Shown here: in pieces, positions 1-64,000 of the stretch
How positions within the stretch are numbered: position 1 is the first letter of the stretch
Layout: each line of letters opens with the position of its first letter
NCBI GenBank assembly: GCA_029548865.1
Contig: JAKPMO010000024.1
Span: 32,001-96,000 of the forward strand
Source of the DNA: Caldisericota bacterium
GTDB taxonomy: Bacteria; Caldisericota; Caldisericia; JAAYUI01
Direction: 5' to 3'
Length of the DNA stretch: 64,000 nucleotides
The notes under the pieces: model-generated
The model's input: only the letters and a program-made list of their open reading frames with translations
Told to the model about the DNA's origin: nothing
Database searches by the model: none
Position numbers and translations under genes: made by a program

Positions 1-1415
1 TTGCCCCGTTCCCGATAAAAGTGGAGCAACTTTCACGATTTAAGGGGAAAACCAGCCAGAAAAAAGTTGTGGAAGGCATCACCGATGGATCAATCGAAAT
101 GGTCATTGGCACCCATCGCCTCCTGCAAAGTGACATCAAATTCAAGGATTTGGGGTTGCTAATAATTGACGAAGAGCAAAGGTTTGGCGTCGAGGACAAA
201 GAGAAGATCAAAAGACTCAAAGAAAATATTGATGTCTTAACCCTCACCGCAACCCCAATCCCAAGGACGCTCGAAATGGCGCTGACTGGAGTGAGGGAGA
301 TTTCGCAGATCAATTCTTCTCCAGAAGGCAGAAAACCAGTCAAGACATACGTTCAGGCATACTCGGAAACTGCCGCAAAAGAAGCCATTGAAATCGAGCT
401 TGCAAGGGGCGGCCAGGTCTATTACGTCAACAACAGAATACAGGGCCTCGGTTCCATCATGTGGAAGCTCAAGAAGATTGTACCCAATGCAAGGATTGCC
501 ATAGCACACGGGCAGATGGATAGCGACGAGCTTGAGGACATAATGCTCAGCTTCTACAAGGGCGAGATCGATGTGCTCCTGTGCACAACAATCATAGAAT
601 CGGGCCTGGATATCCCAACTGCAAACACAATAATCGTAGAAAACGCACAAAACCTTGGCCTGGCGCAGATGTACCAGCTTAGGGGAAGGGTCGGAAGGTC
701 AGAAAAAAGGGCCTACGCATACTTCTTCTACAACTCCGAAGAAGCCCTGACAGAAACAGCCAGAATGAGGCTTGAGGCAATAAGGGATTTTGTTGATCTC
801 GGAGCGGGCCTCAAGATAGCAATGAGGGACCTCGAAATAAGGGGCGCAGGCAACATGCTTGGAGCAGAACAGTCCGGGCACATAGCCGCAGTTGGCTATG
901 ACCTGTACCTTAGGTTGCTTGAGGACGCAAAAAAACAGCTCCAGAAATCACATGATGGAAAACCTATGAGACCGGAGGCACCACCGCAGGAATGCAATGT
1001 TGACCTCAGGGTTTCAGGTTTCATACCAGAACACTACGTTCCTGACGAAGCGCTAAGGATTGATTGCTACCAGAGGCTCGTGAGCGCTGAAACAATCGAT
1101 CAGGTGAAATCAATCGAACACGAGCTCCAGGACAGGTTCGGAAGACCACCGCCAGAGGTGGAATCACTTTATGAGCTTGTAAAAATAAGGGTTCTTGCCC
1201 AATCAATGGGAATAAACTCCATCGTTGAAGACAATCTGACACTAAACTTCCACTTTGGTCCAAATGTAAAACTCAGGGAAGACTTCCTGGACAGGCTAGT
1301 GGCAAGGTTTGGCGAGAGGACCACTGTCAGGCCAAACATGATTAGAATCAGAAAACAAAGAGACAACCCCGTAAAGCTGGCAAGAGAATTCATCGAGCTT
1401 GCCTGCGAGGATTAA
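1..1415 (+). CDS. mfd: Transcription-repair coupling factor (5'-truncated by window edge)
   Basis: Helicase motifs IIDEEQRFGV, TATPIPRTL, QLRGRVGR, TRG motif DLEIRGAGN, C-terminal TRCF domain; frame is open back to position 3. Confidence 0.97.
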   Translation, partial: APFPIKVEQLSRFKGKTSQKKVVEGITDGSIEMVIGTHRLLQSDIKFKDLGLLIIDEEQRFGVEDKEKIKRLKENIDVLTLTATPIPRTLEMALTGVREISQINSSPEGRKPVKTYVQAYSETAAKEAIEIELARGGQVYYVNNRIQGLGSIMWKLKKIVPNARIAIAHGQMDSDELEDIMLSFYKGEIDVLLCTTIIESGLDIPTANTIIVENAQNLGLAQMYQLRGRVGRSEKRAYAYFFYNSEEALTETARMRLEAIRDFVDLGAGLKIAMRDLEIRGAGNMLGAEQSGHIAAVGYDLYLRLLEDAKKQLQKSHDGKPMRPEAPPQECNVDLRVSGFIPEHYVPDEALRIDCYQRLVSAETIDQVKSIEHELQDRFGRPPPEVESLYELVKIRVLAQSMGINSIVEDNLTLNFHFGPNVKLREDFLDRLVARFGERTTVRPNMIRIRKQRDNPVKLAREFIELACED

Positions 1416-1417
1416 AA

Positions 1418-2635
1418 ATGAACTTTTCCTGGATAATAGAGAAGGAGCTGATGATTTCATCAGCTCCAGAGAACATACAAATGCTTTCAAGGCTCAGAGA
1501 CACTGGCATAAAAGCTGTGGTTTCACTTTCCCAGTTACCATTCACCGATAAAGATTTTGAAGATCTGGGGCTTTTCAATCTCAAGCTCCAGATTCCGGAA
1601 GACAAACCACCAACACTTGAGCAGTTGAGGGAATTCATATTCTGGGCCGGATTTATGAAAAAACATGGATTGCCCCTGCTGATTCATTGCCAGGAAGGTT
1701 ATGAACGTTCTGCAACGCTGGCTGCATGCTATCTTGTAATATTTGAAAATATGACAGCAAACCAGGCAATCGAGGAAGTGCGTGCAATAAGAGGTGACAA
1801 CTCGGTTGCATTTCTCCACAATCAGGGATTTGTCAACGAGTGTGAGTATGTGAAGCCACTTTTGACAAACACTTCCGACATCTCTTTCTATGAAGCAAAG
1901 CTCCTCATTGATCTGCTCAGAAGGCACTGCCCCTGGGACAGGGAGCAGACCCCTAACAGCATGATGCAAAACCTTCTTGAAGAAACTTATGAGGTCTGGG
2001 AAGCAGTCAAACAGAAAGACATGGCCCACATAAAGGAAGAACTCGGAGACATCCTACTCCAGGTGCTGATGGTCTCGAGAATGCTCTCGGAAGAGCAATC
2101 ATTTAGCGTTGAAGATGTAATTGCCACAATGCAGGAAAAACTTGTTTACAGACATCCACATGTTTTTGGGGAGAGCAAGACAAAAACGGTTGACTCTGTT
2201 CTTGACCAGTGGAACAGCCTCAAAAAGCAGAATAAAAACAATGGGTCAATAAGGGATATCCCATCAAATCTCCCGCCACTCGGCAGGGCCGAAAGAATAA
2301 TGGCTCATGCAAAGGGCCTCGGGTTCGACTGGGACAAAACCGAAGGGGTCCTGGAAAAACTGGATGAAGAAATCCAAGAGCTCAAAGAAGCCATCCAGAC
2401 CAAAGACAAGGGCGAGGTTGAAAACGAACTTGGAGACGTTTTTTTTGTTTTATTAAATCTGGCCAGATTTCTTGATGTAGGCCCGGAAGTGGCACTTTCA
2501 AGAACATTGGACAAATTCATAAAAAGATTTGAAAAGATAGAGAACCATTCAAACGAGACCGGAAAACCAATTGGCCAGATGACTTTGGGAGAGATGGATG
2601 AAATCTGGAATAAGGCCAAAAAGGACCATCAATAA
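1418..2635 (+). CDS. mazG: Fusion: N-terminal dual-specificity/PTP-like phosphatase + MazG nucleoside triphosphate pyrophosphohydrolase (two MazG domains)
   Basis: N-terminal HCQEGYERS (CX5R P-loop) and AIEEVRAIR; C-terminal CPWDREQT, EETYEVWEA, EELGDILLQV, RHPHVF, ENELGDVFF MazG motifs. Confidence 0.9.
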   Translation: MNFSWIIEKELMISSAPENIQMLSRLRDTGIKAVVSLSQLPFTDKDFEDLGLFNLKLQIPEDKPPTLEQLREFIFWAGFMKKHGLPLLIHCQEGYERSATLAACYLVIFENMTANQAIEEVRAIRGDNSVAFLHNQGFVNECEYVKPLLTNTSDISFYEAKLLIDLLRRHCPWDREQTPNSMMQNLLEETYEVWEAVKQKDMAHIKEELGDILLQVLMVSRMLSEEQSFSVEDVIATMQEKLVYRHPHVFGESKTKTVDSVLDQWNSLKKQNKNNGSIRDIPSNLPPLGRAERIMAHAKGLGFDWDKTEGVLEKLDEEIQELKEAIQTKDKGEVENELGDVFFVLLNLARFLDVGPEVALSRTLDKFIKRFEKIENHSNETGKPIGQMTLGEMDEIWNKAKKDHQ

Positions 2636-2660
2636 CAATTTCTCTCTGAGCCTCCCGTTC

Positions 2661-2689
2661 TTGAAAAACTACCTTAAAAAACCTAAAAT
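2661..2689 (+). promoter_or_regulatory. Putative sigma70 promoter (TTGAAA-17-TAAAAT) for the 2696 gene, probably leaderless
   Basis: -35/-10 match with 17-nt spacer; GTG start 6 nt after the -10 box, no Shine-Dalgarno. Confidence 0.55.
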
Positions 2690-2695
2690 ATTAGT

Positions 2696-2890
2696 GTGAG
2701 CTGTAAAAAAACAAATAGCACCAAGTGCAATTGTACCCATGAACCGTGCGAGCGCAAATACAGATGCTGTGAATGTCTATCGTTCCACAAATCACAAAAT
2801 GAGCTCCCGGCCTGTTATTTTACTGTGGAGGAAGAAAAAACTTACGACCGTTCTATAAGTTTTTTCTGCAAAAACCATGTCAAAATTTAA
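2696..2890 (+). CDS. Small Cys-rich protein (DUF6485-like)
   Basis: [21 protein letters not shown]...ELPACYF...EKTYDRS pattern recalled from this family. Confidence 0.75.
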
Positions 2891-3593
2891 TCCCTCCCCC
2901 TCAATGAACGAGGGCACATTCGCATCAGAGATCATAAACAGGTCCCTCCTCTATGGAATTCTCGGCTATCTTCCAGAGGAAATCTGCAATGTTCTTGTCC
3001 TCGATGGACCAAAACAGACCCAGATGGCGCTCATCCTTGAAAATGCCGGCTACAAGGTGGCAAGAATATGCCCGCAAAAAGATGACGACCCAACATGTAT
3101 AGCCTCGACAACCGAAGGAATAGATGGAGAGAGCTTCGGGGTCGTAATTTGTCCTGGCTGGCTCTCTGACAATGAAGATCCGGAAAAAATTTCAAGAGAA
3201 GCAATGAGGCTCCTTGTGCAGGGTGGCTTCTTTTTTGGTAGTGTACCTGGAAGATTTGCGGCAGCAGTCGACTGCGTCCCCCAATCAACAAGCAATGCGT
3301 CAAGCATTGCAAACGGAATAGACGAAACCCAGTGGTGGGGTACCAAAGAACTTTTCACCCCAAACGACATCGCCTGTGAACTTGAGGCCATAGGATTTGA
3401 GGTCGTTGACCTGTATGGTTGGGAACACGCTCTGACAAAGCTGCCTGGCGAAAAACTATCTGCAACAGACTGGGACGAGGGCTTCTTTGAAGACTTTCTG
3501 GAGCTGGAATTCAGGCTTGCTCAGGAGAGATCAATCCTTGGCATGGCCCCAACAATCCAGTTTGTGGCAAAAAAACCAAACCCAGAGCCATAA
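2877..3593 (+). CDS. Class I SAM-methyltransferase-fold protein with degenerate SAM motif I
   Basis: [42 protein letters not shown] resemble methyltransferase strands; glycine-rich motif I absent. Confidence 0.55.
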
Positions 3594-3609
3594 TTATTCA
3601 AGCTAAAAC

Positions 3610-3637
3610 AAAAAAGGCCCTCCAATGGAGGGCCTTT
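3610..3637. terminator. Intrinsic terminator between convergent genes
   Basis: AAAGGCCCTCC-AAT-GGAGGGCCTTT hairpin with A/T tails. Confidence 0.8.
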
Positions 3638-3657
3638 GCTATTTATTCAAAAAACGT

Positions 3658-4437
3658 TTATGGAACATTTATCATCATTCTTTCAATCTTTTTGCATTGC
3701 CCTGTTTCTCTGTCAATGTCGAGCAAAACGGCACAAAACCTTACATCACCCTCTGCAACCTCAAACCTTGCCCGTCTTGCACTAATCATTTTGGAGATCG
3801 GCGCGCTGGGTTCCATGCCGATAACTGATTCATGGGGGCCAGTCATTCCAACATCGGTGATGAAACCAGTCCCACCCTTGAGTATTCTCTCATCGGCCGT
3901 CTGGACATGTGTGTGGGTACCCAAAACCGCAGAGACTCTTCCATCAAGGTAGATGCCAAGGGCCTGTTTTTCGCTTGTTGCTTCGGCATGGAAGTCGATG
4001 AGGATAGCTTTTGTTGTGCTTCTCAGCTCTTCAACGATCTTGTCAGCGACCCTGAACGGGCAATCGATGGGTGTCATGAAGACCCTGCCCTGAAGGCTCA
4101 CCACTGCAAGCGTTCCAGCAAGCCCTTCCAGCACAAAATGCCCACTGCCCGGGTTTCCTGGAGGAAAATTGGCAGGCCTTGCCAGAAGACGCTCGTTTTC
4201 AAGCAATTCGTCAGCTTCTTTCTGGTCATAAAGATGGTTGCCAAGCGTTATTCCATGGATGCCAGCAGCTCTGAGTTTGTTTGAAATGTCAGGGGTAAGG
4301 CCAAACCCACCAGCTGCATTTTCACCATTTGCCACAACAAAGTCGACACCATATTGTTTTACAAGGCCTGGAACAACAGCTTCAATGGCCTTTCTTCCAG
4401 GCTTGCCAACTATGTCTCCAATGAAGAGGACTATCAT
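3658..4437 (-). CDS. ymdB: YmdB/TIGR00282-type metallophosphoesterase
   Basis: FIGDIVGKPGR, ANGENAAGG, TLGNH, DFHAEATSEK, GTHTHV, TDVGMTG; follows rny. Confidence 0.93.
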   Translation of the reverse strand: MIVLFIGDIVGKPGRKAIEAVVPGLVKQYGVDFVVANGENAAGGFGLTPDISNKLRAAGIHGITLGNHLYDQKEADELLENERLLARPANFPPGNPGSGHFVLEGLAGTLAVVSLQGRVFMTPIDCPFRVADKIVEELRSTTKAILIDFHAEATSEKQALGIYLDGRVSAVLGTHTHVQTADERILKGGTGFITDVGMTGPHESVIGMEPSAPISKMISARRARFEVAEGDVRFCAVLLDIDRETGQCKKIERMMINVP

Positions 4438-5978
4438 TTTGCGTTCTCAGTGTATCTGACTTCCCTTATGACCGTAACCTTTATGGTTCCTGGATATGTA
4501 AGCTCGTTCTCAATTCTAGCCGCAATGTCACGGGCCATCTGGTATGCAAGGACATCATCAATGTCCTTTGGTTTCACTATTACCCTTATTTCCCTGCCGG
4601 CCTGTATTGCATAGGTTTTTTCAACTCCCCTGAAGCTCTTTGCAATCGTCTCAAGTGATTCAAGGCGCTGGATGTAGGCCTCAAAGCTTTCGCGCCTTGC
4701 ACCTGGTCTTGATGCAGAAATGGCATCAGCTGCCTGCACAAGAACAGCATAGACGGATGTTGGGGCAATATCGCTGTGGTGGAGCCTGGCAGCTTCAATC
4801 ACTTCTATTGGCTCGCCATTCTTCCTCAGGATTTCGGCACCAAGCTCGTCATGCGAGCCTTCCCTTTCCCTGTCAACGGCTTTGCCGATGTCGTGGAAAA
4901 TGCCTGCTCTTTTGGCCTTCCTGGCATCAAGACCCAGTTCATTTGCCATGTGAGCTGATAACATTGCGACTTCAATCGAGTGGGCAAGGACATTCTGGCC
5001 ATAAGATGTCCTAAAACGGAGCCTTCCAAGAAGCTTCACCAGCTCAGGCTTGGCCTGTTGGAGGCCGACCTCAAGCAATGCCTGGTCGCCTTCCAGTTTT
5101 AGCCTGTCCTCGAATTCCCTTGTGGCCTGTTCTACAACCTCTTCAATCCTGCCTGGATGTATCCTGCCATCTGTTATCAGTTTTTCCAATGCCAGCTTTC
5201 CAATCTCGCGCCTGACAGGATCAAAACATGATATGGTGACAACCTCTGGGGTATCATCAACGAGAAGGTCAACGCCCGTCGCAGTTTCAAAAGTCCTGAT
5301 GTTGCGCCCTTCCCTGCCAATGATTTTTCCCTTTATCTCTTCGGATGGGAGCGGAACAGCAGAAACGGTCACCTCTGCCGTATACTCAGAAGCAATTCTC
5401 TGCACTGAGCCAAGAATAACTTCTCTGGCCTTTTGCAATGCTTTGTCTTTTGCTTCTTCTTCCATATTTTTTGCCTTTTGGGCAAGCTCGTAACTCATTT
5501 TCTGCCTCAGCTCATCAAGAATGATCTGTTTTGCAGTTTCCTGGTTTAATCCAGCAATTCTCTCAAGTTCTTTCCTCTGCTTGTCAACAATCTGGTCGGC
5601 CTGCTCGTGTTTTTCGTCAAGCTCTTTTTCTCTGGTTGTTATTGTATTTTCACGCTTGCCAACAGCTTCAGATCTTTGTTCAATCTTTTCTTCTCTCTGG
5701 GCTATTCTTCTTTCAATGTCTACCAGCTCCTGGCGTTGCTGTCTGAATTCTTTTTCTCTTTCTGCAACAAGCTTCATCGCCTCGTCCTTGGCGTTAACAA
5801 GGATTTCTTTCTTCTGCGTTTCCGCTTCGTCCTTGGCTTGCGAAACAATCCTCTTGCACTCTTCTTCGGCCCTTCGTATCTTGCCATCCGCAGATTTGGC
5901 GGAAGCATTCATGGCATAGAAAAAAGCCACTGCGGCACCGAGTGCCAACCCTAGCAATCCAACAATGGTTTCAATCAT
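4434..5978 (-). CDS. rny: Ribonuclease Y
   Basis: N-terminal TM, coiled coil, KH motif KGKIIGREGRNIR, HD motif FHDIGK, ADAISASRPGAR. Confidence 0.97.
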   Translation of the reverse strand: MIETIVGLLGLALGAAVAFFYAMNASAKSADGKIRRAEEECKRIVSQAKDEAETQKKEILVNAKDEAMKLVAEREKEFRQQRQELVDIERRIAQREEKIEQRSEAVGKRENTITTREKELDEKHEQADQIVDKQRKELERIAGLNQETAKQIILDELRQKMSYELAQKAKNMEEEAKDKALQKAREVILGSVQRIASEYTAEVTVSAVPLPSEEIKGKIIGREGRNIRTFETATGVDLLVDDTPEVVTISCFDPVRREIGKLALEKLITDGRIHPGRIEEVVEQATREFEDRLKLEGDQALLEVGLQQAKPELVKLLGRLRFRTSYGQNVLAHSIEVAMLSAHMANELGLDARKAKRAGIFHDIGKAVDREREGSHDELGAEILRKNGEPIEVIEAARLHHSDIAPTSVYAVLVQAADAISASRPGARRESFEAYIQRLESLETIAKSFRGVEKTYAIQAGREIRVIVKPKDIDDVLAYQMARDIAARIENELTYPGTIKVTVIREVRYTENAK

Positions 5979-6432
5979 CTTGTTCCTCGCACTTCATTTC
6001 CGATTTTATTAGGTCTGACGGGAAACCGAGCCTGGAAAGTTTTGAATACAGCTTTCTTTTTTCGAGACCCTTGTTTGACTTTACAAGCTTTTTCAAAGGT
6101 TCTCTCCAGTCTGTTTGCCTGATTTCTGCGTCGGCATCACTTTTTTGTATTCCCAAGGCCACAAGCCCAAGCTTGACTTTCAAAGGCCCCCAATGCCTGG
6201 CTCTTTTGACCCTGACATACTCTTTTATGAATTTTTTTTCATCAAGAAGGCCGAGTTTTCTGAGTTTCTTAACAGCTTCTTCGGCCTCTTTCTCTAAAAA
6301 TCCTTTCTTTGCAAGCTTTTCCCTTATTTCAAGCTCTGCCCTGTCTCTTGCCGCAAGCAACCTGAGTGAGTAGGTAAAAGCCTTGCTGTTATTTTTCTTC
6401 GCTATGGGGCTGTCCCTGCGGGGCCATTCCAT
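5971..6432 (-). CDS. recX: RecX regulatory protein
   Basis: [39 protein letters not shown]; directly after recA; ATG at 6432 has AGGAG upstream (start uncertain). Confidence 0.8.
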
Positions 6433-7429
6433 AAGCGCTCCTGATCCTCTTTTCAATCTCGGCCATCATTTCTGGCTTCTGGGATATGGTCATCTTGGCG
6501 TTGTCACGTCCCTGGCCAAGTCTTTCCCCATCAAACGAGAACCAAGTTCCGGATTTTTCAATAATGTTCAGATTGACTCCCATGTCCAACAACTGGGATT
6601 CCCTTGATACACCCTGACCAAAAACAATCTCGAAGTCCCCAGACAGATATGGTGGGGCAACCTTATTTTTCACGACTTTGCATTTCACCATCGTTCCAAC
6701 AATTCTGTCGCCGTCTTTTTGGCTCTCGCCCTTCCTTACTTCCACCCTGACAGAAGAGTAGAACTTCAATGCCCTCCCACCAGTGGTTGTTTCAGGGTTC
6801 CCAAACATCACGCCTATCTTTTCCCTGAGCTGATTGATAAATATGCCACAAGTCCTGCTCTTGCCCATTACACCGGCCAGTTTCCTCATGGCTTGTGACA
6901 TGAGCCTTGCCTGAAGGCCAACAACAGAGTCACCCATTTCGCCCTCAAGCTCTGCCCTCGGCACAAGTGCCGCGACAGAGTCCACCACAAACAGGTCAAT
7001 TGCTCCTGATCTTGTAAGTATTTCTGCTATTTCAAGGGCCTGCTCACCTGAATCTGGCTGGGATATGATGATGTCCTGGAGGTTGACGCCAAGGCGCTCG
7101 GCATAAGAAGGATCAAGCGCATGCTCTGCATCAATAAATACTGCCTTCCCACCCATCTTTTGCACTGAAGCAATAGTTGTGAGTGCGATGGTTGTCTTTC
7201 CAGAGCCTTCCGCGCCATATATTTCAATTATTCTACCTCTCGGGAACCCGCCGACGCCAAGGGCGATGTCCATCGATAAAATGCCGGTTGGAATGGCCTC
7301 TACGGCCATTCTTCCATGGCCATCACCCAGCTTCATTACGGTGCCTTTTCCAAACTGCTTTTCTATGGAGGCTATTGCCGAGTCTAAAGCTTTGTCCCTT
7401 TCGGTTTTTTCAGGTATCTTTTCGCTCAT
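6389..7429 (-). CDS. recA: Recombinase A
   Basis: GAEGSGKTT Walker [31 protein letters not shown]; no intein. Confidence 0.99.
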
Positions 7430-7968
7430 CCCAGCTCCTTTGACCAGAGAGGCTCGTATGTTGGCCCCGAATTTGAAAGAATTGACTTAAAAAATACCAC
7501 ATTTTTAAAAAAAAGCTCGCCTTGCGGCGGTGGTGGAAGTTCTACAACAGTTTTCACAAAATCAAACGACTCCCTGATCCTGCCCAAAGTCAGGTGTGGC
7601 ACAAACATCCTCTCTTCAAGCGGAAAACCAAATTTGTTGCAAACAGCATCTATTTTTTGCGCAACCTCAATACACATTGGGCTTTCAAGACCAACCCAGA
7701 GAACCCTGGGTTTCCTGAGGTTTGGAAAACCACCAAATCTGGAAAGCCTGTACGGGATTTTTTGAAAAACCATTCCTTCAAGTTCAACAGATATTTTCTG
7801 CGCAATACTCTCTTCAGTGTCTCCAAGAAATTTCAATGTAAGATGAAAATTTCCTTTTCTTGTCCAGCTTGCGCTTGCGCCAGAGCTCTTGAGCACAGGC
7901 ATTATTTTATCAATATACTCCAGGATTGAAGCATCAAGTCCGAGGGCAATAAATGTTCTAATGGCCAA
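7426..7968 (-). CDS. thpR: RNA 2',3'-cyclic phosphodiesterase (2H family)
   Basis: Two HxT motifs (FHLTL, PHLTL), RTFIAL, PRVLW; usual position upstream of recA. Confidence 0.92.
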
Positions 7969-9265
7969 CTTTCACACCTCCAAGATCATAAGGCGAGAAA
8001 GAATTTACCTTGACGTTTACAACATCACCCCTCTTGATGTTTGCGCCTTTCACTGAAACTGTCCCGTCAATCTCAGGGGCATCAGCCATAGATCTCCCGA
8101 TTGCCGTGTCCTTGCCGATGCCATCAATGATCACAGGTAACATCTGTCCCTTAAGCCTTGAGTTGTTTTCAAGCGATATCTCGCTTTGAAGGGCCATCAG
8201 GGTGTTCCAGCGATAGCTTGCAACCCTCGAAGAAATCTGTTTCATTTTGTAAGAGAGGGTGTTTTCTTCTGGCGAATACTTGAAAACCCCGAGCCTGTCA
8301 AACATTGTTTCCCTAACAAAAGAGGCGAGTTCATCAAAATCCTGCCTGCCTTCACCAGGGAAACCGACAATGATTGATGACCTCAAAATGGCATTCTTGA
8401 ATGAACCCCTGATCGTTTTAATGAGTAGGCGAATGTCGTCTTTTCCTGGACTGAGTCTTCCCATTGCCGAAAGAATCTTGTCGTTTATGTGCTGGAACGG
8501 GATATCAAAATATGGAAGCACTTTTTTAACAGTAAAGGCCGCAAGGACATTTTCCGTAAGGTGCATCGGGTTCAGGTACATCACCCTTATCCACTCAATG
8601 CCACCAATTTGCGAGAGCTCCTCCATCAATTTCTTCAAATCATAAGGGTCTTTGGCGTCAAGCCCGACAATGGAGGTGTCTTGTGCAATGATGATGATTT
8701 CCTTGACGCCAATTGAAGCAAGCGCCCTTGCCTCAAGAACGAGGTCTTTAAGTTCAAAACTGTGGTAGGGGCCCCTTATTGAAGGAATAGTGCAAAAAGA
8801 GCATTTATGGGAGCACCCCTCGGCAATCCTTAGATATGCCACATGGGGCAGTGTCAGCTGGAGTCTTGGGAGCGGTGAGCCCTGTGGCGCATGGACAGCA
8901 GATCTTTCAAATGCAAGTGATCCATTGGCCGCCAGTGCAGCAAGGTCGTTCTTGCCAGTGCCGAGAAAAGCATCAATTCCCTTATATTTTTCCTTTATCT
9001 GTTCCCCAACAAGCTGGGGAAGACAGCCAGTCACAACAATACGCTTTATTTTGCCGGCCCTTTTGAGCTTGATAGCATTTTTGATCGTTTGTTCAGATTC
9101 TTCCCTTGCGTCTCCAATAAAAGAGCATGTATTTATGAAAAGAATGTCGCAATCCTGATCGCCAAGGACTATCTCATAGCCCTCTTTTGCAAGAGAGGCC
9201 ATCATCTGTTCGGAATCCACCAGGGCCTTTGGGCAACCAAGACTGACAAGCCCGACCCTCGTCAC
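7958..9265 (-). CDS. rimO: Ribosomal protein S12 methylthiotransferase
   Basis: SLGCPKALVDSE, INTCSFI, radical SAM CSHKCSFC, DAPEIDG, TRAM domain. Confidence 0.94.
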   Translation of the reverse strand: MTRVGLVSLGCPKALVDSEQMMASLAKEGYEIVLGDQDCDILFINTCSFIGDAREESEQTIKNAIKLKRAGKIKRIVVTGCLPQLVGEQIKEKYKGIDAFLGTGKNDLAALAANGSLAFERSAVHAPQGSPLPRLQLTLPHVAYLRIAEGCSHKCSFCTIPSIRGPYHSFELKDLVLEARALASIGVKEIIIIAQDTSIVGLDAKDPYDLKKLMEELSQIGGIEWIRVMYLNPMHLTENVLAAFTVKKVLPYFDIPFQHINDKILSAMGRLSPGKDDIRLLIKTIRGSFKNAILRSSIIVGFPGEGRQDFDELASFVRETMFDRLGVFKYSPEENTLSYKMKQISSRVASYRWNTLMALQSEISLENNSRLKGQMLPVIIDGIGKDTAIGRSMADAPEIDGTVSVKGANIKRGDVVNVKVNSFSPYDLGGVKVGH

Positions 9266-11619
9266 TTCTTCCTCCGCGGGGTTTGGTGCTTTATGGCAAT
9301 TTTGATGACGTCAAAAACATTTTCCACAAAAACTATTTTTATCTCGGAGAGCACATCCGCCGGTATTTTTTTACTGTCAGCTTCATTGTCTTTTGGCAAG
9401 ATGACAGTTTTAATACCATAACGGTGTGCGGCCAGGACTTTTTCTTTCACTCCACCAATTGGAAGAACAGAACCTCTCAGGGTTATCTCTCCGGTCATTG
9501 CAACATCTGATCTGACAGGCAAACCTGAAATTGCAGAAACAAGCGAGGTTATTATTCCGATTCCTGCGGACGGGCCATCCTTGGGGATAGCACCTTCAGG
9601 GAAATGTATGTGTATATCGGTTTTGTCAGCGCTGTAAGATTCTGGAAGGCCAAGCTCTTTCCTGTGGCTCCTCACAAATGACATGGCGGCTGTTGCAGAT
9701 TCTTTCATTACATCGCCAAGCTGGCCAGTGAGTATCAGCTTTCCTGAGCCCTCCATCAGTGTGCATTCGATGAAGAGGACTTCACCGCCATTTTCTGTAA
9801 CGGCTAGTCCCGTGGCAATTCCAACTTCGTCCTTCTTGAGCTGGACATCGGACTTGAATATCGGAACATCAAGATAATCTGAAAGATTCTCTGGGAGTAT
9901 TGTTGTTTTCTCCAATTTACCAGTTTCAACCTTGTTTTTAGCCACCTTGCGCATGATCGAAGCAATCCTGCGTTCGAGAGTCCTGAGGCCAGCTTCCCTG
10001 GTGTAAAGTCTTATCACACCGTCTATTGTTTCATCCGGCAATTCTACATCATCTGCAGTAAGGCCATTTTCCTTTAGCTGCTTTGGTATGAGGAACTTCT
10101 TTGCAATATGGATTTTGTCATACTGGGTGTAACCAGGGATTGTGATGAGCTCCATCCTGTCGAAAAGAGCTCTGGGAATGGTGTGGGAAACATTGGCAGT
10201 TGTCACAAAAAGCACGCCTGACAAATCATAGGGAATTTCCAGGTAATGGTCGGAAAATGCAGTATTTTGTTCAGGGTCAAGTGCCTCAAGTAACGCCGCT
10301 GTAGGATCTCCCCTGAAATCCAGCCCTACCTTGTCAATTTCGTCCAGCAAAAAAACTGGGTTTGAGGAACCTGCAAGCTTTATCCCCTGGATTATTCTGC
10401 CTGGCAAGGCACCAACATAAGTGCGCCTGTGTCCTCTTATCTCGGCCTCATCCTTTATTCCACCAAGAGAAACTCTTACAAATTTCCTGCCCATTGCCCT
10501 GGCAATTGACTTTCCAAGCGAGGTCTTCCCGACACCTGGAGGGCCAACAAGGCAAAGAATGGGGCTTTTTGCTTTTGGGGACAACTTTCTGACTGCGAGG
10601 TACTCGAGAATCCTTTCCTTGACCTCATCAAGGTCATAATGGTCTTCATCAAGTATCTGTTTTGCCTGCTTGATGTCTATGCAGTCCTCGGTTTTTACTT
10701 CCCAGGGGAGCGAGAAAATCCAATCCAGATAGTTTCTTACAACAGCTGCTTCTGCCACCATTGAGGGCATTTTCTCAAGTTTGTCCAACTGCTCATTTAC
10801 GGCTTCTACAACATAGGTGGGAAGATTTGGTCTTCCTTCAAGCTTCTTTTTGAGTTCGGATATGTCATTTGAAAATTCGGAGCTGGACTCTCCAAGTTCT
10901 TTCTGGATGGCTTTGAGCTGTTCCCGTAGGTAAAATTCCTTTTGGGTTTTGTCTATCTTGTTGCGTACTTCAGATTCTATCTTGTTCTGGATATTGAGGA
11001 CTTCAAGCTCGGAGCTGACAAGATCAATGAGTCTGGAGAGCCTGTCTCTGGTTGGCTCTATGGAGAGAATTTCCTGCTTTTCTGATATTGAAAGCCCGAT
11101 GTTGGCGGCAACTATGTCAGCCATCTGGTTTGGTTCTTCAATTTCGGAGAGGCCAAGGAGCATCTCCGGGAGGAGCCTCTTGTTTATCCTGAAATATTCA
11201 TCAAACTTTCCGGTAAGCACCCTCATGAGCGCCTTGATTTCCGGGGTCATTTCAAAAGTTTCAATAAAAGGCTCAACTACAGCTTTTGTAAATTTTTCGC
11301 CATCAACAAATTTCTTGATTTTTACTCTTCTAATGCCTTCTGCAATGACCCTGAGGTTTCCATCCGGCATTTTTTGCTGGAGCTGCAATATTTCACAGCC
11401 AACACCAACATCATAAAGATCGCTGGCGCCAGGTTCATCAACCATTTCAGATTTTTGCGTACAAACCACAATCATCCTGTCATTGGCATAGGCCTCTTCA
11501 ACCGCGGCCACTGATCTTTCCCTTCCAATAATCAAAGGGACGGTCATTCCGGGGAACATGACGAGGTTCCTCAGTGGTACAAAAGGAGCTTCAGTAAGCT
11601 CCCATTTTGACCCAGGCAT
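9262..11619 (-). CDS. lon: ATP-dependent Lon protease
   Basis: [41 protein letters not shown]. Confidence 0.98.
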
Positions 11620-12869
11620 CAGGCTGTCCTCTCAAGAGACATCTCTGCCCCATCAGAGTCAATTAGAATGGGTGATTTTATTCCTTTTGCCGCATTGGCA
11701 TCAACAATGCACTTTGCAACTGTTTTCATTGAGGGCAAAGAGTAGAGCACATCAAGCATGATGTTTTCAAAAATTCCCCTCAGCGCCCTGGCGCCTGTTC
11801 CAAGCTTTTTTGCCCTCTCGGCAATCGCCAGCAAGGCATCCGGAGTAACAACAAGCTGGGCACCCTCTGCTGCAAGAATTGTTTCGTACTGCTTTACTAG
11901 GGAATTTCTTGGCTCCACAAGTATCCTTGCAAGTTCATCAGTGCTGAGATCTGAAACACTCGTTACAATCGGAAAGCGGCCAACAAATTCCGGTATCATG
12001 CCAAACTTGATCAAGTCGTCAGGAGTGACCTGGGAAAGCAGTGATGATTCCTCAATCTGTTCAACCGGTTGCCTGTTATATCCTACTTGCCTTTTGCCAA
12101 GCCTATTGGCGATTATTTTTGGGAGTGATTCGAACATCCCGCCAATAATGAAGAGTATCTTTGTTGTATCAACCTGTATAAACTGCTGTTGGGGATGTTT
12201 TCTTCCACCCTGCGGTGGAACATTGCAAACGGTCCCTTCAACCATTTTCAAAAGTGCTTGCTGAACGCCTTCGCCAGAAACGTCTCTTGTTATTGAAGGG
12301 TTCTCAGATTTTCTTCCTATCTTGTCTATCTCGTCTATATAAACAATGCCGACCTGTGCAGCATCAACGTCCCAGTCCGCCGACCTGAGGAGTCCAAGAA
12401 GGACGTTTTCGACATCTTCGCCAACATAGCCAGCTTCGGTGAGTGTTGTTGCGTCTGCGATTGCAAAAGGAACGTTGAGAATTTTTGCAAGTGTTTTTGC
12501 TATCAAGGTCTTTCCTGAGCCAGTTGGTCCAATGAGCATAATATTGGATTTTTCAACCTCAACGCCGGTTGATTTGAAGCCAAGCACAGAACGGTAATGT
12601 TTGTAAACTCCAACAGATATGACTTTTTTGGCCTGGTCCTGGCCAATGATGTGGCTGTCGAGTTTTTTGTGTATCTCCTCTGGAGGAGGAACATGACCAA
12701 TGCGCCTTTTTATTTTGCGGGTCGACTCGTCCTGCAAAAGCTTTGAGCCAAGATTGATGCAATTTTCACATATCAGGGCACCATTGCCCTCCATCCCGCG
12801 AACACCAATAGACAATGGCTGTCCACAGAAAGAACAGATTTGTTGCTTATCTTTTTCTTCTTCAGACAT
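11619..12869 (-). CDS. clpX: ATP-dependent Clp protease ATPase subunit
   Basis: Zn finger [37 protein letters not shown]; start taken at ATG 12869. Confidence 0.97.
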
Positions 12870-13461
12870 TTTGCTTGCCAACTGACTCTATGACCTTGTC
12901 AACGAGCCCGTACTCTACGGCTTCCTGTGACTCCATGAAGAAGTCCCTTTCGGTGTCTGCCTGGATTTTGTCCAATGGCTGGCCTGTATGTCTGGCAAGA
13001 ATTTCGTTGACAGCCTTCTTCATCCTGAGCATTTCTTTTGCCTGTATTTCAATGTCTGTTGCCTGGCCCTGCGCACCACCTGCGGGCTGATGGATCATTA
13101 TTCTGGAATGTGGAAGAGCAAAACGCTTCCCTTTGGCGCCTGAAGCCAGGAGAATAGCTCCCATCGAGGCAGCTTGGCCAATGCAGATCGTTGATACTGG
13201 TGCAGAAATGTATTGCATGGTGTCATAAATGGCAAGGCCAGATGTTATCACACCGCCAGGAGAGTTGATGTAAAGGCTGATTTCTTTTTTGGGATCTTCG
13301 GCATCGAGATAGAGCAACTGGGCCACTACAGAATTGGCTGTTGCATCTTCGATCATTTCGCCGCCAAGAAAAATTATGCGGTCTTTAAGGAGTCTGCTGT
13401 AAATGTCATATTGACGCTCACCGTAACCGGTTTGCTCAATAACCCACGGAACAAGATTCAT
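12862..13461 (-). CDS. clpP: Clp protease proteolytic subunit
   Basis: [35 protein letters not shown]. Confidence 0.98.
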
Positions 13462-13469
13462 GGTTCACC

Positions 13470-14738
13470 TCACTGTTTTTCTGTGAGCTGAACCTTCCCC
13501 ATCAAATACTCGACGGTTTTTCTTCTTCTGATAATTCTGGCGAGGTTTTTCCTGACCTGCTCATCGTTTTGGTCTATGGCCGGTCTTCTCGCATCCTTCA
13601 TTGCCTTTGAGATTGCTGCAATTTCCTGGTCAATCTCTTCTTTTGAAACTTCAATGGAATTTTCTTTTGAATAGTCGTCGAGTATAACATCCAACTTGGC
13701 TTGGTTTGTTGCTTTTGGGGTTAGTTCAGCCCTGAGCTGCTCCTCATTGATAGCTCTTTTTTCCATGTACATTTCAAGTGTGATGTTCTTTTTTGAAAGG
13801 TCCCTGGCGAGCTTTTCAATTTCATCATCAACAGATGATTCAACGAGGTTTTCTGGCAACTCAATATTTGTCTTTTCAAGTAAGGCCTTGGCTATCATGG
13901 ACTCAATATACTCCTCTTTGGCGTCCTTTGCCTGTTCAAGAAGCTCATTTTTTACAATGTCCTTCAAGGCCTCAACGTTTTCAACATGTAGTGTCTTGGC
14001 GAAATCATCATCAAGATTTGGCAATATTCTTTCTTTTATTTCGCCTATATTAATCTCAATTTCAACAGGTTCTTGCCCAGAAGAAATCTCGGCCATGACT
14101 CTTTTTGTATCACCCGATTTTACACCGACAAGATTTTTGTCAAAATCTTTGACAAAATCTTCCATCCCGACTTCTACAAGTTCTTCTTTTTTCCTGTCAG
14201 ATGCTCTTCCATCTGTGATAACAGACCACTTGAAATAAACAAAATCACCCTTTTTGGCTTTTCTGTCCACAGGGGCCATTGAAGCGTATCTGCCTCTGAT
14301 GTTATCGATGGCTTTTGTCATATCTGTATCGGTAACATCAAATTTTGGAACTTCAATAGCAACTTTGGAAGGGTCTGCAAGCTCATAATCCGGGATAAAA
14401 AAGATTTTTATTGTAAGATTGAGTGGGCCATCACCTTCAAAAGAATCAACTTCAAAAGTTGGACTTCCAACAACTCTGATTGTTTTTCCTGAAAGCATTT
14501 CTTTGAGAGCTTGCCTTGCAGCAATCTCCGTGAAATCTTCTTTCATTGACTCAATGCCAACGTGCGTGGCGAAAATCTTAAAAGGGGCTTTGCCAGGTCT
14601 GAATCCGGGGATCTTTATCCTTGAGACATTATCTTTGTATACCTGTTCAAACCCTTGACTCACCTCATCAGGGGTGAAGGTGGCCTTTCCAACTAGAGTT
14701 GTCCGGCCCTCTGGATTTGTTGTTATTTGCATGTTCAC
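13470..14738 (-). CDS. tig: Trigger factor
   Basis: IPGFRPGKAP ribosome-binding signature, position before clpP; start may be ATG 14732. Confidence 0.92.
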   Translation of the reverse strand: MNMQITTNPEGRTTLVGKATFTPDEVSQGFEQVYKDNVSRIKIPGFRPGKAPFKIFATHVGIESMKEDFTEIAARQALKEMLSGKTIRVVGSPTFEVDSFEGDGPLNLTIKIFFIPDYELADPSKVAIEVPKFDVTDTDMTKAIDNIRGRYASMAPVDRKAKKGDFVYFKWSVITDGRASDRKKEELVEVGMEDFVKDFDKNLVGVKSGDTKRVMAEISSGQEPVEIEINIGEIKERILPNLDDDFAKTLHVENVEALKDIVKNELLEQAKDAKEEYIESMIAKALLEKTNIELPENLVESSVDDEIEKLARDLSKKNITLEMYMEKRAINEEQLRAELTPKATNQAKLDVILDDYSKENSIEVSKEEIDQEIAAISKAMKDARRPAIDQNDEQVRKNLARIIRRRKTVEYLMGKVQLTEKQ

Positions 14739-14747
14739 CTAAAACTT

Positions 14748-14822
14748 TGGAGCGGAAGACGGGACTTGAACCCGCGACATCCACCTTGGCAAGGTGGCGC
14801 TCTACCGCTGAGCTACTTCCGC
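14748..14822 (-). tRNA. tRNA-Gly(GCC)
   Basis: Reverse complement GCGGAAGTAGCTCAG...CTTGCCAAG...GTTCAAGTCC...CTCCA; cloverleaf, CCA encoded. Confidence 0.97.
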
Positions 14823-14834
14823 GCCGCTATTTTT

Positions 14835-14920
14835 TGGTGCGAAGGGCGGGACTTGAACCCGCACAGGTTTAACCCTACTGGATCCTAAGTCCAGCGCGTC
14901 TGCCATTCCGCCACCCTCGC
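14835..14920 (-). tRNA. tRNA-Leu(TAG)
   Basis: GCGAGGGTGGCGGAATGGCAGACGCG, anticodon loop CTTAGGA, long variable arm, CCA encoded. Confidence 0.96.
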
Positions 14921-14953
14921 GCACGAACCTTACTTTCAAACTACGAGTTTGGT

Positions 14954-14981
14954 AGTATAGCAACAAAAGTTAACGAATCAA
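14954..14981 (-). promoter_or_regulatory. Putative sigma70 promoter for tRNA-Leu/Gly-tig run (TTGATT-16-TATACT, extended TG)
   Basis: Minus strand ttgatt cgttaacttttgttgc tatact. Confidence 0.55.
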
Positions 14982-15943
14982 GGGGTGCTTGATGCAACTT
15001 TTTCGGAAAGAGAGGACCAGGCGTCATCGCTGGCAAGCAAGATTGCATCTGGTTTGAAGAAGGCCTGAACCAATCCAAGATTACTAAAAATCCTTATTTC
15101 CTCGCCCTTGAACATGGGGACTGTTGTTCTTATTGTTTTTACTTCTTTTTTAATAAAACCGGACAATGACGAATGGACAAGTTTTGCCATTATTTCGGCA
15201 GATTTGGGAATTGGCATGCAACCGAGTGCAAGAATTTCCCCATACTCTCCTCTATCAATCGCAAGAACTGCACCAGCAAGTCTGTTGCCCCTCAATGCCA
15301 TAAATGAAATTGAGCCATCAACCTTGCCACCAGAGGTCTCTTTTTGCTCTAGAAGCCACCTATATCGTGGTTCCCTCTCAGGAAGTTCTTTGACTATTTC
15401 CAAGTCTCCGAGATCTGATGTTGCAATGACCTGGGAAGCCTCATTTTCAAACTCTTCTCTCCAGGGGGAGATAGTTATTCCATCTATATTTGGAACTTGA
15501 GGAAGCTCACCTTTTGCCCATATCATTTCAATTTGTGGCTGGACCATAAACCCAAGAGAAATCAGCGGCCTGGAAATATAATCTTCTTTACCAAAACAGA
15601 TTGACTTAAATTCGATCACTTCAAGGGGGGACTGTTTGACAAGCTCGCGATAACACTCACGAACCATTTCACTTACAATTAATCCTCTTTCAGGATCATC
15701 CACGATCAACGTCGAAACGATGGAGCCAACTGTTTCTTTCCTGCTAACGCACATATATCCGACAAGTTTTGGGCCTTGTATTGCAGTTATTACGATATCA
15801 ACAGATTTGATTGGCTCGCGGACACTCTGCTCAATTATCTCGTTTATCTCACCCGAAAATGAAAGATCTGAAAGTTCCCTGTGGGCAAAATCGAGAATCC
15901 TTCTTTTATTCCCGTCCCAAACTGATATTTGTGTTTGTTTCAT
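14978..15943 (-). CDS. Tandem GNAT-fold protein (degenerate CoA-binding motifs)
   Basis: Two repeats of the GNAT strand pattern (KLVGYM; SFMALRGNRLAGAVL..GEILALGC; IFSNLGL). Confidence 0.6.
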   Translation of the reverse strand: MKQTQISVWDGNKRRILDFAHRELSDLSFSGEINEIIEQSVREPIKSVDIVITAIQGPKLVGYMCVSRKETVGSIVSTLIVDDPERGLIVSEMVRECYRELVKQSPLEVIEFKSICFGKEDYISRPLISLGFMVQPQIEMIWAKGELPQVPNIDGITISPWREEFENEASQVIATSDLGDLEIVKELPEREPRYRWLLEQKETSGGKVDGSISFMALRGNRLAGAVLAIDRGEYGEILALGCMPIPKSAEIMAKLVHSSLSGFIKKEVKTIRTTVPMFKGEEIRIFSNLGLVQAFFKPDAILLASDDAWSSLSEKVASSTP

Positions 15944-15951
15944 CTAATTTT

Positions 15952-16027
15952 TGGTGGGATGCACAGGACTCGAACCTGTAACCGCCTGATTAAGAGTCAG
16001 ATGCTCTACCAATTGAGCTAGCATCCC
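15952..16027 (-). tRNA. tRNA-Lys(CTT)
   Basis: GGGATGCTAGCTCAATTGGTAGAGC, loop CTCTTAA, GTTCGAGTCC, CCA encoded. Confidence 0.97.
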
Positions 16028-16038
16028 GTTTTGGTTCT

Positions 16039-16112
16039 CGCGCCTAGCAGGAGTCGAACCCGCAACCTTCGGATCCGAAGTCCGTCGCTCTATCCAGTTG
16101 AGCTATAGGCGC
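16039..16112 (-). tRNA. tRNA-Arg(TCG), CCA not encoded
   Basis: GCGCCTATAGCTCAACTGGATAGAGC, loop CTTCGGA, GTTCGACTCC. Confidence 0.94.
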
Positions 16113-16118
16113 AACAAG

Positions 16119-16192
16119 TGGGCCTAACAGGATTTGAACCTGTGACCTACGGTTTAGGAAACCGTCGCTCTATCCAACTGAGCTATAGGCCC
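16119..16192 (-). tRNA. tRNA-Arg(CCT), CCA not encoded
   Basis: GGGCCTATAGCTCAGTTGGATAGAGC, loop TTCCTAA, GTTCAAATCC. Confidence 0.95.
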
Positions 16193-16210
16193 GTTTGTAC
16201 AATTTTCAAC

Positions 16211-16284
<74 letters not shown>

Positions 16285-16293
16285 ATACATAAA

Positions 16294-16370
16294 TGGTCGG
16301 GGCGAGAGGATTCGAACCTCTGACCTTTTGGTCCCAAACCAAACGCGCTACCAAACTACGCCACGCCCCG
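16294..16370 (-). tRNA. tRNA-Pro(TGG)
   Basis: CGGGGCGTGGCGTAG, loop TTTGGGA, GTTCGAATCC, CCA encoded. Confidence 0.96.
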
Positions 16371-16406
16371 ATGTCCCGGTTGCAAAGTTCCGCAACAAGA
16401 AAAGAA

Positions 16407-16434
16407 TTATAATTGTCTAATGTTTAATTTCAAG
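16407..16434 (-). promoter_or_regulatory. Putative sigma70 promoter for the five-tRNA cluster (TTGAAA-16-TATAAT)
   Basis: Consensus -10 about 36 nt upstream of tRNA-Pro. Confidence 0.65.
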
Positions 16435-16435
16435 T

Positions 16436-17152
16436 CTATAAGCCTAAGCGTTCCTTTATCGTCTTTTCAAGTGCGTTTGTTTCAGGATCGGACGCGTCAA
16501 GCATGCCAACTTTCTCAACAATCTGGTTTCCCTTGTCATCGAGTAAGGTAAAATTGGGGATACCCTGTTGAACAAAGACACCACCGACTTTCCCACCACT
16601 GTTGTCCCAGAAAACATTATATCCTATTCCTTCTTCTGTGGCGAAAGTTCTTGCCTTTTCAAGATTTTCTTCTGAATCTATATTGATTCCAATAATCACA
16701 AGCCCCTTGTCGCCGTATTTCTTCTGCCAATCAAGAAGCACAGGAGTCGAAGCACGACATGGTGAACACCACTGTGCCCAAACGTCTATGAGATAAAGTT
16801 TACCACCGAGTGAGGTTAGTTCCTTTTCAAAACCTTTCTCATCAAACCAAACTACGCTTTTTGACAAGCCGTCAGTTTTTGCCAATGAGACTGGAGAAAA
16901 CCAGTATGAATTTTGAGTCTTGGCACCAGATGGCTTTGCAAGATCGATTATTTCTTTCGGGTTTAAACCCTGGTTTTTATCTATATCTGTCTGATTCTGG
17001 TCAGATTGTTTTTCTTCCTGGTTGTTTTTAGGGAGTTGTTGTTCTTGCTGTGCTGGCATCTCATCGATAATAATCTCTCTCTGCGGACCACAAGAAGCAG
17101 CAAAAAAGACCGCCACAAAAAGGGCGATTATCATAGCTATATTTTTTCTCAT
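16436..17152 (-). CDS. TlpA/ResA-like thiol-disulfide oxidoreductase lipoprotein
   Basis: Lipobox FAASC, DVWAQWCSPC (CxxC), GIPNFTLLD cis-Pro loop. Confidence 0.9.
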   Translation of the reverse strand: MRKNIAMIIALFVAVFFAASCGPQREIIIDEMPAQQEQQLPKNNQEEKQSDQNQTDIDKNQGLNPKEIIDLAKPSGAKTQNSYWFSPVSLAKTDGLSKSVVWFDEKGFEKELTSLGGKLYLIDVWAQWCSPCRASTPVLLDWQKKYGDKGLVIIGINIDSEENLEKARTFATEEGIGYNVFWDNSGGKVGGVFVQQGIPNFTLLDDKGNQIVEKVGMLDASDPETNALEKTIKERLGL

Positions 17153-18402
17153 TTTTTCACCTCAATCGTTTTTGTCTTATCATCGTAAGATATTTGTGCG
17201 CCAAGCATTTCGGAAACAAATCTCAAAGGCACCATTGTTACACCATTACACATTATTTGTGGAGGCACCGAAGATGGCATGAGTTTTCTTTTTCCGTCAA
17301 CGGTGGCGTAAGGATCACCTATTACCATTTCAATCACCTTTGGTCCTGTATAGGAAATGGTGACCTTTCTTTTGGTCGCATCCCAGGAGGTCCTGCCTCC
17401 AAGTGGCTCAACTATTTCCTTTACAGGAACAATCGTCCTGCCATTTTCAATCTTTGTAGGACAACGCAGTTTTGTGCCAACTCCATCCACATAACCAACA
17501 TAGCTGCCAATTGTAAAAATGATGACCTTTTCTTTCTTTGGATTGGCAGCATTTGTTACTTTTTTCTGGAGTTTCCCCAAATAGTCGTATGCAGACAGTG
17601 TTCCACCATCGGATGACGAAGAAACAATCACCCAATCCTTATCCTGATTGACACAAAGAGAACAGGAGGAAGCGCCAACGGCAAATTTCCTCAAATAATT
17701 CCCATCTTTGTCAAACACTTTGACGTTTTGGCCATCCAGAACAAAGAAAATATCTTCATTTCTTGAGGCATCTATTGCAATCGGTGAATTTAATATCTCA
17801 CTCTGAAAGCTCGAAAGATACGACCCAGAAGTAGAATATTTTTTGATGCTTTGTGAGTCTACCGCATAGATTTGCTTTGATGTTGAGAAATAACATGCCT
17901 TGGGCGAAGAGAGACCCATTATCTCGTATCTAAACTTTCCATAGTCATCAACCACAGCAATCTTCTTAAGTTGAGGATCCACAATAGCCACCCAATAATC
18001 GTCATTTGAACGCAAATAAACAATTTCTGAAGGATTTTTTGTTTGTCCCTTGGCTACACCCACAGGCAATATATTTCTTTTAAAAACATAGTTACTTTTG
18101 GGATCAATCTCAAACATTTTGGTTTGGGATGTTGAAGATGAAACAAAAGAGATTTCGCCAGCACACCAGCAAACAGTGATTGAGCTTGCCCTCATTTGCT
18201 GTAGTTGTGATTGCGAGATGATAGTTTGCTGGTAATTAAGGTTTTTATCAAACTTCAGGACTTTTTGACCTGAAATATCCAATACGAAGGTGTTTCCGTA
18301 AGCATCACAACTTGAATCCAGTGGTTGGGATGATATACCCATGGTGGGTATAGGCATCATAATCAAGGAAAATATTACAACAAACGACAACCACTTTTTC
18401 AT
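17149..18402 (-). CDS. Secreted NHL/beta-propeller protein with C-terminal copper-amine-oxidase-N-like (stalk) domain
   Basis: Signal peptide MKKWLSFVVIF, repeats VKVFDKDGNYLRKF, C-terminal GRTIVPV..TMVPLRFVSEMLGAQISYD; start moved to ATG 18402. Confidence 0.8.
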   Translation of the reverse strand: MKKWLSFVVIFSLIMMPIPTMGISSQPLDSSCDAYGNTFVLDISGQKVLKFDKNLNYQQTIISQSQLQQMRASSITVCWCAGEISFVSSSTSQTKMFEIDPKSNYVFKRNILPVGVAKGQTKNPSEIVYLRSNDDYWVAIVDPQLKKIAVVDDYGKFRYEIMGLSSPKACYFSTSKQIYAVDSQSIKKYSTSGSYLSSFQSEILNSPIAIDASRNEDIFFVLDGQNVKVFDKDGNYLRKFAVGASSCSLCVNQDKDWVIVSSSSDGGTLSAYDYLGKLQKKVTNAANPKKEKVIIFTIGSYVGYVDGVGTKLRCPTKIENGRTIVPVKEIVEPLGGRTSWDATKRKVTISYTGPKVIEMVIGDPYATVDGKRKLMPSSVPPQIMCNGVTMVPLRFVSEMLGAQISYDDKTKTIEVKK

Positions 18403-18461
18403 ATTTAATTTTTTATCCTCTTTGAATATTTTTGTCAAGAGCCAAATGGGGGGGTATATAA

Positions 18462-18489
18462 AAAAAGGCCCCTAAAAAGGGGCCTTTTT
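18462..18489 (-). terminator. Intrinsic terminator after ornithine carbamoyltransferase
   Basis: AAAAAGGCCCCT-AAAA-AGGGGCCTTTTT. Confidence 0.85.
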
Positions 18490-18503
18490 GTTGAAAATGG
18501 TTA

Positions 18504-19439
18504 TCAGAGGACAAGCGCCAAAACTGCTTTTTGAACATGCAGCCTGTTTTCTGCCTCGTCAAAAACGATTGAGTATGGGGCATCAACAACCTCATCGACA
18601 ACTTCTTCACCCCTGTGCGCTGGCAGGCAGTGCATGAAGAGGGCTCCACCGCTCACTTCCATGAGTTTTGGTGTTACCTGATACGGCATCATCCTCTTGA
18701 CTCTCTCGGCATGCTCAGCTTCCTGGCCCATTGAGGCCCAGACATCAGAGTAGATAACATCAGAATTCTGAACGGCTTCGATTGGATCATGGCTGACTTC
18801 GATGGTTGCACCGGTGAGCTCTGCATCCTGAAGTGCATTGTCCCAGATAGTTTTATCAGGAAGATCGCCCTTTGGTGTGCAGATAACACAATCCATTCCA
18901 ACTTTTGCGCAACCTTCGATAAGGCTATTTGCCATGTTGTTGGCGCCATCGCCCATATAGACGAGCTTTCTGCCACAGAACGAGCCAAATTTTTCCCTTA
19001 CCGTGAAAAGGTCGGCAAGCACCTGGCATGGGTGAAGAAGATCAGAAAGGCCGTTGACCACTGGAACTGAGCCGTATCTTGCAAGGTCAACAAGTTTTTG
19101 GTGCTGGAAAACCCTGGCCATAATTCCATGAACATACCTTGAAAGAACTTTTGCAGTGTCAGCGATAGATTCGCCACGGGCAAGCTGAAGGTCATTTGAG
19201 GAGAGATATATCGGGTGGCCACCAAGCTCATGCATGGCAATGTCAAAAGATAATCTGGTACGCGTGGAGGGCTTTTCAAAAATCATTGCAAGGGTTTTGC
19301 CTGCAAGGATTGGATTGATGAGCTTTCCAACCATTCTTTCAAGTTTGAGTGTGCGGGCAACATCAAATATCTGTTCGACTTCTTCGATGGTGAGATCGTG
19401 AATGGAAAGAACTGACTTTCCTTTCATGTTTATTGCCAT
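18504..19439 (-). CDS. argF: Ornithine carbamoyltransferase (ArgF/ArcB)
   Basis: FEKPSTRT, HPCQ, DVWASMGQE, FMHCLP, EAENRLH. Confidence 0.96.
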   Translation of the reverse strand: MAINMKGKSVLSIHDLTIEEVEQIFDVARTLKLERMVGKLINPILAGKTLAMIFEKPSTRTRLSFDIAMHELGGHPIYLSSNDLQLARGESIADTAKVLSRYVHGIMARVFQHQKLVDLARYGSVPVVNGLSDLLHPCQVLADLFTVREKFGSFCGRKLVYMGDGANNMANSLIEGCAKVGMDCVICTPKGDLPDKTIWDNALQDAELTGATIEVSHDPIEAVQNSDVIYSDVWASMGQEAEHAERVKRMMPYQVTPKLMEVSGGALFMHCLPAHRGEEVVDEVVDAPYSIVFDEAENRLHVQKAVLALVL

Positions 19440-20749
19440 CAGAATTTCCCCTTGATGATTTCTTCGAGGGTCGGCTTTCCAAACACGCCAAGCTCATATC
19501 CTACTCTGACAATTGGTTTATTGGTTTTGAGGACCCTGGTTATATCGATTGGCGTTGCAGAGACAACAACATCGCATGGCACTGCATCGATAGTCTCTTT
19601 GAGGTCCTTGATCTGTTCTGGTGAATAACCCATTGCTGGAAGTACATTTTCAACGTGGCAGTACTTTTCGAATGTTGCAGCGATAGAACCAACTGCAAAT
19701 GGCTTCGGTGCGATTATTTCTCCGGCTCCTGCTTTTCTTGCGGCGACGAATCCTGCGCCGAAAGTCATTTCGCCATGAGTGAGTGTTGGGCCATCTTCGA
19801 CAACCAAGACCCTCTTGCCCTTAATCAATTCTGGTTTTTCAACAAAAACTGGTGAGGTTGCTTCAACAATCATGGCCTTTGGATTGCGCTGGAAGATGTT
19901 GCTTCTGACGATTTCAACGTCCTCTGGGTATGCCGAGTCGATCTTGTTGATTACGACAGTATCGGCAATCAGAAGGTTTGCCTCTCCGGGATGATAGGAT
20001 ATTTCATGGCCTGGCCTGAGTGGATCAACTACCACGATGGCAAGATTCGGCATGATGAATGGCAGATCATTGTTTCCACCGTCCCAGATAACGATATCAG
20101 CTTCTTTTTCTGCTTCCTTGAGAATGGCGCCATAATCAACGCCAGAGTAGATTACTGCTCCAAGATCGATGTGTGGCTCGTATTCTTCTCTCTCTTCAAT
20201 GGTACATTTGTGGGTATCAAGATCAGCATAAGTTGCAAATCTCTGGACAGCCTGCTTTGCAAGGTCGCCGTAAGGCATTGGATGTCTTATTGAAACAACC
20301 TTTTTGCCCATACCACGGAGGACTTCAATAACAGCTCTGGTGGTCTGACTCTTGCCACAACCAGTCCTGACGGCAGTAACCGAGATGACCGGCTTTGAAG
20401 ACTTGAGGGCGGTCTTTTGCCATCCAGCGAGCACAAAATCTGCTCCATTGGCAATGACCATCGAGCCCTTGTTCATGACAACTTCGTGTGGCTGGTCTGA
20501 GTAGGCGAACATGACTTCATCGGCCTTGAGGTCTTTTATGAGGCGTGGAAGCTCCGATTCGTCATAAATCGGTATTCCATTTGGATAAAGCTTACCTGTA
20601 AGTTCAACCGGATATTTTCTTCCAGCTATGTCCGGGATTTGTGTGGCCGTAAAAGCAACAACTTCATAATCCGGATTGTCTCTAAAGAGCATATTGAAGT
20701 TGTGGAAATCTCTTCCAGCGGCACCCATGATGATTACTTTTCTAGCCAT
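19439..20749 (-). CDS. P-loop protein of the cyclic-2,3-diphosphoglycerate-synthetase-like 'GTPase' family; likely arginine synthetase (ArcE)
   Basis: IMGAAGRDFHNFN, AFTATQIP, VRTGCGKSQT, RHPMPYG, TIEEREEYEPH, WDGGNND, EDGPTLTHG; translationally coupled to OTC. Confidence 0.8.
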   Translation of the reverse strand: MARKVIIMGAAGRDFHNFNMLFRDNPDYEVVAFTATQIPDIAGRKYPVELTGKLYPNGIPIYDESELPRLIKDLKADEVMFAYSDQPHEVVMNKGSMVIANGADFVLAGWQKTALKSSKPVISVTAVRTGCGKSQTTRAVIEVLRGMGKKVVSIRHPMPYGDLAKQAVQRFATYADLDTHKCTIEEREEYEPHIDLGAVIYSGVDYGAILKEAEKEADIVIWDGGNNDLPFIMPNLAIVVVDPLRPGHEISYHPGEANLLIADTVVINKIDSAYPEDVEIVRSNIFQRNPKAMIVEATSPVFVEKPELIKGKRVLVVEDGPTLTHGEMTFGAGFVAARKAGAGEIIAPKPFAVGSIAATFEKYCHVENVLPAMGYSPEQIKDLKETIDAVPCDVVVSATPIDITRVLKTNKPIVRVGYELGVFGKPTLEEIIKGKF

Positions 20750-20754
20750 TGTTA

Positions 20755-21069
20755 TTATGCCTCCACTATTTCTTTAATTTTAAGCTGCGTGTATTCCTGG
20801 CGATGGCCTTTCCTCCTGCGATGATTGGTCTTGTGCCTGTAGAAAAACACGACGAGCTTTCTTCCTTTACCATGGCTCATCACTTGGGCAACAACCTTGG
20901 CATTATTGATGAACGGCTTGCCAACATTTATGTTGCCATTGTTTTCGATGAGCGTTACCTGATCGAGGGCGTAATCCTCGCCAACTTTGGCATCCAGATG
21001 CTCGACCTTTATTGTGTCGCCTGCAGCGACTTTATACTGTTTTCCACCTGTTTTAATAATTGCGTACAT
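20755..21069 (-). CDS. rplU: 50S ribosomal protein L21
   Basis: MYAIIKTGGKQYKV, GHRQEYT. Confidence 0.98.
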   Translation of the reverse strand: MYAIIKTGGKQYKVAAGDTIKVEHLDAKVGEDYALDQVTLIENNGNINVGKPFINNAKVVAQVMSHGKGRKLVVFFYRHKTNHRRRKGHRQEYTQLKIKEIVEA

Positions 21070-21147
21070 GGGTCCTCCATTTCAATAGTTCCAACTTAAT
21101 AAGGCTATCTGATAGGTAATTCTTGTCAAGAAAAAAGGTTTGATAAT

Positions 21148-23619
21148 TTACCAGTCGTCGGGATATTTTGGGCGTTGTCCAAAACAACTCAATCTGTGAT
21201 CTGTTGTTGCGACCAAAACACATACAAAACCATTGTCATACACAGATGGCGATGCAACCACTGACCCTGTAAGTTTTTCAGACCAGAGTGGTTTGCCTGT
21301 TTTGGCGTCAACCATAAAAAACATCCCCGAATCAGAACCTGCAAAGATCACTGGTAACTGGGCGCAATTTATAAGTATGGGGCTCGACCTCATTGATTCA
21401 TCAATTTTCAAGCTCCACTGAAGACTGTTTTTGAAAGAATATATCCAGCCTGATCTTCCTTCGTAAATGACTCTGCAACCAGTCTGGTCAAGAATGGCCG
21501 ATGAAGTAAGCTGGTGTTCGGTGCTTTGTTTAAAAAAGACGTATGGTTTCTGCCCCCAGGCAAAAAAGTGCAAACCATAAAAATTGCCATCCTTGGCTCC
21601 AGTCATAACTGTTGCTCCATCACAAACCGGGGTGGCCTCAATTGATGATTCAGTTTTGAATTCTGACAGTATTTGCCCTGTCGAGCATTGCACACACAAA
21701 ATCCTGTTGTTGGAAACGCCAACATACAGCACTTTTTGCACTGGTTCCTGGTCGCTGTATCTTACAAACTGGTTGTAATCTACGGTTGGTGCACCATAAG
21801 ACCACCCACCAAGATCAATTGTCCATTTTATCATTGGTGCGAGAGACAGGGCATTGAACATATAAAGTTTTCTGTCTCCAGAACCTATCACAACACAACC
21901 ATAATGGTCGGTGTCTGACTGGAAAACTGTTGGTGAACCATCAATCGGACCCGCTGTTTGGTATTCCCATATCACTTGGCCTGTATTTGTATCCATACAG
22001 TAAAATTTGCCATTCTGATCACCAAAAAATAGTCTTTCTCTGTAGATTGCCGGCGAAGATCTTATTTTACCGGATGTTTTGAATTTCCATACAAGAGAGC
22101 CATCACTCACGGCTATCTTGTACATGCTGCCATCATCACAACCAATATAGGCATAACCATTTTTTGAGAAACATGGCGTTGAGTATACCGCTTCTTTCAG
22201 ATCAACCTGCCACTGCAAGATAAATGGGAATTTGTCAATGGGTTTAATGTCCATGGCTGACGTCCCATTGTGTTTTTGATCTCCCCGGAACATCGTCCAG
22301 ACTTTCTTCTCCTGATACCCATAAAAAACCTGCTCTGGCGATTCCCGTGGAAAACTGAGGCAAGTTCCCCATATCGATACTTCCTCATCATCCTGGGACA
22401 GTTGATCTTCCCATACAATAAAATCACCGTAGATCCTTGGATTTCTTTGATCACCTATACCTTTTGCAACACAATATGTCTGGCCAGTGGACAGATTGAA
22501 GGCCATTATGTCAGAACCGAACCTGTCAGATCCAGTAATCACCTCATAAATAACATACTGCCCGTCTGCACAGACATTCCTGTAATTGCCTGGCTCCGTT
22601 GTTACCGTTATCATCTTACTTGTCAACACATCATAACCCTTAATAATCGGTCTGATTACACCAGCAAAGTTGGGCTCGGTGTCCTCATACCAGAAAACAT
22701 ACCTGTCGGCACCAATCACAAGGCCATACTCCCTGTTCAGATTTGTAGAGATTGTAAGGGTCTTTTTCGTCGCTATGTTGTAACCGTAAATATCGGTCTG
22801 CCTCGAATCTGGGGTTTCCTGCGAATTCCTATTGTCTAACCATACAACAACGTCTCTTACCATTTTGGGAGTGATTTGGTCGCCAAAATCATTACAGACT
22901 GGGATTATTTTTTTATTCGAACAGTTAAAAAGCTGAATATCCCAGTCGCCTCTTGGATTTTTTACGGTCATCGCAACAAAATTGCCAAAGAGTTCACCTG
23001 TCCCAGGGGTATCAAATTGTTTTACGAGGAACTCCTCGCCACCTTCAGAAGGTAGACCATAAATGGCAAAAGACATTGAATTTTCGTTGCCTTTAGGAAC
23101 ATCCCTCCAGTCTCTCCAGATTACAAAATTTTCAGAAATCTGGGGATTGTCCTGCTTATTTTTTTCCTTGCACACATAGTCAGTAGTGCCCTTTTTGAAA
23201 TCAAAAATCTTTATGTCGTAGTTGTCAACCCTCAGTCTGTCAGTATTCTCCGCCCAGACAAGCCTGTTTCTGTACTGTGCCCTAGCCCCAGATTTTTTTG
23301 CGTAATTTGGTGTTGCTTTTTCTTCACCACGGACCAGATCCATCATGTAGATACGAGGCATTATCTTGCCCTCGCGATCATGCAGTCTGGTATCGAGCCA
23401 GCTCATATAACCACCATGAATCAGCGGAGCATTCTGCGTATGCTCGTAGTTTGTCAGCTTTCTGGGTTGGAAATTTGAATATATCATCCTCTTCGTGATA
23501 CCAGCATTAGAGTTCGGTATTGTCCAGAAATCATGAGGAGAAATTAAAATTGCCATCAAAAAGAAAATAAGCCAGCACAAGGCCGGCCTGTTACTTAAAT
23601 GGCGATTGCAGGATGGCAT
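21148..23619 (-). CDS. Secreted double beta-propeller protein: N-terminal Methanosarcina-type/TolB-like repeats + C-terminal PQQ/BamB-like repeats
   Basis: Repeats QDNPQISENFVIW, QITPKMVRDVVVW, QRNPRIYGDFIVWED; then WKFKTSGKIRSSP, WEYQTAGPIDGSP. Confidence 0.75.
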   Translation of the reverse strand: MPSCNRHLSNRPALCWLIFFLMAILISPHDFWTIPNSNAGITKRMIYSNFQPRKLTNYEHTQNAPLIHGGYMSWLDTRLHDREGKIMPRIYMMDLVRGEEKATPNYAKKSGARAQYRNRLVWAENTDRLRVDNYDIKIFDFKKGTTDYVCKEKNKQDNPQISENFVIWRDWRDVPKGNENSMSFAIYGLPSEGGEEFLVKQFDTPGTGELFGNFVAMTVKNPRGDWDIQLFNCSNKKIIPVCNDFGDQITPKMVRDVVVWLDNRNSQETPDSRQTDIYGYNIATKKTLTISTNLNREYGLVIGADRYVFWYEDTEPNFAGVIRPIIKGYDVLTSKMITVTTEPGNYRNVCADGQYVIYEVITGSDRFGSDIMAFNLSTGQTYCVAKGIGDQRNPRIYGDFIVWEDQLSQDDEEVSIWGTCLSFPRESPEQVFYGYQEKKVWTMFRGDQKHNGTSAMDIKPIDKFPFILQWQVDLKEAVYSTPCFSKNGYAYIGCDDGSMYKIAVSDGSLVWKFKTSGKIRSSPAIYRERLFFGDQNGKFYCMDTNTGQVIWEYQTAGPIDGSPTVFQSDTDHYGCVVIGSGDRKLYMFNALSLAPMIKWTIDLGGWSYGAPTVDYNQFVRYSDQEPVQKVLYVGVSNNRILCVQCSTGQILSEFKTESSIEATPVCDGATVMTGAKDGNFYGLHFFAWGQKPYVFFKQSTEHQLTSSAILDQTGCRVIYEGRSGWIYSFKNSLQWSLKIDESMRSSPILINCAQLPVIFAGSDSGMFFMVDAKTGKPLWSEKLTGSVVASPSVYDNGFVCVLVATTDHRLSCFGQRPKYPDDW

Positions 23620-23673
23620 TTAATTACTAATTTTAGATACTGGAGTTCAATAATGCAATAGCTCCAATGTTTC

Positions 23674-25167
23674 TTAGACCCTCGCTCTTTTCCAGCTGCC
23701 TTTTCGAACCAGGAAGGTGTTAGTGATTGTGGACATAATTGCGGAAAATATGCCAATATAGAATATCCACACATAACCCTGATCGAAAACTTTTACTGCC
23801 AGATAGACAAGGAGAATATTAAACAGCCAGTTGTTCACTTGGCCAAATATTGACGGCCACATTGTGTATCCTGACCCTTCAAATACAGCCCAGAGCATCC
23901 ATTGTGCGGCATTTATCATATTCCCAATCATAGAAAGCGCAAAAACACTTTTTCCAACCGCAATTACTGCTGGGTCTTTATTAAATACCCAAAAAATCTG
24001 TGGGGCAAAAAAATACCCGACAACAACCATTACAAAACCAAGGCAAACTCCTATTAGTACAGAATACCAGCCAGTCTTTTCCGACCTTTCCGGCTTTTTT
24101 GCGCCCAGGTTCTGACCAACCAAGGCCGAGGTCGCCTGCTGGAGACCAAGCAATGGAAGATTTACCAGCCCCGCAACTTTTCCACCTATTCCAAAAGCGG
24201 TAACTACACTCTGGCCGAAATTTGAAATAAGATTCATGAAAATTATCTGCGAGCTTGAACCAACAAATTGCGTAACAGTAGGCGTAAAACCAATCCTTAG
24301 ATAATTTATCAATATCTGGAAGTCCGGTTTAAACAATCTCCCAAAAACAATTTTTATTCCACCTTTTTCAAAATGGAACTTCCAATATGGTATTCTGATG
24401 AAATATTTGTAGTAATCACCTTTCTTGTATGGCAACGCGAGGAATGTAAATCTTGATATTTTGAATTTTAAGCCATTGCAAAGCATATATATTCCGATTG
24501 TCACAGCATAGACATACGCAAGAACTGTCGCCAATGCGGCACCAACAATTCCCATTTTGGGTATCGGACCAAAACCATGAATAAAAAGGGGATCAATTAC
24601 AATGTTGACAAGCGAAGACGTGGCAATAACAAACATGCTTGATTCAGCATCAGAACAACACCTAAAAATTGTATTTATCGTGTAGTAAACGAAGATTAGT
24701 GGCAACGCAGCTACAATAAACCATCCGTATAACAAGGCCAAGTCAAAAGTGCTACAAGCACAACCGACAACAAGATCAGTTTGTGCACCAGCAAATCTCA
24801 CAAGATAGGGAAGAGTAAACAAACTTATGATCGTACCAGCCAGACCAGCTAAAAATTTATAAAGGATTGTTTGTTCAGAAGCCCATGCAGCCTTTTCATA
24901 ATCCTTGGCTCCCCAAAACCTCGAAATGACCGTTATAGATCCAGGCCCAAAAATCGAATTCAACATTTGCATAAATGAATTGGCGACATTAAAAAAGAGT
25001 ATCCCTGCCTGGGCCTGTGTGGCCAGCACTCCACCAAGCGTGCCTATCCAGAACATGTCTACTACATCATAAAGGTTTTCGAAGAGTCTCCCGAGAGCAC
25101 CTGGCCATGATAGTTTTACTAAGTTTTTGAAAATGCTGCCCTCAGTGAGGTCGTGGCTTGGGTCCAT
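23674..25167 (-). CDS. MATE family efflux transporter
   Basis: DLTEGSIFKNL, YDVVDMFWIG, NIVIDPLFI, MGIVGAALAT, VGQNLGA. Confidence 0.9.
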   Translation of the reverse strand: MDPSHDLTEGSIFKNLVKLSWPGALGRLFENLYDVVDMFWIGTLGGVLATQAQAGILFFNVANSFMQMLNSIFGPGSITVISRFWGAKDYEKAAWASEQTILYKFLAGLAGTIISLFTLPYLVRFAGAQTDLVVGCACSTFDLALLYGWFIVAALPLIFVYYTINTIFRCCSDAESSMFVIATSSLVNIVIDPLFIHGFGPIPKMGIVGAALATVLAYVYAVTIGIYMLCNGLKFKISRFTFLALPYKKGDYYKYFIRIPYWKFHFEKGGIKIVFGRLFKPDFQILINYLRIGFTPTVTQFVGSSSQIIFMNLISNFGQSVVTAFGIGGKVAGLVNLPLLGLQQATSALVGQNLGAKKPERSEKTGWYSVLIGVCLGFVMVVVGYFFAPQIFWVFNKDPAVIAVGKSVFALSMIGNMINAAQWMLWAVFEGSGYTMWPSIFGQVNNWLFNILLVYLAVKVFDQGYVWIFYIGIFSAIMSTITNTFLVRKGSWKRARV

Positions 25168-25299
25168 AATAGAGAGAGATTTTATGCAGTTTGGACAATG
25201 CTAACAAGGAACCCTAAAAAGATAATGTTAAAAGAGTGTTTTCAGTTTGTGATTTTTTCATGTCTGGATTAGAGAAGAATGTTTCTATATAATGAAATT

Positions 25300-25653
25300 G
25301 TGCATGAACTTGGTATAGCAAGAAACGTCCTCGAGATAATAATAGGCGAAGCCGACCAGAGAGGCAGAAGAGCAAAATCTGTCTTTTTGAAAATTGGCCA
25401 GATATCCGGCATTGTGCCAGAATCACTCGAATTCCTGATGAAATGCCTTTCTGAAGGAACTCCAGTAGAGGGCCTCGAGGTAAAAATCGATATCGTCAAA
25501 CCAGTGATGGTTTGCAAGTCATGCGGCGAGAAATTCACCGTAGAGGAGCTTTCATTCTATTGCCCCAAGTGCGGGGGTGGCGATTGTGAAACCATTGAGG
25601 GCAAGGATCTTGTAATAGAAACAATTACACTGGAGGGCGACAATGGACCTTGA
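25300..25653 (+). CDS. hypA: Hydrogenase maturation nickel metallochaperone HypA
   Basis: GTG start gives the N-terminal MHE Ni-binding motif; CKSC and CPKC Zn motifs. Confidence 0.92.
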   Translation: MHELGIARNVLEIIIGEADQRGRRAKSVFLKIGQISGIVPESLEFLMKCLSEGTPVEGLEVKIDIVKPVMVCKSCGEKFTVEELSFYCPKCGGGDCETIEGKDLVIETITLEGDNGP

Positions 25654-26329
25654 ACTATCAAGAAAAGTTGACTTCAGGCACGAAGAAATAGCTTCAAGGA
25701 TAAAAGAAAAGCTCTATAAAAATGGCACCCTCTGCCTCAATTTTATAAGTTCTCCGGGTTCAGGAAAAACCTCGCTACTTGAAAGAACACTGGATGCGCT
25801 CAAGGAAACATACAATCTGGCAGTCATAGAGGGTGATCCTGAGACAGACAGGGACGCAAGGAGGCTGGAAAAACTCCATGTGCCAGTGATACTCATCAAC
25901 ACATCCGGAACCGGGGCGTCTTGTCATCTTTCTCCGGCTGAAATTGAGCAAGCAATAGACGATCTCCTCCTTGAAACACCACCACCAGACATAATCTTCA
26001 TCGAGAACGTCGGTAACCTTGTCTGTCCCGCCGCTTACGATCTGGGGGAACATCACAAAGTTTTGTTGTTTTCAGTACCTGAGGGTTGTGATAAACCAGC
26101 AAAATACCCGGTGGCTTTCAGGGAGTCAGACCTCGTGCTGATAAATAAGATGGACCTTGCCCCATACTGTGACTTTGACCTTGAATCCTTGAAGAAAGAT
26201 GCCCTGTCTGTTAACCCTTCACTCGAATTTATTACAATGTCGATAAAAAAAGGTGATGGCCTTTCAGAGTGGTTTTCATGGATTGAGAAAAAACTTGGTG
26301 AAGTAAGAAAACGCACCAATAGTAAATAA
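25643..26329 (+). CDS. hypB: Hydrogenase nickel incorporation GTPase HypB
   Basis: SSPGSGKT, VIEGD, SCHL, ENVGNLVCPA, DKPAKYP, NKMD. Confidence 0.95.
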   Translation: MDLELSRKVDFRHEEIASRIKEKLYKNGTLCLNFISSPGSGKTSLLERTLDALKETYNLAVIEGDPETDRDARRLEKLHVPVILINTSGTGASCHLSPAEIEQAIDDLLLETPPPDIIFIENVGNLVCPAAYDLGEHHKVLLFSVPEGCDKPAKYPVAFRESDLVLINKMDLAPYCDFDLESLKKDALSVNPSLEFITMSIKKGDGLSEWFSWIEKKLGEVRKRTNSK

Positions 26330-26356
26330 AAAAAGGCCCCTTTGAGGGGCCTTTTT
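26330..26356. terminator. Bidirectional intrinsic terminator (hypB/hutU)
   Basis: AAAAAGGCCCCT-TTG-AGGGGCCTTTTT. Confidence 0.85.
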
Positions 26357-26376
26357 GATAGTCTGTATCTTTTTTA

Positions 26377-28074
26377 TCAGATTTCCCACATGGGGATCCT
26401 GACACCTTTTTTCTTTGCCACCTCGATTGCTTCCTCGTATCCGGCATCAACATGCCTAATGACACCCATCCCAGGATCAGCAATCAAAACTCTGTTCAAT
26501 CTCTTTGCCGCGGCATCAGTTCCATCAGCAACAGTCACCTGCCCAGCATGGACAGAGAAGCCTATACCAACCCCTCCGCCACCATGAACGGAGACCCATG
26601 AGGCACCGCAGGATGTGCTTGTCAAAGCATTAAGGATCGCCCAGTCGGCGACTGCATCGCTGCCATCTTTCATTCCCTCAGTTTCCCTGTTAGGAGAGGC
26701 TACTGAGCCACAGTCCAGATGGTCCCTTCCAAAAACTATCGGGGCCGAGATGATACCTTTTTTTACCATCTCGTTGACTGCAACACCAAACCTGTTTCTC
26801 TCGCCATATCCAAGCCAGCATATTCTTGAAGGGAGGCCTGGAATGTTTTTAAAATTGAGCTTTTCCCTGACCATCTTTATCCATCTGACAAGTGATTTGT
26901 CATCTTTGTACATGTTGAGAACGAGTTCATCCGTCCTGTAGATGTCTTCAGGGTCACCTGAAAGCGCGGCCCATCTGAACGGGCCCTTGCCTTCACAAAA
27001 TAACGGCCTGATGTAAGCTGGGACAAAACCCTTAAAAGAAAAAGCCTTCTCATAGGCAAGACCGGATTTTACAGCCTGCTGTCTTATGTTGTTTCCATAA
27101 TCGAAAGTTATTGATCCCATTCTCATGAGATCGGTCATTGCTTCAACATGCTTTCTGGCAGTCTGATAGGAAAACTCAAGATACTTCTTCGGATCAGAGG
27201 CCCTTAGTTTTAATGCTTCGCTGTAAGGCATGCCATTCGGAACATATCCTCCAAGCATGTCATGCGCAGAAGTTTGGTCTGTAAGCACTTCTGGGACGAA
27301 ATTTCTCTTGACAAACTCTGGCAGGACATCGGCACAGTTTGCAACAAGGCCAATGGAAACAGCCCTTCCTTCTTCCTTTGCCTTTTTGGCCATTGCAACA
27401 GCTTCATCAAGACTGTTGGTTTTACAGTCAAGATAACCTTCATTGATGCGCTGGTCTATCATTCCCTCGTCAACGTCAACAATGAGGCAGACACCCTCGT
27501 TCATGGTCACAGCAAGTGGCTGGGCACCACCCATCTGCCCGCATCCACCAGTCACCGTTATTGTACCCTTGAGTGTCCCACCAAAGTGTTTCTCGGCAAC
27601 AGCGGCAAGGGTATTGTATGTGCCCTGCAATATTCCCTGGGTACCTATGTAAATCCATGAGCCTGCAGTCATCTGGCCATACATCATCAGACCTTTTCTT
27701 TCAAGCTCGTCAAATTTTTCCTGTGTGCTCCAAAATGGAACAATCATCGAATTGGAGATGAGGACTCTTGGTGCATCCTCGTGTGTTTTGAATATGCCAA
27801 CCGGCTTTCCGGACTGGACAAGCAATGTTTCATCATTCTCAAGGCGCATGAGGGCCTTTACGATTGCGTCGTAGGCCTGCCAGCCTCTTGCTGCCCTTCC
27901 GGTCCCGCCATAGACAATGAGCTCTCTCCATTTTGTGGTCTGCTCCAGGTTGTTCTGGAGCATTCTCAATGCGGCTTCCTGGACCCAGCCCTTACATACA
28001 AGCTCTTTTCCCCTTCTTGCCTTTATCTGTTCGGCGGGCGCATCTTTTTCATAGGAAATATTGTATTGCGGCAT
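26377..28074 (-). CDS. hutU: Urocanate hydratase
   Basis: [57 protein letters not shown]; start taken at ATG 28074. Confidence 0.97.
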
Positions 28075-28076
28075 TA

Positions 28077-29396
28077 TCAGATCACCTTTTTCTTGCATAC
28101 ATAAGCAAAATCGCTTTGAGTGAATTCAATTTTTGTGTTCCCAAGGACAATGATGTCACCGTTTTTCAGCAGCACCGGGCCACTGATTTTTTTGTCATTT
28201 ACAAAAGTCCCGGAATCCGATTTCAGGTCGACAATAACAAAACCATCTCCAGTTTCACTTATTCTGGCATGTTCAGGTGAGACAGTCTCATCATCAATCA
28301 TGAAGTCGGCATCTTTTTTCGTTCCAAGCACAACGGAGCTTGTTCTGATCCTATAATGCTCAGTGTCTGACCCATAGAGGTTTATCCACGCTATGTAATG
28401 GACTTCACCTTCCTTGCGCTTCTTGACGACCTTCTCCCCAGGTTTGACTTTGTGTCTTAGCGCCCACATCAAAACAAAAACCAATGCAAAAACAAGCAGA
28501 ATGCCAAGCAAGATCCAAACCCAGAGAAGATTGACAGAACCCTTTATTTCAATCTGTTTTTTCTGTTCCAGAACATCTGGGCCAACAATACACTTTAGCG
28601 TTAGCTCAACCATCGAGCCCGGTTTTGCTTCTGGCAAGCTCCTAAAAGTCACAAGGTACGAATTTCCGAGGTCACCCCTGATTTGCCCAATAAAAGGAAC
28701 AATTTTTACAGTGTCAAAATCTGGAAGAAAGAGACCATTTGTCTGCTGGGCAAGATTTCTCAGATAAACAATGTCAATCCCGCCAGCAGGCGCAACGGTC
28801 ACAACAGGAAAATCCGGTTTTGTTGGCTTGTTGATGCTTTCGATATCATTCCCGTCAGATATGAGGAATATTATTCCTTTCTCTGAGTCAGGCCTCGAAT
28901 GCAACAGGTCGTTGCATTCAATTATTGCATCATTGATCCTGCTTATCTGCCCTTGGGCCCTCAACTTGCCCATCTGCAAAGCCGCTTCGGCTGGATTGCT
29001 GGAGAATTTTATGAGTGGCTCAATTTTTTCTGCAAAGGCCACGAGTGAGAATGTATCATTCTTTGTGAACAGGCCAGCTATTTTTGACAGCTGAATTTGC
29101 ATGGCCGGGAAGTTGTAATCAAGAGAGCCCGAAATATCAACACAAAACATGACATTTATTCTTGGCCCTTCTGATTCAAACGCCCTGGTTTCTGAAGATG
29201 AGTACACCTGGTTGTCATACTGGAGGCTGAATGCTGGTTGTTGCTGGTCCAGATTGAAAACTGTGCATTTGACATCAACAGCGGGCCATGAGGATGTATC
29301 AACCGAGTCAATAACAAGGCTGGGTTTGGCAAAGGCGGAAGGAATAGTGGCAAGAAGGACCACAAATAGGCAAGCCGCCAAAAATTTTTTCATCAA
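28077..29396 (-). CDS. Single-pass membrane protein: signal peptide, extracytoplasmic vWA domain, TM helix, cytoplasmic FHA domain
   Basis: MIDAS DISGS...[32 protein letters not shown]-like VSPEHARI...[11 protein letters not shown]...[10 protein letters not shown]. Confidence 0.85.
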
Positions 29397-30592
29397 TCCC
29401 TCCTGACCAGCCTCACATATCTTCTCTTGCCAACTTTTATCAGAACGGGTTTTTTGGGTTCATGTATTTCTTTTGTAGGGTCATCTATCAACTCTTCGTC
29501 AATCTTCACTGCGTTTGACTGCACCAACCTTCTGGCTTCAGAGGTTGAGGGGACGAGCTCAAGTTTTGTCAAAAGCTTTGCAATCTGTATCGGGTAGTCC
29601 TCATGCTCAAGTGCTATATCCGGGATGTCGGAAGGCAGGGAGTGCTCCGAGAAAACCCTCAAGAATTCTTCCCTGCAGGATTTTCCAGCACCTTCACCAT
29701 GCCAGATGTCCACAACTTTTTCGGCCATCATCAGTTTTATGTCTCTGGGATTGACAACGCCACCTTCAAAATCTTTTGTTGCTTGTTCTATTGTGGATGG
29801 ATCGGCAAATGCGGCGTACTGAAGATAATTAACAATGAGGCTGTCTGGAATGCTCATCAGCTTACCGAACATGTTCGTGGGTTCGTCAAGCAGATCGACA
29901 GTGTTCCCGATGGATTTACTCATCTTTATGACGCCATCGGTACCAGGCAGTATTGGCATGGTCATCATGACCTGGGGCTCCATGCCCATTTCTTTCTGGA
30001 GTTCCCTTGCGGCAAGGAAGTTGAACTTTTGGTCTGTGCCGCCAATTTCCACATCTGCCTTGATTGCCACTGAATCAAACGCCTGAAAGACCACATAAAG
30101 CAGCTCGTGAAGATATATCGGCGCCTCGGCCTTCATTCTTTTTGTAAAATCATCACGTTCCAAGACTCTGGCAACAGTAAATTTTGCAAGGAGCTTTACT
30201 ATGTCCCTTCCTTCAAGTTTGCTAAGCCATTCGGAGTTGAACCTGACCATTCCACTTTGTGGTTCGAGAACCCTGATCACTTGATCAATATATGTCCTTG
30301 CGCTGTCCTTTATTTGCTCTTCAGAAAGTGGTTTCCTGGTTTCTTTGCGACCGGATGGATCACCAATCATTGCTGTGTAATCACCAATAACAAAAATAAC
30401 CTTGTGTCCCATATCCTGGAACTGACGAAGTTTTTTTAGTACTACAGCATGTCCAAGGTGAAGATGTGGCGCAGTTGGATCAGCTCCAAGCTTGATTATG
30501 AGCGGCCTGCCAAGTTTTAGCTTCTGTTCGAGACCGTCTTCGGGGATAATCTCGGCACAACCATATTTCAACAACTCCAGTTCTCTAGTCAT
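29393..30592 (-). CDS. tyrS: Tyrosine--tRNA ligase
   Basis: GADPTAPHLHLGH, GGTDQKFN, KMSKS, C-terminal S4 domain. Confidence 0.97.
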   Translation of the reverse strand: MTRELELLKYGCAEIIPEDGLEQKLKLGRPLIIKLGADPTAPHLHLGHAVVLKKLRQFQDMGHKVIFVIGDYTAMIGDPSGRKETRKPLSEEQIKDSARTYIDQVIRVLEPQSGMVRFNSEWLSKLEGRDIVKLLAKFTVARVLERDDFTKRMKAEAPIYLHELLYVVFQAFDSVAIKADVEIGGTDQKFNFLAARELQKEMGMEPQVMMTMPILPGTDGVIKMSKSIGNTVDLLDEPTNMFGKLMSIPDSLIVNYLQYAAFADPSTIEQATKDFEGGVVNPRDIKLMMAEKVVDIWHGEGAGKSCREEFLRVFSEHSLPSDIPDIALEHEDYPIQIAKLLTKLELVPSTSEARRLVQSNAVKIDEELIDDPTKEIHEPKKPVLIKVGKRRYVRLVRRD

Positions 30593-31223
30593 AGTTCACC
30601 CATGTATATGAGAATGTGGCGATGCCGATCAGGTAGAGAAACAATGATCCGGCCACCGCAGGGTTCCCGACGCCAAAAAGAAGCATGAGGGAACCTAAAA
30701 CAATAAAAGAAAAAGAAACTGAGCTATAAGCCTCGTATAGTTTGACCCTTGAATTTATAAAACCAAGGAAAAATGAGAGGAAGATCCCCGCCGAGGCAAA
30801 TGAGTTTAGAATTAGAAAAACATTGTTTATCAAACTGTTGTCAACCACAGTATTAGTCGATGAGGCGGCAAGGAAGATCATTCCAGACAAAAATGGTATT
30901 GCAGAAATAACAACTGACGTGGCTCTTTTTGAGAAAGAAGGGCTAGAGTTGTCAAATGCCATCGCATGGATAATACCAACACTAAAGCTGGCAAAAGCCA
31001 CAAAACCTACAACCATATAAGTATGGTTCTTTGTGATTGCCCAAAACAGGAACATAACAGAACCAAACAGCAAATCACAAAAAGCAAGAAACCATGCAAA
31101 AATGGCAAAATCATTCCTTCTATAGAGATATTTTCTGAGGCAATCCTGGGTAAGAAAGACGGCAAAAATTGAGGTCGCCGCAGAACATATCGCTGTCAGG
31201 AGGGTATACGAGAGCTGGTTCAT
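30585..31223 (-). CDS. Integral membrane protein with about 7 TM helices and no soluble domain
   Basis: Seven hydrophobic segments by eye; overlaps both neighbours. Confidence 0.75.
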   Translation of the reverse strand: MNQLSYTLLTAICSAATSIFAVFLTQDCLRKYLYRRNDFAIFAWFLAFCDLLFGSVMFLFWAITKNHTYMVVGFVAFASFSVGIIHAMAFDNSSPSFSKRATSVVISAIPFLSGMIFLAASSTNTVVDNSLINNVFLILNSFASAGIFLSFFLGFINSRVKLYEAYSSVSFSFIVLGSLMLLFGVGNPAVAGSLFLYLIGIATFSYTWVNYD

Positions 31224-32053
31224 TTTGAATCACCGATTGATGCCTTTTCCAGCGGAATATTGTTTCCCTTGGCATCAACCAGCGATATCAGCCCCTGTCT
31301 GTAGAGTTGTGTTATGACGATAGAAATGCGCTTCTGATCAAGATGAAGCCTCGCGGTAATTCTTTCAAGTGTATTGTGGCCATCGATTTGTTGGTACACA
31401 AGGTCCTGCATGGCAGTCTCTACGCCAACTTTTGGCGAAGCTATCCTGTTTTTTGGTACAAAAAGCGATTGCCCCCTATGCGGCTGTGGGATCAGTGTCA
31501 AATCAATAAGTTTGTATTTCAGCGAAGTGATTATCCCTGCCGATTTCAATGCAAACAGTATCCTGTATGTCGAGAGGTAACCAAGGCCAGATTTTTCTGC
31601 AATCTGCCTAGCATTGAGTTTTCCATCAACGAGTCTGAGGGTTTTCCAGTCATCAGGCTTCATGGTGAAATCTGATGAAGCCTCCTGTATATTGTCCTGC
31701 ACCTCAAAAACTTCGTCTTCAAAGAAGCCTTGCGATTTTATTACTTTCCATTCCTCAAGGAGTCTTGAACCCTGAATGAGAAGGGAATCAATCGGTTCAT
31801 AGATCGTCCTGAGGTCTATCCTCCCACGTTCATCGAACATAAATTCGCCTTCATCCCATATTAAAAGCTCAAAAAATGCTGCACTGCCAGTCAGTTTGGC
31901 AATGGAGCAATGGTAAAGCCTGCCAGCTTGGAAATAGCATTTGGCCTGCCTTTCACCATCATCAATCTTAAGGGCACCAGACTTGCCCTCCATGGTGATG
32001 AGCTGGAGTAATGAGTTCAGTTTGAAGCTTTTTATATCTCCGACAAGTGCCAT
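31220..32053 (-). CDS. DUF4388 (PatA-N-like) domain protein with two winged-helix-like repeats
   Basis: MALVGDIKSFKLNSLLQLI..KSGALKI..YFQAGRL..WDEGEFMF; repeats LVDGKLNARQIA and QIDGHNTLERIT. Confidence 0.8.
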   Translation of the reverse strand: MALVGDIKSFKLNSLLQLITMEGKSGALKIDDGERQAKCYFQAGRLYHCSIAKLTGSAAFFELLIWDEGEFMFDERGRIDLRTIYEPIDSLLIQGSRLLEEWKVIKSQGFFEDEVFEVQDNIQEASSDFTMKPDDWKTLRLVDGKLNARQIAEKSGLGYLSTYRILFALKSAGIITSLKYKLIDLTLIPQPHRGQSLFVPKNRIASPKVGVETAMQDLVYQQIDGHNTLERITARLHLDQKRISIVITQLYRQGLISLVDAKGNNIPLEKASIGDSK

Positions 32054-32178
32054 AGGCCCTCCAAAGTCGAATTATTCAAGTCAAGTTTAATATAGGAGTC
32101 GGTTTTGTCAACTTGACCCTGGGCAAAAAACATTTATAGACAAAGATTGGTACTTTGTTACAATCACTTCGAGGATCA

Positions 32179-33327
32179 ATGCAAAAACCAAACTTGCAGT
32201 TTTTAGGACTTTCTTTTTCGATTGTCATTGCCGCAATGGGTTTTCAGGTTGCGCCCTCTACAGTTATGGGGATCATAAAAGAGCTTAACTTCCTCAATTT
32301 TACACAAACTATACTGCTTGCAAATGCTCCCGCTTTTATGAGTGTGTTTGTAATGCTGCCCATTGGGAGGTTCCTGAATATAAAAAATCCCATCAGATGG
32401 TCATTGCCGGCAGGTATTCTGCTCGCATCCATTTCAGCATTACTCCTGTTCATGGCGAGCTATCCATTCATGCTCTCCCTCAGGTTTTTGGGCGGACTGG
32501 CAACAGCGCCAGCATATATAATTGGATCACAGCTTCCGCTGGTTGCTTTCCAGCCAGAACAAAGAAACCGGTTTTCGTCCATTCAAACTCTTGCTGCACC
32601 AATTGGAACAATACTTGTCGCACAAACTGGCGGCCTGGTTGCTTCCAGATTTGGACACACGCTTGTCTATATTGTTCCATTGTTGTTTAGTCTCATCGCT
32701 ATCATTTTTGCCATCAAATTGTGGAACGCAAAGCTTCCAGAGACAGAAAAACCCACGCAAAAAAATTCCTTGTTCCCTTCAGCAAGGATTCTGTTGATGG
32801 CAATAGTTTGGGCGCTTTTTTCTGGTGCCACAGCAGGTGCTTTTATAAACACCTCTACTGAAATCGGGGTTTCCGAGGGGCTTGGAAGATCAATCGCCTC
32901 ACTTGGTCCGCTATTTTTGATGGTTCCATCTTTTTTCATAAGTCCATGGGTAGGCTCAATGCTGGATAAGAAAATAAAAAGAAGAGATGCACTAATTGTT
33001 GCAGGATTGATTATGGCACTATCAATCCTTATTTTGCCAGCAGGAAAACCATTCTGGTTTGTTGGCTCAATCTTGCTTGGGCTGTCAGCATCATTCATTC
33101 CACCAGTGGTTTTTTCTTCACCAGGAAAGTTCGAGCCCCAGCACAACATGGCTTATGCACTCTCAATAATAAATCTTTTTGGAACGATAGGTCTTATAGC
33201 ATCAACACCCCTTGTTGGAACAATGAGGGATGCAACACAGAGTTGGCCAGCCACAATGATCGCAGTATCAGTTTTTTGTTTTGCAATATCGCTTACAGGC
33301 CTGGCTTTTACAAAGGAGCAAAAATGA
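32179..33327 (+). CDS. MFS transporter
   Basis: About 12 hydrophobic segments, LRFLGGL, VGSMLDKKIKRR; start uncertain (32155 TTG or 32179 ATG). Confidence 0.85.
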   Translation: MQKPNLQFLGLSFSIVIAAMGFQVAPSTVMGIIKELNFLNFTQTILLANAPAFMSVFVMLPIGRFLNIKNPIRWSLPAGILLASISALLLFMASYPFMLSLRFLGGLATAPAYIIGSQLPLVAFQPEQRNRFSSIQTLAAPIGTILVAQTGGLVASRFGHTLVYIVPLLFSLIAIIFAIKLWNAKLPETEKPTQKNSLFPSARILLMAIVWALFSGATAGAFINTSTEIGVSEGLGRSIASLGPLFLMVPSFFISPWVGSMLDKKIKRRDALIVAGLIMALSILILPAGKPFWFVGSILLGLSASFIPPVVFSSPGKFEPQHNMAYALSIINLFGTIGLIASTPLVGTMRDATQSWPATMIAVSVFCFAISLTGLAFTKEQK

Positions 33328-36300
33328 AAAAAGCAATTGTGATTATCGTAGGTGTTTTATTTATTCTGCAACCTCTGCCCAGGAGCACCAGCGCGCAGGA
33401 GAGCTGGTACCAGAAAGATGTCGAGATCGAGATACCACCGCAATCTGAAGTCTCAATCGACATAAAAGATGGGCTTCCCATTGTTGATGGGGTGAACAGC
33501 AAATGGTCTGAACTAAGGTGCCCGGAATGGGTCAGGGGCGACCTGACGCTTGCCTTCGAAAAGCTTTCAAAAACATCAACAAGGCTCTCTCCGTCCACGT
33601 TTGTGCAGGCAGCAACACTCCTGCCCGACAAAATCGAGGTGCTTACTATCTCATCATCTGGCAGAAAACCGGACGTCATAAGAGTGGGTGATTTTGAAAA
33701 AATGCCCATCCTGCCAGATTCAATCGATAATGGCGCCAGGCTTGCAATTGCAGACATTGATGGTGACGGAAATTCCGACCTTGTAGTGTGTCCCAAAAAC
33801 GGTGGCTGGTACTATCTTAAGGGTCCAAGTTTTTCTGTGCCTGCGCAATCCGAGCAAACAGGCGACAGGGAATGGCTTTCCCCAATGACAATCCCATCTA
33901 CACCAGACAAGGTGGTTTTTGCAAAAAACAGCGACACTTCGAAGGGCATGATCTATTACGATGGAACAGAAATAAAGAAACTGGACCAGACAAACTTTAC
34001 AACGATGCTCCCAAATACTTTTGCAACACTATGCTCAAAAGGCATGATCTATGTTGACCAGTTTGGAGTGATTCGTCTTGTAGAGTCAAAAAATGGCACA
34101 CCTTCAGGGTATTCATCCTCAACCGATACAATAATGCCATCATTTGATGATGAAGTAAGGCTTGCCTTCTCAGACAACCTTCTCATAGCAGGTAACAATG
34201 ACGGAATTCTTCTTTCAATGGAGAGAAACGGAACAGACTTCACCTTCCAGAAAAAAGAACTTGGCACAAAACTTGTTTTTGGAAGGGACCTCAGCCCCTG
34301 CCTTGCTGACATGAACGGTGACGGAAAGGTGGACCTGGTCTGGAGAGACAGTACAGGTATATACGTCTCAGATGGGCCAGATTTCACCAAGAAAACGAAA
34401 CTCTCTGTCACATCAGCCGGGCCAATTGCCGTGGGTGACCTGAACGGCGACAAAAAACCAGATATTGTCACCACCGAGAAATCGTCCATCAAAATATTGA
34501 TTGGGCCAAGTTTTAATCCGCTTGGTAATCAGCCAAATGCTGAATGTGGCGAGTATGTCTCACCTTCGATCGGCGACCTTGATACCGATGGCAAGGCAGA
34601 CATTGTCCTCGGCAATGAAAAAGGCCTGCTTTGCTTCCTCAAGGGCCCTGATTTCAAGAAAACTTCCCTTACCGATGGCATCGATGTTGGCGATTACTCG
34701 AATCCCTGCATTGCCGATGTTGACCAGGATGGCAAGGTCGAGCTGGCAATCGCAAATGTCGATGGAAGGGTGATCGTTTACAAATACAACGCCGGGGAGC
34801 TCCAGGAGTTCAGGTCCTGGTCATTCATCCCAACGCCACCCTTCATGACAAGAGCAGATTATTTCACAAAATACTACAGGGAGTCTTCAATACTGCCCTG
34901 GGACGATGACAAACAGGCCATTGAGACATACAAGAAACTGCTGCAGGAATGCCCCGAAAAATATCTAGATGAAGTCGCGTTCTCCATTGCAAACACAAAC
35001 CCGGAAGTTTTGAGGCTTGTTGTCAGAATGGGACAGCAGAGTGTGTTCCTGAGAAATGCAGTCTCAATCTACGAGGCGGACAAGAAGCTTGGATACGTCG
35101 AAATCGTTGAAAAGGGTGACTGGACAACTTGTGCCTACCAGACATCTGAAGGAAGGATTGAGCTTTCTAAGGACGACTATTACTGGTTTGTTGTCCACCC
35201 GCGCGTGTACTACGAAATGCCAATTGCCGTCAATGCGTCATGGTGGGAAAAAGGGCCCGATGACTACGGGATCACAAAAGAGGCATGGTGGCAGCACCAG
35301 GAAAACATATTCGAAGGGAATGGCGTTTTCTGGAGAGAAGGCATGGCCACAGACACAAAATCATACGGCGATTCTATGATAAACACCGCATCAAAAGGAA
35401 AAACACTTGAAGAGGCCATAACAAATCTCCACATTCTTGTTAATCCAGGCAAAAAAGACTCCAAAAACACTTTCGGCTATCTAACGCAGGACCTCTATCC
35501 ATGGCACATATTCAGGAAACGCTATGGCTCATGCGGTGAGCAATCGATCGTGTTCTGCGCAATTGCCAGGACAGCACTCATTCCATGCTATGTCGTTGCC
35601 GACAGGGGTGAAGACCACCAGTGGAACGAGGTCTGGCTCCCGCAAGGGTGGACACATCTTGAGCCAAGTGCAGGCGACACCAACTTCTTGGACGAACCAT
35701 GGGGCTCCTCGGAGGGGTTTGACCACAAGGCAAAAACCACATCGACAGTAATGGGCTGGCGTGGTGATGATTCTTATTTTGACGTCACAACCACGGTGCA
35801 CAACCAGAAAGACAAAAAGTACAACCAGAAAGGCTCTGGTTACACCGACACAGCAAAGGTCGTATTTACAGTTACCGATGCCGACAATCAACCGGTCGAA
35901 GGTGCAATGATTGTTGCAAGGTCGGGCTGGCAGGCAAGAAACATGATATCGTTCTGGAGGTACACAAACGCCGAGGGAAAATGCACATTTGATCTTGGCT
36001 ACGAGCCCTATTACATCATTGACTGTATAACAAAATATGGTTTCACAGGTCTTTCACGCTTTGTGGTCAACGAAGGCTCCTCTTATAATGTGAAACTCTC
36101 TGTTCCAGGACGCATTGGAAAACAAAACCAAGCTCCAGAAGTATTCTCATCAAAAGAAACCAGCGTAAAATTGGAAATGCTGGAAAATTCGGACGAACTG
36201 AGACCTCCGAATTTCATAAGCGGCGGAGGATACACCCCTGGAAGCTACACTTTTGAAAAATACAGCTACATGGGCACATTCTTCTCAAAGGTCAAAGTCG

Positions 36301-37088
36301 AAGCGACCCCGATAAAGGTTTCCACAAATGGCAAAAACTACACCATGGGCAACACAGCATTTCTCGACCCGCAAAAACCCCTGAAGCTGGTAAACGATTC
36401 AGATAAAACCTGGAAAAAAATCAAAATCCGCTTCACCTTCTCGGCAAAAGAATTCAAGCTGGACATCAAAACGTCAGAGAAAGGGATAAAAGTAAACAGC
36501 GGCAGCCCGTTTAAGCTTGAAGCAAAAATTGAAAACACAACGCCAGTTGTTGGCTTCTACTGGTCATGGGACAGCAAAAACTGGAACAAACTAGACAAAG
36601 AAGGCGCAACAATCGAAACTGGGCTGGGTGGTGCACCAAGCCCAGGCAAGAAAACAATAAACCTCAAAACCGTGGCGCTTTTCAAGGACACGACCCAGGA
36701 GGTAACAAAGACGTTCGAGATTGAGCTTCTCCCAACAAACGAATTCAAAAACCAGCCTGTGTTCCAGGACCCGCCAAACCAGCTTGAAGGCTCTTCGTGG
36801 AAGCTCCAGTCATTCAAGATTCCAAAGGGCGAAAGGTACCTGATGATAAAAACAGACAGCCAGTCACCAGGGCTTGATCTTGACGTGTTCCTTTATCTGG
36901 ACAAAAACGGCGATGGCAAACCGACGGAGGACGAGCAAATCAGTGTCTCAAACGGGCCAACCTGCCAGGAGAGAATCCTCATAAACAATCCAACCGAAGG
37001 CCCATACATACTTCTTTGTCAGGGATGCACATGCCCCACTGAAAATTCTACATTTGATGTGAAACTTTCCTGTATCCCAATCTGGTAA
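33324..37088 (+). CDS. Secreted FG-GAP/VCBS-repeat protein with transglutaminase-like (papain-fold) domain and C-terminal beta-sandwich domains
   Basis: Signal peptide; repeats DIDGDG, DMNGDG, DLNGDK, DLDTDG, DVDQDG; catalytic-like YGSCGE...DHQWNEVW...GWTHLEP; ATGA overlap with MFS stop and AAGGAG RBS. Confidence 0.8.
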   Translation: MKKAIVIIVGVLFILQPLPRSTSAQESWYQKDVEIEIPPQSEVSIDIKDGLPIVDGVNSKWSELRCPEWVRGDLTLAFEKLSKTSTRLSPSTFVQAATLLPDKIEVLTISSSGRKPDVIRVGDFEKMPILPDSIDNGARLAIADIDGDGNSDLVVCPKNGGWYYLKGPSFSVPAQSEQTGDREWLSPMTIPSTPDKVVFAKNSDTSKGMIYYDGTEIKKLDQTNFTTMLPNTFATLCSKGMIYVDQFGVIRLVESKNGTPSGYSSSTDTIMPSFDDEVRLAFSDNLLIAGNNDGILLSMERNGTDFTFQKKELGTKLVFGRDLSPCLADMNGDGKVDLVWRDSTGIYVSDGPDFTKKTKLSVTSAGPIAVGDLNGDKKPDIVTTEKSSIKILIGPSFNPLGNQPNAECGEYVSPSIGDLDTDGKADIVLGNEKGLLCFLKGPDFKKTSLTDGIDVGDYSNPCIADVDQDGKVELAIANVDGRVIVYKYNAGELQEFRSWSFIPTPPFMTRADYFTKYYRESSILPWDDDKQAIETYKKLLQECPEKYLDEVAFSIANTNPEVLRLVVRMGQQSVFLRNAVSIYEADKKLGYVEIVEKGDWTTCAYQTSEGRIELSKDDYYWFVVHPRVYYEMPIAVNASWWEKGPDDYGITKEAWWQHQENIFEGNGVFWREGMATDTKSYGDSMINTASKGKTLEEAITNLHILVNPGKKDSKNTFGYLTQDLYPWHIFRKRYGSCGEQSIVFCAIARTALIPCYVVADRGEDHQWNEVWLPQGWTHLEPSAGDTNFLDEPWGSSEGFDHKAKTTSTVMGWRGDDSYFDVTTTVHNQKDKKYNQKGSGYTDTAKVVFTVTDADNQPVEGAMIVARSGWQARNMISFWRYTNAEGKCTFDLGYEPYYIIDCITKYGFTGLSRFVVNEGSSYNVKLSVPGRIGKQNQAPEVFSSKETSVKLEMLENSDELRPPNFISGGGYTPGSYTFEKYSYMGTFFSKVKVEATPIKVSTNGKNYTMGNTAFLDPQKPLKLVNDSDKTWKKIKIRFTFSAKEFKLDIKTSEKGIKVNSGSPFKLEAKIENTTPVVGFYWSWDSKNWNKLDKEGATIETGLGGAPSPGKKTINLKTVALFKDTTQEVTKTFEIELLPTNEFKNQPVFQDPPNQLEGSSWKLQSFKIPKGERYLMIKTDSQSPGLDLDVFLYLDKNGDGKPTEDEQISVSNGPTCQERILINNPTEGPYILLCQGCTCPTENSTFDVKLSCIPIW

Positions 37089-37094
37089 AACCGG

Positions 37095-37135
37095 TTGACA
37101 ACAAGCGTGCCGGATTTTAACATAATCCGGCACGC
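37095..37135 (+). promoter_or_regulatory. tRNA promoter TTGACA-17-TAACAT enclosed by a 12-bp perfect inverted repeat
   Basis: GCGTGCCGGATT(37105-37116)-TTAACAT-AATCCGGCACGC(37124-37135). Confidence 0.7.
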
Positions 37136-37207
37136 GCCCATAGCTCAACTGGACAGAGCGGTGGCCTCCGGAGCCGCAGGTTAGGGGTTCGAATCCCCTT
37201 GGGCGCG
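37134..37207 (+). tRNA. tRNA-Arg(CCG), CCA not encoded
   Basis: GCGCCCATAGCTCAACTGGACAGAGC, loop CTCCGGA, GTTCGAATCC. Confidence 0.96.
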
Positions 37208-37837
37208 CTTTCTTTTTATGACATATATCCCAGCGCATTCGGAAATTTGAGAATAGAACACCAGATAGCCCAAATCAGAAATTCTTTTTACAAGAATATT
37301 TGCATCCCAGTAAAATTCGTCATCGTCCCAAAGATCAAGGTATCTGTTTTTGCATTCGTCAAGTTTGATGCGGTTTTCAAATGAGATGTCACCAATAACC
37401 ATGAATCCCGCTTCTTTTATGTGATAATTAAAACATTTTTCGATTATCTGGAGCTTTGTTTCGTCACAAAATTCATGAAATAGATAATTTGAAACTACTC
37501 TGTCAAATTTCTGCCCATCCAGAAAATCAAATGGTTTTGTGACATCGGCTTGGAATATCCTGGCTCCTGGAACATTAGCTCTGCATATTTCAGCCATTTT
37601 TGGCGAGAAATCAATCCCAAAAACGTTTCTTGCAATATCCGCATACAACACGGCAAGTGCTCCCGTACCAATGCCGAGTTCCAACACAGAACATTCCTCG
37701 CCAATATTTGAATGGTTTAGAACAGAAAGAAGTGTGTCCCTGAAACCAATAAAGGGGAATTCATTGTTTCCCGTGCAGTCATCATATCGGGCCGACCACT
37801 TGTCAAAAAGATCCAGTCTTTCTGACCGATCAGTCAC
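37181..37837 (-). CDS. Class I SAM-dependent methyltransferase
   Basis: VLELGIGTG, GIDFSPKM, FDRVVSNYLFH, IGDI. Confidence 0.88.
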   Translation of the reverse strand: MTDRSERLDLFDKWSARYDDCTGNNEFPFIGFRDTLLSVLNHSNIGEECSVLELGIGTGALAVLYADIARNVFGIDFSPKMAEICRANVPGARIFQADVTKPFDFLDGQKFDRVVSNYLFHEFCDETKLQIIEKCFNYHIKEAGFMVIGDISFENRIKLDECKNRYLDLWDDDEFYWDANILVKRISDLGYLVFYSQISECAGIYVIKRKRAQGDSNP

Positions 37838-38300
37838 TTGGCTGAATATTTTTGGATTTTTGGGACTGGGATTTTAGATAATCCCTTATTTTTGCAGCGT
37901 CTTCAAAACGCTCTTCTTGGATGGCCCTTTCAAGGTCACTTTTGAGCGATTCGGTACTTTCCCTGGAGAGCGAGAATTCATTTATAATCGCACCAAGCCT
38001 CTCCTTGAAGGCAATGTAGCAAGCCGGGCAACCAATATAATTGTCTTTTACAAAGGCAAGGTATTTTTTGCCACAATTGGGGCAAGCCAGATCAATATCC
38101 TTCTGCTCCCTTGCCTGTGCAACCACGCTTGAGAGCCAGTCAGAAACACCCTTTTGGCCAAAAGTGGCCTGGGCCCTCCTTGACTCCAGCATTTTTTTTG
38201 CGCAATCATCGCATATATATAATTCAAGGACTTTCGTTGAGCCTATCACCTGAACATAGTGCCCAGTCGCTTCCTTTTGTTTGCAAATCTGACAAAGCAT
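37830..38300 (-). CDS. mcsA: McsA-like UvrB/UvrC-motif protein (arginine kinase activator family)
   Basis: CQIC, CDDC, CPNC, GCPACY and C-terminal AIQEERFEDAAKIRD. Confidence 0.85.
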   Translation of the reverse strand: MLCQICKQKEATGHYVQVIGSTKVLELYICDDCAKKMLESRRAQATFGQKGVSDWLSSVVAQAREQKDIDLACPNCGKKYLAFVKDNYIGCPACYIAFKERLGAIINEFSLSRESTESLKSDLERAIQEERFEDAAKIRDYLKSQSQKSKNIQPSD

Positions 38301-38342
38301 TTACACTTCCTTTCAAAACCAATTATAATATAGGGGAATCAG

Positions 38343-38690
38343 ATGTCCACCATTAAAGGAATAGGTTTTGACCTAGTAGATTGTGACAGATTCAGGGCCA
38401 TGGCCCAAAAAAGGCCGACCCTGATTGAAAGGCTTTTTTCTCCGGAAGAAATTGCCTATGCGAACAAATATTCGGACCCGACGGTCCACCTTTGCGCATG
38501 CTTTGCGGTCAAGGAGGCCTACCTAAAAGCGCTTGGGACTGGAATCAATGGCCAGGTGCTAAAAAATATAGAGATGGGACATGAAAAAACCGGGACCCCC
38601 TTTGTCACCATTTCTGGTGAGAGGGTCCCGGCGCTCGTTTCAGTAAGCCACACCGACAAGACTGCCGGTGCTGTCGTGATACTCTTCTAG
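38343..38690 (+). CDS. acpS: Holo-[acyl-carrier-protein] synthase
   Basis: GIGFDLV, FAVKEAYLKALGTG, VSVSHT. Confidence 0.92.
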   Translation: MSTIKGIGFDLVDCDRFRAMAQKRPTLIERLFSPEEIAYANKYSDPTVHLCACFAVKEAYLKALGTGINGQVLKNIEMGHEKTGTPFVTISGERVPALVSVSHTDKTAGAVVILF

Positions 38691-38697
38691 ATTGTCG

Positions 38698-41600
38698 CTA
38701 TTTCTTGCACTTTGTTGAATCAGGTGGAATAATTACTGTTATCTGCTTGAGTGCATTGTTCCATTCGACTTTCTGCCCAAGTCCATCCTCAATGAACTTT
38801 CTCATTGGAAGGAAAACTGAACCCTTGTTATTCTCCGATGCTATTGGCATTGTAACTATAATAGGTTTTTTCCCTTTTTCCGTCTTGGTGAAGGTATTTT
38901 TGCCAATAGTATGAGTAATAATGGTTCCATTTGGCAATGTGATCGTTACCAATCCCGCTTTGTAATCTACTGTGCCACCCATCATCTTTTCTGCAAGATA
39001 TCTTAATGGGACAAGCGTATTACCTTTTGAAACATACGGGGTTGTGGGAAGTGGTGGATTTGGTTCTGCTCCGTTGATATTTGGCTGTTTGCCATCACCA
39101 GTGACCCAGAGTCTGGCTTCAGTGCCCCACCAGATTGTATACTTGAGCGTTGTCTTGTTGCCAGCCTGGTCAACAACTTCAAATGATACTTCGTTGGCAC
39201 CAAACTTCTTTGGCTGATAATCATAGTAGAACATGCCATCAGGCTCAACCTGTATTATCTGGGAGCCAACAGAAACAAGTGCTTCTGGCTCTGTTTTGCC
39301 CTGGATTTCAATCGTATTGCAGTTTGAGGATTCTGCCGGGCCTGGCTTGATTATGCTGGCCTGTGGTGCAATTGTATCCTTAATGATGGTGACCTGTTTT
39401 GTCTGGCTGTTACCCGCATCATCTTCCGCGACGACCGTGAAGACATTTTTGCCCTCATTGAGATTAACAATACTTTCAAAGTAGCCGGCATTCGGAACCT
39501 TCGTTGTGTCACCTTTTGGGTCAGGCTGGACAATTGGGACCTGCTTGCCATTGATAAGTATGTTTGGAACAACAAAGCGGAGCTTTTCAGTGTCCTCATA
39601 CATTGCAAGTTCAGTTGAATCGCCAATGCCTGCAATCTTGTAGGTATTGTCCCTTGTGAGGACAGTGTCGCCAACTGGATAGGTTATGTTGAACGTCGGG
39701 GCAATTGTATCAATCTTGAAATCGTAAGATTTGAGCTCTTCTGTCCCATAGGTGTCCTCAGCATACCAATACAAGGTGTCGATGCGCTGTGCATCGGCAA
39801 GCGGTGACCAATTTCCAGGCTCCCACTTGATGTACTGGTCTTTCTTCCAGTTCCACCAGACCTTTATTGTTGCGGTTTTGGAAGTGCAAACAAAATCAAT
39901 TGACGGCGGATGGACAAACCAGCCATTTTTGCCGTCTGGCTGTGGCGGCTTTATTAAAAGTGTTGTTTCAGGGATTGGAGGAGCGATAAAGAAAGACACC
40001 GACTCCCCGCCCTGTTGATCCTTACTAGTTACCATAGTGATTTTGTAGTCTGTCGAGCTAACTTCCGGGGACACAATTCCAGAAGTTGGACTGATAACAA
40101 TTTTGAAGACTCCACCACTCTGGATCTTTGATGGTATTTGGATTGTGAGCACATTACCAGAGCCAGTTGCAGACTGCACCTGCACACCATTGATAGTTAT
40201 ACTGTCCGGAGGGATGTCCTTCGGCATAATGGTTGTATTTGGGAAAGTAAGTGTAAACGATGATCCAGTATCAAGGTCACCAGTAAAGGCAAGGCTCCCC
40301 TCAATGACCCAGGTAGCTATGGCTTTTGCATTGATTGGTTTCACTAAAACATTGTCAATGGTGATGCGTTTGATGATGATTGAGTATTCGTCTGTTGTGA
40401 GGACACCATCAGAACCTTGTGACGTAAACTTGATCGCATAAGAACCTGGTTGTTCAGGATTTCTTATCTTCGAGGCTTTCGTGAATTCAATCATTACTCC
40501 GCCCGGCTGGATTACTTTTGGTGCATAGAGCTGAACCTTAAGTTCATCAATGACAACTCTTGGTTTTAGCTTGCACGGTGTTCCATCAACCAATACTGAA
40601 TCAGCCTGGATGAATTGATTAACTGTTGTTCCTTTTGGGAAAGAAACTTCGATAATGTCATTTTCTTGCAGTTTGTTTCCAATCTCCACGGAGAACTTGT
40701 AATCTGCAATCTGGGAAGCATAAGGAGGATCAACGACTGGCCTTTGACCTGCTCTTTTTATTTCATAAGGATTTGAATCAACAATCGTTGGTTCAAAATT
40801 GGTATAGATCTTTACCTGATAGCTCCCTCTTGTTGGAGGGTTGATTATTCCAGCTTTTTCAGAGATCTGAACATCAACCTTGCCGCTATTTTCTATTGAG
40901 ATAGGGGTAATGAAAGACATGGTGCTTGATAACTGGTGAATGTTTACATCAACGCTAAGAGGCATCCCGTTGACCTTTACAAGTGATGGGTCAATTGTGG
41001 CAGGAAGCTTTGTCGTCTTTGGGAAAACAACAGTAACACGGGATTCTCTGGCGTCAATCGAACCACCTTCACCAACATTGAATGAAATATTATATCCAGA
41101 AGCTTCTCCAATTGCTGGATTCGTAAGTATGACATTGGCAGGTGAAACTTGTGAACGCACGACTTTTAGGGCATTTGAGAAAATAACATCAGGTTCAGCC
41201 TCTGTTGATATGCCAACCTTGTAATAGCCTGGTTCAGGGGCATTTGTAAAACCAGCTCTATCGGCAATTGTTATTGGAACTGGATCATATGGGCCATTTG
41301 GGTCAAGCTGTATGTGGGTTCTGAAGAGGATCGAGTTTTCATTGTCAAGCCCAAACTTCTCAATAAATTCAGGATTCTTGCGCTTGTTGGTCTTTATTTC
41401 CGGAAGACCCTGGCATTTTGTGCATGGAGAGGTTCCAATATAAATGGAAGTCAATATTCTCTCAAGCTCATGGTCCCAATATTCGGAATAGCCACCTTTT
41501 GGCGGAACATCCGGCATAGTCCACTCTGGTGGGAAAGTCACCTTAAGCCAGCCATGTATTCCAACCGTTTCATTAATATCAATAAGAACCTTATATGTTG

Positions 41601-41748
41601 CCGATGTTGAAACCTGTGATGGCTTGAAGTACCAGATGTTGAAATTCGATATTTTTTCAGTCCTTGCATAAGAGGGTGACGGGATATTGACAAACAACGA
41701 GAGAATTATTGCCAGGATTGCCAGGAACGTAGAAGTTCTCTTCATCAT
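38698..41748 (-). CDS. Large secreted protein: PCxxCQG N-terminal domain, repeated beta-sandwich/Ig-like domains, C-terminal stalk domain
   Basis: Signal peptide; repeats VVFPKTT/VSFPKGTT/LTFPNTT with (I/V)xNG and I(I/R)NP; DTIAP Ig modules; TLVPLRYLAE..VFLPMRKFIE; AGGAGG RBS. Confidence 0.8.
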   Translation of the reverse strand: MMKRTSTFLAILAIILSLFVNIPSPSYARTEKISNFNIWYFKPSQVSTSATYKVLIDINETVGIHGWLKVTFPPEWTMPDVPPKGGYSEYWDHELERILTSIYIGTSPCTKCQGLPEIKTNKRKNPEFIEKFGLDNENSILFRTHIQLDPNGPYDPVPITIADRAGFTNAPEPGYYKVGISTEAEPDVIFSNALKVVRSQVSPANVILTNPAIGEASGYNISFNVGEGGSIDARESRVTVVFPKTTKLPATIDPSLVKVNGMPLSVDVNIHQLSSTMSFITPISIENSGKVDVQISEKAGIINPPTRGSYQVKIYTNFEPTIVDSNPYEIKRAGQRPVVDPPYASQIADYKFSVEIGNKLQENDIIEVSFPKGTTVNQFIQADSVLVDGTPCKLKPRVVIDELKVQLYAPKVIQPGGVMIEFTKASKIRNPEQPGSYAIKFTSQGSDGVLTTDEYSIIIKRITIDNVLVKPINAKAIATWVIEGSLAFTGDLDTGSSFTLTFPNTTIMPKDIPPDSITINGVQVQSATGSGNVLTIQIPSKIQSGGVFKIVISPTSGIVSPEVSSTDYKITMVTSKDQQGGESVSFFIAPPIPETTLLIKPPQPDGKNGWFVHPPSIDFVCTSKTATIKVWWNWKKDQYIKWEPGNWSPLADAQRIDTLYWYAEDTYGTEELKSYDFKIDTIAPTFNITYPVGDTVLTRDNTYKIAGIGDSTELAMYEDTEKLRFVVPNILINGKQVPIVQPDPKGDTTKVPNAGYFESIVNLNEGKNVFTVVAEDDAGNSQTKQVTIIKDTIAPQASIIKPGPAESSNCNTIEIQGKTEPEALVSVGSQIIQVEPDGMFYYDYQPKKFGANEVSFEVVDQAGNKTTLKYTIWWGTEARLWVTGDGKQPNINGAEPNPPLPTTPYVSKGNTLVPLRYLAEKMMGGTVDYKAGLVTITLPNGTIITHTIGKNTFTKTEKGKKPIIVTMPIASENNKGSVFLPMRKFIEDGLGQKVEWNNALKQITVIIPPDSTKCKK

Positions 41749-41842
41749 AAATGCCTCCTTAAAAAGCTTTATTACAGACTATTTTACCTTTCCACAAGTA
41801 CAACCTTAAGCCTGTTAAGGTTTTCAAAACATAAGCTCATTC

Positions 41843-41871
41843 TTGACTTTGTTTCTTTACTTTGTTAACAT
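41843..41871 (+). promoter_or_regulatory. Putative sigma70 promoter (TTGACT-17-TAACAT, extended TG)
   Basis: Directly upstream of the MFS gene. Confidence 0.55.
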
Positions 41872-41886
41872 TTGCGAAGCCACAAA

Positions 41887-43170
41887 ATGCAGATAAATCC
41901 AACGCAATTTAAGTTCAATGGACAATATCGCCAAAACCAAATTTTTACTTTTTTTAAGACATATCCAATAAACACAAGGCTTATTTTAATGGCTACTTTC
42001 TTTGCGGGTCTTGGTGCCGGAATAAATGAAGTCAACTTCAACTATTACCTATTGTCTCTCGGATACAATGAAATTTTTATTGCTACGCTCACCTCTCTCG
42101 GAACATTAACGGCAGCAATTGCTTCCATACCAATGAGCTTTCTCGTCAATAAAGTAGGCAGAAGAAACGCAATTGTAATTAACCAGCTGATTTCATGGCC
42201 ATTGTTTCTATTGCAGGTCCTATTGCCAATTTCTCCAATAATCCTGGGCGCTTCGGTAGTTAGCTCGCTGGTCTCAACAATGCAGGGGCTTTCAGAAAGA
42301 CCGCTTCTCATTGAATCGACTGAAGAAGGCAAAAGGGTAAATGTTTTTTCTCTTGTGACCATGACATCCCTGGTTGCCGTAATTTCCGGGAATTTCTTTG
42401 GTGGAAAATTAACTTATCTTGCAACGCAAATGTTCTCCCTGCCCGCCGAATCGCCATGGGCTTACAGGGCAGCGCTTTTTTGCACATCCCTTCTCTCTGG
42501 GATAGCCATGAACTGTTACTTGAGACTAAAGCATGTCCCGATAAGTGCGGACCACCTAGACACAAGAACAAACAGCCATTTTTTCAAAAGGCTCTTCGGC
42601 AACCTGGAGAGTTTTGGTTTCATCTGGAAGCTGCTTCTGGGACAAATGCTCATTGGATTTGGAGCAGGATTCACTGTTCCACTCTTCTCCCTTTTCTTCA
42701 AAAAGGTGTATCATGCCACCGCGGACCAGTGGGGAACAATAAGTTCCATAGCCAAATTGCCAATGTTTTTTGGCGTCATGATATCCCCAAAAATAGCGAG
42801 GAAGTTTGGCAGCTTGAAAACTGTTGTGTTCTGCCAGTACTTGTCCATACCATTTCTCTTGCTCACGCTTTATTCTCCAAACATAGCTGTGGCAGGTTTT
42901 GGGTTTGCAATAAGACATGCTCTTATGAACATGACAGAACCAATCTGGGCAAGTTTCTACATGGGTATGTTGAAACCAAAGGAGCTTAGCACTGTTTCAA
43001 GCTTTATAACTGTTGGATGGAACACATTGAATGCCACAGGAACAAGAATTGGTGGAAGCTTCCTAGAAAGCGGCAAACACCAGTGGAGTTTCTATATAAC
43101 TGGCCTCGCCTATATCATTGCATCAAGTTTCTATTCGATTGTCTGGCGAAAACACATGCGCAAAACATAA
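41887..43170 (+). CDS. MFS transporter
   Basis: LVNKVGRRN and IARKFGSLK motif-A loops, about 12 TMs; start taken at ATG 41887. Confidence 0.88.
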   Translation: MQINPTQFKFNGQYRQNQIFTFFKTYPINTRLILMATFFAGLGAGINEVNFNYYLLSLGYNEIFIATLTSLGTLTAAIASIPMSFLVNKVGRRNAIVINQLISWPLFLLQVLLPISPIILGASVVSSLVSTMQGLSERPLLIESTEEGKRVNVFSLVTMTSLVAVISGNFFGGKLTYLATQMFSLPAESPWAYRAALFCTSLLSGIAMNCYLRLKHVPISADHLDTRTNSHFFKRLFGNLESFGFIWKLLLGQMLIGFGAGFTVPLFSLFFKKVYHATADQWGTISSIAKLPMFFGVMISPKIARKFGSLKTVVFCQYLSIPFLLLTLYSPNIAVAGFGFAIRHALMNMTEPIWASFYMGMLKPKELSTVSSFITVGWNTLNATGTRIGGSFLESGKHQWSFYITGLAYIIASSFYSIVWRKHMRKT

Positions 43171-43208
43171 AACAAAAAAGGGCCGCACAAAGCGGCCCTT
43201 TTTTGTTT
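43170..43208. terminator. Bidirectional intrinsic terminator
   Basis: AAACAAAAAAGGGCCGC-ACAAA-GCGGCCCTTTTTTGTTT. Confidence 0.85.
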
Positions 43209-43221
43209 AAGCTAATTTAGA

Positions 43222-45678
43222 TCATCCAATCTTCGGGTTTGGCGGGTAGTATATATTGATCGTTTTTGACTGGGCTATCCATTCAACAGTTGCGCCAAGC
43301 GCTTCACCAACTGCCCTCAGTGGGACCATTGTGCTTCCTTTGACAATTACTGGTGCTGCTGTGAACTCAACTTCCTTATTATTGACAAGTGCCGTTTTAC
43401 GCCCGATCCAGAGAACAACTGTTCTGTCTGCAAGAACATACGTCACTTTTTTTTCATTGGCGTCCCAGTCAACCTTTGCGCCAAGTGCCTCTCCGATGAA
43501 ACGAAGTGGGACAAATGTTGAACCACCAATAATTGATGGTGGGTTGGCCATTGAAACCTGTTTGTCATCAACAGTGGCTGTTGGTGAATTTACTTGTAAA
43601 ATTATGAGTTTTCCCTTTTTAATGCCTTTGCACTCGATTTCGATATTGCCACCATTGCTTTTTATGGTGATTTTGGCGGTTGAGCCCCAATATTCCATCT
43701 TCTCTGAAAACGCCTTTACCGTGAATATAGTTTCATTGCCGGTCAATTTATTTCTGGAGACTTCCACCCAGTTACCCTGAAGTTCAATTGTTCCATCAAG
43801 AACACCGTTTCCAGAATTCTTTATGGTTATCTGTTTTGTTGGGTTCTCTCCTTGTTTGATCATTCCAAAATCAAGAGATTTTTGATCTGAGGAAATTTTT
43901 GGAGAAATCTTTTCTTTCTGGAAGACCTGAACTCTTAAATTGCCGTAATCCAGCACATACAATATACCATTCGTTGATCTTACTTTCGTAGGTTTTCTAA
44001 ATGTGCCTAGATCGGACCAGTAATCCTTGATGGTGTCTCTGGGCTTCGAAGGACTTGTCGAACCTATTGAATAGGCGAAAACTCCGTCAAGGCCAAAAAC
44101 AGCAAGCCTGTCATTGCCAGTATCTGCAACTATAATCTGGTAATCACTCGTCAAAGTAAAACTTTCAGGTCTTGAAAGTAATTTCTCACCAAACATCCTG
44201 ACAAACGTTCCATCCGGCTTGAAAACCTGTATCCTCGAATTGACCGCTTCAAGTACATACACATTGCCATCAGGCCCAACAAAAACATCGGACGGTTCGG
44301 CAAGCTGACCTTCTCTCACACCTTGCGACCCAAACTGGTAAACAAATTTACCTATTTTATTGAACCTTATTACTGTGGCTTTTTCACGGTCAACAGCAAG
44401 AATTTCGCCGTCTTTGGACTGGGAAAATGAAGCAATATTTTGAGATACCTTGTCAACATTTACCACATCTGTGGAGGGATTTCCAGAACAATCATAAGTT
44501 CTAAGGGTGCTATTTGAAGGATTATATGCAAGTATACTCCCTCCCTGAGAGGTTGAAAGTGTCAGTTTGACAGCATTTTGTCCATATTGTCTTGTCCCGG
44601 TAACACCATTCTGGCCAAAAAATTGCATGTCATTTCTGTGGGAATCAAAAACTGCAAAACCATTTTGCCCACAAACCGCAAGATCAACAGGATTCCCGAA
44701 CTGTGTTGACTTGCCACCAAATGCACCAAATTCACCAAGGTATTTACCTTGAGAATTTGTTGCAAAAAATTTGGAGCCATCAACTGCATAGATATTCCCA
44801 TTAAAAGCAACGCAAAAAGCCAGAGGCACAGAACCAAATCCTGCAATTGCAAATTCTGAAATTTTGCTGCCTGTTTTGTCATAAACTCTTACTATAGAAG
44901 AATTATTGCCCATAAAACAAATATTACCTTTTGGGTCAAATCGTACTTGTCCGGCAGATGGATTGAAGCTTTGACTGGTTTCTACCGGAAATTCAAGCTC
45001 TTTCTGTCCATTTTTGTCAAAAACAGTTATTTTTATTGAATTAAATGGTATTTTATCTACAGGCTCTTCGCCGATTGTTGGAGGAGTTATAGTGATTATG
45101 GCTACTGATCCATCTTTGTTTATACCACCACCATCAATTGTTGTAACATCTTTGCCTATATCAATAAATCTCGATACAAGCTTCCCTTTATCCGAAATCT
45201 TGAGTAAACCGGACACCGAGTCTATAACCGATATTGACTGGTCAGAATTCAATCTGGCAATAATCGGGTTAACAATGCTCTCACTGCCAATTCTTATCTT
45301 GGTAAGAATTTCTCCAGTCCTGTTTGCTCTTATAATCTCACTTCCAGTTATATAGCAGACAATGCCTTCTGAAGCAGAGATATTTGATTTTATCCTGCTT
45401 AAATCAATATAATCTGGGATCGCAAAAGATTTGTTCAAAATGCCATTTTGCATGTATATAGAACAAGTTTTGCTTGCAGAATCGACAACATATATCCAGG
45501 CACCAGATGATTCATCGATGCCTACTGCAGTTGGCCTTATCAATTCACCCGCAAGAGGGCCGTAGCCAATCGCCTTTACTGGAGTGTATCTTTCCTCAGC
45601 GGAGTAAACGGCCCCGGACAAAGAAGCAAAACACAAGGGCAGAACGAACAAGACAGCAATTTTTTTCCAAACAGCCAT
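43222..45678 (-). CDS. Secreted NHL-repeat protein with BACON/Ig-like and C-terminal stalk domain
   Basis: NHL repeats GQLAEPSDVFVGPDGNVYVLEAVNSRIQVF; LDFG..ITIKNSGNGVL; STFVPLRFIGEALGAKVDWD; ATG 45678 has AGGAGG RBS. Confidence 0.85.
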   Translation of the reverse strand: MAVWKKIAVLFVLPLCFASLSGAVYSAEERYTPVKAIGYGPLAGELIRPTAVGIDESSGAWIYVVDSASKTCSIYMQNGILNKSFAIPDYIDLSRIKSNISASEGIVCYITGSEIIRANRTGEILTKIRIGSESIVNPIIARLNSDQSISVIDSVSGLLKISDKGKLVSRFIDIGKDVTTIDGGGINKDGSVAIITITPPTIGEEPVDKIPFNSIKITVFDKNGQKELEFPVETSQSFNPSAGQVRFDPKGNICFMGNNSSIVRVYDKTGSKISEFAIAGFGSVPLAFCVAFNGNIYAVDGSKFFATNSQGKYLGEFGAFGGKSTQFGNPVDLAVCGQNGFAVFDSHRNDMQFFGQNGVTGTRQYGQNAVKLTLSTSQGGSILAYNPSNSTLRTYDCSGNPSTDVVNVDKVSQNIASFSQSKDGEILAVDREKATVIRFNKIGKFVYQFGSQGVREGQLAEPSDVFVGPDGNVYVLEAVNSRIQVFKPDGTFVRMFGEKLLSRPESFTLTSDYQIIVADTGNDRLAVFGLDGVFAYSIGSTSPSKPRDTIKDYWSDLGTFRKPTKVRSTNGILYVLDYGNLRVQVFQKEKISPKISSDQKSLDFGMIKQGENPTKQITIKNSGNGVLDGTIELQGNWVEVSRNKLTGNETIFTVKAFSEKMEYWGSTAKITIKSNGGNIEIECKGIKKGKLIILQVNSPTATVDDKQVSMANPPSIIGGSTFVPLRFIGEALGAKVDWDANEKKVTYVLADRTVVLWIGRKTALVNNKEVEFTAAPVIVKGSTMVPLRAVGEALGATVEWIAQSKTINIYYPPNPKIG

Positions 45679-45737
45679 GTTACCTCCTGTAACACTTACC
45701 ATTTTATTATACACCAAGTTCAAATGGTAATGTAAAG

Positions 45738-46379
45738 TCACAACCTCCACGAATGCGCATCCAGAAAAGCACCACCCAGGTGCTGCGTAGAGTTAAGTGT
45801 TTGCAGGACCCAGTTCTCATCATGCCGTGAGAAAACGCTTATCGAGCAATTGTCCATCCCTATCAAACCATTATAGGAGCTGGCAGAGACACCAAGGACA
45901 TATGGCACCATTGCCCAAAGTACACCGCCATGGGAGATGAGCAGAATATTTTCTCCCTCATGTTCACGAGCAATCATTTCGCAGGATTCAGATATTCTCT
46001 TTGAAAAATCGACAATGCTTTCCCCACCCTCCAATGTGAAATTTGAATCGTTAACAAAATTTTCCCAGGATTCATGGTTTTTCAAATCATCAATCTTTTT
46101 GCCATCAAATATACCACATGCACGTTCCCTGAACCTCTCATCAAAACAAACATCCAGCCCAAGTTGTTTTGAAATGATGAGGGACGTTTGTTTTGCCCTC
46201 TGAAGATCAGAGCTGATTATGGCATTTATGCCGGCATCCTTCAGGACCAAGGCAACCCGTTCTGCCTGGGCAATTCCCTTTTCCGTAAGGCTGGAATCAT
46301 GCCAACCGCACAGAATTCCCTCGCTGTTTCCTGTACTTTCACCATGCCTGACCAAAATCAATCTTGTTATTCTCGACAT
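45738..46379 (-). CDS. Histidine phosphatase family protein (phosphoglycerate mutase-like)
   Basis: LVRHGES, SSDLQRAKQT, GGES, ISHGG. Confidence 0.92.
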   Translation of the reverse strand: MSRITRLILVRHGESTGNSEGILCGWHDSSLTEKGIAQAERVALVLKDAGINAIISSDLQRAKQTSLIISKQLGLDVCFDERFRERACGIFDGKKIDDLKNHESWENFVNDSNFTLEGGESIVDFSKRISESCEMIAREHEGENILLISHGGVLWAMVPYVLGVSASSYNGLIGMDNCSISVFSRHDENWVLQTLNSTQHLGGAFLDAHSWRL

Positions 46380-46443
46380 TTTTGCTCCTGTGATTTTATG
46401 TTATAATACAAACTACAAAACAAAAACGTCAAGGAGTCACGCA

Positions 46444-47391
46444 ATGAAGAGCGCCAACCTGTCGAAAGAACTTTTTGAGTCCGAGGGCAAGCAAATAATC
46501 GAGAAAATAGGCCCTGGCGTATTGCAAAACATCAGCGTCGGATTAATAAACGGTGAGCACATCTTTGATGATCCCAGTCAAATTGCCAAGTTCCAGGTTT
46601 TCATGTTTGAACAGGATGAAAACCTGCAAAACAAGATAAGTGATGCCCTAGAAACAAGATTGCCAAAAACTTACAAAGGCAGAAATGTTCCATTTTCAGA
46701 CGAAAATGGCGTATATGTATGGTTCTGGCCAGACTTTACAGAATATATTCTTGGCCTCAGGAGAAGACCAATCGATCCAATCTCCTATGCCAAAGTTTCA
46801 GAGGCGCAGTTTTATGCACTGCTTTCCGGCACAATCTTCTGGGATCCCAGCTACGAACTCCAGAGGGCGCAACTCCAGTGGGACCACATGCCGCAAGAAG
46901 TATGGTACTGGAGACACCACTGGATATTCAGGAACCTCGAAAACAGGAAACTTGTACGACTCGTCATCGAAGACGACGATAAACTGACCGCAAAAATGAT
47001 GATTTCAAGGTATATCGAGTGGACGATCAGGCTGAGTTTTCTCGCCGCAAGGAAATATTCCCCCAGAAGATCTCTGTTGCTTGAAGCACACAGTCAGCTC
47101 CAAAAAACTGAGGAAATACATCAATTGATAACATCGGCAATCGAGAGTCACTCGGCCGAAGGGGCGCTTGAAAAAATAGAAAAGGCCATCATGGCAATAA
47201 GGCTGAAGATGATCGAAAAAAAATACTTGCCAGAAAATATCGGGCTTGATGAGAACGGAAACACAGATTGCCTTGCCATGTCAGAATACTTCCTGTCGGC
47301 AATGCCTGGCGATTTCAGGAAACAGGCTTCAAGGGTCTGCCCGGTTGATCTTTTGGGGTCGCTGGAGCAAAGGGCAAAAAATACGCCATGA
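46444..47391 (+). CDS. Hypothetical protein, distantly DUF4037-like
   Basis: LSKELFE..ISVGL..FDD and SGTIFWDP..MPQEVW resemble DUF4037 proteins; ATG 46444 has AGGAG RBS. Confidence 0.5.
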   Translation: MKSANLSKELFESEGKQIIEKIGPGVLQNISVGLINGEHIFDDPSQIAKFQVFMFEQDENLQNKISDALETRLPKTYKGRNVPFSDENGVYVWFWPDFTEYILGLRRRPIDPISYAKVSEAQFYALLSGTIFWDPSYELQRAQLQWDHMPQEVWYWRHHWIFRNLENRKLVRLVIEDDDKLTAKMMISRYIEWTIRLSFLAARKYSPRRSLLLEAHSQLQKTEEIHQLITSAIESHSAEGALEKIEKAIMAIRLKMIEKKYLPENIGLDENGNTDCLAMSEYFLSAMPGDFRKQASRVCPVDLLGSLEQRAKNTP

Positions 47392-47421
47392 AATAGAACC
47401 AAAATAATGGGGAGGTGCCAA

Positions 47422-48624
47422 ATGAGGAGGTTTTTATCTTGTCTTTTTGTGTTACTTGTAGCTATATGTTGTAGTTGCTCTCAACCTCCAATGAAACTCA
47501 GAACAACAATTATTGGCAAGAATCCAATCAATGGTGTTTATATTGAGGATATTTATGATTTAAATTCACACAGTTACTACAGCATAATCGCAGATGGAGA
47601 TGTACTAAAGATATGCGACAAGAAGACAAGGTCTCTCATTTTCTCGGAATTGAAGCTTCCTGGAGCAGCCATATCGAGCTATTATGCAGAACATAAATAT
47701 TATATGATTTGCAAATCTCAAAAAGGCAACTCGCTGGTTTGCTTCTCATATGATGACACCCTTCGTAAGCTAGAATTGCACAAAAAATTTGAGGTTAAAA
47801 CACAATCCTCACAGATTGTAAGTGAATTGCCAGGTATGGATGGTGTCATTACCCAATCAGAAGATAAAACAATCTTGTATTTATATACGAAAGGTAAATT
47901 AATAAAAAGCATCAAATACTCCAAACCTACAATCTGGTGGCATCCCAATTACTACGATCATTTGCAAAATATTGGTTTCGATGGACAGGATTTGATTTTT
48001 CAAACAGATAGCGATCATGATGGCATTTTTTATGAAATTAGGGAAAAGATCAAAGAACCATCATCAATTGATAATGCTTTCTTTCAGCCTACTGGATGGT
48101 ATGAACGATATGTTGATCTTTATGACGGAATAAATCTCTGGAGAATCGAAACTTGTTTAAATGGATTAGGCAATATGCACATTAAGGGCCCTCTTGAAAT
48201 TAAAAATTTAAAGAAAGGATTCAATCAAATTCTATACCCTTATGAAAAGGGCCTTTGTAGGGTGGAAATTAGTAAAACCGATTCCAGTAAGTTAGTTTTG
48301 AAGCATATTGATGATAGGAGCATGTATCCGGTTGTCGAATTCTCAAGAAATTGGACCATTCCTGCAGGCTATTATCTTTATGGATGCAAGGAAAACGACA
48401 GTTATGAATTGAAATGCTATAAGTTTTTCTGGGAAGATATTGAAAATAGTGACAGAAATTTAGCCTATAAAGAGTGCGATGTCGAGGCTGTCGATTCTAG
48501 AGAGGGTATTATAAGTGGCGACTATTATAACCCGAATAATGATTATTCAAGCAGTAGAGATGTTTCTTTTATTATTTTTACTAAAGATGGCATTTATTAC
48601 ATTCCTGATGCCACAAACTGGTGA
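47422..48624 (+). CDS. AT-rich hypothetical lipoprotein
   Basis: MRRFLSCLFVLLVAICCSC lipoprotein-like signal, GGAGG RBS; Tyr/Asp-rich. Confidence 0.65.
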   Translation: MRRFLSCLFVLLVAICCSCSQPPMKLRTTIIGKNPINGVYIEDIYDLNSHSYYSIIADGDVLKICDKKTRSLIFSELKLPGAAISSYYAEHKYYMICKSQKGNSLVCFSYDDTLRKLELHKKFEVKTQSSQIVSELPGMDGVITQSEDKTILYLYTKGKLIKSIKYSKPTIWWHPNYYDHLQNIGFDGQDLIFQTDSDHDGIFYEIREKIKEPSSIDNAFFQPTGWYERYVDLYDGINLWRIETCLNGLGNMHIKGPLEIKNLKKGFNQILYPYEKGLCRVEISKTDSSKLVLKHIDDRSMYPVVEFSRNWTIPAGYYLYGCKENDSYELKCYKFFWEDIENSDRNLAYKECDVEAVDSREGIISGDYYNPNNDYSSSRDVSFIIFTKDGIYYIPDATNW

Positions 48625-48688
48625 TTCAAGATTAATTCTTGGTGCACAAAAATATAATTCCTGTAATTATTTTCGCAATTCCAAACTA

Positions 48689-48716
48689 AAACCCCCTTGG
48701 TTTTCCAAGGGGGTTT
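48689..48716. terminator. Intrinsic terminator between convergent lipoprotein genes
   Basis: AAACCCCCTTGG-TTTT-CCAAGGGGGTTT. Confidence 0.75.
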
Positions 48717-48738
48717 ATCATTTTTGCCACTCTATCGT

Positions 48739-50250
48739 TTATTTGCAGAAACTTCCCTTGCATGACAAGGCATACAGCAATCCATAATAATCCCTTGTTT
48801 TGCCCGGCTTCGGATCAAAGCTGTTTCTGTGCACAAAATAGATCGTATGTGTCCCAGGGGTCAAGACTATTTGCAAATTGACAATCATTCCCCTCCTCTG
48901 CTTGTCTGCCCTGCCAATGTAGTAATACGACGTTTCTGGCTGGTTTGAATGAGGAGGATTGCTCAAGCCAAAGGTCGGTGACTGAAGCACAAGCTTGGTT
49001 GATTGCCCCGGATTGGGAATGCTGATGAACGGGTCAATGTATATGTCCACATCATCATTTGTGTAGACCGTAAGTTCAGCAGTACAGTGTTTGTCAACAG
49101 TAAATGCCTGTCTATAGATATTAGTTATGTTTTTCGGACAACTGTTCCAGCCTATGTTGCCAGGAGGGAACATCCCAGCCACACCACCGGAAGGAATATG
49201 GGTTATCCAGTTAGCGCCCATATCATAAAGTTTCCTCCATGGCGCCCCCTGAACATCAACACCCCAGGCATCATTGTCTGCTCTCTCCCAAGGGATGGTA
49301 GTGACAGGTGCCCAGTTGCCGTTTACCCACTCGGTTCCCTTTGGTAATCCAAAGACTTCCCACTTGCTGCTTGCAGGATTATTGCCAGAATCATTATGGA
49401 CAAGATATTCTGCCGTCTCATTGCTGACAGCGCATGCACAATCTCCATTTGTGATGTCCCATCCACATGCAGATTTTTGGCCAGGCAGGGAGAATGTTTC
49501 AAGCCCAAAAATCATCCCAAAGAAATTAGAATAAGGGTCTGACCTGTGAACAAAATAGATGCAATGGGCACCAGGGTTTATAAGAGGCAGATTTATCACA
49601 TTCCCGGATTCTTTATCAATTCCTGAGTAGCTTCCAAGGTAGCTCTTGGAGGTTGAATTCTTAACAAGGCGGGTCCCTACTGGGGGATCAAGGTAGACAT
49701 CAACTTCTCCAGAGACCCAGATAGTCAAAAAACCTGAGGATTTACTGCTGACTTTAAAAAAGTGCCTGTAATAGCTGGGTAAAGTTTGAATTGTGCGTTC
49801 TGGAGGAAGAGGTTTACCAGGTTTTATTATGTCAGGTGCATTGAGCTTTGTTGGTGGAGGATTGTTCCAGGAATAATAAGGATTGCACCCATAAACCCAT
49901 TGAGCACCCCTTTCATAAAGCTTCAACCATGGCATTACAGTCTTATTGATGGCATAGCTTGCTTCTTTCCCGTCGACAAGCTTTGCGTTCTCCCACGAAC
50001 CATACATCCATTGTTCAGCATCCCAGCTTTTATTGAGAAGCCATTTTGTCTGAGTCGAAAGATATTCAGTGTCACCACCAGAAACAGCGATCATCTGAGT
50101 TCCATTGCTCCATAATCCGTCATTGCCTATTGGAGGAGGGAGAGAAGAAGATGGATTATTTTTTTTATCGATCAAGCCTGCCGTTTGAGCAGTTGAGCAG
50201 GAACATAAAGCCATGATGGCGATCAGAACAATAATTTTGATATGGTTCAT
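48739..50250 (-). CDS. Lipoprotein with two tandem copies of a Trp-rich beta-sandwich (carbohydrate-binding-like) domain
   Basis: MALCSC lipobox; duplicated motifs PWLKLYERGAQWV/PWRKLYDMGANWI, DVYLDP/DIYIDP, PGAHCIYFVHR/PGTHTIYFVHR. Confidence 0.7.
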   Translation of the reverse strand: MNHIKIIVLIAIMALCSCSTAQTAGLIDKKNNPSSSLPPPIGNDGLWSNGTQMIAVSGGDTEYLSTQTKWLLNKSWDAEQWMYGSWENAKLVDGKEASYAINKTVMPWLKLYERGAQWVYGCNPYYSWNNPPPTKLNAPDIIKPGKPLPPERTIQTLPSYYRHFFKVSSKSSGFLTIWVSGEVDVYLDPPVGTRLVKNSTSKSYLGSYSGIDKESGNVINLPLINPGAHCIYFVHRSDPYSNFFGMIFGLETFSLPGQKSACGWDITNGDCACAVSNETAEYLVHNDSGNNPASSKWEVFGLPKGTEWVNGNWAPVTTIPWERADNDAWGVDVQGAPWRKLYDMGANWITHIPSGGVAGMFPPGNIGWNSCPKNITNIYRQAFTVDKHCTAELTVYTNDDVDIYIDPFISIPNPGQSTKLVLQSPTFGLSNPPHSNQPETSYYYIGRADKQRRGMIVNLQIVLTPGTHTIYFVHRNSFDPKPGKTRDYYGLLYALSCKGSFCK

Positions 50251-50358
50251 ATAACCACCTTCCCAATCCTTTATTGTATAAAAACTAATCTAAAATTTAA
50301 TCATGTTAAATCAAGTTGTTAAAAAGGCGAAAATAAAGAAAAATATTATCGAAATATA

Positions 50359-50390
50359 AAAAGCCCCCACTTTTGGAAGTGGGGGCTTTT
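50359..50390 (-). terminator. Intrinsic terminator after P5C dehydrogenase
   Basis: AAAAGCCCCCACTT-TTGG-AAGTGGGGGCTTTT. Confidence 0.85.
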
Positions 50391-50410
50391 AAAATAATTA
50401 TTGTCCCTTG

Positions 50411-52003
50411 CTACTTTATTCCGAGGTATTTGGCAAATTGATCAGAATCGAGCCTCTCCGAGCAAGACTTGCCCTGCATAAAGAGGTAAAGATAATCGAA
50501 CGCGCCAGCTTTTGAATCGGTGCCTGACATGTTGAAACCACCAAATGGCTGTGAGCCGACAAGAGCTCCAGTACATTTCCTATTGAGATACAGGTTGCCA
50601 ACATGGAACTCTCTTCTGGCCCTTTCCAGATTTTTGCCAGAGTCAGACAGAAGGGCACCAGTGAGCCCGTAGATTGTTCCATTTGCATAATCGAGGGCTT
50701 CATCAAAGGATTTTGCCCTCGAGATCGAAAGCACTGGTCCAAAAATCTCTTCCTGGGCAATTCTTGCAGTTGGACTTACATCGCCAAAAACAGTTGGCTG
50801 GATAAAATATCCAGTGCTGTCATCACAAGTACCACCAACAAGCAGCTTGCCTTCAGTTTTCCCTATTTCAATGTACTCCTTGATTGTAGAGAATGCTTGC
50901 GCTGAGGAAACTGGTCCCATACCAAAAGAAGTATCTCTCGTATCTCCAACCTTTATTGCCTTTGCTTTTTCCACAATGCGACCAACAATATCGTCATACT
51001 GATCGCCAACTATAATAAGCCTTGAGCAGGCAGAGCACTTTTGACCTTGGAAGCCAAATGCTGCGGAGACTGTTTCAGCGGCTGCAAAATCAGGTTTGCT
51101 GTAGTTGCCATCTATAACCATGCAGTCTTTGCCACCCATCTCGGCAACGACTCTCTTGAGCCAAATTTGGCCCTTGTTGACCTTTGAAGCTCTTTCGTAG
51201 ATCCTCTTGCCCACATCCATGGACCCAGTAAAACTGATGAAACGGGTGAGCGGGTGATCAACAAGGTAATCTCCAACTTCGCTGCCAGGTCCCGGAAGGA
51301 AATTGATGACGCCATCCGGAATGCCAGCCTCTTTCATCACTTCCATGAATTTCGCACCAATAATTGGGGTGACTGAAGCTGGTTTCAGGACAACTGTGTT
51401 TCCTGTGACAACGGCCGCAGTAGTCATTCCAGTCAGAATTGCAAGCGGGAAATTCCACGGTGGTATTACAACACCAACGCCAAGCGGAATATGCCAGTAT
51501 TGATTGTCCTCGCCAGGGATTGAAGGAATATTATATGGAACAGAGATATTTTCCATCAGTCTTCCATAATATTCCAGGAAATCTATTGCCTCTGCAGTAT
51601 CAGCAATGGCCTCAATCCAGCTCTTGCCAACTTCATAAACCATCCACGCAGAAAGCTCCAGTTTCCTTCTCCTCATGATGCCGGCGGCTCTGTAAAGGTA
51701 TCTGGCGCGTTCATGCGGGTCGGTAAAACGCCAATACTCCATAAACGTCTTGTGAGCGGTCTGTAAAGCCTCCTCAGCTAACTGGCTGTTGCCCTTGCTT
51801 ACCGTTCCCACAATCTCATTGTGCTTTGATGGATTGCTTGATTTAATCACATCGTTGGTCTTGATGTTCCTTCCACCGATTATGATGTCGTAATGCTTGC
51901 CAAGATTTTTACCAACAAAATCAATGGCATCTTGCATCATTTTTTTCTGTTCGGGGTTGGACAAATTAAGAAGATACGGTTCAGATACAAACTGCTGTCT
52001 CAT
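50411..52003 (-). CDS. pruA: L-glutamate gamma-semialdehyde (1-pyrroline-5-carboxylate) dehydrogenase
   Basis: EAIDFLEYY, IPPWNFPLAI, FTGS, EMGGKD, GFQGQKCSACSR, EEIFGP, PFGGFNMSGTDSKAG. Confidence 0.95.
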   Translation of the reverse strand: MRQQFVSEPYLLNLSNPEQKKMMQDAIDFVGKNLGKHYDIIIGGRNIKTNDVIKSSNPSKHNEIVGTVSKGNSQLAEEALQTAHKTFMEYWRFTDPHERARYLYRAAGIMRRRKLELSAWMVYEVGKSWIEAIADTAEAIDFLEYYGRLMENISVPYNIPSIPGEDNQYWHIPLGVGVVIPPWNFPLAILTGMTTAAVVTGNTVVLKPASVTPIIGAKFMEVMKEAGIPDGVINFLPGPGSEVGDYLVDHPLTRFISFTGSMDVGKRIYERASKVNKGQIWLKRVVAEMGGKDCMVIDGNYSKPDFAAAETVSAAFGFQGQKCSACSRLIIVGDQYDDIVGRIVEKAKAIKVGDTRDTSFGMGPVSSAQAFSTIKEYIEIGKTEGKLLVGGTCDDSTGYFIQPTVFGDVSPTARIAQEEIFGPVLSISRAKSFDEALDYANGTIYGLTGALLSDSGKNLERARREFHVGNLYLNRKCTGALVGSQPFGGFNMSGTDSKAGAFDYLYLFMQGKSCSERLDSDQFAKYLGIK

Positions 52004-52246
52004 GTGGCTCCTTTCAGGTGCTTGTTGACAACCAACATTATATATATGAAAAAAGGTTAAATCCAGTATTGATGACTATAAACTCGTGCGCAAGCACAAC
52101 AAATGAGAAATCGCCTGATACGAGAATCGTGGGTAAAAATACAAATCGAAGAAGTTGCTGACAAATAGTCCAAAAATCTCAAAATATAAGGGAATAATTC
52201 TTGAAATGGCCTTTTCCCACAATATGCTCTCTTGGTGAGGTGAAAT

Positions 52247-52426
52247 ATGAGCTTTGGTGCCAAAGAAATTATAGTAATACTGATCGTCGGATTGATCCTT
52301 TTTGGGTCAAGCAAAATACCGGAATTTGCAAGATCCTTGCGGAAGGGGATTGAGGAATTCAAGAAAACCGGCGAAGAATTATCAAAAGGGATTGAAGCAA
52401 AAGACGACGGGCAAGCCAAAAAGTAG
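52247..52426 (+). CDS. tatA: Twin-arginine translocase TatA (59 aa, below the ORF-track cutoff)
   Basis: Hand translation MSFGAKEIIVILIVGLILFGSSKIPEFARSLRKGIEEFKK...; GAGG RBS; precedes tatC. Confidence 0.93.
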   Translation: MSFGAKEIIVILIVGLILFGSSKIPEFARSLRKGIEEFKKTGEELSKGIEAKDDGQAKK

Positions 52427-52434
52427 GCGCTCTT

Positions 52435-53181
52435 TTGTTGAATGACAAGCCAAAACCTGTCCTTGAGCACATTGAGGAGCTCAGGAAGAGGCTCATCTAC
52501 TCTTTGCTTTTTGTGCTGGTTTTTTCAGTTGTCTGCTGGATATATTCAGACCAAATAATTGCATGGCTGACTGGCCCAGTACCTTTTCTCGATGTCCCAC
52601 CAATCCAGCTCCATTTTACAGATGTTACAGAAGCTTTCGGCGCCAAATTTATGATATCGATTATCGGCGGCATCATAATGGCTTTCCCTTTCCTGATATA
52701 CCACATGTGCATGTATATTCTCCCTGGAATGAAAAAAAACGAGCGGAAAGCCTTTTTTGCATATCTCCCCTCAATGATTTTGCTCTTTATTGCTGGCGCA
52801 GCATTCGCCATTTGGCCAATAGTCCCCATCGCAAGAAAGTTCTTTGTCGATTACGGTGGCCAAAACATGGTTCCAATTATTACGGTATCTTCTTATATTG
52901 ATTTCGTAACGTTGCTCACCCTTGGAATGGGGATTGTTTTTCTGCTTCCTGTCGTCGTCATGTTTATCACATCGATAGGCCTTGTTTCCCCATATACACT
53001 GGCAAAAGGCAGAAAAGGGGTGTGGCTAGGGATTCTGATTGCTGCTGCTGCCATCGCACCAAATGATGGATTATCAATGTTAATAATAGCTTTGCCGGTT
53101 GTCATTCTTTTTGAAATTTCGCTGTTTCTTTCTAAAATCAAATGGAGAAGACGCCAAAAAATTGAGTCGGAACCGGCTTAA
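52435..53181 (+). CDS. tatC: Twin-arginine translocase TatC
   Basis: LEHIEELRKRL, EAF, ILPGMKKNER, ILFEIS; six TMs. Confidence 0.93.
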   Translation: MLNDKPKPVLEHIEELRKRLIYSLLFVLVFSVVCWIYSDQIIAWLTGPVPFLDVPPIQLHFTDVTEAFGAKFMISIIGGIIMAFPFLIYHMCMYILPGMKKNERKAFFAYLPSMILLFIAGAAFAIWPIVPIARKFFVDYGGQNMVPIITVSSYIDFVTLLTLGMGIVFLLPVVVMFITSIGLVSPYTLAKGRKGVWLGILIAAAAIAPNDGLSMLIIALPVVILFEISLFLSKIKWRRRQKIESEPA

Positions 53182-55355
53182 AACTCCATATCAATAATTA
53201 TTGATTTTGCAACAGAGATCCACCTCACTATTGCCCCAAGTGATTCTGCCACAGAGCGTAGCGGCACAAGCGTTCTCCCGTTTCTTATCAATGGACCAAC
53301 GTCTATTTTGACTACCTTGTTGTCAAATTCCGCCCTATCTTCTCCAATCCAGTATTTCAGGACTTTCCCCTTGCGGCTTATCTCAACCTTTTTTTCTGTC
53401 GCATTCCAGTCGACTTTGCACCCGAAAGTCTCTGCAATAAATCTTATTGGAACAAGAGTTCTCCCTTTATAAACCTCCGCAGGTACATCAAGCAAAACTT
53501 TGCCACTATTTATCAATGCCTCACTTGAACCAGGTTCCATCTGTATCCGGAGCCTTGGATCGGTGACAAAATCAAGTGAAAGTTCGTCTTCCCATGACGA
53601 CATGCCCCCGTTTCTTTCCGGGCATGTGTTGCACGTTATTTTTATTGGTACAGAAAAATCGGAACCTCCAGGAAGGTCCATGCAGTTAAAGCTGAAAGAA
53701 AAGGAGGTTGTTCCATTCTCTTGATACTTTCCACCCTGGCCATCAACCTTCAACCAGTCAGGTTTATCAATATCCAGCCTGATATATCTGTCTTCACCGT
53801 CAGTTGAATTGATCCTCACCTCAAATCGTCCCTGGGATGAGCGGGGAAAATATGGAACATCAGATGGACTAATCGTAACGTCAAAGCATGGTTCACAGGT
53901 TTGACATTTCTTTTGGGAGCTCACAATATCCACCGTGAAAAAAACCAGGACCCATCCAGATATTCCTGGTTCACTGTACTGTCCATTGCCCTCCATGACA
54001 GGGCAACCAGGCTCAATTGCAACACCAAACTTCTGTTTGCCATCGCAAAAAGAAGGATCAGAGGGGTCAATGATCATTGTGTATTTATAACCCCTTCTCA
54101 TGCCTTCAGAAAATGTCTTGCCACCAATAAAACTGACCGACTTGCACCTGCTTCCGGCCTCAAAGGGCATCCCCTCAAACTTGGGTGGTGGCAGTCTGCC
54201 ATCCTCTCTTCCAAAAAGAAGCGTAAAAGGGAACCTTTTTGTGCCATCTGAAGCTACGATTGTCCCGAGGTCCCTGTTTTCCAGGACCTCCGCATACGGG
54301 CACTCTTCCCAGCAAAACAACTGGCCGTCAGAGGTCACATAAGAGATCCTGCCACCTTCTATCAAAACAGACGATCTTGTTGCATGGACCAGCTTCCTTT
54401 TCCACACGACAGAGCCTTCGGGATCAATCCCCCAAAAGGTTTTGTTTCCATCAATAAAGTAAATGCTTTGGCCATCAGTTGCCAACGGCCAGGAGACTGG
54501 GCCAAAGCCTTCCTTCTTCCATTCCTGCCTGCCAGTTTCGGCATCAACTGCATATAAAATGCCGGATTCATCTGCAAAGATGCATTTGCTTCCAACCAGC
54601 ACTGGATTTGACCGGATCGGCGCCTCCGCAATGTAGCGCCAGAGTAATGATCCATCATCAGCATTGAGACAATACAGGACATGGTCCAGAGAACTGGCAA
54701 TAACCTTTTGCCCAAAAATCAAAGGTTGTGTCTCGATCCAGCCACCAGTTTCAAAGGACCAGATCTCTTTTCCTTCCGGAACAGAAACACGTCTCAATCT
54801 GTTGTCATCGCCACCAAAAATAACTGATCCAGAGTAAATCGCAGGTGTTCCCCATATCGGAGATTTTGAATCAAACCTAAAAACAAGAGAACCATCTGTG
54901 GCGTTAAGGCAGTAGAGATTGCCATCGGAACACCCAAAAATGATCTTTCCATCAAAAAGCACTGGCATTCCGTATATTGCATTGCCGGCCCTGAAACTCC
55001 AGACTATTTTTTTGCCAAGCAAATCAACAAGCGCGAGTGTTCCAGCTTTGGTCCCGACAAAACAGCTGGCGTTATAAACGAGTGGCGAGCTTGCAATATC
55101 GGCACCGTCAATTTCAAGCTCGAATTTTTTCATGCCAGATTTAATATAGACAAGCTTTCCACTGGCATTTCCAATAAGGTAGCCAGAATCGAAAAAAGTG
55201 GGTGAATAGGCTGAAAGATAGCTTCCACCAACAGAACATTTTAAGGCAACCTGAAAAGGCGCGGTGGCAATTGGTTTTGCATCGCCAGCAGCAGGCAAAA
55301 TTGCCTGAGAAGGAACAATAAACATCAGAGCAACCAAAAATGAAATTTTCTTCAC
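53178..55355 (-). CDS. Secreted PQQ/BamB-like beta-propeller protein with Cys-rich middle, BACON-like and C-terminal stalk domain
   Basis: Signal peptide; WSFRAGNAIYGMP, WSFETGGWIETQP repeats; CQTCEPC, CNTC; RTLVPIRFIAETFGCKVDWN. Confidence 0.8.
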   Translation of the reverse strand: MKKISFLVALMFIVPSQAILPAAGDAKPIATAPFQVALKCSVGGSYLSAYSPTFFDSGYLIGNASGKLVYIKSGMKKFELEIDGADIASSPLVYNASCFVGTKAGTLALVDLLGKKIVWSFRAGNAIYGMPVLFDGKIIFGCSDGNLYCLNATDGSLVFRFDSKSPIWGTPAIYSGSVIFGGDDNRLRRVSVPEGKEIWSFETGGWIETQPLIFGQKVIASSLDHVLYCLNADDGSLLWRYIAEAPIRSNPVLVGSKCIFADESGILYAVDAETGRQEWKKEGFGPVSWPLATDGQSIYFIDGNKTFWGIDPEGSVVWKRKLVHATRSSVLIEGGRISYVTSDGQLFCWEECPYAEVLENRDLGTIVASDGTKRFPFTLLFGREDGRLPPPKFEGMPFEAGSRCKSVSFIGGKTFSEGMRRGYKYTMIIDPSDPSFCDGKQKFGVAIEPGCPVMEGNGQYSEPGISGWVLVFFTVDIVSSQKKCQTCEPCFDVTISPSDVPYFPRSSQGRFEVRINSTDGEDRYIRLDIDKPDWLKVDGQGGKYQENGTTSFSFSFNCMDLPGGSDFSVPIKITCNTCPERNGGMSSWEDELSLDFVTDPRLRIQMEPGSSEALINSGKVLLDVPAEVYKGRTLVPIRFIAETFGCKVDWNATEKKVEISRKGKVLKYWIGEDRAEFDNKVVKIDVGPLIRNGRTLVPLRSVAESLGAIVRWISVAKSIIIDMEF

Positions 55356-55455
55356 ATCTCAAATACGTCAAAAAACCGAACATAGTTTCAAGTCAATTTT
55401 CTTGCCGGCTTAACAACAGATTGACAAGAGTGTCCCAAAGGTTATTGTTGAGCTA

Positions 55456-55980
55456 TTGAGGAAAAAACTTCTATCTTTTGTTGTCCTGGGAGTGGGAGCA
55501 ATCATCGCACAAATAGTTGTTGCCCTGTTTTATTCGGGAAACAGCGAGAACCTCTGGCAAATTCTGGGATTTGGAAATTTATTTGTGCTAATTGCCTGCT
55601 TTATGGCATCCTTCAAGAATAAACTGCAAATACTACCACTACTTGGGTTGATAATTGGAATATCAAGTCCTGTTCTTAGTTTCATCTGGATGGGAAGAGG
55701 TTTTGCTGGACAGGCAATTTCATACTCGCTCTCATATTTTTGTTTTTCCATGCACTATATTCTCCAGAGAGAAAAACCCCTAAGGTATTTCGGATGGCCC
55801 CTTCTGCTATGCTCTTTCTTGCTTTGGTCTTTCCATATTTTTCTGGCAAATGCAGGATCTGGCCTTCCACCGTTTGACATAATTGCATTCTTCTTCAGCC
55901 TGCTGATGCTTTTGGCGGCATCAAGCATTCTGCTGATCATCATTTTTGAAAAAAATACAATACAGGAGGACATTTCATGA
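55456..55980 (+). CDS. Hypothetical membrane protein (about 6 TM)
   Basis: Highly hydrophobic; TTGACA-16-TATTGT promoter just upstream. Confidence 0.65.
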   Translation: MRKKLLSFVVLGVGAIIAQIVVALFYSGNSENLWQILGFGNLFVLIACFMASFKNKLQILPLLGLIIGISSPVLSFIWMGRGFAGQAISYSLSYFCFSMHYILQREKPLRYFGWPLLLCSFLLWSFHIFLANAGSGLPPFDIIAFFFSLLMLLAASSILLIIIFEKNTIQEDIS

Positions 55981-56570
55981 ACCAGATTCTGAAGAGCAAG
56001 TTTAATGCGTGGGGATTTTTTATTGTGGCGTGTGTGTGGGTATTGATGATGATTTGTAGTCTGATGTTTTCTATTCTAGACATCAACGTTGATGTACTGT
56101 CCCCAATAATAAGGATGCTAATGGTTGGAACAGGAATGGTAATGACTTTCTTCTTCTTTTCCATCTCAAGGTCAGAGCCAGGGCTTGCGGCAGTTGGTTT
56201 GGTGCTAGGAATAGTTGGAACAATAGCCCAAATATCTCCAACAGAGAGTGGGTTTTCTGAAATCGTAGGATTTATTATCGGAATCAGCTACATCTTTTTC
56301 GCCTTCGCCATCCTGAAACAGGAAGCAAAGGCAGCAGGTTGGTTAGGTTGGGCAATGATTCTTTCGGGAATCATAAAACTGTCTTCAATTGGAATGATTA
56401 CTGGAATGATGAGAGGCGAACTGGGCGGCATAATTATCTTCTCTGCAATAACAATCCTCTTTGAGATTTTCGTCGCACTCGCAGCAATTTACTACATTAT
56501 AGTTGGGGGCAATCTATTCGAAGGTACTGGCGCACCAAAAACAATCAACGCTCCAGAGAATTTGAACTGA
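55977..56570 (+). CDS. Hypothetical membrane protein (about 6 TM), probable paralog of the upstream gene
   Basis: Hydrophobic; AGGAGG RBS; ATGA overlap. Confidence 0.7.
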   Translation: MNQILKSKFNAWGFFIVACVWVLMMICSLMFSILDINVDVLSPIIRMLMVGTGMVMTFFFFSISRSEPGLAAVGLVLGIVGTIAQISPTESGFSEIVGFIIGISYIFFAFAILKQEAKAAGWLGWAMILSGIIKLSSIGMITGMMRGELGGIIIFSAITILFEIFVALAAIYYIIVGGNLFEGTGAPKTINAPENLN

Positions 56571-56711
56571 AACTAACTTATTTATACCAATAAGGGAGGT
56601 TGCATTTTTTGTGTAAAATAGATGTAACCTCCCCCTCAAAAAACAAACTCCAATCAAACTTAATTTTCACCAATACTTCAAAAATGGGTAAAAACCCATA
56701 TATTTGAAACC

Positions 56712-57401
56712 ATGGAAGAAGGAAAAAGGGACATCCTGGAATGTGCCAAATATCTGGCTTCAAGGGGCTGGGCAGAAGCCGGTGCAGGAAATATAAGCAT
56801 TAGGACAAAACACGCTGTAGTTAACAATACAAACACAATACCGATCAATTACCCGGCAGAGCCTGATCTGGCAATCTACGTCACAAAATCAGGTTCAAAC
56901 TTCAGGCTGATGGCTGAAGATGACGTATCATCAGTTGTGGTGAACGAAGATGGACAAAATATAACCCACGGCTTCAAACAGGGAAAACCGACCAGCGAGC
57001 TTTCAACACACCTTCTCCTCCACAGTCATTTCGTCGGAAAAAACAGCCTGGCAATAGTGCATGCCCACCTGACGAATCTTGTTGCCGCAACACACATTTT
57101 CAGGTCCGAGCAGGAACTCAACAAAGCCATTTTTTGCCATACCGAAATGCCGCTCCTTGTCCCTGGTGGAATAGGTCTTGTGCCTGTTATCCCCCCTGGC
57201 TCCGTCGATATAGCACAAGCAACACTTGAAAAAATCAGACAGGGAAAAACATGCGTTGCATGGGCCTGCCACGGAATAGTGGCCATAGCTGACAATCTTC
57301 TTGGAGCAACAAATATTGTCGAAGCAGTAGAAAAAGCGTGTGAAATTGCGTTGAAAATAAAATCTGCTGGCGGAAAAACCATTTTTGTGGGACAATTATG
57401 A
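56712..57401 (+). CDS. Class II aldolase/adducin family protein (rhamnulose-1-phosphate aldolase-like)
   Basis: GWAEAGAGNISIR, PTSELSTH, AIVHAH, WACHG Zn-ligand motifs. Confidence 0.85.
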   Translation: MEEGKRDILECAKYLASRGWAEAGAGNISIRTKHAVVNNTNTIPINYPAEPDLAIYVTKSGSNFRLMAEDDVSSVVVNEDGQNITHGFKQGKPTSELSTHLLLHSHFVGKNSLAIVHAHLTNLVAATHIFRSEQELNKAIFCHTEMPLLVPGGIGLVPVIPPGSVDIAQATLEKIRQGKTCVAWACHGIVAIADNLLGATNIVEAVEKACEIALKIKSAGGKTIFVGQL

Positions 57402-57415
57402 CGGGAGAGAAAAGA

Positions 57416-57502
57416 TGGTGCCGAAGAAGGGACTTGAACCCCCACCCCGTTGCCAGGACATGGACCTGAACCATGCGCGTCTGCCAATTCCGCCACTTCG
57501 GC
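57416..57502 (-). tRNA. tRNA-Leu(CAG)
   Basis: GCCGAAGTGGCGGAATTGGCAGACGCG, loop TTCAGGT, long variable arm, CCA encoded. Confidence 0.96.
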
Positions 57503-57514
57503 AACCTTTATGAG

Positions 57515-57543
57515 GTTATACAAAACCGAACCCAGCAAGTCAA
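57515..57543 (-). promoter_or_regulatory. Putative promoter of tRNA-Leu(CAG) (TTGACT-17-TATAAC)
   Basis: Minus strand ttgact tgctgggttcggttttg tataac, 12 nt before the tRNA. Confidence 0.6.
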
Positions 57544-57690
57544 GGAGAACCTTGGTTTTTTATCATACAATGGCTCTGATTCATGCCAGTAGCAAAAACT
57601 GACTTTTTGAGTGGTGTTTTGCGTACTCAAAGTTGAGTTTTTTGGAAACTCCTGCAATATTGTTTGTGTAAAAACAAAGGAGAGTAAAAA

Positions 57691-58959
57691 ATGAACAGGA
57701 TTGAAGATGTATATGCAAGGCAAATACTCGATTCCAGAGGCAATCCGACAGTTGAAGTAGACTGCGAAACAGATGACGGCATTCTTGCCAGAGCGGCCGT
57801 ACCATCAGGCGCTTCAACCGGAATCAGGGAAGCACTCGAACTTCGGGACCAGGACCCAAAAAACTACAAAGGCAAATCAGTCGAGAAAGCTGTCTTGAAT
57901 GTCAATGAAACAATCTCGGCAGAACTTTATGACCATGATGTCCTCGACCAGAGGGGAGTAGATTCCCTCATGAACGAGCTGGATGGGACAGACAACAAAA
58001 GTGACATGGGCGCAAACGCCATATTGGCAGTTTCAATGGCAGTGGCAAGGGCCGGAGCCGCAACATGTGATATCCCCCTTTACCGCTACCTTGGCGGCGC
58101 GATGGCCAACAGGCTCCCTGTTCCATTCATGAACGTAATAAATGGCGGCGTACACGCAGACAACAATCTAGATTTCCAGGAGTTCATGATTGCCCCCTCA
58201 GGTTCTGCAAGCTTTTCAGAGGCACTCAGAATGGGTACTGAAATCTATCACACCCTGAAAGCGATCCTCAAGAAGAATGGCCTTTCAACAGCTGTTGGTG
58301 ACGAGGGTGGTTTTGCGCCAAATCTCAAAAATCATGAGGAAGCACTAAAAGTGCTGGTCCAAGCCATCACGGAAGCAGGCTATGTTTCCGGAAAAGACTG
58401 CTCGATAGCAATGGATGCTGCTTCATCATCAATCTATAAAGATGGCAAATATGGATTTGAGGGCAAGAAGCTGAGTAATGCCGAACTGAATTCATGGTAT
58501 CTGGAAATGGTTTCGAAATACCCGATTATTTCCATTGAAGACGGAATGGCAGAAGAGGACGGGGAGGGCTGGAAAATACATACTGAGTCACTTGGAGGAA
58601 AAATCCAGCTGGTCGGTGACGATGTGTTTGTGACAAATCCAGCCATCTTTGCTGAGGGTATAAAAAATGGGATTGCTAACGCCATCCTGATAAAACTGAA
58701 CCAGGTTGGAAGTGTCAAAGAGACTTGGGACACGATTGAACTGGCCAGAAGGAATGGTTATGGTTACATGATCTCGCACAGATCAGGTGAAACAGCCGAT
58801 TCCTTCATCGCCCATCTGGCTGTGGCATCATCTTCAGGCCAGATAAAAACAGGTGCCCCATGCAGATCTGAAAGGGTCGAGAAATACAACGAACTCCTGA
58901 GGATCGAAGAAGAACTTGGGCAATCAGCCATCTATGGCCTGCCCGAAAAGGAGAGGTAA
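57691..58959 (+). CDS. eno: Enolase
   Basis: [43 protein letters not shown]. Confidence 0.98.
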
Positions 58960-61900
58960 TGAAAAAATTTTTTATTGCGCTTTTGGCCTTAACAATGGTA
59001 ATGCCTACTGTAGTATTCCCGGCATTCTCCGAAACAACGGATTGGCCAGAACCTTTTTACAACCAAACCCACGCAAATAATTCCAATGGGCCTGCCGTAC
59101 CAATCCCGTTACAGAAATCCTGGGCATTCTATCCGGAAGGTGATTCTCTTGGGATGCCAATAGCTATCGGTGATTCGATAATCGTTTCGGATACTATGGG
59201 CTATATAGTTTCTCTGGACAAGAAGACCGGCCAGCCCAAATGGAGTTATGATATTGGTTTTGAGGCCCAAACCCTGGTTGCTGGATCAGGCGACAAACTT
59301 GCTTTCGCCACTGCTTCAGTGATGATGGTCAGTGGCAGGAGAAGGGGTGGTCGTGGCGGCAGAGGTGGGCCATTATCCTTATCTGGAATCAACCAGTTTC
59401 TCCAGTTTCCAAATTCAACCAGAGAAGATGAAACACAGAAAATGTATTTTGGCGTTATTGACATCAAAACTGGCAAAGAATTGTGGAAAAAAGAGCCGGA
59501 ATCCGGACTCTCAATTGGCCAGGGTTGCATCAGTGGGAACAAGATAATAATACCATTTTCCGTTATGAAGACCAATGGCTCGATAGAGTCAAAACTCATT
59601 GCTTACTCGATAAGTGACGGCTCCCAAATCTGGGCAATAGATTATGAGAAATCCATGGCATCAAGCATGCCCACCATTGCAGAGGGAAAAATTTTTATCG
59701 GTGCAATGACAATAAAAATCCCGCAAGAAGATGACCCAGTTAATCAAACACCAGAAATGAAGGACCCGGAAATACTTTGCCTCGATGAATCAAATGGCAA
59801 AGTAGTATGGAAAAAAGGTGGATTTGAAGAGAACCTGATGGGGATCATAAGCTATGCAGACGGGACCCTCTATACATGCCTCACAAAGATAGACTTGACC
59901 GGCGGTGGCGGTGGCAGGTTCACCATGCCAGAATCAAATGTTTCTGCATTCAGTGCCTCGGATGGCACCCGGAAGTGGATTCGCAAGATAGAAGGCGACT
60001 TCATGACAACTGGCATCATGGCAGTAACAAAATATGGCCTTGTTGTGCAGTGCACGATGAGCTCAACGATGTGCCTTGACCTCAAAGAGGGGACTGTCAA
60101 ATGGAACCAGGAAAAAACCCCGGGTGGAATGTGTTTTGGGATCCAGTATGTATGCAATGGTGAACAGGTAATAAGCACAAGGCAGAGTAAAATCTCGGTC
60201 ATTAATCTTAGTGATGGTAAAATTGTCTTCCAGGAAGACACCGGGATGAAATCTGGGTTCGGAATGATGGGCGGCGATATGGTCCTTTCTTACCCAATCG
60301 TGAGTGGCGATAAGGTTTTTGTTGCTGGCGACAAATTGATATGCTACGGAGAAAAAATCATAGGTCTCTCGTCTGATCCAGATAGAATAAAACTAAATAT
60401 TGAAGCGGGACAAAAAAAGACGCTTAAATTGAAGCTTGTTTATAACGCGCAAGCTGAGATTAAAGGCACCATTACGACCTCACAACCATGGATAAAGCTC
60501 AGTGCGAATGACTATTCCACAGCATCACAGACCTACGAAGTGACACTCTCAACAGAAGGGCTGGAGCCTGGGGTGTATAAAGGCTCAATAGATGTTGATG
60601 CCTCGGTTGGCAAACTGTCAATATCAGTCGAAATGACTGTTGTTCCAAAACCGCCAATCAAACTCGAGGTAAACCTCGAGGATCCTACTTACACAAACAA
60701 AAATCCATTTAAGGTAACAGGCCAGACAGTCCCAGGTGCAAAGCTGACAATAAGTGGAAGGCCGGCAAATGTTGCATCTGATGGTTCTTTTGCAGAAGAA
60801 ATCCCACTCGAACAGGGTTCAAACAAGCTCACTTTCGAAGCCAGGGATTCAAAGGGAAATGTTGCAAATGCAACTAGAACTGTCATTTTTGATGACAAAA
60901 AACCCCAGCTCAACATATCACTCAAAGATGGCGACACTATAAAAAAATTCCCATTGACAGTTTCCGGTCAGACTGAGAAAAATGCAAGAGTCAAAGTGAA
61001 TGGAGTCCCTGTTGAAGTAAAGGACAATGGTGAATTTGAAGCTGTCATCGAGGAATTGGAACAGGGTGAACAGACAATAACCATAATAGCAGAGGATCTC
61101 GCTGGAAACGTAACCAAGATTGAACGTAAAGTATTGGTTGCCACAATAGAACTCAAACTCATCCTCGATCAAAAATCTCCTATTCTTACAAACAATCCAA
61201 ACATAACAATTACAGGGCAAACCGAGGCTGGTGCTTCAATTGCAGCAATAGTTTTTGGTGGGAAGCCCACCGATCCAGTAACAGCAGGTCAGGATGGAAA
61301 ATTCTCGATAACAGTAGCGCTTGAAGAAGAAGGTCGGTTCAGAATCATACTTCAGGTCATGGCTGAAAATGGTCAATCAACAAATGCGAATTTTGATGTG
61401 CTTTTTGATAAGACACCACCTCTCATAGAATCCACAATCCCTGCTGTTTCAAAGGAAAAAACTGTCGAGATAAAAGGGAAACTTTCCGAGTACTGCATGC
61501 TTACAATCAACGATAACCCAGTTGAAGTAGGTAAAACCGACTTCACATTCAGCACAAAGGTGGAACTGAAACCAGGTTTGAACTCCATCATCATCAAAGC
61601 AACTGACTTGGTCGGCAACGTTTCAAAGCTTGAAGGGTTCACCAAATTTGAAGATGCAACCCAGGTACAGACAGTTGTAATCAAACTATGGGTTGATAAG
61701 CAGGATATGACAATAAATGGCAAAACAACCAAGTTGGCAGTTGCTCCGACGACATCATCTCCGCCACTTCCAAAACAACTTGCAGGATCAACCTACATGC
61801 CAATAAGGGAAGTCGCAGAAGCACTCTTCGCCTCAGTTGGCTGGGATGCCAAAGAGCAAAAAGTGACCCTCACTCAGAAAACACCTGACGGGAAGACAAA

Positions 61901-62099
61901 AATTATCGAGCTCTGGATTAGCAAAAAGATGGCCAAGATAGATGGCAAGGAGATAAACATCGACTCCCAAGGAAAGCTTTACCCAACAATAGTTCAGGGT
62001 AAAACAATGTTACCATTGAGGTTTGTTGGAGAAGCTCTTGGTGCAAAAGTCGAGTGGGACGGCAAAACCAAGATGATCACATTGACATTCCCGAAGTAG
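58959..62099 (+). CDS. Large secreted PQQ/BamB-like propeller protein with BACON and several Ig-like modules and C-terminal stalk domain
   Basis: Signal peptide; TGKELWK, DGSQIW repeats; QPWIKLS; repeated GQTE..DGxF..AxDxxGN; TYMPIREVAE..TMLPLRFVGEALGAKVEWD; TAATG overlap with eno. Confidence 0.85.
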   Translation: MKKFFIALLALTMVMPTVVFPAFSETTDWPEPFYNQTHANNSNGPAVPIPLQKSWAFYPEGDSLGMPIAIGDSIIVSDTMGYIVSLDKKTGQPKWSYDIGFEAQTLVAGSGDKLAFATASVMMVSGRRRGGRGGRGGPLSLSGINQFLQFPNSTREDETQKMYFGVIDIKTGKELWKKEPESGLSIGQGCISGNKIIIPFSVMKTNGSIESKLIAYSISDGSQIWAIDYEKSMASSMPTIAEGKIFIGAMTIKIPQEDDPVNQTPEMKDPEILCLDESNGKVVWKKGGFEENLMGIISYADGTLYTCLTKIDLTGGGGGRFTMPESNVSAFSASDGTRKWIRKIEGDFMTTGIMAVTKYGLVVQCTMSSTMCLDLKEGTVKWNQEKTPGGMCFGIQYVCNGEQVISTRQSKISVINLSDGKIVFQEDTGMKSGFGMMGGDMVLSYPIVSGDKVFVAGDKLICYGEKIIGLSSDPDRIKLNIEAGQKKTLKLKLVYNAQAEIKGTITTSQPWIKLSANDYSTASQTYEVTLSTEGLEPGVYKGSIDVDASVGKLSISVEMTVVPKPPIKLEVNLEDPTYTNKNPFKVTGQTVPGAKLTISGRPANVASDGSFAEEIPLEQGSNKLTFEARDSKGNVANATRTVIFDDKKPQLNISLKDGDTIKKFPLTVSGQTEKNARVKVNGVPVEVKDNGEFEAVIEELEQGEQTITIIAEDLAGNVTKIERKVLVATIELKLILDQKSPILTNNPNITITGQTEAGASIAAIVFGGKPTDPVTAGQDGKFSITVALEEEGRFRIILQVMAENGQSTNANFDVLFDKTPPLIESTIPAVSKEKTVEIKGKLSEYCMLTINDNPVEVGKTDFTFSTKVELKPGLNSIIIKATDLVGNVSKLEGFTKFEDATQVQTVVIKLWVDKQDMTINGKTTKLAVAPTTSSPPLPKQLAGSTYMPIREVAEALFASVGWDAKEQKVTLTQKTPDGKTKIIELWISKKMAKIDGKEINIDSQGKLYPTIVQGKTMLPLRFVGEALGAKVEWDGKTKMITLTFPK

Positions 62100-62120
62100 T
62101 AATCAAGATAATTTCCCACT

Positions 62121-62162
62121 ATAAATAAAAAAGGCCCCTCTTAAGGGGCCTTTTTTATTTAT
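62121..62162. terminator. Bidirectional intrinsic terminator (19-bp perfect stem)
   Basis: ATAAATAAAAAAGGCCCCT-CTTA-AGGGGCCTTTTTTATTTAT. Confidence 0.88.
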
Positions 62163-62188
62163 CTGGTAAGGATTGAGATTTTTTATTA

Positions 62189-63163
62189 CTACTTGATCGG
62201 TGGTTTTATCTCTGAGGGTATATTGAAGTTTGAAAGAGTAACTTTCGACCAGGTTTTTACCTCTCTGGCACTTTGATAGGTAATAAGCTCTGTTTGCACC
62301 GGAACACCAGCAAGTTCACCACTCTCTATGATGGCAACGTTGAATTCAACAAAAAGCTTCTGGGTTTTATTGCTTTTGCTGTCCATCTGCTCTTCTATTA
62401 TCGATACTCCCCTGAGCTGTCTGCATTGCTTGTCTCCAATCTGGACCATTCCATTGTCAACAAAGGCTTGTGGGGCCTTAAAAGATTTTGTTAACCGACT
62501 CACATCCAAGTTGATAATAGAGAATATGTCATTGAACCCAGGGAACCACTCATTGCTGGGCCTATAGCCGGACCCATCATCAATCCACTGGTTATTTCCA
62601 ATCTGAACTGCCTTTTTTACTCTTTCTTGTGGTTCTTCGGGTTTTCCATTGTTTATCTCAGGTGTACTGCTACGCTCTTTGGATTTCATTTCGAAAGTAT
62701 AGCTGCTTGGAGCGACAAAAGATCCCGTCATAGTAAGGGCAATATCCTTACTATCACTGCCAAAAGCTATATCAAAATCATACGATTTTAGTTTTGCAAC
62801 ACTAACTTCCTTTATTGGCGAAACAAACCCCTCAGCAACCTTTTTGAGCTTGAGGTTTACTTCTTTGGTAGTGGTTGGATAAACAGCAATAATATCTTCC
62901 TCGAAGGTTTCAAAATATTCCTTGGTCACCTTCAGTTTGTATGTCGCACCAGGTTCCAGTTCGGAAAAGGTAAACTGTGCATCGGCACCAGTATCCAACC
63001 TTGCATCATTGAGATATACAGTTGCTCCTGAAAGTGGCGTTTTTGTTGACTCCTCATATACAACACCACTCATAAAGGCCTTTTCCTTTTTTTCACCACA
63101 GGCCACAAAGCCAAAAGGAACAACGGCCAGCGTAATAAGCAAAGCAATAATTCTCTTGTTCAT
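62189..63163 (-). CDS. Lipoprotein with carboxypeptidase-regulatory-like Ig domain and uncharacterised C-terminal domain
   Basis: FVAC lipobox; SGVVYEESTKTPLSGATV..YKLKVTKEYF; ATG 63163 has GGAGG RBS. Confidence 0.72.
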   Translation of the reverse strand: MNKRIIALLITLAVVPFGFVACGEKKEKAFMSGVVYEESTKTPLSGATVYLNDARLDTGADAQFTFSELEPGATYKLKVTKEYFETFEEDIIAVYPTTTKEVNLKLKKVAEGFVSPIKEVSVAKLKSYDFDIAFGSDSKDIALTMTGSFVAPSSYTFEMKSKERSSTPEINNGKPEEPQERVKKAVQIGNNQWIDDGSGYRPSNEWFPGFNDIFSIINLDVSRLTKSFKAPQAFVDNGMVQIGDKQCRQLRGVSIIEEQMDSKSNKTQKLFVEFNVAIIESGELAGVPVQTELITYQSAREVKTWSKVTLSNFNIPSEIKPPIK

Positions 63164-63374
63164 ACAACCTCCTAGCGGTTGAAGTTTATTTGATGGCAAA
63201 CACGTTTCAATGAACAAACTTAATCCATGGTTAACTAATCGTTACTCCAAATACAACTAAAGGGGTGAAGGAATTCCGCTATCTTCTATTAATAATCACT
63301 TTAACCTTTGTTGAACAGATATCTTAAAAGGCTAGAATGATTCGGTAGTCTTGCGGAATCGAAAGGAGCTTATC

Positions 63375-64000
63375 ATGAGGAACAAATTTATCAAGCTTAT
63401 GGCCCTGTTGCTTGTGCTTGGGATGTTTTTCACAACAAGCGGGACAGCTTACGCACTTCTTGGCCCGGTCCATATCGAACTGAACGTAATGGGCGAACGT
63501 CCATCCGGAGTAAGAGCAGGCCAGGTGACCGCATTCAAAATCCACATTAGATTCAATGTAAACATCAAGGTCCACGACTGGATCAAGATATGGTTCCCGA
63601 TTGACGAAAACTCATGCGACCTGAAGGACATCTGCGACGGGATCCCCCAGGTAACCGGGGCTAAGGAAAGCCCAAGATTTGTTCCAAACGAAGCATATTT
63701 TGCAAAGTATCAAAACAAGGACGAGTCAGACGTTGGGAAGCTCTACGAGGTCCTTGATGATCGCAAGGGACTTACAAGGTTCGACAAGTGTGAGTGCTCT
63801 GCTGCTGCAAAAGATTATGGCAATTGCGCCCAGGAAGGCAAATGCAGGATCATTTCCGATCCAACAGGCCTTGGTTGCTGGGTGACAGGTTCTGTTCTAC
63901 CAGCTCTCCCAAGAGATGAAGCCGAAAGATACAAAAGGCTTGCCCAGATAATCGTCACAACGTCAATTGGATACACTCCATGCACAGCCTGCCAGGGTCT
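63375..64000 (+). CDS. Secreted Cys-rich protein (3'-truncated), N-terminal domain related to 38698..41748; absent from the ORF track
   Basis: Hand translation open to the window end: MRNKFIKLMALLLVLGMFF...VHDWIKIWFP...TSIGYTPCTACQG; AAGGAG RBS. Confidence 0.85.
   Translation, partial: MRNKFIKLMALLLVLGMFFTTSGTAYALLGPVHIELNVMGERPSGVRAGQVTAFKIHIRFNVNIKVHDWIKIWFPIDENSCDLKDICDGIPQVTGAKESPRFVPNEAYFAKYQNKDESDVGKLYEVLDDRKGLTRFDKCECSAAAKDYGNCAQEGKCRIISDPTGLGCWVTGSVLPALPRDEAERYKRLAQIIVTTSIGYTPCTACQG

Follow-up and report, generated by a model that had tools for sequence, protein, structure and literature searches.

Why should a cysteine-dependent phosphatase be joined to MazG in a bacterium of the phylum Caldisericota, and on what would it act there? 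Caldisericota are anaerobic bacteria, and MazG is a Mg-dependent dimer that splits (d)NTPs which are damaged or in excess, leaving (d)NMP and PPi. Directly behind mfd, the 64,000-nucleotide stretch of DNA analysed here (the window) holds one gene in which both parts are encoded. Its features are the following.

3..1415, + strand: 3' part of mfd (transcription-repair coupling factor), truncated by the window start; matches to TRCF (90.2 bits), Helicase_C and DEAD
1407..1411, + strand: GAGGA, Shine-Dalgarno-like as read from the sequence, within the final mfd codons and 6 nt 5' of the ATG
1418..2635, + strand: DSP-MazG fusion gene, 405 aa, a single unbroken ORF
1418..1864, + strand: phosphatase domain of the DUSP23/VHZ/Tk-PTP type, residues 1-149, by Pfam, fold match and family profile
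1592..1612, + strand: acid loop (D-loop) IPEDKPP, residues 59-65; by alignment, Glu61 stands at the family's Asp position, with Asp62 adjacent
1616..1663, + strand: helix 67-82 of the model; position 79 is F, L or Y in 85/88 fusions, dead ones included
1685..1711, + strand: P-loop HCQEGYERS, residues 90-98, with C91, G94 and R97, and E96 before the Arg
1802..1825, + strand: Q-loop SVAFLHNQ, residues 129-136; the Glu of IET is lost, Q136 retained
1871..2236, + strand: N-terminal half of MazG, with E189, E192, E208, D211, K241, R245, W265 and K269
2276..2626, + strand: C-terminal half of MazG, with E317, E318, E321, E337, D340, K366, R370, W397 and K401

The mfd stop codon (TAA, 1413-1415) is followed by two nucleotides (AA) and the ATG of the fusion gene at 1418, and the TGC codon of C91 occupies 1688-1690; an earlier interpretation of the bare sequence (the sequence-only reading) had given start and Cys codon exactly. 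The location of GAGGA inside the end of mfd suggests that translation of the two genes may be coupled. RNA-library contigs identical to the window, although as contigs no proof of transcription, cross the junction of mfd and the fusion gene, and none of them spans the phosphatase/MazG domain junction with 31 bases on each side. Promoter and terminator predictions were near chance (4 vs 2.8 and 5 vs 3.0, respectively). In an AlphaFold2 model of the fusion protein (pLDDT 89.3, pTM 0.71, from a 22-row alignment) the domains meet in two successive helices (133-149 and 152-170) without a low-confidence linker.

An assembly artefact or chance read-through joining two genes has next to no probability and was rejected, since the same single-frame fusion recurs in three other species of the genus at 92-93% identity and across all seven families, and 98-100% of the words of the stretch recur in 14 DNA runs, which are non-independent and each possibly its source. 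The fusion is confirmed as real and as the normal MazG of the phylum, and the separate domains or assembly-made fusion against which the sequence-only reading had cautioned did not appear among the relatives.

By profile, ligands and all-alpha fold, the C-terminal part is a tandem MazG NTP pyrophosphohydrolase. Pfam MazG (PF03819) matches two stretches of it with 130.7 bits, and NF007113 (287.6 bits, cut-off 208) and TIGR00444 (252.9 bits, cut-off 148.3) are both passed, while the match of the YabN model NF052436 is confined to residues 154-402 and, at 282.9 bits, falls short of the cut-off (525). The model superposes on E. coli MazG (3CRA) with Z 13.9 and rmsd 3.7 over 230 residues (Foldseek E 3e-10). 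Metal ligands of the pattern EExxE...ExxD occur in both halves (E188/E189/E192/E208/D211 and E317/E318/E321/E337/D340), together with basic residues. Five of the N-half residues (E189, E192, E208, D211, K241) are invariant in 89/89 loci and R245, W265 and K269 in the 88/88 that reach them; the catalytic residues of the C-half are invariant in all 76-79 loci holding it in the same frame.

The N-terminal part belongs to the DSP fold of the PTP superfamily. For residues 2-134, PTP-SAK scores 54.5 bits (cut-off 27) and DSPc 47.7 bits (cut-off 33.5), Tc-R-P matches the domain with 44.2 bits (cut-off 27), and the P-loop follows H-C-x-x-G-x-x-R-S/T, the motif by which PMC13687992 defines it. The best structural match is VHZ/DUSP23 (Z 23.7, rmsd 1.5, 143 residues aligned), followed by SsoPTP (Z 23.0) and Tk-PTP (Z 22.6), with Foldseek concordant; among solved structures, the family profile comes closest to CCaDUSP (PDB 25XA, E 1.8e-37). 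Phosphatase and complete tandem MazG in one chain, as first proposed from the letters, are thus borne out by Pfam, NCBIfam profiles and model superposition, which assigns a DSP fold to the N-terminal and a MazG fold to the C-terminal part and so supplies the structural match on which that proposal depended. Helix 67-82 probably serves as docking face on MazG.

A likeness to DSP enzymes of RNA 5'-triphosphates or polyphosphorylated metabolites found no support: folds of that kind (BVP, PIR1, Siw14) rank 29-36 with Z 16.0-16.9, far under VHZ, and the P-loop of the window's copy is acidic. Those enzymes have a basic or polar P-loop.

Stand-alone DSP paralogues occur in addition to the fusion in 4/4 genomes of the window's genus and in 2/3 of genus g3, and in none where Cys/Arg are lost. 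The one in the window's genome (G000:C27:51828-52289, 154 aa) has the P-loop HCHAGMDRT and is without the IET Glu. Around stand-alone DSP relatives in Dehalococcoidia and around the fusion of family f3, the neighbouring genes, judged by ORF starts only, suggest no common pathway.

A MazG match was found in 89/93 genomes of the phylum. Loci from 90 genomes were examined; one of them consists of the phosphatase part only, at a contig end, which leaves 89 MazG loci. In 88 of these the open frame extends for 131 residues or more ahead of the CPWD motif, and the remaining locus is cut by its contig. The fusion is phylum-wide, a fact missed in the earlier interpretation, and the nearest named relatives of the protein come from Caldisericales/Caldisericia genomes. 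Among our family labels, f4 includes Caldisericum exile and the Caldisericaceae, f2 is Ca. Cryosericum, and f7 is the phylum's other class, whose records are labelled Caldisericota or Coprothermobacterota. In f3 MazG is split: one gene encodes the phosphatase and the N-half, and an overlapping second gene the C-half (L118:3472-4649, L119, L120, L122).

No clear case of the fusion outside the phylum was found in our profile searches and 50 outside loci. When 1.84 billion representatives were searched with the profile, full-length matches ranked at the top and the others among the best 150 of 35,737 hits were MazG-only proteins, and a DSP frame was found at 0/50 MazG loci outside Caldisericota. 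A weaker search for longer proteins with the domain profile (7999 candidates) gave 13 matches, 12 with MazG and a thirteenth (P0003) 87% identical to the query. P0126, with 40% identity to its nearest Caldisericota relative and a locus that was not found, is placed within the MazG tree of the phylum with a support of only 82. One NCBI record labelled Actinomycetota lies within a 90% cluster of Caldisericia proteins and is probably a binning label error. Long MazG relatives carry other partners, namely the tetrapyrrole-methylase domain PF00590 in 66/96, in agreement with the sequence-only reading for MazG of the Firmicutes type, and Nudix in 2/96. A single origin of the fusion is possible; the best tree implies two changes, and the starred branches force one.

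Synteny with mfd is common: in 78/89 loci mfd immediately precedes mazG in the same orientation, and three loci lie at contig ends. This does not single out the phosphatase. In M. tuberculosis (Rv1020-Rv1021), mfd likewise lies next to mazG and is transcribed together with it (bioRxiv 10.1101/2020.02.10.941963); one Clostridium locus (L050) has a YabN-type gene close to mfd; the canonical fusion is found away from mfd in 8/8 f3 genomes; and dead copies of the fusion remain behind mfd. The position therefore reflects inherited operon order and reveals nothing special about the phosphatase, and the special link to transcription-coupled repair that had been proposed finds no support, since the mfd-mazG operon is known without a phosphatase and the canonical fusion of f3 lies elsewhere.

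The state of the phosphatase differs strongly between lineages. Canonical sites with D-loop Asp, HCxxGxGR and a Q-loop Glu of the IET type were found in 25/88 loci (genus g2, f3, f5 and f6). Fourteen loci keep Cys and Arg and are altered otherwise (four in the window's genus g1, three in g3, two in g22 and five in f4), and the remaining 49 have lost Cys and/or Arg (21 in f2, 21 in f4, seven in f7). At least four changes of Cys/Arg state are required on the MazG tree, read from quick trees with a poorly resolved backbone. Judged by these residues, more than half of the genomes carry a dead phosphatase, which the earlier interpretation likewise missed, and its extra activity would be dispensable there.

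Of the 49 dead extensions, 22 are recognised as DSP by HMM (E<0.01), six in g14 and g19 by profile comparison (probability 65-90%), and the 21 of f2 by fold only. A model built from f2 sequences (pLDDT 64.6) gave, for its N-terminal range, 13 rows among the 50 listed, all PTP/DSP, the best being VHZ (Z 5.5, rmsd 3.2, 98 aligned). At this middling Z, the extension of Cryosericum, the most degenerate of all, may be the old DSP domain; a profile-profile comparison between the two gave no link (0.5%, reversed control 0.2%).

The site of the window's copy is non-canonical. C91, G94, R97 and S98 agree with the P-loop consensus, and two small residues are replaced by Glu (E93 and E96); the D-loop reads IPEDKPP against I-x-D-F-x-x-P in the family, and the Q-loop VAF in place of IET. 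The P-loop previously called intact is so in its consensus Cys, Gly, Arg and Ser, within a site that is otherwise remodelled and has both usual acids changed; likewise the segment IPEDKPPT does align as the D-loop and offers Glu61 instead of the family's Asp. Both acids of the dual-acid subgroup of VHZ, Tk-PTP and CCaDUSP are accordingly missing from the window's copy. In CCaDUSP, D67 and E135 both act as acids (PMC13687992), and two catalytic acids are likewise described for Tk-PTP and VHZ (PMC12848742).

The remodelled domain shows selective constraint. C91, G94 and R97 are among 21 invariant positions of 127 in 17 members of the non-canonical family (mean identity 52%, range 36-100%). In the window's genus dN/dS is 0.083 for the phosphatase domain and 0.062 for the MazG N-half (six pairs, dN ratio 0.88). 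The ratio of domain to MazG dN ranges from 0.88 to 1.67 in six genera keeping Cys/Arg and from 1.66 to 6.03 in seven that lost them; the dead domains, with dN/dS of 0.16-0.33, are still under purifying selection. All these values are home-made Nei-Gojobori counts from non-independent pairs, six genera having no usable pairs after filtering. By these counts, purifying selection on the window's phosphatase domain appears as strong as on MazG, with no sign of decay.

Where, then, could the acid be? The residue before the P-loop Arg is Gly in 30/30 canonical proteins and an acid in none of them, while an acid stands there in 9/14 non-canonical loci from two separate lineages. Counted over proteins, 14 of the 17 members of the non-canonical family have Asp or Glu before the Arg, as do both loci of the separate lineage g22; the window genome's stand-alone paralogue combines an acid at this place with absence of the IET Glu. 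In three family members Gln stands there and no acid is obvious, the Q-loop of P0007 reads ICN instead of IET, and the five non-canonical copies of f4, with a hydrophobic residue or Ser before the Arg, look like decay. As MptpB-like enzymes and myotubularins have their general acid at this position (PMC3091653), it is a fair suggestion by analogy that the general acid may have moved into the P-loop, as Glu96. The analogy has its limits: those enzymes belong to other subfamilies, use Asp, preceded by Lys in MptpB, and act on phosphoinositides. Y_phosphatase3 and its kin are not among the 13 Pfam families matched at E<=0.1, and the likeness, confined to one position, is probably convergent.

Two further cysteines of the domain, C104 (1727-1729) and C142 (1841-1843), are non-catalytic and do not vary among the 17 members of the non-canonical family; canonical g2 has Ala in place of C142. 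They could possibly form a back-door redox pair.

With a probability of about 0.4, we consider the phosphatase to be a nucleotidase that completes the clean-up by MazG within a two-activity nucleotide-cleaning enzyme. The MazG dimer would first cleave damaged or surplus (d)NTPs to yield (d)NMP plus PPi; the fused Cys phosphatase would then take the last phosphate off the (d)NMP, through a phospho-Cys91 intermediate and with Arg97 holding the substrate, and the resulting nucleoside could not be re-phosphorylated back into the triphosphate pool. In this role the domain would stand in for the nucleotidase SurE, which is absent from the window's family; as an accessory activity it would have been lost repeatedly where SurE is present, the domain being retained as a structural part. 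In the window's genus Glu96, or else Glu61/Asp62, would probably replace both changed acids.

The distribution of SurE carries this reading. Among 64 scored genomes (at least 85% complete and with known phosphatase state; 3/67 were not scored), all 29 that lost Cys/Arg possess SurE, all 20 without SurE keep Cys/Arg, and 15 have both, so that SurE and Cys/Arg are together absent from none. SurE is present in 0/10 genomes of f1, 1/10 of f5, 0/2 of f6 and in all of f2, f3, f4 and f7; the window's genome gave no SurE match. Further points in favour are the placement of Nudix, another nucleotide-cleaning enzyme, in MazG's N-terminal slot in those two long relatives, the fact that the Pfam families matched by the domain take their names from fusions with RNA-repair proteins and with NAD kinase, and the prediction that related phosphatases remove phosphates from ADP-ribose derivatives (PMC9503650). 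We rank the nucleotidase first because the forbidden combination shows no exception and because it accounts for MazG as the partner; the nucleotide-sanitising half of the earlier proposal is in this sense kept as the best reading, at odds below even.

Several observations weigh against it. The SurE pattern corresponds to two tree changes, as compared to four for Cys/Arg, and supported branches give two independent pairs only, so that no significant test of the SurE or the kinase pattern discussed below is possible. The Ser/Thr kinases follow the intact domain about as closely as SurE fits its loss. The eight canonical f3 genomes also carry SurE, and the window's genome has possible substitutes in three matches to the HAD family and in a frame of 1318 aa that contains 5'-nucleotidase domains. 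The characterised close relatives CCaDUSP, Tk-PTP, VHZ and SsoPTP are all classed as protein phosphatases, and we met no report of a nucleotidase activity for these four. Since dead domains are retained too, the fusion may have persisted through structural entrenchment.

These relatives lead to a possible, though rather doubtful, second explanation, which follows closely behind the first. A dual-specificity protein phosphatase that reversed the action of Hanks-type Ser/Thr kinases would have been fused early to its operon neighbour MazG, become structurally bound to it, and died with the loss of the kinases. It has the better homologues: CCaDUSP shares the P-loop type, and its two acids D67 and E135 (PMC13687992) are kept in 25/88 fusions. 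Strong kinase matches (E<=1e-30) were found in 29/35 genomes keeping Cys/Arg and 6/29 that lost them, and within f4 in 3/4 and 4/16, respectively. The window's genome (93% complete) holds five kinase matches and gave no match to PP2C, SpoIIE-type or LMW-PTP phosphatases, and PP2C_2 reached E<=1e-15 in only 6/55 genomes. But kinase matches are absent in 6/35 genomes keeping Cys/Arg, three fully canonical f3 genomes included, and this pattern, too, comprises two independent pairs only. CCaDUSP itself turns over pNPP at a very low rate (kcat 0.017 per min), and no natural substrate is established for it. The stand-alone paralogue of the window's genus could serve the kinases; in the window's genome no tyrosine kinase exceeded its cut-off and no McsB, the arginine kinase, was found. 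Above all, MazG as the partner is left unexplained.

As to the kinases themselves, each f1 genome of 2 Mb contains 5-9 Hanks-type matches (e.g., on G000:C9, C17 and C28), often within frames some 1200 aa long, and PP2C_2 is matched at E<=1e-15 in only 1/10.

For the window's genus alone, it is conceivable but unlikely that a weak or dead phosphatase acts as scaffold or sensor, packed against MazG and adjusting it by binding phosphate or by the oxidation state of Cys91. This would suit the loss of both family acids and the two Glu in the P-loop, the purifying selection on the 49 domains without Cys and/or Arg, the DSP fold modelled even for Cryosericum, and the hydrophobic helix face conserved at position 79. 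Moreover, the non-canonical genera g1 and g3 have a stand-alone paralogue as well, present in 0/4 canonical g2 genomes, C104 and C142 are invariant as noted, and M. tuberculosis MazG requires its unrelated N-terminal region for activity (PMC10014863). Against such a role stand the invariance of Cys, Gly and Arg across 36-100% identity, a domain dN close to that of MazG, unlike in the dead lineages, and the catalytic function of an acid at position 96 in MptpB-like enzymes (PMC3091653).

Alarmone clearing, the other activity envisaged by the sequence-only reading, is improbable. MazG would cut (p)ppGpp at its 5' end and the phosphatase at its 3' end, or else the phosphatase would destroy the PPi released by MazG. 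The chemistry is plausible, Rel synthetase is found in 87/93 genomes, and a soluble family I pyrophosphatase exceeds its cut-off in only 6/93. However, neither Rel nor this pyrophosphatase covaries with phosphatase state, Rel was not found in the window's genome or in G001, and an acidic P-loop is ill-suited to polyanions, for which such enzymes use basic residues (PMC3091653). PPi hydrolysis was rejected separately, as the phosphatase shows no covariation with membrane pyrophosphatases either, which are present in 54/55 genomes whatever its state. The missing RelA/SpoT synthetase matches in these two genomes (93% and 90% complete) may be due to missing contigs or to real loss.

Compared with known systems, the phosphatase-MazG combination unites familiar parts. 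E. coli MazG (PDB 3CRA/3CRC; NF007113/TIGR00444) shares the tandem all-alpha organisation, both acidic motifs and CPWD plus RHPHVF; it has no N-terminal domain and is not located behind mfd, its gene sitting in the relA-mazEF operon. YabN of the B. subtilis type (NF052436) also places an accessory domain of about 150-230 residues ahead of a tandem MazG near mfd (the one locus mentioned above), but its accessory fold is methylase-like, and PF00590 gave no match in the window protein at E<=0.1. The Nudix-MazG fusion (P0153) has a second hydrolase in the same slot, of Nudix fold, and was seen as database proteins. The extra N-terminal region of M. tuberculosis MazG comprises some 85 residues, with no description as a phosphatase. 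On the phosphatase side, CCaDUSP from Ca. Chlorohelix allophototropha (25XA), Tk-PTP (5Z5A), human VHZ/DUSP23 (4ERC) and SsoPTP (2DXP) show the same minimal fold and P-loop motif and are stand-alone proteins; canonical Caldisericota copies have both the D-loop Asp and the Q-loop Glu, as in the CCaDUSP/Tk-PTP/VHZ group, from which the window's copy differs by Glu61, the missing Q-loop Glu and the pair Glu93 and Glu96.

A full-text literature search, covering listings and abstract starts, returned no description of a DSP-MazG fusion; Burroughs and Aravind 2016 and 2023 (NAR Genom Bioinform 5:lqad029), the likeliest places for one, lay outside its scope. The fusion is apparently an undescribed phylum-wide combination, in agreement with the first impression of an unfamiliar architecture. 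Its weight is that of a lineage-specific union of two enzymes which are each well known. Still, DSP becomes the third kind of N-terminal MazG partner after methylase-like and Nudix domains, and an annotation is corrected, as databases label such proteins plain MazG or 'tetrapyrrole methylase/MazG'. CCaDUSP, the closest small prokaryotic DSP, has a structure and no known natural substrate (PMC13687992); the fusion suggests a candidate substrate class, testable with one protein, a C91S mutant and natural dead orthologues including that of the cultured Caldisericum exile. If the nucleotidase reading were true, it would give small prokaryotic DSPs their first physiological substrate and, together with the moved acid, make the phylum a natural series of canonical, rewired and dead forms for studying change of mechanism and formation of pseudo-enzymes. 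Taken as a whole, the picture of a DUSP23-type domain, a kind known to date as protein phosphatase only, that serves as nucleotidase in a two-step sanitising enzyme, replaces SurE in whole families and has shifted its acid from the outer loops into the P-loop in one family and a separate second lineage, is rather unlikely to be right in every part.

Downstream of the fusion gene, a 64-aa cysteine-rich ORF (2696-2890, + strand; DUF6485 at 23.1 bits, under the cut-off of 24) is present in 5/90 loci, four from the window's genus and one from g3. It is overlapped by a 238-aa ORF (2877-3593, + strand) with a weak Methyltransf_11 match (17.8 bits, cut-off 21.2) and no NCBIfam match. An 11-pair hairpin at 3613-3637, with a terminator score on both strands, separates the mfd run from a convergent ymdB-rny-recX-recA run, in which ymdB was named via Pfam and the other genes from their translations.
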